Assembly (NCBI RefSeq): GCF_963506605.1
Contig: NC_083276.1
Location: 110,360,001 to 110,424,000 of the forward strand
DNA: 64,000 bases
Direction: 5' to 3'
DNA from: Zootoca vivipara
Taxonomy: Eukaryota
The notes under the pieces: model-generated
Seen by the model: the letters and a program-made list of their open reading frames with translations, nothing else
Databases searched by the model: none
What the model was told of the DNA's origin: nothing
Made by a program: the position numbers and the translations under genes
Part shown: positions 1 to 64,000 of the stretch, piece after piece
Layout of the letters: every line of letters starts with the position of its first letter
How positions within the stretch are numbered: the first letter of the stretch is position 1

Positions 1-223
1 TGTATATATGTGACTCTAAAGCTTGGGTTCAATTTTATATCTGCTTACAGTGACTTCAAAAATGGTCAAAGCATCCTTGCATTACACTCAAGGGCATTCC
101 ATTTATCACAAGCATATAATCGGCTTTCCTTTCAAGCACCTGTGAGATGACAAGATAATGTTACCGTAGCTTTCAAAGCATCGCTCAAGGGAGAAAGATC
201 AACTCCCAGAGCTCCTGGCTTAC

Positions 224-352
224 ATGAGGTGTTGGCTCGGCAGTGGCGGTGATGCTCCAAGACATAACCTTCTGCACAGTGACACCGATGGTGGCCAACG
301 CGGTCTTCGCACACTTGGTCACAAATGCCCCACGTCTTGCAGTCGTCGAAGT
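224..352 (-). CDS. LRP2: LRP2 exon 10, calcium-binding EGF-like 2 ([43 protein letters not shown])
   Basis: 129 nt, CACAG acceptor and GTAAGC donor; the gene continues beyond position 1. Confidence 0.96.
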
Positions 353-3300
353 CTGTGACACAGACAAGGTTGCAAACATTGCCAAGCACATTCTGTCCAC
401 AGAATTCATCACTTTCTTGCTGCCTATTTGCAGGAGTCCTCTCTTACACAGATGCACTTGCTTGCTTACTAACCGAAACATGCCCATCAGATTCAGATGT
501 TATAAATGCATGCCGCTTCCATATTTTCCAGGAACTTAGGATCTAAAAATACCCAAGACTTCTGAGAATATTTTGAGTAAGGGGTCCACAGGATACAGCA
601 GCAGCAGCAGCAGCAGCAACCACAACACCCAGCTCCTCTATGTGGTTGCATTAAGTTTCCATTCTCCTTAAACTCACCCGACTGATGCCCATCTTTGGAA
701 AAACTGCTGCCTTGGCTAAAATGTGGGCTGCCGTTTAATAAAGATGACACACAGTAACACACAGCATGTAATGCAACAGGTAGGACATTGGGTTTGAACC
801 CAGGTTTCAAGTTCAAACACCGGCTTTTGCTGCCCAGCCATGGAACAAACTGGGTGCCCTATTGTCAATCACAACTCCTCAGTGCTCAGTCTACCCTGAT
901 CAAAATGAAAGAGAGATAAATTTAGATAAATCAATTTATATGCTCAAATGCTTATTCAAACCAATCCCGAGCACTCGGTCCACTTATTTTACGATAAAAA
1001 CTCACAGCAACTCTAAATTAAATCAGAGGTAAGTTAACTTGCTCTGTGATTTGGGAAAACCGCCTTTCTTAAAATGATGGGGACTGCAATGCCAGTATCT
1101 ACGGGAAACTTCACAAAATCATGCTTTAGCAGAAGGGATATGTATAACCAATTTTTTAAAAAACAATTGTGCGTTTTTATTAGGGGTTTCTCAGCTGCAC
1201 TAAAATCTTAACAATAAAGCAAATCATCTAAGTTTTGTCTTCTGACATTTCAGATATCACCTTGAAGTCAGACTTGCCTCTTATTCTCTCATCTCACAAC
1301 ATTTATAACAGGAGCAAGCAAGAACCAGATTATTGACACTAATTTGAACTCGACTTTCAGCATTAGAAGCTTAAACTCCTCCATCTCAAAAACTGTAAGG
1401 ACAACTGAAATTGGATTACTTAGCAGGTGAATGGCTTTTCGTTTGCTATCTGAGTGAACCAGAATGAAGAACAAACCAACAGACAAAGATCTAGTCCTCA
1501 GGGAGGATGGCTTGTACCACTTCAGACGGGGCTCCCAAATTTGCACACTCTTTCAAACAAACAAACAAAATTATCCACACATAGGAAAAAATAGCCTGAC
1601 AGGAAGAAGACTGGACCTTCTTCTCTGCTAGTTAGTTTTCTGAATGGTGGAAATGTATTATATGGGAGAAAATTCAGCTGAGCAGCCCTCCTTCTGCCAT
1701 CTATAGTCTGAAGTGGTACTGTCAATATGCACCTTAAGAGAACTAGGTCAAAAGGTAATGGGGAGGATTACACAACCTTATTGTACTAACTTACACCTTT
1801 AAGCACCACACACTGCAATACTCTGCCTTGTCACGCATGCAAAAAGCCCACTGCATTCACTGGGACATCACCGTATATATAAAACTGATGACAAGAATAC
1901 CACAACAAGTGAAAAAGGCAAGTAAAAAAGCACTGGCTGTGCTATACATTGGAAAGCAAGCTACCATTTTTCCTCCGCTGCATTAGAAGTAAAGCCCCAT
2001 TAAAGTCCAGATATGGGGCACAGCATGCCTATCCAACAGAAATTCACAGCATCCGAAATGCATTGAGCTACTATTTAGCAAAATGCAAGCTCAACCACCC
2101 CATTGATACTTGTCAAAATGGCCTTTATTGGGAATAAAATGATTAAAACTATTCATGCTTCACGACATCTAACACAGCTTGTGTACCTGTTTGTTTTTGG
2201 AAAACATTTCTATAGATTATGAAGAAATATCCTGCAATCAGATGGTCATTGGTGTTCTTACATTCCCATCAACAAAACTATGAATAACTTGGAAAGCATT
2301 ATAAGCATCTCAACAGGTTCCACGTTAATAGGGGTGTTAAGCAACTTTTTGCTGAGATGTGTCAAGTAACGGTTATAAAACAGGCAAACTTGAAGTTAAA
2401 ATGCATGAAACTGATTGCTATCAGGCAATCAATCAATGGGGTACAATATCAAGCAAATCTGAACCCGTGGGTCACCACAACAAAACAAAACAAAAGGGTG
2501 GTGACAATAGCTTTAGAAGATTGAGAGTTCTTAACATCCATGACAATTGTGGGGAGGGAGTTTAGAGATGAACGATCAGTATCTCAACATTATTCACTTA
2601 CCAATGCAGGTGCGGCTGTCATTGCTGCTGATTATGTATCCTGCAGGACAATAGCATGTTCCTCCAGAAGGGGAAGAGTGACAGCGGTACTGGCAGCTCA
2701 ACGCCGCACAGCGAGATATGTCTGCCAAAAACAAAATCATTTTGAATATCACCCTTAAGACAAAGTATGAGCAGCTTGGTTCTGCAGACTGAANNNNNNN
2801 NNNNNNNNNNNNNNNNNNNNNNNNNNNNNNNNNNNNNNNNNNNNNNNNNNNNNNNNNNNNNNNNNNNNNNNNNNNNNNNNNNNNNNNNNNNNNNNNNNNN
2901 NNNNNNNNNNNNNNNNNNNNNGGGAACAAATGGGAAACCTTAACTATAAGCCAATGTGTGCACAATGCAAAGACATCACTTGAGAAATGGGGCCATTTTG
3001 CACCATGAGCTCAACCAACAGCTATGTTCACAGGCCCCGTCAAACAGATGACTACTACTGTGCGATGCAAGCTTAGGAATTGCACCCCAGTAGTTATGTG
3101 TTTGATGATTCCAGGTAAGCATTCATCTTAGGGGACTGCCACTGATCTCTGTAGACAAACCATACTTAAAATTAATGAGGAAACTTTTATGTGGAAGAAG
3201 CATTGCAAAAAAATCAGAAAGGGTGTCCCAGACTTTGTGAATGCAAGTTAAACAAAGTCTTGCTCCCTTCTCTTCTTTCCAATACTGGGTTCTCAGAGAT

Positions 3301-6300
3301 GAACCATAGTTGCCTAGATGGCAAGACTGATCCTCCATACACTTTTGCACATGCTATTTACTCACTGCAGTGTCTGCCTGCAGTTATGTTTGTTTCATCT
3401 TCTCTGCCTGGGCAGTCCGGAGTCCCATCGCAGACTTTGCCAATTGGAATACACTGTCCTGACAGAGGGCAGGCCCATTCACCAGGGTAGCAATCTCGAT
3501 GCCCGCTCTCTAAGGAACAGAAGAGAGAATCATTACACAATATCAAATAGTATTTCAGGTTTGAAGAAGCATTTGTTATTTTGAGGGGTGGGGTTGTCGT
3601 AAGCTATCTGAAGTGCAGCATAACTAGAAAAGCCTCCATCAGCCAATCTTCTACTTCTGTCTGCCTCTCTCTTTCAGCTTCAAGGTACTCAAGGAAAAAA
3701 AACTTTTCTACTATTTCCAGCGACCAATTCACACATTGCGCAGAAATGAACCTGGGTTTGCCAACAAGGAAATGGCTGCCTCCAATCACATCTCCTTGAC
3801 ATGCCCGCTTGTAAGATATTCCATGTTTGCAAATCGTTATTACTCATAATCACACATTGTATGTTGAAATGTAAACTTAAAACACTGTAAATGCACAGCT
3901 AACAAATCAAATGGATGAAGTGGCTTCTGTTTCTTCGGGGGCGGGGGGACAGTATGGCAGAATACAGGCTGAATTTTAAAAAGACTGAGAATGTATGTGC
4001 ATAGCTGCCAAGTCTCCCGTATTCCCCGGGAAATCCCCATTTTTCCAGCTGTTCCTAGCTGAAAAAACGGATTTTTTTGTTTTTCCCCGGTTTATTCTGG
4101 CGCGGCGGCCATTTTGGAACTGGGCGGAGCATGCTCAGAAGCGACTTTTGACGCTGCTCTGCCCAGTTCCAAAATGGCTGCAGTGTGACTTCAGGCGCGG
4201 CAGCCATTTTGGAACTGGACAAAGCAGCATCAAAAGTCACTTCTGAGCATGCTCCGCCCAGTTCCAAAATGGCAGCAGCGCTACTTCTGGTCTGCTACTT
4301 CCGGCCCGGTCCCTTATTTCTCCGACAGCAACTTGGCAGGTATGATGTGTGTGTGATGGTGGAACTCTTACTGATTTCAGAAACATCTGTCAGGTTGAGC
4401 AAGGAATAAGTAAATGGGGTGGCACTTCTGCTTTAAGACAGCCTACGGTCACACCATTTTGACAAATATGTCTTGGGTTTCACATACATATCTTTCTAAC
4501 TAGGAATTAGACCTTTCTGGTATGTATCATGCATTTTGTGGCAGATAGATTTTTTTTAAAGGATCTTGTCCCTCAAGTCCCTTAAATGATTTCATCACTT
4601 ACCACATACTAAGGCACCCTGAGTTTAAACAAAACCTCTGATATTACATCTTGAGCACCAAAGTACAGTTGAGGATTGCTATGTCATAGTCTAATGTTCT
4701 GGACTGAACTTGGTAACAAAAGCTACATATTGCTTTAAAAATGGAACGCTGTAAAAGAGGGTACAAAAATATGGCAAGTTATCTTCTACCTGCATTTGTA
4801 TAAATCGTCACCCAGAAGGGGCAGGAAAGTCATATTTGCAAATGTCACTACTTCTGAAGCCAGTTTATTTCATTGCTTACCACATCCTATTTCATCTTCG
4901 TTATCTTCGCAGTCATCATCTCCATCACATACCCAGCTCTGATGAATACAGCGACCACTTGGGCAAGTGTAGAAATTCCCTTTACAAGCTGCATATGCTG
5001 AGGAAGAAAACAGCAAAAAATAATAATAAAGAATTCCCCACATGCCAAACTTTTCACACTACCTCCCTGGACTCTAGACATATGTACATGGAAATAAAAC
5101 TTGCTGGAGCAAGCTCAGACCACTAAGGTTTGGTGCCCAATGCTTCTGCTGCCGTCTTAACTTCTTTCTTTTCTACCAGGCCTGCAAGCAGGAGCACAGA
5201 CACCTGAACTGGATGGAAGCAGTAGAGCAGAGCAGACTAGGAGGGGACCCACAACCACACATTACAAAGGCAGGAGAAAGACAGACTGGCTTTAGGAAAG
5301 AAGCAGAAGTGCCTTCTATTCCAGCCCCCAAACAAATCTTCCTTCAAAGAATCTACCTCCAAGAGCAAAGAGTGGAAAGCATCCCCAGTATTTCTGACCT
5401 ACCGTAAAGCAACAAATAAGAAGAATTTTTGTCCCATGTTACTGAGCTTAGCTATGTTGACAGAGATATGTCCCATCCACGGATTTCAGTTGCGAGACAT
5501 CAATCTTCAGTGTACACGCGCACACACAAGTTTGAAATGGTCCAGGTTTGAGTGAACCTGCTCCACTGCTGGTAAAACTCACAGGTACACTGTCCAATAT
5601 TCTAAACAGTACATTTCATACTTAATCAAGCTCAGCCTCTAGGTCAGGGAAGGGGAAGCTGTGGTCCTCCAGATGCTGTTGAACTCAAATTCCCATCAGC
5701 CCCACCCAGCATGGCATTGGCCAATTATCAAGGATGATGGGAGTTGTGGTCCAACAGCAATTGACAAGCCACAAGTTCCCTATCTATCTCTGAGCTGTAA
5801 AGTAGTGAAAGAAGCCCAAGTGAAAACTGACGTACTGCAAGAGTTTTCATCGCTCCTGTCTCCACAATCATCATCGTGGTCACAAACAAAGGCTCGGGGG
5901 ATACATTCTCCATTTCCACACTGAAACTGGGCATTGGAGCATCCACGAGCTGAAAAGAAGGAAAAACACGTGAACGTAGCCTAGAAAGAAATGCCAGCAT
6001 TTTGGTTATTATGATCAAGCACACCAGTTGAATCCTCCATGGTGTGCATACACAGTACTTACTGCAGTTGGTTTCATCAGAGGCGTCTCTGCAGTCCACA
6101 TTGCCATCACAGCGTTGGCTTGCATTAAAGCATGCTCCATTGGAACACGATAGCTGATCACACGTTGGGTACTCTGCAAGGGGAAAGATGCTTTATTCTA
6201 ATACATCAGAGAAGCAGTTAGGCTATACATCAGCAACGGTGGAAACTGTGGCTCTTCAGATGGACTCCAGCTTCCATCAGCTTCAATCACCATGGCCTAT

Positions 6301-9300
6301 GATCAGAGATCTTTGGGAGTTGTGGTCCATCATCATCTAAAGCAGGCATAGGCAACCTTCGGCCCTCCACATGTTTTGGACTACAATTCCCATCATCCCT
6401 GACCACTGGTCCTCTTAGCTAGGGATCATGGGAATTGCAGGCCAAAACATCTGGTGGGCCGAAGGTTGCCTATGCCTGATCAATTCCCCTCCCGGCTGTT
6501 CATTATGTCACTTAATTTTGTTTTCATTGTTGCTTTATGAAACATCCGTCTTCATCCTTTTTTGACACTGAGCTCTTGAATCATCCGCCAGTTTTCCCAA
6601 GACTGCAAGCAATCTATGCAGTCCGCTTGGGCATTATTTACTTCTTCCCCAGAACCAAAACCAACCCAAGACATTTCACTATCTGTGACGGAGCAGCAAA
6701 TGGCAACCGAGGTCAAGGTGTATGGTATCCAAGGCCAGTCAAGTTATTCTAACACTTATGGCAGAAAATCACCCAAGCACTTCTTTTCCTCCCTAGCAGC
6801 AGAAATAGAGCAGCAATACATTAAATAACTAGTGATTTGCTAACGAACAGCAAAATTTTACAATGCTCAAAATCAGCTGCCCGAGGCAGCCTCCTCACTC
6901 TGCCTAATGGTAGGACTGGCCCTACCCAAAACAATCGTAGGAAGAGTTTGGGGGAAAGTGCTAATTCACGCACTCACTTCCACTTCTCTCAGCACTACAA
7001 GGAAATGTGATCGACCAAATGGAAGATCTCACAGTGTAGGATCTCCTCTCACCAACAAGATTAAAATTTCTTTAAATACAGCTCCCCATGTTCAGATGAC
7101 TGAGGGAATTCAGATGTTGTCATTCACTTCTTATTTCTGGTTCAAGCTTTGCAAACAAAAGGTACCTGCAACTGCAGAGCTGCAGAACCTCTAGACCTAT
7201 AACTACGATAGCATTGTTTTCCCATAATCTTTCCTATAGTTCATTAACTATTATTATTTTAATTCATTTGAAGATTTTTATTTCAGATTTATTTTTAAAG
7301 CGCAGTTTTTTGCTGCAACGTTTCCTATTGTGTTTCTAAATCATTGTCTAAATGAAGCAACAGTAGTAAAACCTTATGAGCCCAGGGCAGGATAATCATC
7401 GGGGACAGCTGGTCATTAGAGGCTAATGGGATTAATCTTGACAATATTGTAACAGCTGCTAGCTGCTCCATAGACAGTGCCACATATACGTGGTGTTGTA
7501 GACTGTGCAGTTGAAATGCTTCATTAACACATTCTTTGGCCAATCTTCAACCTGGTGTAGTTGAGGGCTCCAGCTACTACAGCGTGAAAACCACCGGGAA
7601 TGCTCAACATGCCCCAAAAGTGGAAAATGCCAGCAGTGATATTCCTTTGCCATTGATGATGCTTGGATTTGTGCCTGGTCCTAGAGACCATCTACAACAG
7701 CAGCACAGGAGGAGGAACGAAACATCCACGATTTCAGCAGCATGCACCAGCACACTATGTGTCAGCCATAGTTTATTTGGGCATCAGTTCGCGTTCTGAT
7801 TCACATAGCAAAAATGGGTTGGCCCAACCACAGTTTCCCTACAGTTTAGCAGCACAGCGCAGAAGCAAAATAGTAAGTCACAGTTGGTGCATAGTTGGTG
7901 CATTAAGATGCTTGCCCATAAAAATGGCAAATTACAGGTGTCAAGAAATCAGCTTAGGGTTGGGTTGTATGGAGGAGAATGTGCTCTTTCCTGAGCTAGT
8001 AGGATGCATGTAAGGTAAGTCTGAACAGGACTGTAATAATAGTCCTGTTCAAAAGACCTGGTGTTTTTAGAGTTTCAGGGCTTCAGCTGGGGTGGGGAAT
8101 AGGGTTGAAGCTTGGTAACATTTTGTTAATAGGAAAGCATGAAAGAAAGATGGGATTAAAAATGGCTCCTATAAAAGTATGGGAAACTTAAGTGTAAGGC
8201 AATTAGAGCCACCCTTTATATATTCTTCTGCATGCTTTCCTTCTACATTCTTCACAATGGTTTTAACTGAAATGTTCTTGAAAGAGAAGCAAGCCAGGAT
8301 TCTAAATCAGAGCAATGCATTTATGTAAGTGGAGAAAACCATTATTTTTATGAAGCAGAAACAATAATTAAATGGACTGGAGCTGAAACACTGGTCTGAT
8401 GTTTATCTTAGCCTTTGCATGGGTAGTTTTTTCTTGCTGTTAATCCCATTAACAGTAAAATGGGCTGTGGCCTTCAATCTGCTTGTTCCATTTTACTTGG
8501 TGTGTAACTGCAGAGCACTGTGCATTTGATCACTCTCTTAAATATTATACCTCATTCAGAAACATTGTTTATCTCGTACACAGTTAAACCAAATTCTGTA
8601 CTGTATGTCTTTATTTTCAGAGTGGTTTCAACAGCAGCTCGTTGCCTTAAAAGTTTTAATCCAAAGCTCTCCTCGTCTTTATTGGCTGACCGTATTTTCG
8701 TTCATGGGTCCCATTCTTTAATTCTGACTTCAAAGCACTGCTATTTATCTTCACTGCTACCGAACATTATAGCTGAATCCAGTCCATTGGCTTTTGCAGG
8801 AGAATTTTATACAGAAGCTAGTCACAGGAAGTCACATGCCTCGATGACATTGAGAACATTTTTCTGCAAAGATTTTGCAGAAGAGGTGTACATTGCTCTG
8901 TTACTGAACCCTATTAAATGGCCTTTGATGCATCAATAAATCTGTGTACTGACAGTTCTTTCCAGAGCTGAAGATCCTGCCACATGAAAGATTCTTTGAA
9001 CCGAGTGTGGTAAAAGAGAGAGCTATGAGGGGCTCATATTGTTTGTCACTTTATCCACATTGTATGCCCTCCAAAACATTAGCACAGTTTTGCTATTTGC
9101 TGCCATTAGGTTTCCCATAATCAGCGCAACGCTCCTATCTTTAAGACCCCACACTAACAGGCACCTCCCTTCTGTCGATTAAGAAGGTTTGTCAACACCA
9201 ACCCTTTAATTAGTCGTAATGACTGCCGTTGAAAGATATGAAGCCTTCCCTCAGCCCAAGGCTGAGTCTACCACTCTGTAGCAACCCCAGGATTTATTGG

Positions 9301-12300
9301 TCCAAGGATTACTAAACGAAGATCAGGCATTAACCCTGGGTCTCCCACACTGCTGTGCAAAACACTAATCACCTTACAGCAATGACAGGCCCACTTAACT
9401 GATTTGACTGGGAACGGGCTTTAAAATTAAACAGAGTACTTTTGAACTTTTACACTTTAATTTTCGGGCTTCACTGACAAAGTTAAGCAAAAACTACAGA
9501 AATCAATTAAATCCACTGACTGAAGCATAGCCTTCATATGCTGCTGGACTACAACTCCCATCATACTTCACCATAGTCCATGCTGGCTGGGGCTGATGAG
9601 AACTGCAGTCCAAAACACCTGGAGGGAACCACAGTGGCCTAATTCTGCTGGGCAAATGAATTGTCTCTAAGGTACGTTGATGAGAAATTGTTCTCAGAAC
9701 TCACGGAAATGGTGAATGGAAATCTTGAGGAGATTCATTATTGACCATAGGGAAGAAAAACCTTTAGCACAGGGCTATGAGAATACTAGGGAAGGGAGCA
9801 GAAAGTGGTAAGGAAGGCAGTAGAGATGCCACCCATTCATAATGAATCTTTCAGAAGTTCTACAATTAATAGTTCTTATAGACTACCTTTTTCTACAGTT
9901 TTGGGAAACACAGAGTGGTTTGTCCAAACTAACATCCTTAAGGTCTAATGTACGTACGTAAATTGTTTCACAGAAATACGACACACAATATTGTTGTTGT
10001 TTGTCATACCCACTCTGGTAGTTTACACTGTTGCCTAGGATAACACGGGGCTATAATGAACAATAGGCAATAAGGCTTGGTACTCAGAGCCCTTGCTTAA
10101 TAAGCAAATGATGCAAGCAGATGTCCACGATTACACTGTAATCCCCATAAGCTCTCTGCTGCTCGTTTCTTTTTAGCCTACTCTTGTCATGACTAGCTGG
10201 GCTGACCCTCATTTGTCAATCAAAAGGGTGGAAATCATAGGTGGTGTGGAAACAATGGGAAAGAAGTTAGTTTGGACACATCCACCCAGAGACTTGATCA
10301 TTAAGAAAAGAAGAAACAAAAGCATGCTTTCAAGTAATCAAGTTTTCCTGTACCAAAGGCACATTAAAAACTATTTTCTCCTATAAAGGTCACACTTGCC
10401 TAGATATGAAACTTCTTTCCAGTCCTACCTAGTACTTGACTCCTTAAACCACTGGCATACTCATTGTCTTTAGCTCTGCTTACAGACTTTGAAGTTGTCT
10501 GTGGTTCTGTTACATGGGAAAATTCCAAGCCGGCTTGTCTCGGATGCCATTTATTCCAGCTTGCATCTGAACCGCTTACCGTTTTGGAGACGTCATTGAT
10601 TTTAGCAAATGAAAGGGATAAAAGGCTGTTGGCTCATCATAAATGCCATCTTTCCTTGTGAGCCATTCAAATGATTCTTGCCTCATAGATAAAGTTGCAG
10701 AATATTCCAAGCCGGTAGGGAGTTGGCTAAGACAGCCTTACCCAGCCCTGGGTCTGCTGATGTTAAAAGGTAATGGGTAAAGGGACCCCTGACCATTAGG
10801 TCCAGTCGTGACCGACTCTGGGGTTGCGCGCTCATCTCGCATTATTGGCCGAGGGAACCAGCGTACAGCTTCCAGGTCATGTGGCCAGGATGACAAAGCC
10901 GCTTCTGGCAAACCAGAGCAGCACATGGAAACGCCGTTTACCTTCCCACTGTAGCGGTTCCTATTTATCTACTTGCACTTTGACGTGCTTTCGAACTGCT
11001 AGGTTGGCAGGAGCTGGGACCAAGCAACGGGAGCTCACCCCGTCACAGGGAATCGAACCGCCGACCTTCTGATCAGCAAGCCCTAGGCTCAGTGGTTTAA
11101 CCACAGCGCCACCTGGGTCCCTTTTCTGCTGATGTTATTGGGCTACAACTAACACCATCTCTGAGCTTTGGCTGAGGATGATGGGGGTTGTAGTCCAACA
11201 ACAGCTGGAGACCCAAGGTTTGAAAATGCTGAGCTAAGGGGGTGAAGAAGGCTACTTTCCTTTCTAGCTTGCCCTCCCCAAGTACTGAGGCCAGGCTATA
11301 TGTTCACAGTGGTTCTAAAAATATATATTAAATACCCCCACAGCTGAGTTTCAACGTCTAGCTTCAGCTATTTTATGGATATCACTTGCTACAGATGCAG
11401 AACTCATGGCAAACTCCATCTTCTATGTCTGAAGTACTATCACCAAACACTACAAAAGTGGGTATCAAAACAGGAATGGCAGGTTGATGTGGCTGGTGGC
11501 TCACCACCTGACAAACACAGGTTCCAGCATCCTATGTTTACTTTGGCCTAGATTTTGTTACCTACTTCCGGGGAAAACAATATGGGGTTATGTCCTAGGC
11601 AGGTGGTGGGCACCTGCCTCACAATCTGTTTCATGGCAAAACTAATTTGCTCTCAATATCTGTCAGCTATGCCAGAAAAGCAAACCGAGAGTAGCTTAAA
11701 AGTACAATAAGCATCCCTTTGAAAAACGCAGCTTCTGTCCTGTGCTATAATTAGCCTTTTCTTACAACACAGTATCATTCAACAAGGACCCTTCAAGAAG
11801 GACTCTACACAGTGATAGCAGACACAGCAGGCTGGTTTTACTCCTGAAACCCACAGTCTCTACTTTCTGGCTCCTATACACCTAGTGCTTTAACACTTCT
11901 ATGACTCCCAGTGCCTTCTCTCAATTTCTGTATCAAACTGGGAGAGAAGCATTTTGCTTTCTGTAGCCCAAATAAAAGGTACCTGATCTTCATTTGAATA
12001 ATGGGGTTCTTTGACATGTTTGTTTTACACCCAAATTTCAAGGTCCATAGATTATGTCAAGGATGGGGAAACTGTGCCCCTCCAGAATATGTTGCTTGAC
12101 TACAAGTCCCATCATCCCTGACCTCTGGGCATTGCTGGTTGCAGTTGATGGGAGCTAGAGTTCAAGACTATATGGTGGGCACCACCTCTGGCAAATATGC
12201 AGGTGTCACCAACTGTACCTCTCTGCATATACTTGTTTTCCAAACCAAACTGCTTATGCTAACTTTGGGCTGTGATCTCTTTGCTTAGCATCAGAAAAAA

Positions 12301-15300
12301 AGAAGAGAGGGAGAAGGAGAGGGAGAGGGAGCGGGAGAGATATTCTTACAAACCATACCCCACAACATAGCAATAATTCAGGTAATAAGTCTTAAAACAA
12401 TGTAGCTGTTATAAGAGCATCAACACTAATCCATGAAAGAATCTGCAATGAAATTTTGATAACAAGAAGCATATTGTGGCCATTTCTGTCCATCAACAAA
12501 CCTCTTAATCTTACAAATTGATTAAAATGCCAGCGAGACAGGGGATGAAACCAAATCTAGTGCTAAAGATTGAAAAGTACTCACGGCAGCCTCTCTCGTC
12601 TGTTTCATCTGTGCAGTCTTTGACTCGATCGCACCTGTATTCTCCTGAGATACACTGTCCGTTTGTACATGTAAACTGCTGACTGGAGCATGTTCGCCCA
12701 GCTGCAAAAAACAGTTTGCTTAGAAGTGCATCACTTATACAGAGAGAAAAGATGTTATTTTTTCTGTTTGAAGCTGTTTCCTATCTCTGTGTATCTTTTT
12801 TTTACTTTATTCTATTTTCTTTCTACTATGTATTTTGTAAAATGGTTTGTCTGTCTATCTCTTCTCTATGCGTGTGGATACCTCTTGAGATATTGACACA
12901 ATGGTTTCTGAGGTCGAGGAGTCAGTTTTCATCAACATTTGATATTGGGTGCCATTTTGAACAAGATGGCAGATCAAGGCATTCCAAATGGCACAGATTT
13001 GGAAGGCTCTGAAGATATTGTTGCCAAATCTGGTGTTATGATTCCAAACTGCGCCAATCCGGATGCCTCTGAAGATGCACTGTTGCCCAATTTCGTGTTA
13101 TGCTTGCAAACTCGATTCCTTTATGAGGTGGTCCAAGGACTTATCAGTCACTTCCCTCCTCAGTTTTATCACAAAAGATAAAACACCAGCTGGAGGAGCA
13201 CCTGCTACCACCACGCCTATTGCAAAGGATGCCCTGTGAATATTTGAATTATGTGTCCTCGCTCTCAGGACAAAAACTGAACAAGAAAAAACATGGCTGC
13301 CACTATGGTTCTGTTGTATGCAGGTGGATTCACTTGGAACATTTCAGAGCCTTAGAAGGGATTTGTAGTCATATTTCTCATGAACAAATCCGAAAAAGGT
13401 GCCATTGGCTGTGACCATTACTTATCAACTATTACTGATAAAATCCTTCAGTCATAGGAACCTGCTGAACATCAGCCTGAAGGAGAAGAATGAACAGCCC
13501 CTGTTCACTGTGGTGCAATGGCCAGCTGAGAGATATGCTGCTGTTACAGTAGGTTTCCTGTATCAGAAGAAGGTTGGCCTAGATGGTCTTTAGAGATCAT
13601 TTTTAACATTTATGGTTCTGTGGGTGGATGGAAAGAGTAATGCTGGGCTACCTTCTATGAGTATCCAAAGTGTGGCTTGCTCTCTAGTATGGAGCAGTAG
13701 GTAGGTGACCACACACAGCAAGCAGCAAGTGCCTCTTCCTGAAAATGACTCGAAAACAGAAGCAGGACTTTGCTTTACAGCCACTTCCCAAAGGTCTTAA
13801 GTTAATGTGTAGACGTGTAAAACTAAAGCAAGTGTCATGATTTAGTCCAGTGATGGCTTAGAAATGCCTGGATTTTGCCCTTTACAGATTCCTTAGTAGA
13901 TGTGTAACTATTTGTGGCAGTAGCCCCTAGCCAAAGGGTGATGAGGACAAAGAACAAGGTGAGCTTGTCTTTCTCTTTTAGAGCGTGCTAAAAATCATAA
14001 TAATCTGAAAGTCTTATCCTTGGTCAATAGTCCAAATCTTGATCTGCAGCACAACTGAGGAAATTAGTTCCCAGAAAGTGAGTAACTGAGCAGAATTTGG
14101 CTTAGCAATTCCCGTAAATAACACAAGCACAGGAAAAATTTGAACATTGTCTGAACATAAATCCACAACAAGCCCTCCTGGACCCTAAACTTCAGGGCAA
14201 GCAAATTGCACTTCTTTATCCATCCAAATGCATCCTAGCAACTCTTGTGAGATTAGTTGCTCTTCTTCCCATTTCACTTAAGTTTTGGATTGAATTTATG
14301 ATTGCACTGTTAAGGTCCCTAAAACGAAGTCCAGAGGTTAGCTTCTTTCCACAAAAAGTCTTAAAGCAACTTACAAAGATAGCAACACACAACCCACCCA
14401 TCAACAAAGGCTTGAAAGGTCACTTAATGGGTAAAATAGGATGCTACCTTCTATCAGATTGGACCACTAGTCCATCTAATTCACTATTGTCTACTCTGAT
14501 TGGCAGGAGCTCTCCAAGGTTCGGACTGGAGTCTTTCCCAGCTGTACCTGGAGACAACAGGGATTGAACCTGGAACCTTCTGTGTACAAAACATCCATGC
14601 TGTACAACTGAGCTATAGGGGTCACTGCTAGTTCATAACTTACGGCATTGTTGACGTTCATCAGAGCCATCTTCACAGTCTTCTTCATCATCACATACCC
14701 ATGACCGAGGAATGCACTCTCCGTCGCTGTGGCACTGAAACTGATTTCCTTCACAGGTGGGATGTGCTAGTGAGGGTAAGCAAATAATGTTTGAAATCAC
14801 CGGCTTGGATGTTAGGTAAATAAAGAGATTCAGCTACTAAAATGGCTTCAAGTCTTAACGCTATGCTTTTGGTGCAAGCATGCTAGCTTTGCCGTGCCAT
14901 TTGGCTGGGCTAGACTGGAAGACAGCAACGGTCTCTGAAATAAGAGAGAGACGAGGAGGAGAAGGATGTCACAGCAACGGAGACAACAACTTTAATTTGC
15001 CTCTGACAAAGTTCCTCAGTTTTATCCTCTGTTTATCTTATAAACCAGTGATGATCTCTAATAAGGAAATAGAGCCACACTGTCAATGCCAACATACCAT
15101 TCTGTAAGTCAAACAGGTGCATGAGAGAGCAGACATCATAGTCAACAGATGTGTGTCCCAGAGTCCTAGAATACCCAGTTCCAGAGAGTCCTACGAATAC
15201 CAATTCCCTAAACATACCATGAAGGGATGGAAAGCAACTTCCTTCTCTTCTTAAACCTTAAACACCTCCACATTCACTATTCCTGTCTTATTCTGACTTT

Positions 15301-18300
15301 AACTGGCTTCATATTGCACCTCTTATCAATTAACACTTCATGTTACACCTAGCCCTCATTGCTGGCAATGTTTCATAATCCAAGAGACATGGGAGACTGT
15401 AAGAGAAAGCCAAAGCAAAACAGACCCAGAAGGAAACATATATAACAGACTTAATCACTCAGTGGATTCAACCAGTCAACAGACCTCACAATAAGACCTA
15501 TACATCCATTATAAGATCAGATAACTCTACTGACAGGAGGATAAACATGGTTACATTTATTTGTATAAAGTCTTAGCTTGAAACTTCTAAGTTCTGTCGA
15601 TAAACAGAAGACACACATCTCTGTATCTCAGATAAAACTATCTCTCCTCCCTCTCCCAACTCAGCTCTGCCATCCAGTCCACAGCTACTTCTTACAAATG
15701 GTGGGAGTTATGGCTATTCCATTACATAGCTTTTATCTGTCATCCCCCTACTAGGGTTAAGGAAACAAGGGCTCCTCTTCCTCCCTCAGCACCCTCAGTT
15801 CTCTGAAATAAGAGAGAGACGAGGAGGAGAAGGATGCTCCCATGTGGGTGTTGACTTCTATATAGTAGCACTTATCAACCAGTACTCTAACATGACAAAT
15901 TCGATGTACTGTTTTGCTCCTTGAATTAATAGTCTTTCCCCCTTATCTCAGCCCGCATGTCAGGGCACCAGCTTCAATCCACAAGCTAAATAAAATCACT
16001 TAAATCAAATCTATAAAGTTGTATGATGACATCATGGGCCAATTGCAGAGTCCATTTATTAGACATCTGAGAGATTCCACAACCAGCCACCAATCCAATC
16101 TCCTTTTTTCTATGCAGCTCCTCTACAAACACTGTGCTGAGGTCCTCCATAGTCTCCAGCCATTCAGTAAGAACTCTCTGCTTCCTTGCAAATCTCAGCA
16201 TAGTTTTAGAAGTGTGGCAATGCTCATTGTGCCACATGCTGGGAGAAGGCAGAAGGTCTGAGAGGCTAAAAGGGTAGGGGTGGTGCCTTCCACACAAATG
16301 TAAAAACAGCCTTGGCAGGGTCAGACCAAAGGTCCACCTGGTCCACCATTATGCTTCTAAACATGACTAGCCTGACTAGACCTGACTATACACAAGCAGA
16401 GCACAAGAACAACAGTCTCTGGGCAGAGGAAAAAAACCATTTAATTACCGTATTGTGGCTTAACAGCCACTGGTAGATCTATCCTGCATGAATTCATCTT
16501 CTTTTTTCTAAATCATCTAAGCTAGTGGCCATCAGGCTAACAGGAACGGCTAGATTTTATTTTATTTTTTAGCACAGGGCATGGGTACACACACATTTTG
16601 AATGCGCTTAATTTCACTTACGGCAGCCAGCTTCATCGGAGTCATCTGAACAGTCCCTTGCCCCATCACATCTCCAGTCTGCGGGGATACAGCGTCCATT
16701 TCCACAACGAAACTGTCCACTTTCACACCCTGCAAGCAAGCAATACAGTTTGTGTCCTTACTTTTGTTATCAAACAGCAAGTCGACAATATGGCTGTCTT
16801 CAAACACAGTCTTACATGAAAAGGCCGAATTCTGCTTTCAGTAGTAGACCAATGTGATTTCACACGAGGCAGCCACAAGTCAAACCTTGTAAACACCAAA
16901 CCAGAAGTTATCTGCCTGCTCGTATTTTTTTAAATAATGACGCCCATTATTGCGGTGTTAAGAAGCCAAAAAGCACCGTGACAAAGCTAACATTTCAGCA
17001 AGCGTTGAACCCATTTGTCACAAATAATCCATATACTTCTATTTTAAAATGTAGTGGCACATTCGTGAGATGGGTTTGGATCATGCCTTTAGATCTTCTT
17101 GCAGTTATGCAATGCAGAGAGAGGAGATCTAGGAATTTATCTACCAGTGACATTGGGAATGGTTTTCTGTGGTTGGAGAGCCCTTCCTTGGTCGGAACTC
17201 TGTCCATACAGATGGTTGTAAAGCTGCTATAGGAATGCACAGTCCAAAGTTGGCAATTTTTATCTCTTCACATGCATTTATCCAGGTACAGAAGAAGCCG
17301 GTATTTCAAAACACCACTATTCCATTTATCTGTTATGAAAATGCCATTATATGGTATAGCAACATGGAAAATCATTCTATCCAGTGATGTGTAGAAAAAA
17401 ATTCAAACAAATATTTTTCCATGGAAATATTTCCATTTTTAGAAATGCATTGTTTCTCTTTTTTAAAAAAAAATCTATTAGTAACATAATGAAAGGAAAT
17501 GATCTGTCAAATTTGGCAACTGGAATGGGCAGAATACTGGTGCAAATCTAAGTTGCAATTCGTTTTTTGAGAAGGATTTTGTGTGCTGGATTATTGCTAA
17601 GGCAGCAGGATAATACTTTGGTAACATCACAAGGTGGGTAAGCAATGCTGTTGTAGGGGAGATTTGTTCTAAATTAACAAGGCAGTGAAAATGACGGGCA
17701 ACTAGATAGCTTTTCCCTATAAACACGTTCAATCAAGTGGTGTTTCATGAAGTTTCAGAAAGAATGACGGTTCAAAGGGCAAAAGGCAACAGCAAAAAAT
17801 AACCTCTCCCGTCGTCTGTCGAACCAAACAAAATCTTGTCTCCTCTTATTAACCAAGTGTTAAAAAATTACTTATTTCCAATTACAACTCATCGGAAAGT
17901 AACTCATGAGAAACAGGCAATGCCAGTAAATCCTTGAACTCACAATGAGATAAACAGACAACAGATTATCCGAGCTCCGACAGTAAAACCAGGCATATCA
18001 CCGCTCATAAACACAGCTAAGCGATGCACTTCTTTGGTGTATACCGTAGGCAAACGGCTTTACGTGAGGAATGTTCAAATCTGATTGTCTGGTAGTGACA
18101 TCCTGATTTATAATGTATCCTACAAATGGTCAGATATTTCGCTTGGATAAATGGTGGTACCGGGTGGTACAGGAACATGTACACCCAAATACCTTCTAGA
18201 CTAATGCATGATGGTGGTTGGTGGTGCAGGTCTGGGTTTGGTGGTGCAGGTCTCTTATCAAGTACCTTTAAAAGCACAACAACCTCCCTTGCAAAAAATG

Positions 18301-21300
18301 CCCTGAAGGAATGTATAAATGCATGCTGGAATCTCTCGCCCTTTGATTGAATTCTGTCCTGCAAANNNNNNNNNNNNNNNNNNNNNNNNNNNNNNNNNNN
18401 NNNNNNNNNNNNNNNNNNNNNNNNNNNNNNNNNNNNNNNNNNNNNNNNNNNNNNNNNNNNNNNNNNNNNNNNNNNNNNNNNNNNNNNNNNNNNNNNNNNN
18501 NNNNNNGTACGTGAAACAAGCAAACGAAACACCGCATATACTCATTTAATAGCACAGAAAGGCCTGCACAGGTATTGTGTATGCATTGCAATTTTAGGAA
18601 GCACACTGCCCTACAATGTATGTGTCGCACAATTCCATTTAAAGAATAACATTGCCGTTTTTTCAAAGTGAAAAACAGCAGGATTAATTACTAAAGCTTA
18701 ATGGAATAATGGTAACCCTTACATTCATTCTAACATTACCCAAAAATAAAAAAAACCCAGCCATTCATATCTACACACAGTGGGTGTTGTAGCAATGCCC
18801 GCTTGCACAAGTCATCAGCAGACCTACTATAATTCATTTAATTATAGCATGAGTCTTTCCAAACGTAATCTTCTCTGCTGGCTTATTCCATGAATGCTGC
18901 AGCCTCAAACTATGATTGCACAAAAGCAAAACAGCCTGGCACATGGGTGATTTTATGCTTTCTATTCACTTAGTAGTCACCTACAAAGAAAAAAGTATTC
19001 CGGTAAGCTGGAAAGGGTCCTTTAAGGTGAGAAATTAAGGCTAGTAATCAATAGTTTAAAGGCTTTTTATCACAAACAGGCTTAAATACATGTTTCACCT
19101 GTGAACAAATGAGCAATAAATTGCAGTCAAAATGCAATTTAGCAACCACAACCATTTATGGCTATGATATACTCAAAACCTCAGTACAACTAACCTAGAT
19201 AGTGCAGATATATATCTGCATTGTAATTATAATCCATAATTAATCTATTTTCTGTATACTGCCTTGTTGTTGCACACGAAAGACACCACAGCAATCTTTT
19301 CATAAATACAAATAAAATTAATACAAAAACTGACACTGTGGTAAAAATCATTTTCCCTACAACAAAAACTGGTGACCTTCTTGATCTGTCCTTGGTAGTT
19401 GAGAATATAATTAATAACATTTTCTCCTATTTTGAACCAACCTCTGAAGTAGCTTAGGTCTTTACACCGGAACTCCCCACATCCCTTGTTTATATATGTA
19501 TTATATATGTATCTAGGATACCTTCACCTAGGGATAGGGAGCTACTGCCATGCCATCTATAGTTTGGCCCTATAAGACTGAGATGAGCTCAAAGGAGGAT
19601 AAAGAATTCCTACATAATTAAGGGCTCATTCTTAACCTCTATAATCACTAAAGAGCAATTAGTCTTTTAACCATTTGGTTCCCTCTTTGTGCCTGCCCTG
19701 AGCTTTCAAATAATATAATCATGAGAATTTGGCCCAGTGCTTGCTCCTACCATGAGACAGAGTGCCAAGCTAAGGCAAATCCAATTGGTATGTGACATTT
19801 GGAAAGCTATGAACCTCCTCCCTGCCATGTTGATTGTCAGAGTCATTGTAGGGGGTCAATGGGGGGGGATCTCGTCCCCCACAATGTTTTTGCTTGCTTG
19901 GGTCATTCCACTGGGGATTTTAATTAATGTTGAGGGTCCTTGTGGGCCTACAGCCTCCCTTTTCCCTTTGATCTGCCTCCCCTCATGCTGAAAACGGTAT
20001 TAAGCATTATCATTTTGTCTTTTAAGTTACATTTAAACAGCAACCAAATGCACAGACCAAGCTTTCAAAATCCACAGAACACTTGTAACTGCAAGTGTAA
20101 CCTGGCGGACAAGAGTCTCAGCATTAAGGGGGGGGAATTGGGCTCACAAGAAGAAGGCAAATTATTGACACTTATTTCACGGGCAATATTTACTTCCTAA
20201 TAAGCCCTTTTTAAAAAATGGCAGGGAAGGAATCAGCTGAAGGCTGCCAAAAAAAGTTATACTAATGAGCTAATTTTCACTGAAATTCTGATTTATTTTG
20301 ACAGATGCTGATAGAACCAGGCACTTCTTTCGGGCCAACGACGGGGTATGCAGGACATCTGAAAGAAATTACCAGTATGTTTCATATACACAATAAAGCA
20401 ATTAAATCAAAGGTTGTTTTGAAACCATCCACAACATGTGTCTATGAAAAAGTAAGGCTGAAGTCCTCGCCTCACCTACTTGGGAATACACGCCGCTGAA
20501 TTCAATAGGACTTATTTCTCCAGGTGTGGTTAAAGCCGCACTGTGGAGTTTTGAGGGGGGGAAACAGTTGAAAAAGGAGGGTTTACCTGTTCCTGTGCTT
20601 TATTGAGAGTACATTTTCACAGACAGGGCCAGTCCAAGACATTTTGGCACCTAAGGCAGACCCCAAAATGGCGCTCCCAACCTTCCCCACCAGGGAAGAA
20701 GGGGTGAGGGAACATCTGCATCAGAAACAAGGGAGGAAGAAAGATTGACCTCAGGATCTGCTGCCCCGGTGAATCCTGCTACCTGAGGCAGTCGTCTCAT
20801 CTTGCCTCATGTGTGGGCCAGCCCTGTTCACAGCATATATTCTTGTACAGAATAGGAACATAGGAAGTTGCCTTCTACTGGGCAGACCATTGGGTCCATC
20901 TAGCTCAGTATTGTTTACAGTGACCTGTCTCTCCAATGTCTGGGTTTCAGGCAGGTGTCTATCTCAGCCCTCAAGCCTAACCCATTTCGGGGTCTGAATT
21001 GTGCCTGGAAAGAATTTGGCAACCAGTACAGCCCATGCAGGACAAATGTTGTATGATCCCGTAGGCAAGCACCCACAACCATTCTCACTACTGCATTCTG
21101 GACCTACTGCAGTTTCCAAAGACACTTCAAAACAGTCCTATATAGAGTGCATTGCAATAAATCAATCTAGATGTAACTAAGGAATTTGCCAACTTCTTCC
21201 ATCTTAGATGTAACTAAGGCATTACTTCTTCCAAAGATGGTTTTAGCCCTCTCTGTGCCCACTCAACCAGATCTCTCCCATTTGCCTTAATCAGTGTACA

Positions 21301-24300
21301 TACACACAAGTTTCACTATCTGAAAATTCACTTATCCAAACATTAGGAAAGTAGTACCCAAACCTCACTATACACACCACAGATTTAGACAGCCAAACAG
21401 CCAGATCTGAGCGGGCAACCAAGTCTCCTTTATCAACTTTTACCAATCCTTGGTGTAACAAACATGTCATAACTCAGAAAACTTTCACTGGATGACTCTG
21501 TTTGGATAGATAAGTTTACAAAAAAAAATGTTTTTGCTGTCATTGCCTACAATTTGTACTGGGTAATAGCTCCCATTTTCTCAAGTTGGAGATTTCTTTC
21601 CCAATGCAAGCTGCTAGACCAGAATTGAAGCAGGAGGCAAAGTGTTAAAATCCCATACCAGAGTTCCAAACCAGATTAAATATTCCACCTATTTCAAAGT
21701 AAGTGTGCTTAGATTTGTGGTGCAATTTTTAAAAAAGAGAGTTTTATCACAAATCCGGCATCTTCGTATCCCAATGGTTTGGTTGAAAAAAATATTCCAA
21801 ATCTCTACAACAAACATGTGGACTTCAAATACTTTAGCCACACCTTTCTTAGAAGATGATGACGACGACGATGCTGTGACAGAAGATTTCTGCCTGAAGG
21901 AATTCTTTAAGGCACCTTACCTTTTCCATCTAGCAGACCAGTCATCAAAACCCAGTGGCTTTGAAGCCCAATGCTAACACTGACTGCATCAATCACTTAC
22001 TAGTGCCATATACATTCTCCAAAAAGATAGCTAAGTGACAAGATCTTTCCTTATCTTTTTAGCAGTTCTTTGGAATTCTTTTGCCCCTGCACTGAAGGTT
22101 GCAATACGAGGCAGGTCAACATTCCAAAAATAAAAGAGATGTCTGAAGACCAGAGCTGACCTAGTCAATGGACCAGAGCATGAGGCTGTTCCGAGATTAA
22201 AAACACAGAACACAATTCCTGAAACTGAAGGTATCCCTTAAAATAAAGTTCCTCTGGAGCTTTTCCTACACTGTTAGGGGGTAGAAGATTGCTTGTTTAA
22301 TGGTGATGAATTGTCATTTTATTCTAAATAACTTTGGCACCATATTTATGTGCATGATTATTTAAAAAATTCAGGTAGCACAAAACATTAGTGAAAAGGG
22401 GGTGGTGGAATGGATGGATTATCATTCATCCGTGCGCACACACCCAAAAAAACAAACCACATTCCATTTTTCCTTCTTTCAGGCATTAATTCTTTTACAC
22501 CACATCCACAACTTTTAAAATGCACATGGAAACGAGGTTCGTCCTTTTCAGTGACAAATTACCCACTGTCGTCACGCATCCCGATCACGACTAAATGTAT
22601 GTGCTCATAGTGATTTGCGAAAATATAACTGCTACGTAATAATTATAATTACAGTATAATTATATTGAATTGCTAGCCATCCTTCACCACGAGGTCCCAA
22701 GCTGGAATACAACCATTTAAAAATGTAGCTTTAAAATCCTAAAAATATGGATCTCAGGTGTCAAAAGCTAGGGTCTTCAGCATACAAAGTGGAAAACTAT
22801 AAAATGAAGGTGCCAGGTGCACCATTGTGGAACAGTAATCCGCAACTTAGGGGCTGCCACAAAGAATGCCCTCTCCTAGGCTGTCGCACACCCCTCCCAA
22901 CCTCTGAGGGCTGTGAAGACCCCCTATGCCAATCTTAACACCCAATAGGTGTTAAGTGATTGTCAAGATCCATTTGGAGTATCAGTCTGTGACAACTCCC
23001 AGATACCCTGTAACTCTCAGATACTCCCATATATTGTCACAGCAGCAATTGGCCTACAAATAAATGCAGTGGTAGGGACGCAGGCGGCACTGTGGGTTAA
23101 ACCACAGAGCCTAGGGCTTGCCAATCAGAAGGTCGGTGGTTCAAATCCCCATGACGGGGTGAGCTTCCGTTGCTCAGTCCCAGCTCCTGCCAACCTAGCA
23201 GTTCGAAAGCACGTCAAAGTGCAAGTAGATAAATAGGTACCGCTACAGCGGGAAGGTAAACAGTGTTTCTGTGTGCTGCTCTGGTTCGCCAGAAGCGGCT
23301 TTGTCATGCTGGCCACATGACCTGGAAACTGTACGCCGGCCAATAATGCGAGATGAGCGCCGCAACCCCAGAGTCGGTCACGACTGGACCTAATGGTCAG
23401 GGGTCCCTTTACCTTAAATACAGTGGTATCTTGGTTTGCATAAGTCTTGGTTTGCATAGGTTTTAAATTACAAACACATCAAACCTGGAAGTGCGTGTCC
23501 TAGTTTACAACCTTTTTTTTTAATTACAACCCAATTTTTTTGGATGACCAAAAAAAAAGAATGGAGGCCCCATTGGCAAAAGTGCACCTTGGGTTACAAC
23601 CTGTTTTGGTTTACAAACGGACCTCCAGAACGGATTATGGTTGTAAACCAAGGTACCACTGTACATGCAAATCTGAAGACTTTGCACACAGTTTATCAAT
23701 GTAAATTGAAATCAGGACTACAACAGTAGAGTGGTATACATATTACTGCAACTCTTTTGCAACTGAATTGCTTATTCCATAACATTTATACACTGCTTGA
23801 CTGCAAATACAAAACAAATCCTTGAAGAGGTTTACAAAAGGATAAAACAATGACATTATCAGTTAAAAACAACTATTTAAAACATTGGATGTTTGCAAAT
23901 AAGCTCTAATGTTTGCTACCGTGGTCAACGCCACATAAACTGTATTGCAAGGTGGAAAGGGGAACGTCTGTCCAAAGCACAAAAGAAGACCCTGGGCAGT
24001 TCAAATGCAACAGAAATCTATTTCACTTATCACAAATAGTTCAAGAGAGAAGTTCACTGGAAGAGAAACTTCAGAAATGCTGAGGGGGGAGAATGCCACA
24101 CCGCAGTCGTAGCAATCATCTCAAAGGGCCAAATTGAACCCGATGCCGTTCACACAACTGTTAATTTCTAAATGTAAATTGCAGGGGATGCGGGAATGGT
24201 CTGGAGGGGGATCTGGCATGGGGCATAGGTGGGCTGTAACTCTTTTTTCCACACTGTGGGCCCAATCCATATCAGGGGACAGGGGACGCCCATGCCAGTC

Positions 24301-27300
24301 ATTTGCACTGGGGAGGAAAGCTCAGTATCAAATCCCTTCCATAGCTCAACAGCAAATGCCATTTACTATGTTTGTAAACGTGCTATTTCCACTCCCCTAC
24401 CCCGTTCCCCCAGTTTATTACAGTCATAAAAGGCCTATAGATTCATGGCTATTAATTCCTCTGCATAAACCCCAGAATTTAAGAAATTCAGAGCTCTAAT
24501 CTGCTGAAACTAAGCAGGAAAGCTTTTTGTCTTCAAAGGAAATAAAGTTTAAAGTCTCCTGCAGGCATGAAGTTCAAAAGAGCCCACATGGTAAATGAAT
24601 TAAAAGAAATTCATAAGCCTCACGTGCTACTTTCAATTAGCATTTTTAAATGCCGCTATAAATGAAAATAGTCTGCTAAAGATACAATTTATTTCTCACT
24701 ATGTTTTTTTCTTTTAATGTTTGCTTAATATTCATCTTCAGATGCAAAACTGGTTTAGTTGGGAACAAAATTAAGTCAGTTTTACAAAGGTTATCACCAA
24801 TTCTGGTAGAATTATAAAAGCAAATCACTATAGCTAGTTCTCCCACAATGGCAAGCTAGGTATGCTGGCTTGCAGTACAGTAGTTTACTGTGTATGAGCT
24901 ACATGCTGGTACATGCTGCCCCATCATTCCTGCCAGGTGTGGCTGATGGGGAAGGGCAGCACTGTGGATCTGGCTTCCCAGCTGTGCTGTCACAACAACA
25001 TACCAGGATGGTGTGAGGGCTGGTTAGGTCAGCAGCAAGATCCACGGTTCTGGCACATCAGAAAAGCCAACTCAGCACTTCCACTGGTGCACCTTAACTG
25101 CTCCCATGTTGCCATCCACCATCCCCGCCCCCCTTCCCAGTCCAGCCCAGAACATAGCAGTGACATCAGTGTTGGAGGTCCAGGTCCGCAGTGGCACCCT
25201 CCCCCAGCAACTCATGGCTCCTACTTCCACTTCTCCCACAGCACAAGCAGGAGAACTTGGCTTCCTGCAGCGTTTCTCAACCGCTGTTCCGCAGCACACT
25301 AGTGTGCCGCGAGACGCTGGCTGGTGTGCCGCGACGTGCCGCGACGAGAAGGGCGATTTGCATTGTCACGACGCGGGGCGAGCACAGCTCTCAACAGCCA
25401 CCACCACAGGAGGGTGGTTTTAGACAAACTTAAAGAAGCTGGCTGGATGAGCTCAACCTGAAACTTGCTGAGCAAAGGATTGTGCTGGCAGAGAAATCAG
25501 CGGCTTGTGAAGCCTTATTACAGGAGATTGCAACCAACACAGCAATTGGCAAGTGTTTCTTACAGTCATAATTATATAGTCAATATAGGGCGGCACAGAG
25601 TTAATTTTTTAAACTTTTTTAATGGTGGTGTGCCTCGTGATTTTTTTCATGGAACAAGTGTGCCTTGGCCCAAAAAAGGTTGAGAAACACTGTCCTAGGA
25701 CATCCAAATGCAGAATCACAGGCTGTTTCTCCCAACATGGCAGGATTCACAAGCCAACAACAAACCCTAGTTTATGGCTAGCTAGCAATCCACTGGGAAA
25801 ACAAACCACAATCTCAGGTTCAGATGTCATGGGAAGCCAGTGTTAAGTGCAGCTTCATAGCTGGTTTCTCCTGCCCACACCAGCAAGACAGATTGGGCAA
25901 CACACATTAGCACAATGCTTGCTCTCAATAAAAAACCATGATAAGCCAGCAGACTTGACTTATCTTCATATACGAACACCAAGCCTCTTCTACTACCATG
26001 CAATTGCTGTTGCAAATCTTCCTCGAACATTAAAACAACCAAAAGCTCACCATTAGCCCAATTTCATATGTTATTAGATGCTTGTGTAAAATTACCATGT
26101 ACAGGAGCGAAAGATTACTTTGCAGAGAGGTGTGGCAATAGTGGCTGTGCCAAGCTGCAAGTACATATGTTGTGTGAACCTATGCATGTTTACCTGGAAG
26201 TAAGTCCCACTGTGCCCAGAGGAGCTTCCTACCTTCTTAAGTGTACAGTGGCACCTTGGGTTACAGATGCTTCAGGTTACAGACGCTTCAGGTTACAGAC
26301 TCCGCTAACCCAGAAAGAGTACCTCAGGTTAAGAACTTCGCTTCAGGATGAGAACAGAAATCGTGCGGCGGCAGTGGAAGGCCCCCATTAACTAAAGTGG
26401 TACCTCAGGTTAAGAACAGTTTCAGGTTAAGAACGGACCTCCAAAACGAATTAAGTTCTTAACCCAAGGTACCACTGTAATTGTTTTGCAATTAAATTTT
26501 ATTAAGTTTCAACACTTTTAACACATACAGTCAAAACACAATAAAAAAATTCCTTCAGTAGCACCTTAAAGACCAACTAAGTTTTTATTTTGGTATGAGC
26601 TTTCGTGTGCATGCACACTTTAGATACACAGTGTGCATGCACACGAAAGCTCATACCAAAATAAAAACTTAGTTGGTCTTTAAGGTGCTACTGAAGGAAT
26701 TTTTTTATTTTGCTTCGACTCAGACCAACACGGCTACCTACCTGTAGTCAAAACACAATTTCGTCTTTTATTTTTGTCGACTTCCCACCTCTTTTTCTAC
26801 AGCTGGTTCTTCTCCTTCTGCTGCAGCCTATCTTCTATCTATCAAATCATAACCATAGTAATTATAATCTAATTATCTACCCAAGTGTATTTTTAACAGC
26901 AGCCCGAGTGTGGAAGACACATTCCGCTAAGGATTATACAAAGGGGGAAGGAGATTTTAAAGATTGGCATCAATGATCTCCTGAAGCCTGAAGGAAGCAT
27001 TTCTTCCGGATATATCTGTAACAAATGGCCTCAGATTTGTTTCCCATTGATAGGGCTGACACATGTTCTTATGCCACAAAGTTTACATTAATTAGTCCTG
27101 AAACTATACTGCAACATTTCTAGAAACACAGAGCCAGATCTTTACCATTCCAGCAGATGAACTGGAGATGACGGGCTGTATAAAATTTCCTACCTGCCTC
27201 AACATCACATGAAATAACTTATTGTTTAAATCAGCCTTGATAATAACTAACTAAATGGTTTGTATAAAGATGGTCCCTATGATGATGGTGTTGCTGTTGC

Positions 27301-30300
27301 TGCAATAACTAGATAACATTAAGAGGTATACACTGGGAAAATCATACACGCCACTAAACATTCAGTTTTTCCAACGTATCACCGAGTCAGAGCAATGTTC
27401 TACCAAATGCACACTGTGGAGCAGGTCCTTGCAGGGAGGGACCAAACCAAAGTTCCAGTGTAGGGCTGCATCCTGAAGCAAGTAGTCTCTTCCTCCCCAA
27501 CCGGCCAAAATCTGGATAGATTGAATGTCTTCTGGGAGAAAGCTTTCACCGATTCACAGATGCGTAGGGCCTGTGGCAGCAGGGGTGGCAGATTAGACTC
27601 ACCCTCCCGAGACTTTGTTGTTGCAGCTTACCTAGACAGGGCTGGGGGGGGTAAGGTTGGAGCTCTGCAGGTTGGTGGTGCCTCTGCCCATACAGGGGGC
27701 TGCATCCCCCTTGGAGCTTCAAAGGCCTGGCATCACCTCCACCCCAATCTAATCAAGTCCTGTTCACGTATGCTGCAGTGACACAGATATTGGGACAACA
27801 GCTCCACTCAATGACTATATTCTCATCATCCCAAGCTGGTTTGGGAAGAAGCAAGGAAAAGCTGCTATTTCTTTCCCAATGTTCCCCATATCCATTATTG
27901 CGGACACACACATGTGCAAGTCCTGCCACATTCTGTCCATGCCCTGCTGAAAGAGTACCTTGAATTAGTAGCGCCTGCTGGAATGTGCCTGGGGGGTCCT
28001 GGTTCTTGGATGGATTGTGAATCATATTAAACAAGTGAAAGCTTATTCTGACAAGCCCAATATCCTGACAACAAACCATATTGTTCAAGAATGGCAGAAG
28101 CCTAGCTCCTGATCAAAGGAGGTATCCCAAACGTTTTAGTAAGAACATGGTTCCGACATTGCCCCAGAATTACAACTGAGCAAGGTGAGAGAGTCGGTGC
28201 TACAACTCCAGAAAGTGCTGAATACAGTGCACGTGTTCAGACAATTTCACCAGATATCAACTGGAATTTTTAAAAAGGCATCCAAACCTTGGAGCAACTG
28301 ATTTCCATCCAAAACGAACCAAGGTGTATTGTAGACGTGCACAACACAATGTATGCTTTCAAAAATAAGGCCCACTGAAAAAATAAGGACTACTGAAAAA
28401 TGTCATGGATCCACACCTCCTCGCCAACTGAGAAATCCACAAAATCTTCTTAAATCTGAATCAACACTCACAAGGCATTTAAATATCGTGCTTCAATGAG
28501 CATCATATCCATTCATTCATAATCAAATATAAATACCGCCAAAGTGCTTTGAGTGGTCACTTGTTTCACTAATTACTTGATTCAGACAGGGGGAAGGCAG
28601 CATTCATTTTAGTCAAAACTTAAGTTAGACAAATAGTTCAACTGGCTCAGAACTATCTATACTGCAGCTTGCCAATGTGGCTGCCTCCACTACAAGTCTT
28701 ATCAGCCCCAGCCAGCATTGCCAATGGTCAGAGATGATGGGTACTGAAATCTATATATGGAGGGCTTAATGTTGGCTAACCCTGATCTATACACTGGCTG
28801 ATAGTTGCTCAAATATAGACAATGCCTATACTTCACTGTTCCTGGCAAGTGATGCAAGCGTTTCAGAGGAATAAGGAAAGAAACGGATAGATTTGAGGAC
28901 AAAATGACCTTCAATCTGCAGGCAGGACAGAATTCAACTGTTAACAAAACCCCATGCTATATCTGGAGAAAAGTCCTGGTGCAAAGGTACAAGTGGAAGA
29001 AGCGGGAAGGCAATACACCATCTGTTCTCCCCAGTCTAGAGCCCCCTCGTGACGTACAGCAGGAAAGACTGACGGGAGGTTAGCAAAGACCCCGCTCCCA
29101 TATGGCTGAAAGGATTGGTCCCTCTGGTCTACCTCCATTGTCATCTGTGGCAGAAACACTTTCCCGCTGCCCACATATTCAGACAGTGTGGGGAAGGGCT
29201 CTCCTCACCTACTAATGTAGGTGAATAGAACGCCCCAATACGAGGAGTGGCCCTGATTGAGCCAGTATCCCTCCTGATGGAGAAAACCAATGATATTTTT
29301 CTAGAAAAAGAGTCTGCCAGAACGTACCATGAACCCCACCCTTATTCTCTCAGAATAGCAATGGCGCCTACCTGAGAGGTGCTGGAACTGAGTTCTGGTG
29401 AGTTCCGGCTGAAAAGAAGCCCTGGCTTTAGGATACCTGCGGGGGGCTAAAGTATCTCGCCAGGGGCTACTACCAAGTTTGCTGAGGAGTTTTATATTGA
29501 AGGTCAACACTCAATTGTTGCACCACAGATCTCTCCTTGTGTTCACCTGCCTCTTTCACCTTCTCATACAGGAGGAAGAGAATGGGCATGGGGCTCAGAA
29601 TACTGCTAGCATTCGAATACCCTGTGCTCTCTGGATGCAGCCTACAGTACAATTCAGAGATGGAACAAGGGTAGGGTACGATGGAGCTTGTTTTACCAGC
29701 AGATCACAGAGACTTGGCTCAACATCTTGCACACAGTAGCCTTCAAAAGTCCCAACTGTCCGCCCAGGGACTTAGGGGCTATGTTCAACAGCGTGGAGAT
29801 TCTCCCAAAGCTTAGCTAGTCATTATTTATTTGTAGACGTGCTGCCATCAAACAACTATACTTGTCTTTGTTGTTACCAGTTCAAAGAAAACAAGGATGG
29901 GAAATAGTCCAAGCAATGCTGAAACTTTGATGGTCTCAAAGACAGAATGGAGGTGGGGTAAAATTCTTCCTGAAGAAACACAGTGTGATCTTGAGCATTA
30001 CCCGTTTATCAACATGTCTACCTCCTCGCTTGCAAAAAAAAAAATTCTAATGTGCCTGCCTTTGGAAGCCTTTGAAAGATAAAGCAAAATGTCCTGAAAT
30101 CAGCCCAATCCATACTTTTCAAAACCCAAGATTAATCACTAACGCATAAGCACAGAAGAAATGAAAAGAATCTGTCTCTTTGGTACCCTCACACATGGTG
30201 AGGAGAAGAAGGGAGTTCCAACTGTGGAACCAGACATATATTTAAAGTGCACCCCATCGCTAACTTGAAAGGAAGAGGCAAAACCTGAATAGCCAACAAA

Positions 30301-33300
30301 GAAAGCCATTCACACTCACAACGCTAGAAGCACTGTTGCTAATTTCAAACAAGTGTGTTGTTCCATTCACTTCTAAGGGCAATAGTTTTGAAAACTATTA
30401 TGATTCACAATGACAAAAAAAATGATGCATGAATGGGCCTTTATGCAAGCCAATACATAATGTCCAGAAAAAAATATACAGCGGTATTCATAAGCAGTCT
30501 GTTGTGGTTTTAAATATCTCAACTAGATTATTTTATTGTCAAGCTGAGATGCAACCCGTTGAAAGCAACCATGCGAGTCATCGAACTGAAATAAAATTCT
30601 ACAAAACTAGTGAAGTTTTACAAAAAGGCTGTGCATCTCAGCTAACATTGTTTCACCCATCAGTCTGTTAAAATTTATCTGAAACAATTCACTGATGATC
30701 AGAGTGGCAGAAGCTATCAATCCTTCCCGAGGTGGTTGTTACTTCTCTCCCACAGGAAGTACTCAGTTACCATTAAAATGTGTATGTTAATTTGTTTATA
30801 GATTATGCAGGTATTAAGTATTTTACTGCCTAATGCTAAGAAAAATACTGAATCGATTCCAAAAGCACGCACGCACGCACAGGGGAGGGGGGAGAGGAAG
30901 AGGAGACTTCAAGCTGAGATTGAGACATTTGTCACCCCAGACATTAAGGTTGTTTTCAAATATCACATTTAACTTATGGCCCTCTCTTAGCACCTACCAA
31001 TTAATCAATTTTTATACCTTTGGTAGGCATCCTAGAAAATATCAGAGCTCCTCTGCTGCACTTCCTTGCTTGCCATACTGATGGCAGGACTCGCAACATT
31101 CAGTGCAGCAAAATTTTGCCTTATCTAAAATGATTATTAATTACAATTCGCATCAAATATTATCACCAAGTATTCATACCAATCTGCCGAAAATAGCTTG
31201 GTCAATATGTTTGTACTATTGACTCTCTTGAGGCATTTGAACTGTCAAAATGCATTCATCTGTTATTTACTCTGAGCGGGGGTGGATAAGAGAGATCCAG
31301 TCGCTAACACACCTTGGGACCACCAAGACTAATGTAGCCCACCAGCCACATATTGTGGCCAGCAGGTGATTTGTCACCTCCTCCTGCTTTTGCAAACCTG
31401 CCCCCCCACGCCCCCCCCCAATCAATCAACATACATAGCTGGTAGGTTGTGTTCAGTTTGGCAGTTTGCAACTTTTGAAGGTCTGGTATAAATCAATACT
31501 ACAGAATACAAAAAATGGCTGACTGCATTTCAACAAATAGTACGGCAGCTGCCAAAGGTTTCCAGTGAATGCCACAATTGCTAATCTGAAGAAGGATCTG
31601 CTTCCAACCTTCCATCAGGTTTTAACTTCACCCCCAAAGGCGCAATTCCTCCATTGTCTCCCGAGACGGGCGGGTGCCAGCAGCAACTCTGCAAAGTACG
31701 GAGTGTTGTTGTTGTCTTGCCACCCTGGTGCACATCTCTCCCAAGGCTTTTTCAGCAGTACAAAACATGTACAAAATAGGCAGAGCAACCCAAACCTCCA
31801 ATCCACTGTAGTTGGCAGGAAAGAACCCCCCCCACACCCTGGAAAGAGGCACCCCAATGTTTCCAAACAGTGGGTGGGTAGAAACTGGTGGTGGCAACAT
31901 CCCTGGCAAAGGCACCCCTTGTCCCGGGGGCGGGGAAAGGCACACCCAGCAAACAATGTGCTGGATCCTGAGCCATCTCTGCAGTTATCATGTGTAGGAC
32001 ACAGTTCAGACCTCTTCACTGTGCCAGCCTAGGAGCTAGCACAGCAAAGGGACATTTTTCCTCTCTCCCCTCCCCCAGAGGCGTACCAATGGTACCTTGC
32101 ACCCTTGGTAAGGAGCTGTATTGCCCAACCACCACCACCACCCCAAAAAATACTTTACTATACACCTTTGTGTTATGGTGCGAGAAGGATGGGAAGCTCC
32201 TCCCACATTTGATCTTGCCATGACAATGATGGGGCGCATACCTGCCAAGTTGCTGTCAGAGAAATAAGGGACCGGGCGGAAATAGCAGACCGGAAGTAGC
32301 GCTGCCGTCATTTTGGAACTGGGCGGAGCATGCTCAGAAGTGACTTTTGATGCTGCTTTGCCCAGTTCCAAAATGGCCGTCGCGCCAGAAGTCGCACTGC
32401 AGCCATTTTGGAACTGGGCAAAGCAGCATCAAAAGTCGCTTCTGAGCATGCTCCACCCAGTTCCAAAATGGCCGCCGCACCAGAATAAACCAGGGAAAAA
32501 CAAAAAAATCCATTTTTTCAGCTAGGAACAGCTGGAAAAACGGGGATTTCCCAGGGAAAACGGGAGACTTGGCAGCTTGATGGGGCGTCGCAACACACAT
32601 ATATGTCATACACTCTATAGTCCAATAGGGGATTTTGGGGGAGGCAGGTCTGCACCCCTGGTGGGGGTTGCTTTCACCATCCCCTAGATACGCCTCTACC
32701 CCTTCCATGCCTTCCAGCCTGGTTAGCACAAGCCACAGAGCTATGGCCTGGAGACTTTCATTATATTATTGTGAAATGCATGTATATTTAAGTCAAATGG
32801 ATCTTATGTCGGCGTATTGTCTCACCTTCACACAAACTAAAGGTGTAAACCAACGTACTTATTCAAAGCTGCCCAGCAGCTTGTTGTCTTAGCATTTTGC
32901 TAGTAAAGACATACCCCGACACTTCTACATCATTTTTACAGATACAGAAGAGCGCTAATCCTTCAGTCTCTTGTAAGAACAGGAAAACCAATCAAACATC
33001 AAAAGGGCTATGGTAAGTCAAATGAAAGGACAGCCACTTACTTTGGCATTTGCAAGTTGAGTTCTTGAAACAATACAGAATCACAGAATTGCAGAGTTGC
33101 AAGGGACCCCAGGAGCCAATCTAGTCCAACCCCCTGCAATGCAGGAAACTCAACTAAAGAGCATCCACGACAGATGGCCATCCAACACTGGCTTATTATG
33201 AAATAACTATGCTGGACTAAAGGTGCAAAAAGGATTTGATTTCAAAAGATTTCCCCAAAAATGGTAAAACTACTGAAAGGTTTGTGTAGTAACTGCTCCT

Positions 33301-36300
33301 AACTTTTAAGTCTGATATATTGACTGTCCCCTGGGCAAGTTAGCTTCAACAATACTAACAGCCAATCCATATTACTGAGATGGGAAGACCCCCGTTCCGT
33401 CTGCCAAAGGAGCAGGCTGCTTTGGAACCACGACTAGCAATGCAGCTGCTGGCATTAGCTGACTCAAAGTCCTGGAACAGTGCAGTTCCTGAATCCTAAG
33501 CCAAACCATTTGCTAGAGAGGGGCTTGATCTAAACCCCTCAGTTGCACTAACCTGAAGTTGACACAGCCAAACCAGACAAGAACCACCATTTCCATCCTG
33601 TCAGCAGCTTTAAGTTGGCAGGACTTTTGAGTGCAGTGGCGGTTCCACCACTCTGAATAACTCCTGGGCAGTTAAGGTTGCTATGCCCCTAAAATAACAC
33701 CTGAAAACCAATGAAGTGAAAAGGTGCACTCAATTGTTCAAGCAGAATTTGATCATACTAGGAAACCTGAGAAACACCACCAGCACATCACAAGGAATAG
33801 ACTTTAAGATTTAATGTATTGGCTGGCTGTTCATGCTCCAATTAACTCTGGCTATAATCCCATGCACATCTACCTGCAAGTAAATTCCACTAAATAAAGT
33901 GAAACTTATTTCCGAGTAAGCATACACAGAATACAACACACTGAACAATGGCCATAACCAGATAAAAGATTCTGAGCCACAAAATCCCTGACCCAGACCT
34001 TCTGAATATGGATACCACACGTTTTCATGCACATATTGTGAATGTTAATTGTTATGTACCGAGCTGAATCCTAGAACAATAGGATCCAGGAGCCACCCAA
34101 TCCAGCTCCAGGTGGAAGTGAATCCGCAACCTGATTGGCCTGCAGGAGCAGCCAGTCAGGCTGCTGACAGAAGTAAATCCACAACCTGATTGGCCTAAAG
34201 GTGCAGCCCTGAAGTAGCCAATCACGCAAGGCCCATTGTGTAAATAATGTATATAAGCAGACGTTTTGGGGGAAAGAGCCATTCTTCTCTTCTTCTCCTT
34301 TGACTACTACGAGCTGAATAAAGAGCATGAAATTCACTCTCGACTCAAGAGTATATTTCATTAATATTGTGTGCTTTATAATTGTTTTAAACTTGCAAAT
34401 AGCTTAGAAACAATCTTGACAATTAAGGGGTATATAAATTGATAGTAACGTGTTTTCCCCTCAAACATACAGGTATGTCAAAAGTGGCCAGACAGGTGCA
34501 GTCAACCACAATGAAGCACATTCAACAATGTCTGAAATTCTTTGCAGTAGAGAGAACAGTCTTCTTCTCTCTTTGGTGGTCAAGCTAGATAAGAACATTC
34601 CAGTGCTCTTTAAAAGGAATGAGGCCAGTGATCACCTGCCTTGAAATGACTCCCATGATAGGACTGTAAGACTTACTTGGATATTTTATAGTTCAGGTAA
34701 CCCAGGGTGCTTCATGATGGAGTTAAAAGTGGGGAGAAAAGCCAAGCGAAATGTCAGTACCAAATACTGAGTGCCAGTGATGGCTTATCTGCTATAAATG
34801 TGGCTTATGATATAGTCAGTAAAGCCAACGCAGAACATAAGCAAAGTTTTCTTTAGCTGCCAGTGTCATCTTGATCAACTGAAACTGGATCAACTTGATC
34901 GACTGGAACTGACCTGAAAACGTCATAAAATATGTCACTAAAAGGGTGTGGCAGGCGCAGAACAGAGTGTTTCAATTGCACGATTTCATGCAAGTGTGCA
35001 ATGACCCGGAACGCAACCGCCCCGCCCCCCCAACAAATCGGAAGTTGCCTGTACTGTGCCTCACAGTAACAACTTCCAAGGAGGGGTTTTTTTATCATCA
35101 TCTTCAGAACATACAGGCAGCAACCGTTTTCGGCGCATATGATATGGGCGCAACTGCGCACACACACATCGCACCAAACCCGGAAGCGACCCAAAAATGT
35201 CACAAAAAGGGGTGGAACAAGGCTGGGCCAGAACGGGGTCTTTGCAGGCTTTCTCAATGGTGTTTCAAATACATGTGCCTTGCAATGTAACCCCCGCATA
35301 AATTGGGAGTTGCCTGTATTCCAAAAGAGTCTAATCACTGTACCTTTCTTTTGGTGCCTTTCGCTGTCCTGAAATGGACAGTTCTGGATTCGGGACGAGA
35401 AAAAGAACAACAGAACCTTTCACCCCTCACCTAAGCCACAATTTCCTACGGGCACGTGGTCCTGAGCTACTTTGTTCGGCTGTAACAATTTATTCCAGAT
35501 CCGATTGTGGCTTCGTGTACACAACTGGATTTTCGCTTTCTATAAAGCAATGGGGCATCCCACATACTCATGAGAGCCATGGGAGTAAAGCTCAGGTCAG
35601 GGTGCTGATGTCATTTAAAAAATGCCATATTTAGGCTGAAATCCTATACTACACATTTTCATCAAGGAGATAACCTTCATTGCCCCCACCCCATATCTGT
35701 AGTTTATTAAGAATCTTCTAAATTTACAAGAAAATTGCTAGAAGTTTTGCCAAGTATTTTTAATCAAAACACCTTGGACTGCCATTGCACTGTTTGGCAA
35801 AATATGAAAACTGTGGAGGTGATGACTATATGAGGAAATCCTGTCCCTTCCCCACCCCAGCACATAAAGAATCTATTTAGGTAAATGTATATCCTGTCTT
35901 CATTTAATTCAAGGGCTGTGTAGGTTTTCCAAGAAGTCTTGTATCTGGGCACTGACCAGAAAAATGCCTAATTCGTTTTAACATGCATCTTTAGACCAGT
36001 ATGGAACTACTCCAACCGCCCTAAAACTTACTGTAGTTTCTTCTTAAATGACAAGAAATACAAGTTTCCTTTGGGTTAATCTTACATTCAGGTTGTGTCA
36101 GCTAAAGTAATGCAAATGATTCGGGGTCAAATTCTGAAAGGCTTTCCTCAGTCCACTGCATTTGGTAGAATTTTGCAGGAGTAAGCACTTTAATAAGGAA
36201 AAAACTTAAGATGGGAAAAAACCCTTGAGCTAAAGGCCAGCAGGTTTAGCTCTTCATTATCTAAAAGAAAAATAAACACTATTGGTCTTTGATCTGCCAA

Positions 36301-39300
36301 AAACCTAACACTGCAAGAAGACAAATATGAGGGGAAAGCTCAGAACAATACTACTTCAGGTCACAAAGCCCAGAAGGAAAGGCTTTGTGGTATTGCTATT
36401 TGCTGTCTCCCCTCAAATGACTTGTCATTTCCTGCAGAACACATGGAAAGTAAATCTGGATTAAACTGGAATTGTGTTACTCAAATTTCTAGTTAGCTCA
36501 ATATACAAAAGAACGGAAGTCTTTCATGGACCTGGAAGTGTTAAATAGATTGCACATCTATCTTAGCTTAAGTCTCCTTAGATGTGCAGTACCTGTTAGT
36601 CTTCAGTTTTGCAGCTTAATAATTGGCTGTAACTCTAACCACTGGCAAAGTGGATTTTAAGTCTAACCAGGTGTCATCTAGTTACTGCTTTCAACGTGTA
36701 ACTGAAATTGTCCTATTCTTGTCCTATTCTCCACTTTAAGTGATTACTTAGCAAATTCCTGATACACTTCACTGCTTGGGACATAGAAAAAGAGTAAATT
36801 ATTAAAGAAAGATTAAGGGAAGTACAAAAACCGATTTAAAAATACATCACTGATAAAGATTTTCTAGTTAAATGATGTTTAATTTGCTGTCAACCTATTA
36901 AAAGACTTGCAAACAGCTTCTTGATCTTCTTCTGGAAAAAAACCCCATAAAATTAGACAAATAGTTTATAACCTTTTGCTATACTTATTTTGAGTAAGAG
37001 GGAATCTGAACTGATATTCTTAACACCCACCAATGTTCTAAACAATTTAAAAATAATTAAGGAGTAATCTAAACAATACTGACTACAGTGGAACCTCGGT
37101 TTATGAACACCTCGGTTTATGAATTTTCAGTTTATGAACACCGCGGACCCATCTGGAACGGATTAATTCATTTTCCATTACTTTCAATGGGAAAGTTCGC
37201 TTCAGTTTATGAACGCTTCAGTTTATGAACAGACTTCCGGAACAAATTACACCCATGCTTCAGTTTATGAACGCTTCAGTTTAAGTACCCCGCGGACCGT
37301 CTGGAACAGATTAATCCACTTTCCATTACTTTCAATGGGAAAGTTCGCTTCAGTTTATGAACAGACTTCCGGAACCAATTGTGTTCATAAACCGAGGTAC
37401 CACTGTATTAATAAAAAAAATATTAGCCTAGTACTCAATACTCTTGAATAAAGCAAATACAAAATTGCTATCACTACAATGAGAGCAAATTGTAAAAATG
37501 ACTGCATTTATTCAACACAAACCGGTAGTATTTATTAAAATTTTATACTGCTTAATATAAAAAAATTATCTAAGACACTTGCATAAAAACTGTAAAAATA
37601 CAACATTCAATCTAATTTCCTAAAAGGTGGGAGAAATCAAAATGATACATCACAACTAAAAGTTAGCAAGATACAAAACAATACAGTAAATTTAAATATT
37701 TAAGATCCTTTATATCCTTTCCCCCTGTGAGTTAGATCCTGCATCCTTGATCAAAATCAAATCTCCATTACATACTTTCCACAAGAGTACAGGGCATAGC
37801 CCAGTGCATAGCAGTTTATTTTGCTCAAGGCTTACCAAAAGTCCTTTATAATATAGATTTTTCCCATACTAGAATGGAACAGCACAACTCCAGAGAACAT
37901 AATGGGCTGGTTCAAACAGAAGTGGAAACTATGGCTTTCTGCTTTGTGAAAGAGTTGTGGACTCATGAATGCCCCCACACCAGAAGACGAAATTGAAAGC
38001 ATCTGCTTCCAATTTTATCAAACCATGACCAAGCCAGGATCAAAACATGGTTTTGGATTCCAGCTTGTTCACAAACCCATAGATTAAGCAAACTACAGTT
38101 CAACTCATTTGGATGCAAGGAGGGGCTGTGAATAGTTTACAGCTGGAAGTGGTGGCTACTCATTCAGAGATTCAGGAGATGTTCTATCATCTAAGTAAAT
38201 ACAAACCAGACAACCCTGGTTGTCTTGTTGTCTGGGGCACTGGCACTATCACAGTAGGGATTTTTAGTTACAGACTTAATTTACAAGCCATGTGCTACTA
38301 TCCCTAGTTATTTATTAAGATAAGCATACCTGAGATAACAATAGCCCATTAACTACGGTATCTTCCACAGAATGCTATTCCAGCAACCTTAGATGCCAAG
38401 TTTCTGTACACTAACATCCCCCACAAAGATGGGCTATAAACTAGGGATGCTAGCTAGCCTTGATGCTGCCACAGCACATCTGGCTAGCAGGCTATGTTTT
38501 AAGTTAAATGCATTGCAATTGGCACCAAACATGGTTCCACCATGGCAACAATTCATTTCCCAGGACCTCATGTTTACCTGAGATATGCTTGGCATCATCA
38601 TCACCTGGGTTCCACCAGACTTCAACCCACCCTCAACCTGAGCTGGGAACAATCCATTCAGCAAGTTAATTTTTCAAGCACCATGATGCAGTTATGAGGA
38701 CAACCATCACCTAGTACCATAAACTTACTAACCACCAGTGTTGTTTTTTCAGGGGGTACTCAAGGGCACCTTTTTATGTTGTGTGGCACTTACTGTAATG
38801 ACTTCATGGTGAGTACTTGCACCTATTTTTCTAGGGGGGGGGGGGAGAGCACTGCTAACCACCGTACATCAGCTTGTTTTCAACTAACTCATATGCGCAC
38901 CACACAATCCATCAACTACAGTCATGCTCTACAACACAACTACATTTGTTACAGCTCATCAGGCAAGAGCTAGGATTAGAACAACAGGGTGTCTTAAAAC
39001 TGCAGTAGTTGCCCAATTAAGTTAAGACTCAGATTGAGAAGCTCAGACTGGTGCTGAATAAAAAACCTATGACAGGTCCAGAAGAGAAATTGACAAAGCA
39101 TTTCTTGTCAACCACAGGCCCCAGCCAAAACGTAACTACAGCCCATTCAGAGTGATACTTCAACTTCAAATGCTTTGGGTAAGAGACCAGCTCTCATTTA
39201 CAGACTGGCCCCTATTCTAAAATGGCTACTGACCTGAAACTGTTTAACAAAGATGCAAACCCAGGAACTAAGCTCTGGAACAAATTCAAGAGGCAGACTT

Positions 39301-42300
39301 TGCTCCCATATTTATTCAGGTGACCCTATGACATGGCAACATCCGCCATACTATCACAAGGTTCATTCACCTGCTCAACACCCAATGTGTTCACATATGC
39401 AATCACCTGCCATGATGCCTACATAAAACAAACCAATGTTTCAACACAAGCTAATAAATGGGCACAATTCTGACATCAGAAATGACTTCATTAAGAGCTT
39501 CTGTCTTCCAGAAGGAGAATACTTCAGTCTCCCCAGAAAGGATGGCTCACATTTAGAACTGCTGAACTAGAATTTGTCAGGAAGTTCTAGCCTAGATGGA
39601 TCATTCAAAATTATAGTTCACAACAGCTGTTGAATTAGGATAGGACAGCTAAATGTTTAACATTGCTATTGAGAATGCCATTGTGAATAGGTCCATCTGT
39701 TTTTTAACCTTGTATACCAGATGTTGGTAGATAGTACTGGGATCTCTTGGTAGCTTTCTGGGTAGATCATGTACAAATTTCTGATTTCCAATTATTTAAC
39801 ATTAACAACACAAAAGCTTTCCTGATTTGAGGGAGGGGTTCAGGAGTGGATTTTTGTGTGGGCCTTCTAGGTGGTAATCAATTATGTTTTATGAGTAGGC
39901 CCACTGAAATTAATGGATTTGCGTTAGCCATGTTCATTCATTACAATGGGTCTACTCTGAGTGCAACGGTTGCCTGGGGTGGAGGGGAGGAGATGAGAAG
40001 ATTCAGTAGCATGAAGAGGACTCAGGGCTGGCAGCCTTGAGTCTGAGAGTTTTGAACTATACTTACATAGCTGGGAAGAAGGTCCAGAGAGAGGAAAGGT
40101 ACCCTGTTCTTTTCCTCCCTTCTAAAACATCCCTGCACAGCACAAAGAGATTGGTTCTAAAGAACATACTTTCCCCACCACGACCAATGCTAACCTCCCC
40201 TTTCCCAAGATAAGTTGTTAGGAGCCCGGCTAATTTCCTCTTTTTATTTACTACTACTACTTTCTCTCTCAAAAGCATCAATTGATGCTTTTGAATTATG
40301 GTGCTGGAGGAGACCCTTGAGAGTCCCATGGAAGATCAAACCTGTCCATTCTGAAGGAAATCAGCCCTGAGTACTCACTGGAAGGACAGATCCTGAAGCT
40401 GAGGCTCCAATACTTTGGCCACCTCATGAGAAGAGAAGACTCCCTGGAAAAGACCCTGATGTTGGGAAAGATTGAGGGCAACTAGGAGAAGGGGACGACA
40501 GAGGACGAGATGGTTGGACAGTGTTCTTGAAGCTACGAACATGAGTTTGACCAAACTGTGGGAGGCAGTGGAAGACAGGAGTGCCTGGCGTGCTATGGTC
40601 CATGGGGTCACGAAGAGTCGGACACGACTAAACAAAACTTTCTCTCTCGATTGCCGCAACATTATGAGCATCCTGCAAACTCACAGGTCACGGGAACCTC
40701 TTAGAAAGTCTAACATTTTGTTTTCCTTTTAATTCACAAACTTACTTCTGTATCCATATGTATCCTCCCTACTATTTTTTCTTAGTTTTTTATTGATATT
40801 CCACTTGCAAAATATACAAACTTAAATTGCGTAACAACATAAACAAAAGAAAAAATGAAACCAAAGTCCTAAGTTTTATAAACTGGATCGAGAGAAAAAA
40901 AGAGAAGGAACAGTTACAATAACAGTTTTAGTTACACGTAGCATTTAGACTGGCAAACACAGGTAAGTAACATTATAAGCATGTCAAGTGATTTGGTTTT
41001 ACATATTTTTGTTTTCTTCTTTTAATAACTTGCCAGAAACAGTTCAAATTAAAAAGAAAGGAGGGGAGTAAAGTATATATACTACACTACATTTATTGTA
41101 AAAAAAACAACAACAACTACAGGTCCTGCTCTACGGTACCATATGTGTAATTCAGCAGAATGTTTTCCTGCTATGCGTTATACAGAATGGTGTAATATCC
41201 AATACCTGGCGTCTATACGACAAAAGCTTATATATAGTTATACTTCTCAGAGTTTAATTCTGCTCTTAACCATGAATAAGAGACAACTTTGGGACTAGCT
41301 CTTCTGGACAGAATCCAGAAGGGATTTGCATTGTAATTAAGAATTCCAGATACTTGCCATGGTTCCCATTTCTAAAAATGGAGCATTTTTTCAGAGCATG
41401 TTATACCTAACTCATGCCTGCTGGTTTAAAGAAATGCCTTTAAGGAGGTCAGAGGTCAGATTCCAGGCGATGTCCATGGGGGTCTCGGACAATAGGTTCC
41501 CATATGATAGACTCTGCATATGCGGGCCAGCCACAGGTGGAAGACACCATGCATTACTTGTTAATCTCCCCTTTTTACAGGGATTAAGAGACTGATTTCG
41601 GAAACCTTTGCTAATTCCTACAAGTAAGGCTTACTAAGGCAGATGTGGTTCCCTTTATTTTGAGTGACGCCAACAGATCTGTGACACATAAAAGTGGTGC
41701 TTTATGCTCTGGCTGCAAGAAAGAATTGTACAATCATAGAGATGGACGGGACCATGAGGTTTATCTAGTCTAACCCCTTGAATGGTCACACAGAAAGAGA
41801 GAGAGAGAATATTGCAATGCAGCAACTTGCACTGGAGATTCAAAGGTCTAACAGAAGTTAAGCAAGTTACAGGTAGGTAGCAGTGTTGGTCTGACGTAGT
41901 CGAAACAAAATAAAAAAATCCCTTAAATTAAGCTAGGTACAGTATAAGCTAGCAGATGATACTTATGAACTCTGACTCCCTTGATTTATGTAATTGATTG
42001 TACGTGGTATGTTACGGTTCACAGTTTGGCATTTTGTAATGTTATAGCGCCTTTGGTTACAGTTAGAACTGGATATGGAACAACTGATTGGTTCAAAATT
42101 GGGAAAGGGGTACGACAAGGTTGTATATTGTCTCCCTGCTTATTTAACTTATATGCAGAATTCATCATGCGAAAGGCTGGACTACATGAATCCCAAGCCG
42201 GAATTAAGATTGCTGGAAGAAATATCAACAACCTCAGATATGCAGATGACACAACCTTGATGGCAGAAAGCGAGGAGGAATTAAAGAACCTTTTAATGAG

Positions 42301-45300
42301 GGTGAAAGAGGAGAGCGCAAAATATGGTCTGAAGCTCAACATCAAAAAAACCAAGATCATGGCCACTGGTCCCATCACCTCCTGGCAAATAGAAGGGGAA
42401 GAAATGGAGGCAGTGAGAGATTTTACTTTCTTGGGCTCCTTGATCACTGCAGATGGTGACAGCAGTCACGAAATTAAAAGACGCCTGCTTCTTGGGAGAA
42501 AAGCAATGACAAACCTAGACAGCATCTTAAAAAGCAGAGACATCACCTTGCCGACAAAGGTCCGTATAGTTAAAGCTATGGTTTTCCCAGTAGTGATGTA
42601 TGGAAGTGAGAGTTGGACCATAAAGAAGGCTGATCGCCGAAGAATTGATGCTTTTGAATTATGGTGCTGGAGGAGACTCTTGAGAGTCCCATGGACTGCA
42701 AGAAGATCAAACCTATCCATTCTTAAGGAAATCAGCCCTGAGTGCTCCCTGGAAGGACAGATCGTGAAGCTGAGGCTCCAATACTTTGGCCACCTCATGA
42801 GAAGAGAAGAATCCTTGGAAAAGACCCTGATGTTGGGAAAGATTGAGGGCACTAGGAGAAGGGGACGACAGAGGACAAGATGGTTGGACAGTGTTCTCGA
42901 AGCTACGAACATGAGTTTGACCAAACTGCGGGAGGCAGTGCAAGACAGGAGTGCCTGGCGTGCTCTGGTCCATGGGGTCACGAAGAGTCGGACACGACTA
43001 AACGACTAAACAACAACAACAACAACAAGCGCCTTTGGTTAATAATGGATAGTAATAATGGGACACAGGTGGTGCTGTGGGTTAAACCACAGAGCCTAGG
43101 GGTTGCCAATCAAAAAGTCAGCAGTTCGAATCCCTGCGACGGGGTGAGCTCCCGTTGCTCGGTCCCAGCTCCTGCCAACCTAGCAGTTCAAAAGCATGTC
43201 AAAGTGCAAGTAGATAAATAGGTACCGCTCTGGCAGGAAGGTAAACGGCGTTTCCATGTGCTGCTCTGGTTCGCCAGAAGCAGCTTTGTCATGCTGGCCA
43301 CATGACCCGGAAGCTGTACGCCGGCTCCCTCAACCAATAACGTGAGATGAGCGCTGCAACCCCAGAGTCGGTCATGACAGGACCTAATGGTCAGGGGTCC
43401 CTTTACCCTTAAATAATAATAATACAGTGGAGCCTCTTTCCTTCCTTCCCTCCCTCCTCTGATGCCCTCTCATGTCTCTGCCTCCCAAAGGCTTGCACAA
43501 CTACTGTATTTGTTGCAGCAGCCCAAGCTACAAGCTCCCCAGGGGAATGGTACCTCTGGGGCTGGCCATGGGGTGCTGCTGGTTGCCAGGAGCTGAGGCA
43601 GCCTCAGAATAAGCAAGCAAGCAGGTGAGGGAGCCCAGCCAGCCAGTCCACCAGCCCTTGCTGTTGGGAATGGACAGACAAGTCCTAGGCCTCTGTGGGG
43701 CACTGTGAGGAGCCACCTCCCAGAGGGCTCCCAAGGAGAGGTGAGAGGTGAGGAGAGGAGACTGAGGGAACACTCCACGAGGGAAGATGTTTCTAAAAAG
43801 GGTGAGAGGCTGCCAGCTGTAGAGCGGTAGACTCGTAATCTGGGGAACCGGGTTCGCGGCTCCACTCCTCCACATGCAGCTGCTGGGTGACCTTGGGCTA
43901 GTCACACTTCTCTGAAGTCTCTCAGCCCCACCTACCTCACAGGGTGTCTGTTGTGGGGGAGGAGGGGAAAGGAGATTGTTGTTAGCCGCTTTTGAGACTC
44001 CTTCAGGTAGTGACAAAGCAGGATATCAAATCCAAACTCTAATCTAATCTAAAAAGTGATCCCCCACAGAGGTACCGCAGAAATAATGTACAGAAATAAT
44101 CAAGGGAGCCATGGGCTCAAAAAGGTTGAAAATCTCTGTTATAAGCATTTCATGTTCAAGTAAACATGAACAGATCCATAAACCAATGTTTCCTATGTTC
44201 CTAGTTTACTCAGCAAACTTTGTGGTTGAGCAGGAATGTGAACCCAGGCCTCTGAAGGAGCATCTCCACCCCCACTCCAGCCCGGACACTGAGGTCCAGC
44301 TCCGATGGCCTTCTGGTGGTTCCCTCACTGCAAGAAGTAAGGTTATAGGGAACCGGGCAAAGGGTCTTCTCGGTAGTGATACCCGCCCTGTGGAACACCT
44401 TCCTATCAGATGTCAAGTTAATAAACAAGTATCTGACTTTTAGACAACCAGTGAAGGCAGCCCTGTTTAGGGAAGTTTTTAATGTTTGATGTTTTATTGT
44501 GTTTTTAAAATTCTGTTGGGAGCCACCCAGAGTGGCTGGGGAAACCCAGCCAGATGGGTAGGGTATAAATAATAATTATCATCATCATCATCACTGGTCT
44601 AAATCCAGCACTCTAACCACTACACCATACTGGTGATAAATATCACAGACTTAGTACCCCCCCAAAAAAAAATCACACATGCACATACCAAGATTGTTGC
44701 ATTTGCTACAATATATTAACATGACTTAAACCTACAAAATGTGTCTCTGGGGCCTGATGTGATGCTCAGAGCCCAGAATTTTCCACACAAGTAAGGTTTG
44801 GGACTGAAAATGCCCTCTCAGCAGTGTTAGGGGGAGAGAGAGGGGGGAAACCCTGAAAATTCAAAGACATGCCAGCCCTTCCTTGGCTTCAGACACTAAT
44901 GAAAATAATAACTGCAAAGGAATTAGCTTCCTGCCCATGCTGACCTTCTCAGTGGGACATTTTGCAGGTATCTGCTTCCCCCCCTCGGAAAGAGGGTGCT
45001 GTTAGCAGCAGTTGCTGTATAATTACTTACTTGATTCCTTCTAAGGAGCTTAGGCTAAGAGTTGAGCAAAGAAAGCAGATTAACAATTTGAATGCACCCA
45101 CACAACCAACACACACACACACACACTGGTGGCTGGAGGGGGGCACTCCCCAAGCCTACAGATGTGCCCCAGGAAATCTAGCCCTAATCCTGCTTCAACA
45201 ATGGGGTTTTCATTATAATTGTAGGGTAATTACACTTTGCTTGTGTGGAGGGCCAGAGAGGGAGAGGGGCAGAGAGGAAGGGGCTGCCATTACAAGGTGG

Positions 45301-46303
45301 GAATGAGGCTGTGGGAGATAGAGCTCCTCCATCCTCAACAGCCAGATTAGTACCAGGGGATGAGGAGGAGGAGGAGGAGGAGGTGATGCGGCCAAAGGCT
45401 CTGCCAGTCACATGCTTCCCAGCGTTGCCTAGCAACAGCAAAGCTCAGAGAAAAAGTTCTCTCCTCCAACTTGAAATCTGCCAGGGAGAGCCTGACCGAT
45501 GTGAAGGGGGTCTTATTATTCTTGCTTTGGACAAAAAACAACAACCGTTCTTTGCTTTGTCAAAAAGAAACACACACACAAAATCCCTCCAGCGTACAAA
45601 TTTGCACAAATTCCCCTCCAAGACATATACATATATATTCATTGCAATTAAAAATCGCGCGCGCGCACCGGTTCAAAGCCACCACAGTAAGCGGATGCAC
45701 CTTGCAGCAGCCAAAAACAAAACCACCCTCACGGCCCTCGTGCGCGCGCCATTTACAGTTGCAATGAATCTATGCCCAAAGTATATATATTTTAGAAATT
45801 GCAAAGCCATCCAACTAGCACCAGCTCGGCCCGCAACAGTTACAAAACTGTTCGCATGAGAGAATTAAGTCGCGAACACAAACGCGGCGGGCTGCCTGAG
45901 AGCGCGCGGGGAGGGGGAGGGTCCGGGTGCGAATTCGGAGCGCCTTTGAGCGAGCGCGTTTGTGAGAAAATCCCTCACCGGCCGATGGAACAAGCCGAGC
46001 CCGCTTCTTTGTCGCTTATCAAGCGCGTCCACTGTCGGGAGGGAAAGTTATTCTCCACAGATGCTGCGTGCAGAGGACCCGCTAGGTGGGAAAACTAAAG
46101 GAGAGCAGCCCCCTCCCCCACCCCAGTCCTCTTTCTCTCCTCCACAAAAAAAACACTTAAAAGTTGTGGGGTTCCCGAGCAGAGCTTCCTGGAGCTGAGA
46201 AGGGCTTACCTTGGCAGGCAGCTTGCAAGATGCAGGCAGCGAGCAAGGCGAGCACTTGGCATGCAACGGCTGCTCCGCCGTCCAGGCGCCGTCGAGGTCC
46301 CAT
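224..46303 (-). CDS. LRP2: LDL receptor-related protein 2 (megalin), exons 1-10, 3'-partial; join(46303..46210,16729..16622,14766..14644,12701..12585,6173..6063,5949..5836,4997..4881,3509..3366,2721..2602,352..224)
   Basis: Manual splicing gives one open frame: signal peptide, 7 LDLa repeats (C-x-C..W-x-CD..DC-x-D-x-SDE..C type) and 2 EGF modules. All introns are GT-AG and phase 1. The peptides and the 7-LDLa first cluster match megalin as I recall it ([46 protein letters not shown]). Confidence 0.96.
595..618 (+). repeat. (CAG)n microsatellite, intron 9
   Basis: acagcagcagcagcagcagcagca seen directly. Confidence 0.9.
2602..2721 (-). CDS. LRP2: LRP2 exon 9, EGF-like 1 ([40 protein letters not shown])
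   Basis: 120 nt, GGCAG acceptor and GTAAGT donor. Confidence 0.96.
2794..2921. other. assembly gap (N run), intron 8
   Basis: Run of N. Confidence 1.
3366..3509 (-). CDS. LRP2: LRP2 exon 8, LDLa7 ([48 protein letters not shown])
   Basis: 144 nt, CCTTAG acceptor and GTGAGT donor; visible in ORF 3358..3546. Confidence 0.95.
4000..4344 (+). mobile_element. non-autonomous DNA transposon (hAT-like MITE) with internal hairpin modules
   Basis: TIRs CATAGCTGCCAAGT / ACTTGGCAGGTATG; flanks ATGTATGTG / ATGTGTGTG (imperfect TSD); second copy inverted at 32237-32578. Confidence 0.8.
4881..4997 (-). CDS. LRP2: LRP2 exon 7, LDLa6 ([39 protein letters not shown])
   Basis: 117 nt, CCTCAG acceptor and GTAAGC donor. 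Confidence 0.96.
5836..5949 (-). CDS. LRP2: LRP2 exon 6, LDLa5 ([38 protein letters not shown])
   Basis: 114 nt, TTTCAG acceptor and GTACGT donor; follows a 113-nt intron. Confidence 0.95.
6063..6173 (-). CDS. LRP2: LRP2 exon 5, LDLa4 ([37 protein letters not shown])
   Basis: 111 nt, TTGCAG acceptor and GTAAGT donor. Confidence 0.96.
6343..6478. mobile_element. short palindromic hAT-type MITE
   Basis: TIRs CAGGCATAGGCAACCTTCGGCCC / GGGCCGAAGGTTGCCTATGCCTG; same core as copies at 49909, 58522 and 61343. Older degenerate relatives lie near 5645-5780, 6235-6340, 9530-9650 and 12060-12190. Confidence 0.8.
10766..11124 (-). mobile_element. Sauria SINE, full length, nested in an older MITE
   Basis: tRNA-like head (GGTTCGATTCCC B box), Sauria body, ACCTTT-type tail; 13-bp TSD TCTGCTGATGTTA (10753-10765, 11125-11137). 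Confidence 0.92.
12585..12701 (-). CDS. LRP2: LRP2 exon 4, LDLa3 ([39 protein letters not shown])
   Basis: 117 nt, TTTGCAG acceptor and GTGAGT donor. Confidence 0.96.
14545..14618 (-). mobile_element. degenerate tRNA-derived SINE head
   Basis: Minus strand TAGCTCAGTTGTACAGC...AGGTTCCAGGTTCAATCCCTG has A/B-box-like motifs; related heads near 48325-48400, 53835-53895 and 56780-56830. Confidence 0.55.
14644..14766 (-). CDS. LRP2: LRP2 exon 3, LDLa2 ([41 protein letters not shown])
   Basis: 123 nt, CTAG acceptor and GTAAGT donor. Confidence 0.96.
16622..16729 (-). CDS. LRP2: LRP2 exon 2, LDLa1 ([36 protein letters not shown])
   Basis: 108 nt, TTGCAG acceptor and GTAAGT donor, six-Cys LDLa pattern. 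Confidence 0.96.
18366..18506. other. assembly gap (N run), intron 1
   Basis: Run of N. Confidence 1.
20624..20826. mobile_element. hAT-type MITE
   Basis: Ends CAGGGCCAGTCC / GGGCCAGCCCTG; 8-bp TSD TTCACAGA / TTCACAGC (7/8). Confidence 0.7.
23075..23414 (+). mobile_element. Sauria SINE, full length
   Basis: GGGACGCAGGCGGCACTGTGGG head, GGGGTCCCTTTACCT tail; 14-bp TSD TAAAT(G/A)CAGTGGTA. Confidence 0.92.
23421..23661. mobile_element. Tc1/mariner-pogo (Tigger-like) MITE
   Basis: TIRs CAGTGGTATCTTGGTTT / AAACCAAGGTACCACTG, TA on both sides. Confidence 0.8.
25268..25692. mobile_element. hAT (Charlie-like) non-autonomous element
   Basis: TIRs CAGCGTTTCTCAACC / GGTTGAGAAACACTG; CpG-rich left end; no clear TSD. 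Confidence 0.7.
26246..26477. mobile_element. Tc1/mariner-pogo (Tigger-like) MITE
   Basis: TIRs CAGTGGCACCTTGGGTTA / TAACCCAAGGTACCACTG, TA flanks, internal TCAGGTTA repeats. Confidence 0.8.
26543..26745 (+). mobile_element. Penelope-like element terminus: inverted pLTR pair plus 3' tail
   Basis: Perfect 80-bp inverted repeat (26540-26619 / 26630-26709) of the same terminal sequence seen at 60265 and 61931, where it adjoins a GIY-YIG ORF; 14-bp TSD AGTCAAAACACAAT (26529-26542, 26746-26759). Confidence 0.88.
32237..32578 (-). mobile_element. hAT-like MITE, inverted copy of 4000-4344
   Basis: CATACCTGCCAAGT ... ACTTGGCAGCTTG; flanking duplication ATGGGGCG (8 bp, extendable to 10 bp). Confidence 0.8.
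33076..33190 (-). mobile_element. CR1 LINE 3' end fragment
   Basis: AGAATCACAGAATTGCAGAGTTGCAAGGGACC...CTAGTCCAACCCCCTG resembles the CR1 3'UTR seen at 55634. Confidence 0.7.
34050..34360 (+). mobile_element. solo LTR (311 bp)
   Basis: TG...CA ends, perfect 5-bp TSD TTAAT (34045-34049, 34361-34365), repeated CCAAT/ATTGG boxes, TATATAAG at 34250, AATAAA at 34317. Confidence 0.85.
35114..35316. mobile_element. old Tc1/mariner-type MITE remnant
   Basis: TA-CAGGCAGC ... GAGTTGCCTG-TA; a related right end occurs at 35041-35053. Confidence 0.45.
37086..37405 (+). mobile_element. Tc1/mariner-pogo (Tigger-like) MITE with internal TTCAGTTTATGAAC repeats
   Basis: TIRs CAGTGGAACCTCGGTTTATGAACAC / GTGTTCATAAACCGAGGTACCACTG, TA flanks; near-identical inverted copy at 47757-48092. 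Confidence 0.88.
39110..39595 (+). mobile_element. old, frameshifted Penelope-like element (linker plus GIY-YIG fragment)
   Basis: Piecewise translation gives [40 protein letters not shown] and RTAELEF, matching the younger Penelope ORF at 62205-62824. Confidence 0.7.
40271..40636 (+). mobile_element. BovB (RTE) LINE, short 3' fragment
   Basis: Near-identical to 42644-43005; 12-bp TSD ACTTTCTCTCTC (40259-40270, 40637-40648). Confidence 0.92.
41867..41924 (-). mobile_element. Penelope-like element extreme 3' tail fragment
   Basis: Reverse complement matches 26695-26745 (TTTTATTTTG.TTCGACT..CAGACCAACAC.GCTACCTACCTGTA). Confidence 0.75.
42060..43027 (+). mobile_element. BovB (RTE-clade) LINE, 5'-truncated, RT C-terminal frame intact
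   Basis: [38 protein letters not shown] and [20 protein letters not shown] are BovB-typical; (CAA)n tail; 14-bp TSD AGCGCCTTTGGTTA (42046-42059, 43028-43041). Confidence 0.96.
43060..43410 (+). mobile_element. Sauria SINE, full length
   Basis: Same head, body and tail as the other copies; sits in a TAA-rich site just after the BovB copy. Confidence 0.9.
43803..44047 (+). mobile_element. tRNA/CORE-type squamate SINE (Squam3-like)
   Basis: AGAGCGGTAGACTCGTAATCTGGGGAACCGGGTTCG head and CTGGGTGACCTTGGGCTAGTCAC CORE-like motif; flanks share TCTAAAAAG. Family name is from recall. Confidence 0.7.
44250..44580 (+). mobile_element. L2-clade LINE 3' fragment
   Basis: Degenerate RTLRSS..LL.VP...FSVV.P.LWN.LP C-terminal motif, then a 3'UTR ending GGGTATAAATAATAAT. 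Confidence 0.65.
46210..46303 (-). CDS. LRP2: LRP2 exon 1 coding part, signal peptide [31 protein letters not shown](G)
   Basis: ATG at 46303 in a CpG island; hydrophobic core with the AAVAC motif recalled from mammalian LRP2; donor G|GTAAG at 46210/46209; 94 nt, phase 1, joins exon 2 in frame. Confidence 0.92.
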
Positions 46304-46397
46304 CTGCGCGGGGATGCTTGCAGGGAGCCCTCGCAGCCACGCAGCTGGCCGGGCTTGGCGAGGAAGGCGCGCTTCTACAAGCACCTCTCGGGCTGCC

Positions 46398-46418
46398 CTC
46401 TCTCTCTCTCTCTCTCTC
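46398..46418 (+). repeat. (CT)n microsatellite, (GA)n in the LRP2 5'UTR
   Basis: ctctctctctctctctctctc seen directly. Confidence 0.9.
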
Positions 46419-46446
46419 CCCGCCCGCCCTGTCTTTCCTGATCCCG

Positions 46447-46485
46447 CTAGTTGCAGAAGAAAGGCGCGCTCGCCAGCTGAGGCAT
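46447..46485 (-). other. upstream ORF in the LRP2 5'UTR (MPQLASAPFFCN*)
   Basis: The only ATG between the inferred TSS and the main ATG; 13 codons ending in TAG at 46449-46447. Confidence 0.55.
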
Positions 46486-46499
46486 CGCTTGGCCTCGAC

Positions 46500-46545
46500 G
46501 CTCCCACCCTCCAGACATTGCATAAAGCTCTTTATACCCGCCGGC
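46500..46545 (-). promoter_or_regulatory. LRP2 core promoter with TATA box (TATAAAG, 46536-46530); inferred TSS near 46506
   Basis: Minus strand reads GGGTATAAAGAGCTTTATGCAATGTCTGGAGGGTGGG about 230 nt upstream of the ATG, inside the CpG island. The TSS is inferred from TATA spacing only. Confidence 0.7.
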
Positions 46546-47756
46546 CCCGGAACTAGCATGAGGCATTTGCTCCAGGCCCGGGAAGCCCGGGCAGCGCTTG
46601 CCCCTCCCTCTCTTCATTTGCACTTTGCAGCCGGGGCGTGCGGAGATGCAACTTTGCAAGCGAAACTTCCAAGTCGCTTCCTGCAGGGTCCCTGGCCTTT
46701 GCAGCAGGAGCAATGTTGGGAAGCAAGAATCACGACCCAACAATATTGAGCAAGTTTCGAGTGGGACTTTCTCGCGAGGAGCTGCTCCCCTACTGTGCTT
46801 CTCAAAGAAAGCTTGTCAAGGGTGGGGGTGAAGGCAAGATTTGGGGGGGGGCGGTCGGTAAAAATGGGAGAGTTTCAATTACATTCCAATCATCATAATT
46901 CCTTATACAATAGCTGCAATATTCTGTTCGTTAAATGATTTATAAAACTGCAGGTGAGGATCTCAAACTGTATCAGTAAGATTTTGGAACACAGAAATAA
47001 AGAAAACCGTCAATTTTCGCATAATTCTAAATTATATAATTTGGTATTTGAATGATTGATTGCATTATAAATTGGTGTTGTTATAATAAGGCTATTATTG
47101 GATTATAATTGAAAATTAATTTTAAAAATTATAAAAAGAAATTGGAGAGTTTTCTTTTAAAAGTATGAGATGCTTTCTAAATGGTTCCCAAGTGGCAGCT
47201 ACGGTAGTAACGGCATCTTTCATATAAACGTGTAAGAGAAGCCGGCAATACAGGGGTGCTTAAAGCGTGTGATGCTGCTCCAACACTAATGCCCCATACA
47301 AAGTACTGTTATGTTAATGTTATTGTTTCAGTGGACCTTCATCTATTGGTTCAGTGACATGTTTTCCCAACGTACATTGCCTTCACATGACTATATAGTA
47401 TTTGCTTTGGTTATGCCCACCTGCACATTTTCAAACCAGCTGTATTATTCCCAAATCTGTCCTGGTATGACCTGTGCCATTTCTCTCCCCCCCCCCTCCA
47501 TTTTCCATCTCTCTCCCCCTGCACACACACAAACACACACACACACCCCAACATGATGAATAGGGAATAATTAAATAGCCCTAGAGCTATGGAAGAAAGG
47601 GTAGCTGAAGCAAAGCAGTTTTAATAAACCAAGTACAGTATGGAGAATGCTGCTTCTTGTGAATTCAGAATGTACATCTTCATTAACAGATAGGATTACA
47701 TACTCTGATGCTATTCTTGTTTTAAGGAAAGAGCTCTCCAGGACTGTACTGCAGTA

Positions 47757-48092
47757 CAGAGGTACCTCGGTTTATGAACACAATTGGTTCCGGAAGTCTG
47801 TTCGTAAACTGAAGCGTTCATAAACTGAAGCGAACTTTCCCATTGAAAGTAATGGAAAGTGGATTAATCTGTTCCAGACGGTCCGCGGGGTACTTAAACT
47901 GAAGCGTTCATAAACTGAAGCATGGGTGTAATTGGTTCTGGAAGTCTGTTCATAAACTGAAGCGTTCATAAACTGAAGCGAACTTTCCCATTGAAAGTAA
48001 TGGAAAATGAATTAATCCGTTCCAGATGGGTCCGCGGCGTTCGTAAACCGAAAATTCATAAACCGAGGTGTTCATAAACCGAGGTTCCACTG
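47757..48092 (-). mobile_element. Tigger-like MITE, inverted copy of 37086-37405
   Basis: CAGAGGTACCTCGGTTTATGAACAC ... TTCATAAACCGAGGTTCCACTG, TA flanks. Confidence 0.88.
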
Positions 48093-49050
48093 TAGTTATA
48101 AGTTATTGTTGGGAAAGATGGTTGCAACAATTGGTGTCACTGACCATGGGTGTAGCCAGGATTTTTGTTAGGGGGAGCAGGCTTTGGGGGGGCAGAACCT
48201 CAGATTTATATTGATTTTATTGATTGGGGGGCAACTGCCCCCCCTTCACTATGCTCATGTCACTGACAGTTTTTCATTAGTGATCCTCAGGTGTTTGCAA
48301 AAAAATTCAGGGATTACTGTGGAGGGTGGGGATGGAGCTTAGTGGTAGAACAGTGCTTTGTCTGCAGATGGTTCAAGGTTCAATCCCTTGCACTTCCAGA
48401 GAGACCTCTGTCAGACACTTTTAGAGGCTTAGCTGATATACATCAACCCAGAGGGTAGGATTCTAAACTCTCAATTGTAGATTGTGGCCCATACTTAATA
48501 TATACGGTAGCACATCAAAAGAATGAATGCACCCTGATAACTACTACTAAATCAGATTAGTTTACTATGTAAATAAAACAAATAACTACAGTCATTAAAA
48601 ATGGATCTCTGTCTCAGTGGATATTTGGTTGTCGGCGTCCCCCCCCTGCAGCCATCAGTTAAAATCTTAATGATTTATGCAGGTCTTCAGAACATAATGG
48701 AAATGGTCTTACCGAACTCTTATTGCTGGCTGTTTTTGCTATTGTACTGTAATGTGTTGTCGTGATTTTAGAATTGTAATGTCAGTGGTGCTTGTATGTT
48801 GTAATTTATGGAGCTTGTTAGCCACCCTGGGCTCGCTTGTGAAGAAGGGTGTGATACAACAGAGTGTGCATCACCCACAGAGTATCAAACACAATGGAAA
48901 ACATTCCTTTCGAGTCTCAGGTGTTTCCAGTTAATACAAGGTGTGAAAACTAGAAACTAATTTCCAGCCCAGAAACCCTTTCCCCTGGAGTTTGTTACTC
49001 ATTAGATTACTCCAAAATCACACCCAAATTAAGTAGATCGTAGACTGCAG

Positions 49051-49401
49051 TGGGTGGCGCTGTGGTCTAAACCACAGAGCCTAGGGCTTGCCGATCAGAA
49101 GATTGCCAGTTCGAATCCCCGCAACGGGGCGAGCTCCCGTTGTTCGGTCCCTGCTCCTGCCCACCTAGCAGTTTGAAAGCATGTCAAAGTGCAAGTAGGT
49201 ACCGCTCTGGCGGGAAGGTAAACGGCGTTTCCGTGCGCTGCTCTGGTTTCGCCAGAAGCGGCTTAGTCATGCTGGCCACATGACCCGGAAGCTGTCTGCG
49301 GATAAACGTCGGCTCCCTCGGCCAGTAAAGCTAGATAAGCGCTGCAACCCCAGAGTCGTTCGCGACTGGACTTAACTGTCCGGGGTCCCTTTACCTTTAC
49401 C
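49051..49401 (+). mobile_element. Sauria SINE
   Basis: Full body with CCCTTTACCTTTACC tail; perfect 10-bp TSD TAGACTGCAG (49041-49050, 49402-49411). Confidence 0.92.
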
Positions 49402-49580
49402 TAGACTGCAGCTAGGATGAGCAAGTGGATGAGATCTATATTATGGCTGTCAACCTGGTTCATGCCTAGTTCTTCTCTGCATGATTACTGTACGCTTGTT
49501 GATTGGCAGCTCTATCCTATGTGCAGCATTAGGAAAGTTCTGCACAACTCTGCTGTGTGTTTTTTCCGTCCGTCCGTCCC

Positions 49581-49716
49581 CCCTGCCCTGCCCCATCTCT
49601 TCTTATCCCACTAGTTGCAGGAGAAAGGCATGTTCATCAGCTGAGGCATCAAGTTTTCTATACACTCCCACCCTCCATAAAGCTCTTTATACCTGCCAGC
49701 CCCAGCCACAAGCATG
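49581..49716 (-). pseudogene. degenerate duplicate of the LRP2 core promoter/5'UTR
   Basis: Colinear with about 46418-46560 (CTAGTTGCAG-AGAAAGGC, CAGCTGAGGCATC, CTCCCACCCTC, CATAAAGCTCTTTATACC, AGCATG); most CpGs changed to TG/CA. Confidence 0.88.
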
Positions 49717-49908
49717 ACAAATGTTGCTCTTCTTTGGTGACCCATCTATACATGCAATGTCACAGCTATCAGGTTGCATCTAATCTTAGCTGAATTTAGT
49801 TCTTAAACAATTACGTTTTCCCATGGTTAAGATCGCAGAAGGGAAGGGCGTCTGTTGCCAAGACCTGCTTTTTGTTGTCTGATGTAGAGAGGTATATATT
49901 CTTTAGAG

Positions 49909-50044
49909 CAGGCACCCCCAAACTTCGGCTCTCCAGATGTTTTGGACTACAATTCCCATCATCCCTGACCACTGGTCCTCTTAGCTAGGGATAATGGGAG
50001 TTGTAGGCCAAAACATCTGGAGGGCCGCAGTTTGGGGATGCCTG
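49909..50044. mobile_element. short palindromic hAT-type MITE
   Basis: TIRs CAGGCACCCCCAAACT / AGTTTGGGGATGCCTG; perfect 8-bp TSD CTTTAGAG. Confidence 0.9.
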
Positions 50045-51959
50045 CTTTAGAGCATCCAAATTTCTTACCAAGGCTTTAAAAATTCATGTAATAAAACTTA
50101 AAGGGGAAATGGGAAATGATTTATTCTGTAAAGGTCAGGGAGTAGAAATGCTCATCAGCTGAGGCATCAAGTTTTCTATTATTAGCAGTATTATTATTAT
50201 TATTATTATTGTGTGTGTACTGGCTGCTCGCTAAACACAATAAATAAAACTGAACTGAATTTAGTTCTGGTTGAAATCTATAGGACTTGACCTAGTTGTT
50301 ACTAACCTCATTCAACTAACCTAGTCTGGTTCCAGCCTATCAAGTGATTAGCACGCATGTGTGAACCTGCCCATATTCAGCGAAGCACAAGACAGTTAAT
50401 TATTTCTCTTCCTTTTTTACATGCACATCTAAATACAGAAGCCTTGGATGGTAAATATTATTTAAACATTCTTAATTCTTCTGGTTAAATGCATATACAA
50501 TTTAGGAGTTTTTGTTTTGTATTTTGGTTAACTGAGCTGGACACTCCAAACCTGCAGTTCAATGCACAGGAATAAGGTCTGTTCTATGAAGGAAACCGTT
50601 GCAGATGATGTCGCCACGTGGAAGACAGACCTCCTACCCCAGGAAAATAAAGGGCAGATGTGTTCTAGAACGTCACAATTTGGGTATGCATAAATTTTGG
50701 CACATAAGTGGTATATTTATTAATCAACAACAACAATGCCGCCTTTACAGCGACTCAAACTTGCTGAAACCTTAAAAATTGCTGAGTTTTGTGCATTTTT
50801 AACCTAAATCTGATAACTCCTTGCCTGAAATAGGATGCCTCTGCTAATATGTGCTCCAAAGAGTAATACGTACATGGTTATATTACTTTTTATGATTCCT
50901 TATGCTCTCGGGCCATATCCAGGGCTGTTAAATTGTGCGGTGGGGGGGGGGAAGGTTCACAGATCGAACTTCCCTTCTGGATGTCAAAGATCCCAACCGC
51001 AAGGAAGAGCCCATGCGAAATTATACCCTTTCCAATGTCAGACAGCTGGGAACTGTTGGTTATTTACTGGAGGGCCCTTGTCTCTCAAACCCCCAGGCTC
51101 CCTCTTCTTTCTGCCTTGATCACACACTCAAGGGCTCTCTAAATAACCTCTCAGGCGTTTCCATTAGAGTTGCAGCAGGGAGAAGGGAAAGCAGAAGGGA
51201 AGAGAGCAAGAGTGTGCAAGGTTTCGGCAGGGGGTTGTGATTTATGCAGGTTTAGGGCTGCTTGGGTAGTGGTACGACACAGCACCGGGGTCAAGCCACA
51301 AGAAACACTGGGGGCAGATCAGAATATTCAATGAGCTTCCTGGCACCTCTGAATCACAAAGAAGGGATCAGATCTCTCCATCACAAGATCTAGAGCAGCT
51401 GAGAGGGGAGGAGGAGGGAGGGGCTCTCCAAATCTCTCTCTCTCTCTTTCTGCCTGCCTGCCAGCCTGTCTCCATTCTCTACAGGCGAACAGCTCCTGAA
51501 ACATTCCTTTCTGCCCCGAAGGGCTTTATTCTCCCTGCTATTGTTCTTTGCTGTGTCTTGCAGGGTTGCCACTGGAATTCTTGTCATGGTTTCACAGCAA
51601 GGCACAGGCGGCTGGAGGAGTAAGCTGGCCAGACCAAACCAGCTGCAATGCGAGTCTTAACGGGGGGGGGGGGAACAAACCCCTAAATCAGGGGTGGGGA
51701 GAGGCAGGAATCCATTGACAGCAGCTGATCTGGCCCACCCCTCTGACCCCCACAGAAAAAAGTTGCAATAGTCACAGGTTGGCTACGTGGAGACCGGCAG
51801 GTGAGCATGGCCAGACGTGTCCCGAGTTGCCCACTTTGCACAAGCATGTGGGTTTTAAGAAAGGGGTTATTATTATTTTGACACGACCTGGGAAATTGAA
51901 GACCTGAAGTCTTGAAAGACTCGCCATTAAGAATCATATAATTTTATGCCAGTATAGTC

Positions 51960-52218
51960 TCATAAAATCAAAGAACTGTAGAGTTGGAAGGGACCCTGAG
52001 GGTCATCTAGTCCAACCCCCTGCAATGCAGGAATCCCAACTAAATTATCTGTGACAGGTGCTATCCAACCTCTGCTTTAAAACCTCCAAGGAAGGAGAAT
52101 GCACAACCTTCCTAGGGAGACCTTTCCAGTGTCAAACAGCTCTTGCTGTCAGAAAGTTTTTCCTGGTGTTTAGTCAGAATATCCCAGAATATCCTTTCGA
52201 TGTAACTTGAAGCCATTG
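51960..52218 (-). mobile_element. CR1 LINE 3' fragment
   Basis: Homologous to 55634-55895. Confidence 0.8.
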
Positions 52219-52282
52219 AAGCCTCTATGGGAGCTGGTGAACTTACCTGGGAAATGGGGAAGGCTGTCTTTAGGTGACCTGG

Positions 52283-52400
52283 AAAAACTGTCTGTGGACA
52301 AACGTCGGCTCCCTCGGCCTGTAAAGCGAGATGAACGCCACAACCTCAGAGTCGTTTGCGACTGGACTTAACGGTCAGGGGTCCCTTTACCTTTACCTTT
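52283..52400 (+). mobile_element. Sauria SINE 3' fragment
   Basis: CTGTCTGTGGACAAACGTCGGCTCCCTCGGCC...GGGGTCCCTTTACCTTTACCTTT. Confidence 0.8.
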
Positions 52401-55400
52401 TTAGGACAAGAGAGGTGCCCAGGATTCCGAAGACGGTAGTGAGAGCCATCTTTTCCATTGAGGAGCATGCTGTGTGTTTAGGAATGTGATGCCTGCTTGC
52501 TAGCTTTTCTGCAACATCTGAAGGCCACGTTGAAAAAGGAAAAAAGATTTCTCCCCCTTCTCCTTTGCAGGCTGTTGAAAGGAAATGGAATGTTCCCTGG
52601 CCCTGTACTGTGTGGCTTCCTCTGAGCTTATGTCACTCAAAGGCAAATTAAAAGGCAGTGTAAATATTCTTTGGCGGTAATCAAATAAGCATACAAGTGT
52701 AATGCCATTTTTTCGCAGTAGAAAGATGCAGAAAATGTGCTCCAGTTTTATTTCAGCAGGCGAACACATCTATTGGATTAGATGACGCTCAGGGTCCCTT
52801 CCAATTCTACAGTTCTATAATTGTATGAAAATAGCTTGTTAGTACAGTCAAGAAGAGGATGGTTTTCTAGGAATGATTTTATCCAGATACCAATCGCTCC
52901 TGTCTTCTGGAATAGACCTGTCTTGGAAGGGAACAGGGATGGAACTGTGATTCAGGGTACCTCTTTGAGAGAACAAGCAACATTATATTGCATAGGGTAG
53001 TATACAATTTGATAAAATAAAAATTTAATATATATATACCTGTGCATTAAAACACAGTATAATCCATTTAATGAAGACACCAGCTACAAAATTATTGGAT
53101 ACATGGCTACTTACAATTTTCTTACTTCTTTCTTTATAAAAAAAGAATAAGAAGAAACATTCAACATTAAGTTAACAACAATCTGGGACTTAATTCATCA
53201 TTTTAAAAAAAACAAACCTCAAATTATTTTAATAGCATCTTCACCTTTAATACCATGGTGAACATGAATTGGTCCGATAAATGTATTGCCGCAATTGTTC
53301 TGTGGGGTCAACGGACCTTTGCCAAAAATCTGACCTCAGTGAAGTGTATTGGGAAGGGAAATGATGCTTCTGATAATTTGAGAAGATGTGAAATGATTTG
53401 AACTGTTTTCCCAGATTGGGAAATGTTTGTTTTTGCACTTCGTTAGTTATCAGAAAAGCTGATAGTGCCTTCCTGTTCAGAGGAGTTGCGCAGTCTGCTG
53501 GTAAATCAAACACTTGACCTGGCCACTAAGTTTAAAAATTTGAATTCGGACCAGAGTTCACTTTGTGTGTCAAAACGAATCAAACTCTTGAGATAGAGGT
53601 GTCTTGAAATTCAGAGAGGATAAATGATTAAAGAGGGACAGAAACTTATGGCAAAAGCCAAACTCCAGTTTCCTAAATAGGTAAAGTGTACAAATGGAAA
53701 AGGGGGTGGTGGTGGAGATAATTGTTACTTGTTGCAATAAACTGCATCCACAGTCTAGTCTTGGGAAAACTCAAAGCTTTTATGATAATGAAACTTTTTT
53801 TGAGCACCTTACCTGACCGCTAACATAAACCTTCACTTAGTGGTACAACACCAGCTTTGGACACAAAAGATCCCAGGTTCAATCCCCACCATTTCATAGA
53901 ATCGTAGAATTGTAGAGTTGGAAGGGACCTCAAGGATCATCTAGTCCAACCCCCTGCAACGCAGGAATATGCAGCTTTCCCCAAATGGGGATCAAACCTG
54001 CAACCTTGGCATTATCAGCACCACACTCTAACCTACTGAGCTGCCCACTAGCACCCTAGGTAAGGCTGTATAAATTAAAATTCTGCTCTCTGAAATCCCA
54101 GAGCGGTGCTGCCAGGCAGTACAGATAGTTCTGAACTAGATAGAACAGCAGTCTTGCTCAGTATGAGGCAACTCTCTGTGCTCCTATGATTCGAAATACA
54201 GAAAGTTCAAAGATAAAGTAGAGGCAGCATCCTGAACCATTAACACAACTGGTGGCCTGACAATGCAACAGAGTAGCTGAAGAGTTATTCATCCATTTTT
54301 CTATAGCAAAGAATCAGTGCCACACAACAGTGCATATTTCTCCCCAAAATTTTTCTTTGGGAATGCACAGTGGTCCTTTGCCATAATGAGAATAAGCAGC
54401 AGCAAGCCTTGGCCTTTCCTTTATGCCCTCCTCCCTTTCCTTTATGCCCTAGGAAAGATTTGATGCTTCTGTTTGTCTCAAACCACATTTTCTCTCTCAT
54501 TCAAATATTGGTTTGGGGAAACTACAAGTCTCCCTTCAGAGGTTAATGTGTCGGACTAGGACTTTGAGTTCCTTGGCGGGAAAAAGTGGGATATAGATGC
54601 AATAAATCAATAAATGATACAGTGTGGGAGTGGGGTTGTGCCAGTTAGACTCATTAACATTGCACCCTCCAGCTTCCCCCTCGGCACCTGCAGCTATAGT
54701 ACAAAAATTTGCCCCTGGGAAGTCCTCGCACTATTCCCTGGGTAGTAGGGCAAAGTGAAGCATGCAACACGGGGGGACAAGGTAATTTGTGTGGCCCATA
54801 TCCTGCATTGTATCAATGTGTGAGCAATACTTCAGAAGAGGGCTATTGTTTATCCAAAAGCCAGGACTCCAAACCTGGAGCAGACTATCATTTGGGACCC
54901 TGGTTTGACCAGACGCTCTCAGGTAAAAATGCACAATATGGTTTGCTGCCAATTAGCAGCAGTGCCCAAGCTTTATTTCTCTCCATTGCAAACTAACAGA
55001 ATGGCCACCCAAACAATGTTCTGTTTTGCTTACGTTACTTTGTAAAGCGTCACATATATTGATGATGTAATGATATCAGGGAATTTTCTCATTAATATCA
55101 TGCACTCCCATTTCAGGATTACTGAGTGCAACAAAACCTTGTGCGGCAGTCCATTTGAGCACTGAGGCATGGCTAGTATTATTTTCCTATTACTGTACTT
55201 TTATAATGTATTTTCTAAGTAATTATTTTATGTGTGGAATAATAGCGGCAGATAAAACATCTGTGAACCCAATCATCTGGTGTTAGGAAGCAGTACATTT
55301 TTGTATCAGTTGCAAACTACTGGGGGGTCCCTCCAGATTGTCGCCCCCCCCCCATATGTAATGCAACATGCCATTGACAATGTTGCAGAATGCATTTGCG

Positions 55401-55482
55401 GTTGGATTTCTGAACAGTCCCACACAACGCTCTGCCTTAAAGTGACCTTTCTGACACTTACACTTTATTGTGGTATAGTTGC

Positions 55483-55483
<1 letters not shown>

Positions 55484-55525
<42 letters not shown>
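55484..55525 (+). repeat. (TTA)n microsatellite
   Basis: About 14 TTA units seen directly. Confidence 0.9.
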
Positions 55526-55528
<3 letters not shown>

Positions 55529-55633
55529 ATTATTCAGTTAGTTTTCTGAAAGGAAAAGAGGAAAAGAAAACCTTTTTATTATGGTAGGAAAATGGTGACT
55601 CTTGTGAAAGATCTGCAAAGGACCCTCAATATT

Positions 55634-55895
55634 ATAGAATCATAGAATCATAGAGTTGGAAGAGTCCACAAGGGCCATCCAGTCCAACCCCCTGCCGAGC
55701 AGGAAACACCATCAAAGCATTCTTGACATATGCCTGTCAAGCCTCTGCTTAAAGACCTCCAAAGAAGGAGACTCCACCACACTCCTTGGTAGCAAATTCC
55801 ACTGCCAAACAGCTCTTACTGTCAGGAAGTTCTTCCTAATGTTTAGGTGGAATCTTCTTTCTTGTAGTTTGAATCCATTGCTCCGTGTCCGCTTC
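55634..55895 (-). mobile_element. CR1 LINE 3' fragment (ORF2 C-terminus, 3'UTR and 8-mer tail)
   Basis: [54 protein letters not shown] is CR1-typical; (ATTCTATG)n tail. Confidence 0.92.
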
Positions 55896-57507
55896 TTCTT
55901 TCCATGTGGAGGTGTTTGGGTTTGGGTATGGCTTGAGAGACATCTGTTTTGCTCCACTTTCCCCTGACAGGTGTGAGCTGTCAGTTTGCAAGCTCACTTC
56001 ACAGGAGAGAGATGACAGATAGAGACACGGGTACCGAGTCAAAGTACTGGCCATGACAGCAATCATTAGCTGCCGACAAACTTTCATCACAATAACCAGG
56101 TTTGCCAGAGCTCAGACAGACACACAGTACCCCTTCTAATCTCCTCTACTCCCACAGAGTTAGAATGCCGGAATACTTGGCAGAAAATAGATAAAGAAAG
56201 AAAGCCACAAAGGGGCTATTCCCTTATTTACTTATGCTCATAACTCCAACATTCACTTGCTGGAGGAACATGAAGACATTGATGGGATGGGGGAACCAGC
56301 ACTCGTGCTTCTGAGAAGCACAATGTGACAGGCTTCCCTCTCAAGCCTGGGGCTGCAGAGGGAGTAGGGGATCTCCCCAGCGCTTGTTCTATGCTTGAGG
56401 AATGCCTGGAGATCCTAGGGCACAACTGCAGAGATGGTCCGTCCTTTCCTCCCACTGCAGCTCCAAGCAGGAGAGGTACAGTTGGAGCAGGGGATCCTCT
56501 GACCAGGTTCTGAAATTTGGAGGTGTGACCTTTGGAGATGAGACTTGCCCAGGGGAATCCGTGGGCGAGGGGCAAAGAGAAGCACCCCATGTTGTTGATC
56601 GTTTCCTACTTCAGCCCTACAAGGCCGGCACAGTGTTGGAAGCCCTCTGTTCACCTTGTAATGTGTTCTGTTGGGCACCGTAGCTCAGCAACATCGTGCC
56701 CTGGGAGTGACAGAAGCCTTCCAGGGTGTCTCTGGCTGAGGGCTTTGTACCTGCCGCCTGACCCTTTATAACGGGAGGCGCCAGGGATCGAAGCCAAGCT
56801 ATTCACGCAAGCCACATGCTCCACCACATTCTCTCTGTTTGAACTCCACTTGGAAAGGTGCTTTTAAGATTCATGGGGAGCAAGAGCAGAGAAAGGCAAA
56901 CACGCCCTCTCTAGAGCCGCTGGTGCAGAAGTTGGAACCGTGAAGTGCCCAGGCTGAAGCAAGTCGCAGGCAGCATACACTCCACTCTGCCCCATTCAGC
57001 ATGACTTTAATCCTGAGCGGTGAACATTTCTTTGTAACCCTACCTCAAAGTATCAGGCAGTTTATAAGGGGCACCATTGAAAATAGCCCTGTTCCCCATA
57101 ATCCTTTGTTAATGACTAGGTGCAGTAGATCTGTTATATTAGTCCAAAGTTCATGAAGTGGAGGCTTCAGATTACGCTATGATTTATGGTTATTTCATTC
57201 AGGAAATGGTAAAAAAAAGTAAGACTATGTAATCTTGATTCTCTGAACTTGCCTGTCCTGTCAGTGATAATCTGTCTAGTTCATTTGGATATTCCAACTA
57301 TTGCAGCAGAGGTCATTGTTGCAGGTGCTGTTCACATTATACAGGCTATGAAATAATAATTATTATTATTGTTATTGTTGCTATTATTATTATTATCATC
57401 ATTATTTCAATTTATATACCACACTTTATCAAAAGATCCCAGGGCAGTGTACAACATTAAAACCTCATTACAGAACATCAATTTTAAAAACATAATTAAA
57501 AAACATA

Positions 57508-58366
57508 CTGAGTTCATCATGCAAAAGGCTGGACTGGATGAATCCCAAGACAGAATTAAGATTGCCAGAAGAAATGTCAACAACCTCAGATATGCTGATG
57601 ACACAACCTTGATGGCAGAAAGTGAGGAGGAATTAAAGAACCTTTCAATGAGGGTGAAAGAGGAGAGCGCAAAATATGGTCTGAAGCTCAACATCAAAAA
57701 AACTAAGATCATGGCCACTGGTCCCATCACCTCCTGGCAAATAGAAGGGGAAGAAATGGAGGCAGTGAGAGATTTTACTTTCTTGGGTTCCGTGATCACT
57801 GCAAATGGTGACAGCAGTCATGAAATTAAAAGACGCCTGCTTCTTGGGAGTAAAGCAATGACAAACCTAGACAGCATCTTAAAAAGCAGAGACATCACCT
57901 TGCCAACAAAGGTCCGTATAGTTAAAGCTATGGTTTTCCCAGTCGTGGTGTATGGAAGTGAGAGCTGGACCATAAATAAGGCTGATCGACGAAGAATTGA
58001 TGCTTTTGAATTATGGTGCTGGAGGAGACTCTTGAGAGTCCCATGGACTGCAAGAAGATCAAACCCATCCATTATGAAGGAAATCAGCCCTGAGTGCTCA
58101 CTGGAAGGACAGATCCTGAAGCTGAGGCTCCAATACTTTGGCCACCTTGTGAGAAGAGAAGACTCCTTGAAAAAGACCCTCATGTTGGGAAAGATTGAGG
58201 GCACAAGGAGAAGGGGACGACAGAGGACGAGATGGTTGGACAGTGTTCTCGAAGCTACGAACATGAGTCTGACCAAACTGCGGGAGGCAGTGGAAGACAA
58301 GAGTGCCTGGCGTGCTATGGTCCATGGGGTCACGAAGAGTCTGACACGACTAAACAACAACAACAA
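57508..58366 (+). mobile_element. BovB (RTE) LINE, 5'-truncated
   Basis: Highly similar to 42155-43027 with the YADD motif and (CAA)n tail. No clear TSD; it abuts an AAT-tailed LINE end on the minus strand (about 57350-57460). Confidence 0.95.
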
Positions 58367-58521
58367 AATAGTTAGCATTACATTCCTATGACAGTAAGGT
58401 GGAAAAGGAGGTTCTTTGCCCCATTGCAGTTCTGAAGGTTTTCACAAATCAAAAAACAACAGTGCAACCCGTAAAAAATGGTGCAATCCCATATATTGTC
58501 CAGCTTTAACTAAGCTTAGAG

Positions 58522-58657
58522 CAGGCATCCCCAAACTGCGGCCCTCCAGATGTTTTGGCCTACAACTCCCATGATCCCTAGCTAACAGGACCAGTGGTCA
58601 GGGATGATGGGAATTGTAGTCTCAAAACATCTGGAGGGCTGAGTTTGAGGAAGTCTG
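58522..58657. mobile_element. short palindromic hAT-type MITE
   Basis: Same family as 49909-50044; imperfect TSD GCTTAGAG / GCCTAAAG. Confidence 0.82.
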
Positions 58658-58672
58658 GCCTAAAGTTTAGGG

Positions 58673-59015
58673 CAGGGGTCAGCAAAGTTTTTGTGGCTTG
58701 GGCCAGTTCATGGTCCCGCAGACGCCGCAGTGGGCCAGTGTGCGCACACGCAAATGCTATTTCCGGTGCTCCTTCCAGTGCAGAGGAGATGTGCGCATCT
58801 TCCCATTGGGTGCAGGAGCTTCCTGCAGCCAATAGGAAGCCAGACAGCGTCGTGGAAGGCGCTCCCTGCTCTGTTCCGTGTCTGTTTAGCGTGGTGCATG
58901 GGAGCCGACCGAGTGGGTGGTGGGGGTTCCCGAGCGGGCGGTGGGGGTCTATGGGCCAGTTAAATGACCCCCATGGGCCGCTTGTGGCCCATGGGCCTTA
59001 GGTTGCCACCCCCTG
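58673..59015. mobile_element. hAT non-autonomous element
   Basis: Ends CAGGGGTCAGCAA / TTGCCACCCCCTG; perfect 8-bp TSD GTTTAGGG (58665-58672, 59016-59023). Confidence 0.85.
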
Positions 59016-60264
59016 GTTTAGGGGCACGATAAATCTGACGACCGGACTCGGTTCCCCACAACGAATATTCATATCCTTCATGAATCTCTATGGTTCTTTC
59101 GGAGGGTGAAGTTAACGTTCATGTCATATGGCACCCTTCTTGGCACAAATCATTTAATCAAATCCCTGCATTCCTCAAACCCACCCGCACACCCCTAGGA
59201 AAGATTTGACACTTCTGTTCCTGGTTTGTCTCAAACCACATTTTCTCTTTCATCCAAACATGACAAACATAGCCTTCTGAATTCCAGTTGCTGGAAACCA
59301 CAGGAAGGAAGAGTTTTGTTGCGCTTTGGTCCTGTTTATGCACATCCCATAGGTTTCTGGTTGGCCACTGTGAGAACAGGATGCGGCACTAGATGGGCCA
59401 TTGGCCTGATCCGGCAGGCTTTTCTTATATTCTTATTATGGGCAGTATTGGCGTAGCACTGCTATGAAGGAAAGGTTGAAATTGAAGGATGGATGTAGTG
59501 AACTGGAGCTGTTCCTTGGGGCCTAGTCAGACAAAATATTTAAATGAGACCCAATCCTGACACGGAAATTAAGGGTGTGCCTTAGTTTCCTATCAAGCAG
59601 ACGAATAATTACTGTAGGGCTCATTAATTTGTTGCCATTTTGAAGAAGGCACCAAATTAGATAGCAGATATTCCAAAGATTTTTGTGAGGCTTGTGAAGA
59701 TGCTACTCTCTATCTTTGCTGAAGACATTAAGCAAAAGTGGGGGAAAGTTAATATTCTTACATCTGCTTGTTTAGATTTATGACAGAGCTGTTCTACTAT
59801 CACAACACTTACTATAGCATGGTAATTTTAATCCACTACTGTCAAAGTGCCCAAAAATGATGCTGCTTTAAAAAGAGTTATTAGCAATGTGTGAGCCAGC
59901 AGGGGGAAAAAAAACATTTGTCAGATTGGAAAACCCATTCAAACAATTTATTACATCAGCAACTAATTCATGCCTCTCCGCTAGAGTAAAGCATGCCTTA
60001 GAAAGTGTTTAGGAAATTGTGTGTGCCTACAACACGTGATTGATACTCACATTTTTATTTGCTCACATAGGAGGCTGAAAATATATGAGAATACTAATGG
60101 GGAGTAAACTCAGCTCCTATTTAACCACAAAAGAATGGCTATATTTATGTTGTAGCTTATATGTCTGCCTCCATGCCAGAAAGGTTAATATTTCATTGGG
60201 AAGCTAGCCCACTTTGTTTCGAAAGATATTTCTCCCATCTTGAAGAGGAAGGTTTATAGGTCTA

Positions 60265-60360
60265 AAAATTTTTTAAAAAATCCTTCCAGTAGCACCTTAG
60301 AGACCAACTAAGTTTGTCATTGGTATGAGCTTTTGTGTGCATGCACACTTCTTCAGATAC
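60265..60360 (-). mobile_element. Penelope pLTR fragment with a mutated hammerhead motif
   Basis: Same terminus as 61931-62030; 8-bp TSD TAGGTCTA (60257-60264, 60361-60368). Confidence 0.82.
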
Positions 60361-61324
60361 TAGGTCTATAGTACTAGGATAGTACTAGGTCTAGGTTTAT
60401 GGGTCTGTTTGCTTAAATTACCTATTGTACTTCATGGGTAAGTCCTTCAAATATGTGTCCTTGTCTGAGGGACACATATTTAATATTTATCTCTCACATA
60501 CACAAAACCCCCAACCTCAGCCCCTGCACCAGCAACTGGATAAAAAAAGGATGTGTTGACCTTTAAGAAACCATCCTAATTATCTCAAGGTGGAAGAGAT
60601 AATGGCATTTATTTGCCTGAAACCTTTTTTTTTTTGTCTTCTCAGGAAAAAAAGCTGGGTTTTGCAGGATTTGCTGGTGGAAGATCTTGTTATCTAAAAG
60701 GGGGGGGGGAAGTGACTTAGTTCCCTAAATGAAGGTAGAGGTCATCCTTCCCTTAATGGATTACTCCACATGGTGCTCGAGAGAAGAGAGTCTGGTTCTT
60801 TTATGCTTATCATGTCTGGGTGGGTGGGAACCTGCTGATAAATAGAAAATCTCTTATCTTAAAAGCTGCACTGTCAGGAAGGAGACAGGTACCATTTCTG
60901 TTTTCACACTGCACTTACACCGAAGCCATTGCATTAACTTCTTTGGAGATTCTTTTGATTTATTTTATATATTTTTAAAAAGTGCCTTTGGTAGTATATT
61001 GAATCCCTTGCTTTGCCAGAAGAATAGAGCTTCTGGAACTGGGCAGGTTCATGGGGAGAATTTTAGACTTATACACAGGTCTGTCGGAGCATGGTGGTGG
61101 GAAGCCCTCCAGATGTTGTTGGACTTGTCAGAACATAAGAAGAGCCTACTGGATCAGGCCATTGGTCCTTCTAACCCAATATCCAGTTCTCACAGCAGCC
61201 AAGCAGCTGCCTATGGGAACCCAGCAAGCAGTATCTGAGTGCAAGTATCTCTGCTCTTGCAGTTTCCAGCAACTGGTATTCAGAAGAAGAGCATAGCCCC
61301 ATCATGGCTAGTAGACATTGCAGG

Positions 61325-61836
61325 ATGTGCTATGGTCTAAACCAGTGGTCCTCAACCTTGGGCCTCCAGATGTTTTTGGCCTACAACTCCCATGATCCCT
61401 AGCTAGCAGGACCAGTGGTCAGGGACAATGGGAATTGTAGTCTCAAAACATCTGGAGGCCCAAGGTTGAGGACCACTGGTCTAAACCACTGAGCCTCTTG
61501 GGCTTGCTGACCAGAAGCTCGGCGGTTCGAATCCCCACGACAGGGTGAGCTCCCGTTGCTCTGTCCCAGCTCCTGCGAACCTAGCAGTCTGAAAGCACAC
61601 CAGTGCAAGTAGATACATAGGTACCGCTGCGGCAGGAAGTTAAACAGCATTTCCATGCGCTCTGGTTTCCGTCACAGTGTACTGTTGCGCCAGAAGCAGT
61701 TTAGTCATGCTGGCCACATGACCCGGAAAGCTGTCTGTGGACAAACGCCGTCTCCCTCGACCTGAAAGCGAGATGAGCGGCGCAACCCCAGAGTCACCTT
61801 TGACTGGAATTAACAATTCAAGGGTCCTTTACCTTT
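61325..61836 (+). mobile_element. Sauria SINE interrupted in its head by a hAT MITE
   Basis: GTGCTATGGTCTAAAC|CACTGAGCCTC continues after the MITE; body and GGGTCCTTTACCTTT tail present. Confidence 0.85.
61343..61478. mobile_element. short palindromic hAT-type MITE
   Basis: TIRs CAGTGGTCCTCAACCTTGGGCCTCCAGATG / CATCTGGAGGCCCAAGGTTGAGGACCACTG; perfect 8-bp TSD GTCTAAAC. Confidence 0.92.
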
Positions 61837-61987
61837 TTTCCTAAGTAGACATTGACAGGCTGATCCTCCATGAGTTTGCCCATTCCCCTTGGGAGCGAGT
61901 TCCATCGTTTAACTACCGTATGAGTAGTGCAAAGAAAAAGAAAAAAAATTCCTTCCAGTAACATCTTAGAGACCAAGTTTGTCATAG

Positions 61988-62025
61988 GTATGAGCTTTCG
62001 TGTGCATGCACACTTCTTCAGATAC
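61988..62025 (-). ncRNA. minimal type I hammerhead ribozyme motif in the Penelope pLTR
   Basis: GUAU-CUGAAGA-A-GUGUGCAUGCACAC-GAAA-GC-UC-AUAC: stem I GUAU/AUAC, CUGANGA and GAAA core, palindromic stem II, UH cleavage site. Confidence 0.8.
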
Positions 62026-62455
62026 ACTGAAACAGAAGTCACCAGACCCTTATGTATAGACAGAGGGTGGAGAGGGGTATTACTCAGAAGGGTGGTGGGA
62101 ATGGTGATTGGCTGATAGGAGTGGTAAACCTGTTGACGACTGTTAACGACTGCAATTGGTCTTGCAGGAAAAAGCAAGGGGTGAGATGGCTAAAGAAAGC
62201 TTTATCATGTATAATGAGATAAGAATCCAATGTCCTTATTCAGACCAGGTCTCTCCATGGTTTTAAGCTTGGTAATGAGTTGCAATTCAGCAACTTCTCT
62301 TTCCAGTCTGTTTCTGAAAATTTTCTGTAATAAGACAGCTACTTTGAGATCTTGTATAGAATGTCCTGGGAGATTGAAGTGTCCTGGGAGATTGAAGTGT
62401 TCTACTGGTTTCTCTGTCTTGTGATTCCTGATGTCAGATTTATGTCCATTTATCC

Positions 62456-62800
62456 AGGTGGCGCTGTGGTTAAACCACTGAGCCTAGGGCTTGCTGATCA
62501 GAAGGTCAGCGGTTCGAATCCCTGTGACGGGGTGAGCTCCCGTTGCTTGGTCCCAGCTCCTGCCAACCTAGCAGTTCAAAAGCATGTCAAAATGCAAGTA
62601 GATAAATAGGAACCGCTACAGCGGGAAGGTAAACGGCATTTCCATGTGCTGCTCTGGTTTGCCAGAAGCGGTTTTGTCATGCTGGCCACATGACCTGGAA
62701 ACTATACGCCGGCTCCCTTGGCCAATAATGCGAGATGAGCGCGCAACCCCAGAGTCGGTCACGACTGGACCTAATGGTCAGGGGTCCCTTTACCTTTACC
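62456..62800 (+). mobile_element. Sauria SINE nested in the Penelope ORF
   Basis: Full body; TSD TTATCC (62450-62455, 62801-62806); the Penelope frame resumes on the far side. Confidence 0.92.
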
Positions 62801-63763
62801 TTATCCTTTGGCGTAGGGTTTGGCACCATAGATTTGTATAACAGCATTACAATGTTGGCAGCTAAATTTTCTCTTCCTTTCCATTGTCTCATTTCTATGA
62901 GAGCTTCGCTGAGGTGGAAAGTACAGGGTCGAAAGGCTGAAAATGAAGGAAGGAATGAAAAGATGAATGAAAAAAAAGGCAGCTTCTGAAAACATGCGTG
63001 GGTCTAAATCGGTCAGTTCCAGAGGGTTCCAAGGGGCAAATTTTGAAACCCAGAGTGGAATTCAACATTGTGCTAAGTGTAGTATGTGCATGGAGTACAA
63101 GGTGTCCTTTCACAACATGATTTCCCCCTCCCTCCTCTACCTGTACTTCCTATAAACTTGTTCTGGGACTTGAAGTACACTTGGAGAAATCTCAGAGCGA
63201 AGGCAGCGGGAAGTCCCATTGTGCAAGTTGACATTGTTCCACACACACAGCAACTCAGTTGACTCCCGCCCCCAGTGTCCAGCTCTTCAATTTTTAGATT
63301 CTGCCTACAACTTGTGGCTCTCTGGGGATTTTGTAATAAGTCAATGGAGGCCTGTTACAATTGCATCTGCAAAGTTTTAGGGAATGTGCACACCATAAAG
63401 CACATGACTTCCCCTAGAGAATCCTGGGAACTGCAGTTACTCTGTCGCAGAGCTATAATTCCTAGCACCCTTTATAAACTGCAGTGACCAGGATTCGGGG
63501 AGGGGATGCTTTCAATGTGTGAGGTGTATGAAGCCCACATTTCTCAAAGCGGAGGGTATTAGCTGAAAAGCAAAAGCCTGTTGAAGGTGCTTTTATTAAG
63601 AATAAAAAAGAAGAAGAATTAGATTGCATCTCTCAGCTCTTATATACAATTTTTGATTGCCTGTTGCAACATTCACTTTTGTATGTTTTGAATTTGTGCA
63701 TTGCTTTATTGTATTTGTGTCTTAGGTGAAAAGACTCCCACAAGGGGTGCTGGACTTGGAGGT

Positions 63764-63870
63764 TTTTAAACAGAGGTTGGATGGCCATCTGTCATGGATG
63801 CTTTAGCTGAGATTCCTGCATTGCAGGGGGTTGGACTAGATGGCCCTCGGGTCCCTTCCAAGTCTATGTA
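63764..63870 (+). mobile_element. CR1 LINE 3' fragment
   Basis: TTTTAAACAGAGGTTGGATGGCCATCTGTC...GGGGGTTGGACTAGATGGCCCTCGGGTCCCTTCCAA. Confidence 0.8.
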
Positions 63871-64000
63871 CAATCCAGTCCTTTTTATTATTATTATTCT
63901 TCCACAGGTGGGGAATTTCTCCCTTTCCATCTTCCATCCCATGCACACAAAGAAGCACAACTGCATTTGCAAGTATGTTGTTGGAGGTAAAGCATATACA

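What the first reader, a model, noticed from the sequence alone, without database searches (positions are those of the whole stretch)
49581..49716. A CpG-decayed 'shadow' copy of the LRP2 core promoter and 5'UTR 3.15 kb upstream
Seen: 49581-49716 aligns colinearly and in the same orientation with about 46418-46560. Nearly every CpG of the live promoter appears as TG or CA in the copy (ATCCCGCTAG>ATCCCACTAG; GGCGCGCTCGCC>GGCATGTTCATC; ACCCGCCGGCCCCGG>ACCTGCCAGCCCCAG), while CATAAAGCTCTTTATACC (TATA), CTCCCACCCTC and CAGCTGAGGCATC are retained; about 8 nt next to the TATA are deleted. No recognisable exon-1 coding sequence or splice donor follows. Established: this mutation spectrum is the signature of germline methylation. 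Inference: a local duplication of the promoter left the CpG island, became methylated, and is now either a fossil or an alternative upstream TSS/enhancer. From memory, the copy's minus-strand TAGAAAAC..GATGCCTC resembles the human LRP2 5' leader more than the live copy does, which would mean it keeps the ancestral state there; this recollection needs checking.
Basis: partly seen in the sequence, partly recalled or inferred. Interest (0 to 1): 0.75.

Follow-up and report, generated by a model that had tools for sequence, protein, structure and literature searches.

The report
Duplicated megalin promoter splits ancestral motifs
About 3 kb upstream of the megalin (LRP2) gene this lizard carries one old partial copy of the gene's start region that has lost all its CpG sites and a predicted repressor site but kept a human-like motif that the promoter next to the gene has lost, so it likely still acts as a regulatory element, although no activity has been shown.

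Summary
The duplication is real: 49558-49729 aligns with the LRP2 promoter at 46394-46572, occurs once more in the genome only, and is held by independent DNA runs. None of 12 promoter CpGs survives in the copy (10 read TG/CA). But it is not a one-way decayed shadow. Published human LRP2 primers show reciprocal loss: the copy keeps the human-like TAGAAAA block (16/20 versus 12/20; 5:1 at differing sites), which the gene-proximal promoter has lost; the copy's 9-nt deletion removes the homologue of the human repressive SMAD site, and the HNF4a site lies outside the copied part. A third 32-nt piece (50148-50179) repeats the TAGAAAA block. Non-CpG changes are clustered, and a local CpG clock makes neutral decay mildly unlikely (about p 0.03-0.08). 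RNA data were uninformative, and no cross-species constraint test was obtained. Verdict: an old local promoter duplication with split motifs; still-selected regulatory element 0.5, inert fossil 0.4. A known kind of event, moderate interest.

The parts
46210..46303 (-). LRP2 exon 1 coding part (signal-peptide-like, ATG at 46303, phase-1 donor GT at 46209)
   Evidence: Translation; joins in frame to exon 2 starting about 16729, which encodes Pfam Ldl_recept_a; LDLa-type and EGF-type exons follow down the window
46394..46572 (-). Gene-proximal ('live') core promoter / 5' leader, CpG-rich, source-homologous segment
   Evidence: Alignment; CpG o/e 0.76 over 46305-46650; human primers match here best or joint best
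46487..46497 (-). Block where the live promoter has lost the human-like TAGAAAA motif (8 of 11 bases differ from the copy)
   Evidence: Copy equals human at 5, live at 1, neither at 2 of the 8 differing sites
46512..46520 (+). 9 nt present in live, deleted in the copy; holds CAGAC, the positional homologue of the human repressive SMAD site SBE2 (-57)
   Evidence: Human MutSBE2 primer matches 28 of 38 unmutated bases at 46495 with its mutated bases on this motif; no CAGAC in 49560-49800
46530..46536 (-).
46619..46631 (-). HNF4a site core, 13 of 13 equal to the human probe; outside the copied segment
   Evidence: Probe from PMC6295598; match; no such core near the copy except one inside the SINE on the other strand
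49558..49729 (-). Upstream copy of the core promoter (clear core 49581-49729), no CpG in the core, SMAD-site deletion, GC box lost
49654..49662 (-). TATAGAAAA: human-like TATA-like block kept in the copy
   Evidence: TATAGAAA is among the weakest TATA variants in a yeast system (PMC2396422 passages)
49685..49691 (-). TATAAAG motif in the copy
50148..50179 (-). Third, 32-nt piece copied from the upstream copy after its CpG loss; spans TAGAAAA to about the predicted start
   Evidence: 1 of 32 differs from the copy, 12 of 32 from live; its 27-mer occurs at 2 places in the genome, both here
49403..49557 (-). Possible heavily decayed trace of the rest of exon 1 (inconclusive)
   Evidence: Global score reached by 37 of 1538 real windows and 53 of 1000 shuffles; local alignment not significant
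49051..49401 (+). Young SINE (Sauria-type, name recalled) with a 10-nt target-site duplication (49041-49050, 49402-49411); its tail supplies donor-like sites on the minus strand
   Evidence: 8 of 285 non-CpG differences from its subfamily majority
49898..50055 (.). Short inverted-repeat element between the copy and the third piece; multi-copy in the window

Best explanation
An old local DNA duplication placed a second copy of the LRP2 core promoter 3.16 kb upstream, and the two copies have since lost different motifs, with the upstream copy likely still kept by selection as a CpG-poor regulatory element of LRP2 (a weak second promoter or a promoter-derived enhancer). Shown: the copy has no CpG, lacks the 9 nt that carry the SMAD-site homologue, does not include the HNF4a site, and keeps the human-like TAGAAAA block; the gene-proximal copy keeps the CpG island, SMAD and HNF4a sites and has lost TAGAAAA. 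Inferred: the copy fell outside the unmethylated island and was methylated in the germ line; its run of unchanged non-CpG bases reflects protein-binding sites under selection; if it initiates, it would do so near 49630 or 49660, would be predicted to escape SMAD repression and HNF4a control, and would need to splice into the live exon 1 leader to keep the signal peptide.
For: Reciprocal motif loss polarised with human primers. Longest unchanged non-CpG run is 38 of 119 columns, p 0.009 by permutation; 48 of 111, p 0.005, when the 11-nt block is left out. SINE calibration gives a CpG hazard of 14.4 per unit of non-CpG change (96 of 299 sites decayed, 86 of 3188 columns changed, 11 copies), so losing 8-10 CpGs needs neutral divergence of at least 0.08-0.09 on the copy's branch; the best joint tail for a neutral copy is 0.004-0.015, about p 0.03-0.08 when combined (my arithmetic, Fisher's method). 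Homology ends within a few bases of the stretch covered by the human primers and nothing aligns upstream. The copy is present in its flanking context in a second organism (one 266-nt contig, 15 differences, 24 gap letters).
Against: No transcript or chromatin evidence: three own-species RNA runs (6% of each read) show depth 0 on the copy but also 0, 0 and at most 0.67 on live exon 1, so they test nothing. Total non-CpG difference (18 of 119) is compatible with a neutral branch of 0.09-0.12. The clock argument assumes the CpGs were ancestral; gains on the live side would weaken it (11 live-GC versus 5 copy-GC differences, p 0.21). The 'unchanged' run contains the 9-nt deletion and was chosen after seeing the data. 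The copy lacks the HNF4a site that carries most HNF4a-driven activity in the human reporter and the GC box. No native donor was found; young repeats sit about 160 and 170 nt from its ends. The 32-nt third piece shows that short local copies arise here without any need for selection.
Confidence: 0.5

Rival explanations
1. Inert fossil: a short (about 170 nt) templated local copy that was methylated and has drifted neutrally; the human-like block survives by chance while the live promoter changed faster through GC-directed substitutions and came to rely on TATAAAG or dispersed CpG-island starts.
For: Complete CpG loss; missing HNF4a site and GC box; no native donor; non-CpG distance 0.17 fits an age that removes most CpGs; short local copying is shown by the third piece; the neighbouring SINE has also lost CpGs (4 of 27), so the region is at least partly methylated.
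Against: Clustered non-CpG changes (p 0.005-0.009); joint neutral test about p 0.03-0.08; ends of homology coincide with the human-conserved core; borderline trace of the rest of exon 1 would imply a larger and much older duplication whose core alone stayed alignable.
Confidence: 0.4
2. Neutral copy partly refreshed by gene conversion from the live promoter, which would make the TATAAAG / GT-box block look conserved.
For: Same strand, 3 kb apart; patchy identity.
Against: All 4 CpGs in that block are decayed and the 9-nt deletion lies inside it, so any conversion is old; the TAGAAAA block was not converted.
Confidence: 0.07
3. Dispersed repeat, retrocopied leader, or assembly artefact.
For: If the upstream human start used in PMC6295598 applies, the whole copied segment lies inside the 5' leader, which an RNA-templated copy could carry.
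Against: 2 places in the genome (the search warns that it skips very common words); held at 0.77-1.00 of words by 8 runs from two studies other than the possible source; 26% divergent from the live copy, so not a read-duplication error; a retrocopy has no reason to land 3 kb from its source.
Confidence: 0.03

Closest known systems
Duplication-degeneration-complementation of promoter elements, e.g. zebrafish fabp1 duplicates (PMC4947323, abstract seen)
   Same: Two copies of one ancestral promoter each keep a different subset of ancestral motifs.
   Different: There whole genes were duplicated and partition was shown with reporters; here only the promoter survives, beside a single gene, and no activity is shown.
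Promoter/enhancer repurposed elements (Carelli et al. 2018, PMC6172195; abstract and one results section seen)
   Same: The non-promoter state has the lower CpG content.
   Different: Those are orthologous elements switching role between species, mostly enhancer to promoter, defined by chromatin data; this is a paralogous copy in cis with no chromatin data.
Human LRP2/megalin core promoter (PMC6532859 and PMC6295598, passages seen; Knutson 1998 and Zhao 2001 seen only as reference entries)
   Same: Same order of motifs: HNF4a site, TCTAAAG/TATAAAG block, SMAD site, GT box, TAGAAAA, GATGCCTC.
   Different: Human has these motifs in one promoter; this lizard has them split between two copies. 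That TAGAAAA is the functional atypical TATA element of human and rat LRP2 is my recall of those two papers, which were not held.

Membership tests
Local (same-locus) DNA duplication of the LRP2 promoter | Colinear similarity beyond chance, same locus | tested here: met
Local (same-locus) DNA duplication of the LRP2 promoter | Not a dispersed repeat | tested here: met
   2 places; 4 places in the reverse search, two of them microsatellite-part hits
Local (same-locus) DNA duplication of the LRP2 promoter | Present in independent DNA data | tested here: met
   8 runs of two further studies hold 0.77-1.00 of 44 words; one contig from organism G. Contiguity of the two copies on one read was not tested.
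Methylation-decayed sequence | Excess of CG to TG/CA over other changes | tested here: met
   10 of 12 CpGs; Fisher p 1.7e-4
Methylation-decayed sequence | Direction of change (CpG ancestral, lost in the copy) | tested here: inconclusive
   Human primers cover few CpG sites; 46496 is a live-side change, 46486 unresolved
Alternative promoter / alternative first exon | Capped transcription start on the copy | tested here: inconclusive
   RNA runs lack LRP2 expression; contigs cannot show a start
Alternative promoter / alternative first exon | Core promoter motifs present | tested here: met
   TATAAAG, GT box, TATAGAAAA kept; HNF4a site and GC box absent
Alternative promoter / alternative first exon | Splice donor joined to downstream LRP2 exons | tested here: inconclusive
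   Only SINE-tail donor-like sites in 48900-49700; no such joint among the rows shown, but no reads covered the copy
Subfunctionalised (DDC) regulatory duplicates | Reciprocal loss of ancestral elements | tested here: met
   one outgroup (human), about 110 nt of primer sequence
Subfunctionalised (DDC) regulatory duplicates | Both copies active with complementary roles | not testable with these tools
   Needs reporters or tissue 5'-end data
Subfunctionalised (DDC) regulatory duplicates | Purifying selection on the second copy | tested here: inconclusive
   Within-genome tests p 0.005-0.08; cross-species core-versus-flank comparison not obtained
Promoter/enhancer repurposed element | Enhancer chromatin marks without stable transcript | not testable with these tools
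   No chromatin data available

The most novel reading that the evidence does not exclude
LRP2 in this lizard lineage has two working promoters made by splitting one ancestral promoter in cis: the upstream, CpG-free copy holds the ancestral TATA-like element, is free of the SMAD repressor site and of HNF4a control, and drives full-length megalin in a separate tissue or stage by splicing into the live exon 1 leader, while the gene-proximal copy became a CpG-island promoter without that element.
Probability: 0.15. Interest if true: 0.65.

Novelty: new member of a known kind. Interest (0 to 1): 0.4.

Why it matters
It is a compact natural experiment: the same 150-nt promoter evolving inside and outside a CpG island 3 kb apart, with a human outgroup whose motifs have been mapped by mutation. 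If the copy is active, it shows subfunctionalisation of a promoter without gene duplication and gives reptile megalin, a receptor for kidney and yolk-sac uptake, a predicted TGF-beta-insensitive route of expression. Even as a fossil it records that the working promoter lost a motif conserved with mammals after the duplication. The effect is confined to one locus, and the kinds of process involved are known.

Tried and rejected
No RNA holder was listed for the copy; this blank is not used as evidence. Run X20 (RNA is a guess) has one depth-3.1 contig on 49468-49736 and none on live exon 1, but it was picked for holding that stretch, may be DNA, and extends upstream of both TATA-like motifs, so it counts only as presence in organism G. 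Homology upstream of the copy: none in 4 comparisons. Exon-1 remnant: local alignments not significant, the first 60 nt not significant, global alignments borderline (p 0.017; 53 and 46 of 1000 shuffles, 37 of 1538 and 14 of 1546 real windows, the second with boundaries chosen after viewing); left inconclusive. An ATG at 49463 sits at nearly the same offset as the real ATG but its frame stops at the SINE junction, and none of 8 upstream ATG frames reaches a donor open. Low methylation near the copy: the adjacent SINE has the fewest decayed CpGs of 12 copies (4 of 27; others 5-13 of 28), too slight to use. The first SINE calibration mixed subfamilies (ratio 6.0) and was replaced. One search failed on a script error; one search was a bacterial promoter scan with no bearing. 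Earlier findings: nothing; one unrelated multi-copy camelid cassette, not used. Ten literature searches (listings only) showed no paper on a reptile LRP2 promoter copy and none printing the TAGAAAA function for megalin.

Full report
Setting. The window holds the 5' end of LRP2 on the minus strand. Exon 1 has its ATG at 46303 and a phase-1 donor at 46209; exon 2 begins near 16729 and joins in frame. Three exons tested all hit Pfam Ldl_recept_a (3 of 3), and the scan shows seven LDLa-type exons followed by EGF-type exons, the LRP2 architecture as I recall it. Published human LRP2 promoter primers map onto this promoter, which independently supports the name.

Observation. The copy is real. Self-BLAST aligns 46418-46561 with 49581-49717 at 74%; the local alignment spans 46394-46572 / 49558-49729 and scores 7026 against at most 1763 in 200 shuffles. 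None of 12 live CpGs is kept and 10 read TG or CA; CpG columns differ in 12 of 22 cases, others in 18 of 119 (p 1.7e-4; K2P 0.17). The genome holds 2 matches to the copy and 4 to the live promoter, two being short hits to the microsatellite part. Of 24 runs listed, 10 of the same organism hold 0.66-1.00 of 44 words, 8 of them from two studies other than the possible source. One contig of another organism covers 49468-49736 with 15 differences and 24 gap letters, so the copy predates that split. A third piece, 50148-50179, differs from the copy at 1 of 32 bases and from the live promoter at 12 of 32; its 27-mer occurs at just these two places with up to 2 mismatches. It carries the copy's decayed CpG states, so it was copied from the copy later (inference).

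An outgroup from the literature. PMC6532859 (passages seen) prints human primers around a repressive SMAD element at -57; PMC6295598 (passages) prints an HNF4a probe whose mutation cut reporter activity by about 80%. Laid on the window: the -57 reverse primer matches the copy and the third piece at 16 of 20 and the live promoter at 12 of 20; at the 8 differing sites the copy equals human at 5, live at 1, neither at 2. The SMAD mutagenesis primer matches live at 28 of 38 unmutated bases, and its mutated bases fall on CAGAC at 46512, inside the 9 nt that the copy lacks. The forward primer is closer to live (13 versus 10 of 18). The HNF4a core matches live 46619-46631 at 13 of 13 and lies 47 nt outside the copied segment. 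So each copy has lost something ancestral: the copy lost CpGs, the GC box and the SMAD site and lacks the HNF4a site; the live promoter lost TAGAAAA. This rests on one outgroup and about 110 nt of primers.

Which motif is the TATA box. TAGAAAA lies about 21 nt downstream of the SMAD site in the lizard, near -35 to -30 in the same frame. I recall that Knutson 1998 and Zhao 2001 describe TAGAAAA as the atypical TATA element of human and rat LRP2; neither paper is held, I saw only their reference entries, and searches did not find the statement. In a yeast system TATAGAAA and TAGAAAAA were the weakest variants (PMC2396422 passages). The two human papers also place the start differently: by lizard spacing the HNF4a paper's start is about 165 nt upstream, which would put the whole copied segment in the 5' leader. 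The start in this lizard is unknown.

Is the copy under selection. Non-CpG differences are clustered: the longest unchanged run is 38 of 119 columns (p 0.009), or 48 of 111 without the 11-nt block (p 0.005). Eleven relatives of the neighbouring SINE give a CpG hazard of 14.4 per unit of non-CpG change. Losing 8-10 CpGs then needs at least 0.08-0.09 neutral divergence on the copy's branch, at which such a run has probability 0.07-0.22; the best joint value is 0.004-0.015, about p 0.03-0.08 combined. This is modest, post hoc, ignores the deletion inside the run, and assumes the CpGs were ancestral; the GC direction of other differences (11 live, 5 copy; p 0.21) leaves room for gains on the live side. 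The rest of exon 1 aligns globally to 49403-49557 at a borderline level (p 0.017; 37 of 1538 real windows, 53 of 1000 shuffles) and not locally; if real it would mean a larger, older duplication of which only the core stayed recognisable. Nothing aligns upstream. The cross-species core-versus-flank comparison, the most direct test, was not obtained.

Expression. Three own-species RNA runs, 6% of each read, gave depth 0 on the copy and 0, 0 and at most 0.67 on live exon 1: uninformative. The only donor-like sites found after the copy (49400, 49394) are in the tail of a SINE with a 10-nt target-site duplication and 2.8% non-CpG divergence, younger than the copy. None of 8 ATG frames there stays open to a donor, so a direct splice to exon 2 would lack the signal peptide; a productive transcript would have to enter the live leader, where AG sites exist at 46446 and just before the ATG (seen in the sequence; untested).

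Mechanism. Shown: duplication, uniqueness, CpG loss, reciprocal motif loss relative to human, a later 32-nt re-copy. Inferred: DNA-level local copying, germ-line methylation outside the island, selection on the retained block, and a role as weak second promoter or enhancer free of SMAD and HNF4a control. I give that reading 0.5, an inert fossil 0.4, old gene conversion 0.07, repeat or artefact 0.03.

Comparison and novelty. It works like promoter subfunctionalisation after duplication (PMC4947323, abstract) and resembles the CpG-poor state of repurposed promoter/enhancer elements (PMC6172195, abstract and one section), but membership in either needs activity data. PMC9382895, PMC7028021 and PMC3032793 (passages) added no sequence bearing on the copy. 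Ten searches (listings) showed no report of this element; most subscription papers are outside the library. New member of a known kind; interest 0.4.

Noticed in passing
   Followed up: yes
window 46479-46496: The live-side changes that removed TAGAAAA create a 5-bp inverted repeat (GAGGC ... GCCTC), which could point to one template-switch event instead of separate substitutions.
   Followed up: no
window 46521-46536 and 49676-49691: The block around TATAAAG is a near-palindrome (ATAAAG-CT-CTTTAT) and contains a TTTATG homeobox-type motif; it may be a factor site and not a TATA box.
   Followed up: no
window 45633-45773: A 32-nt inverted repeat (84% complementary, 77 nt apart) at the CpG-rich start of intron 1.
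   Followed up: no
window 49051-49401: The SINE next to the copy has the fewest decayed CpGs among 12 related copies (4 of 27) and carries an HNF4-like core at 49185.
   Followed up: partly
window 42158-43016 and 57510-58366: Two 859-nt LINE reverse-transcriptase-like fragments, 95% alike, one in intron 1 and one upstream.
   Followed up: no
window 37082-37407 and 47755-48096: Two copies of a 340-nt element with terminal inverted repeats and an internal 137-nt duplication, one lying between the two promoter copies.
   Followed up: no
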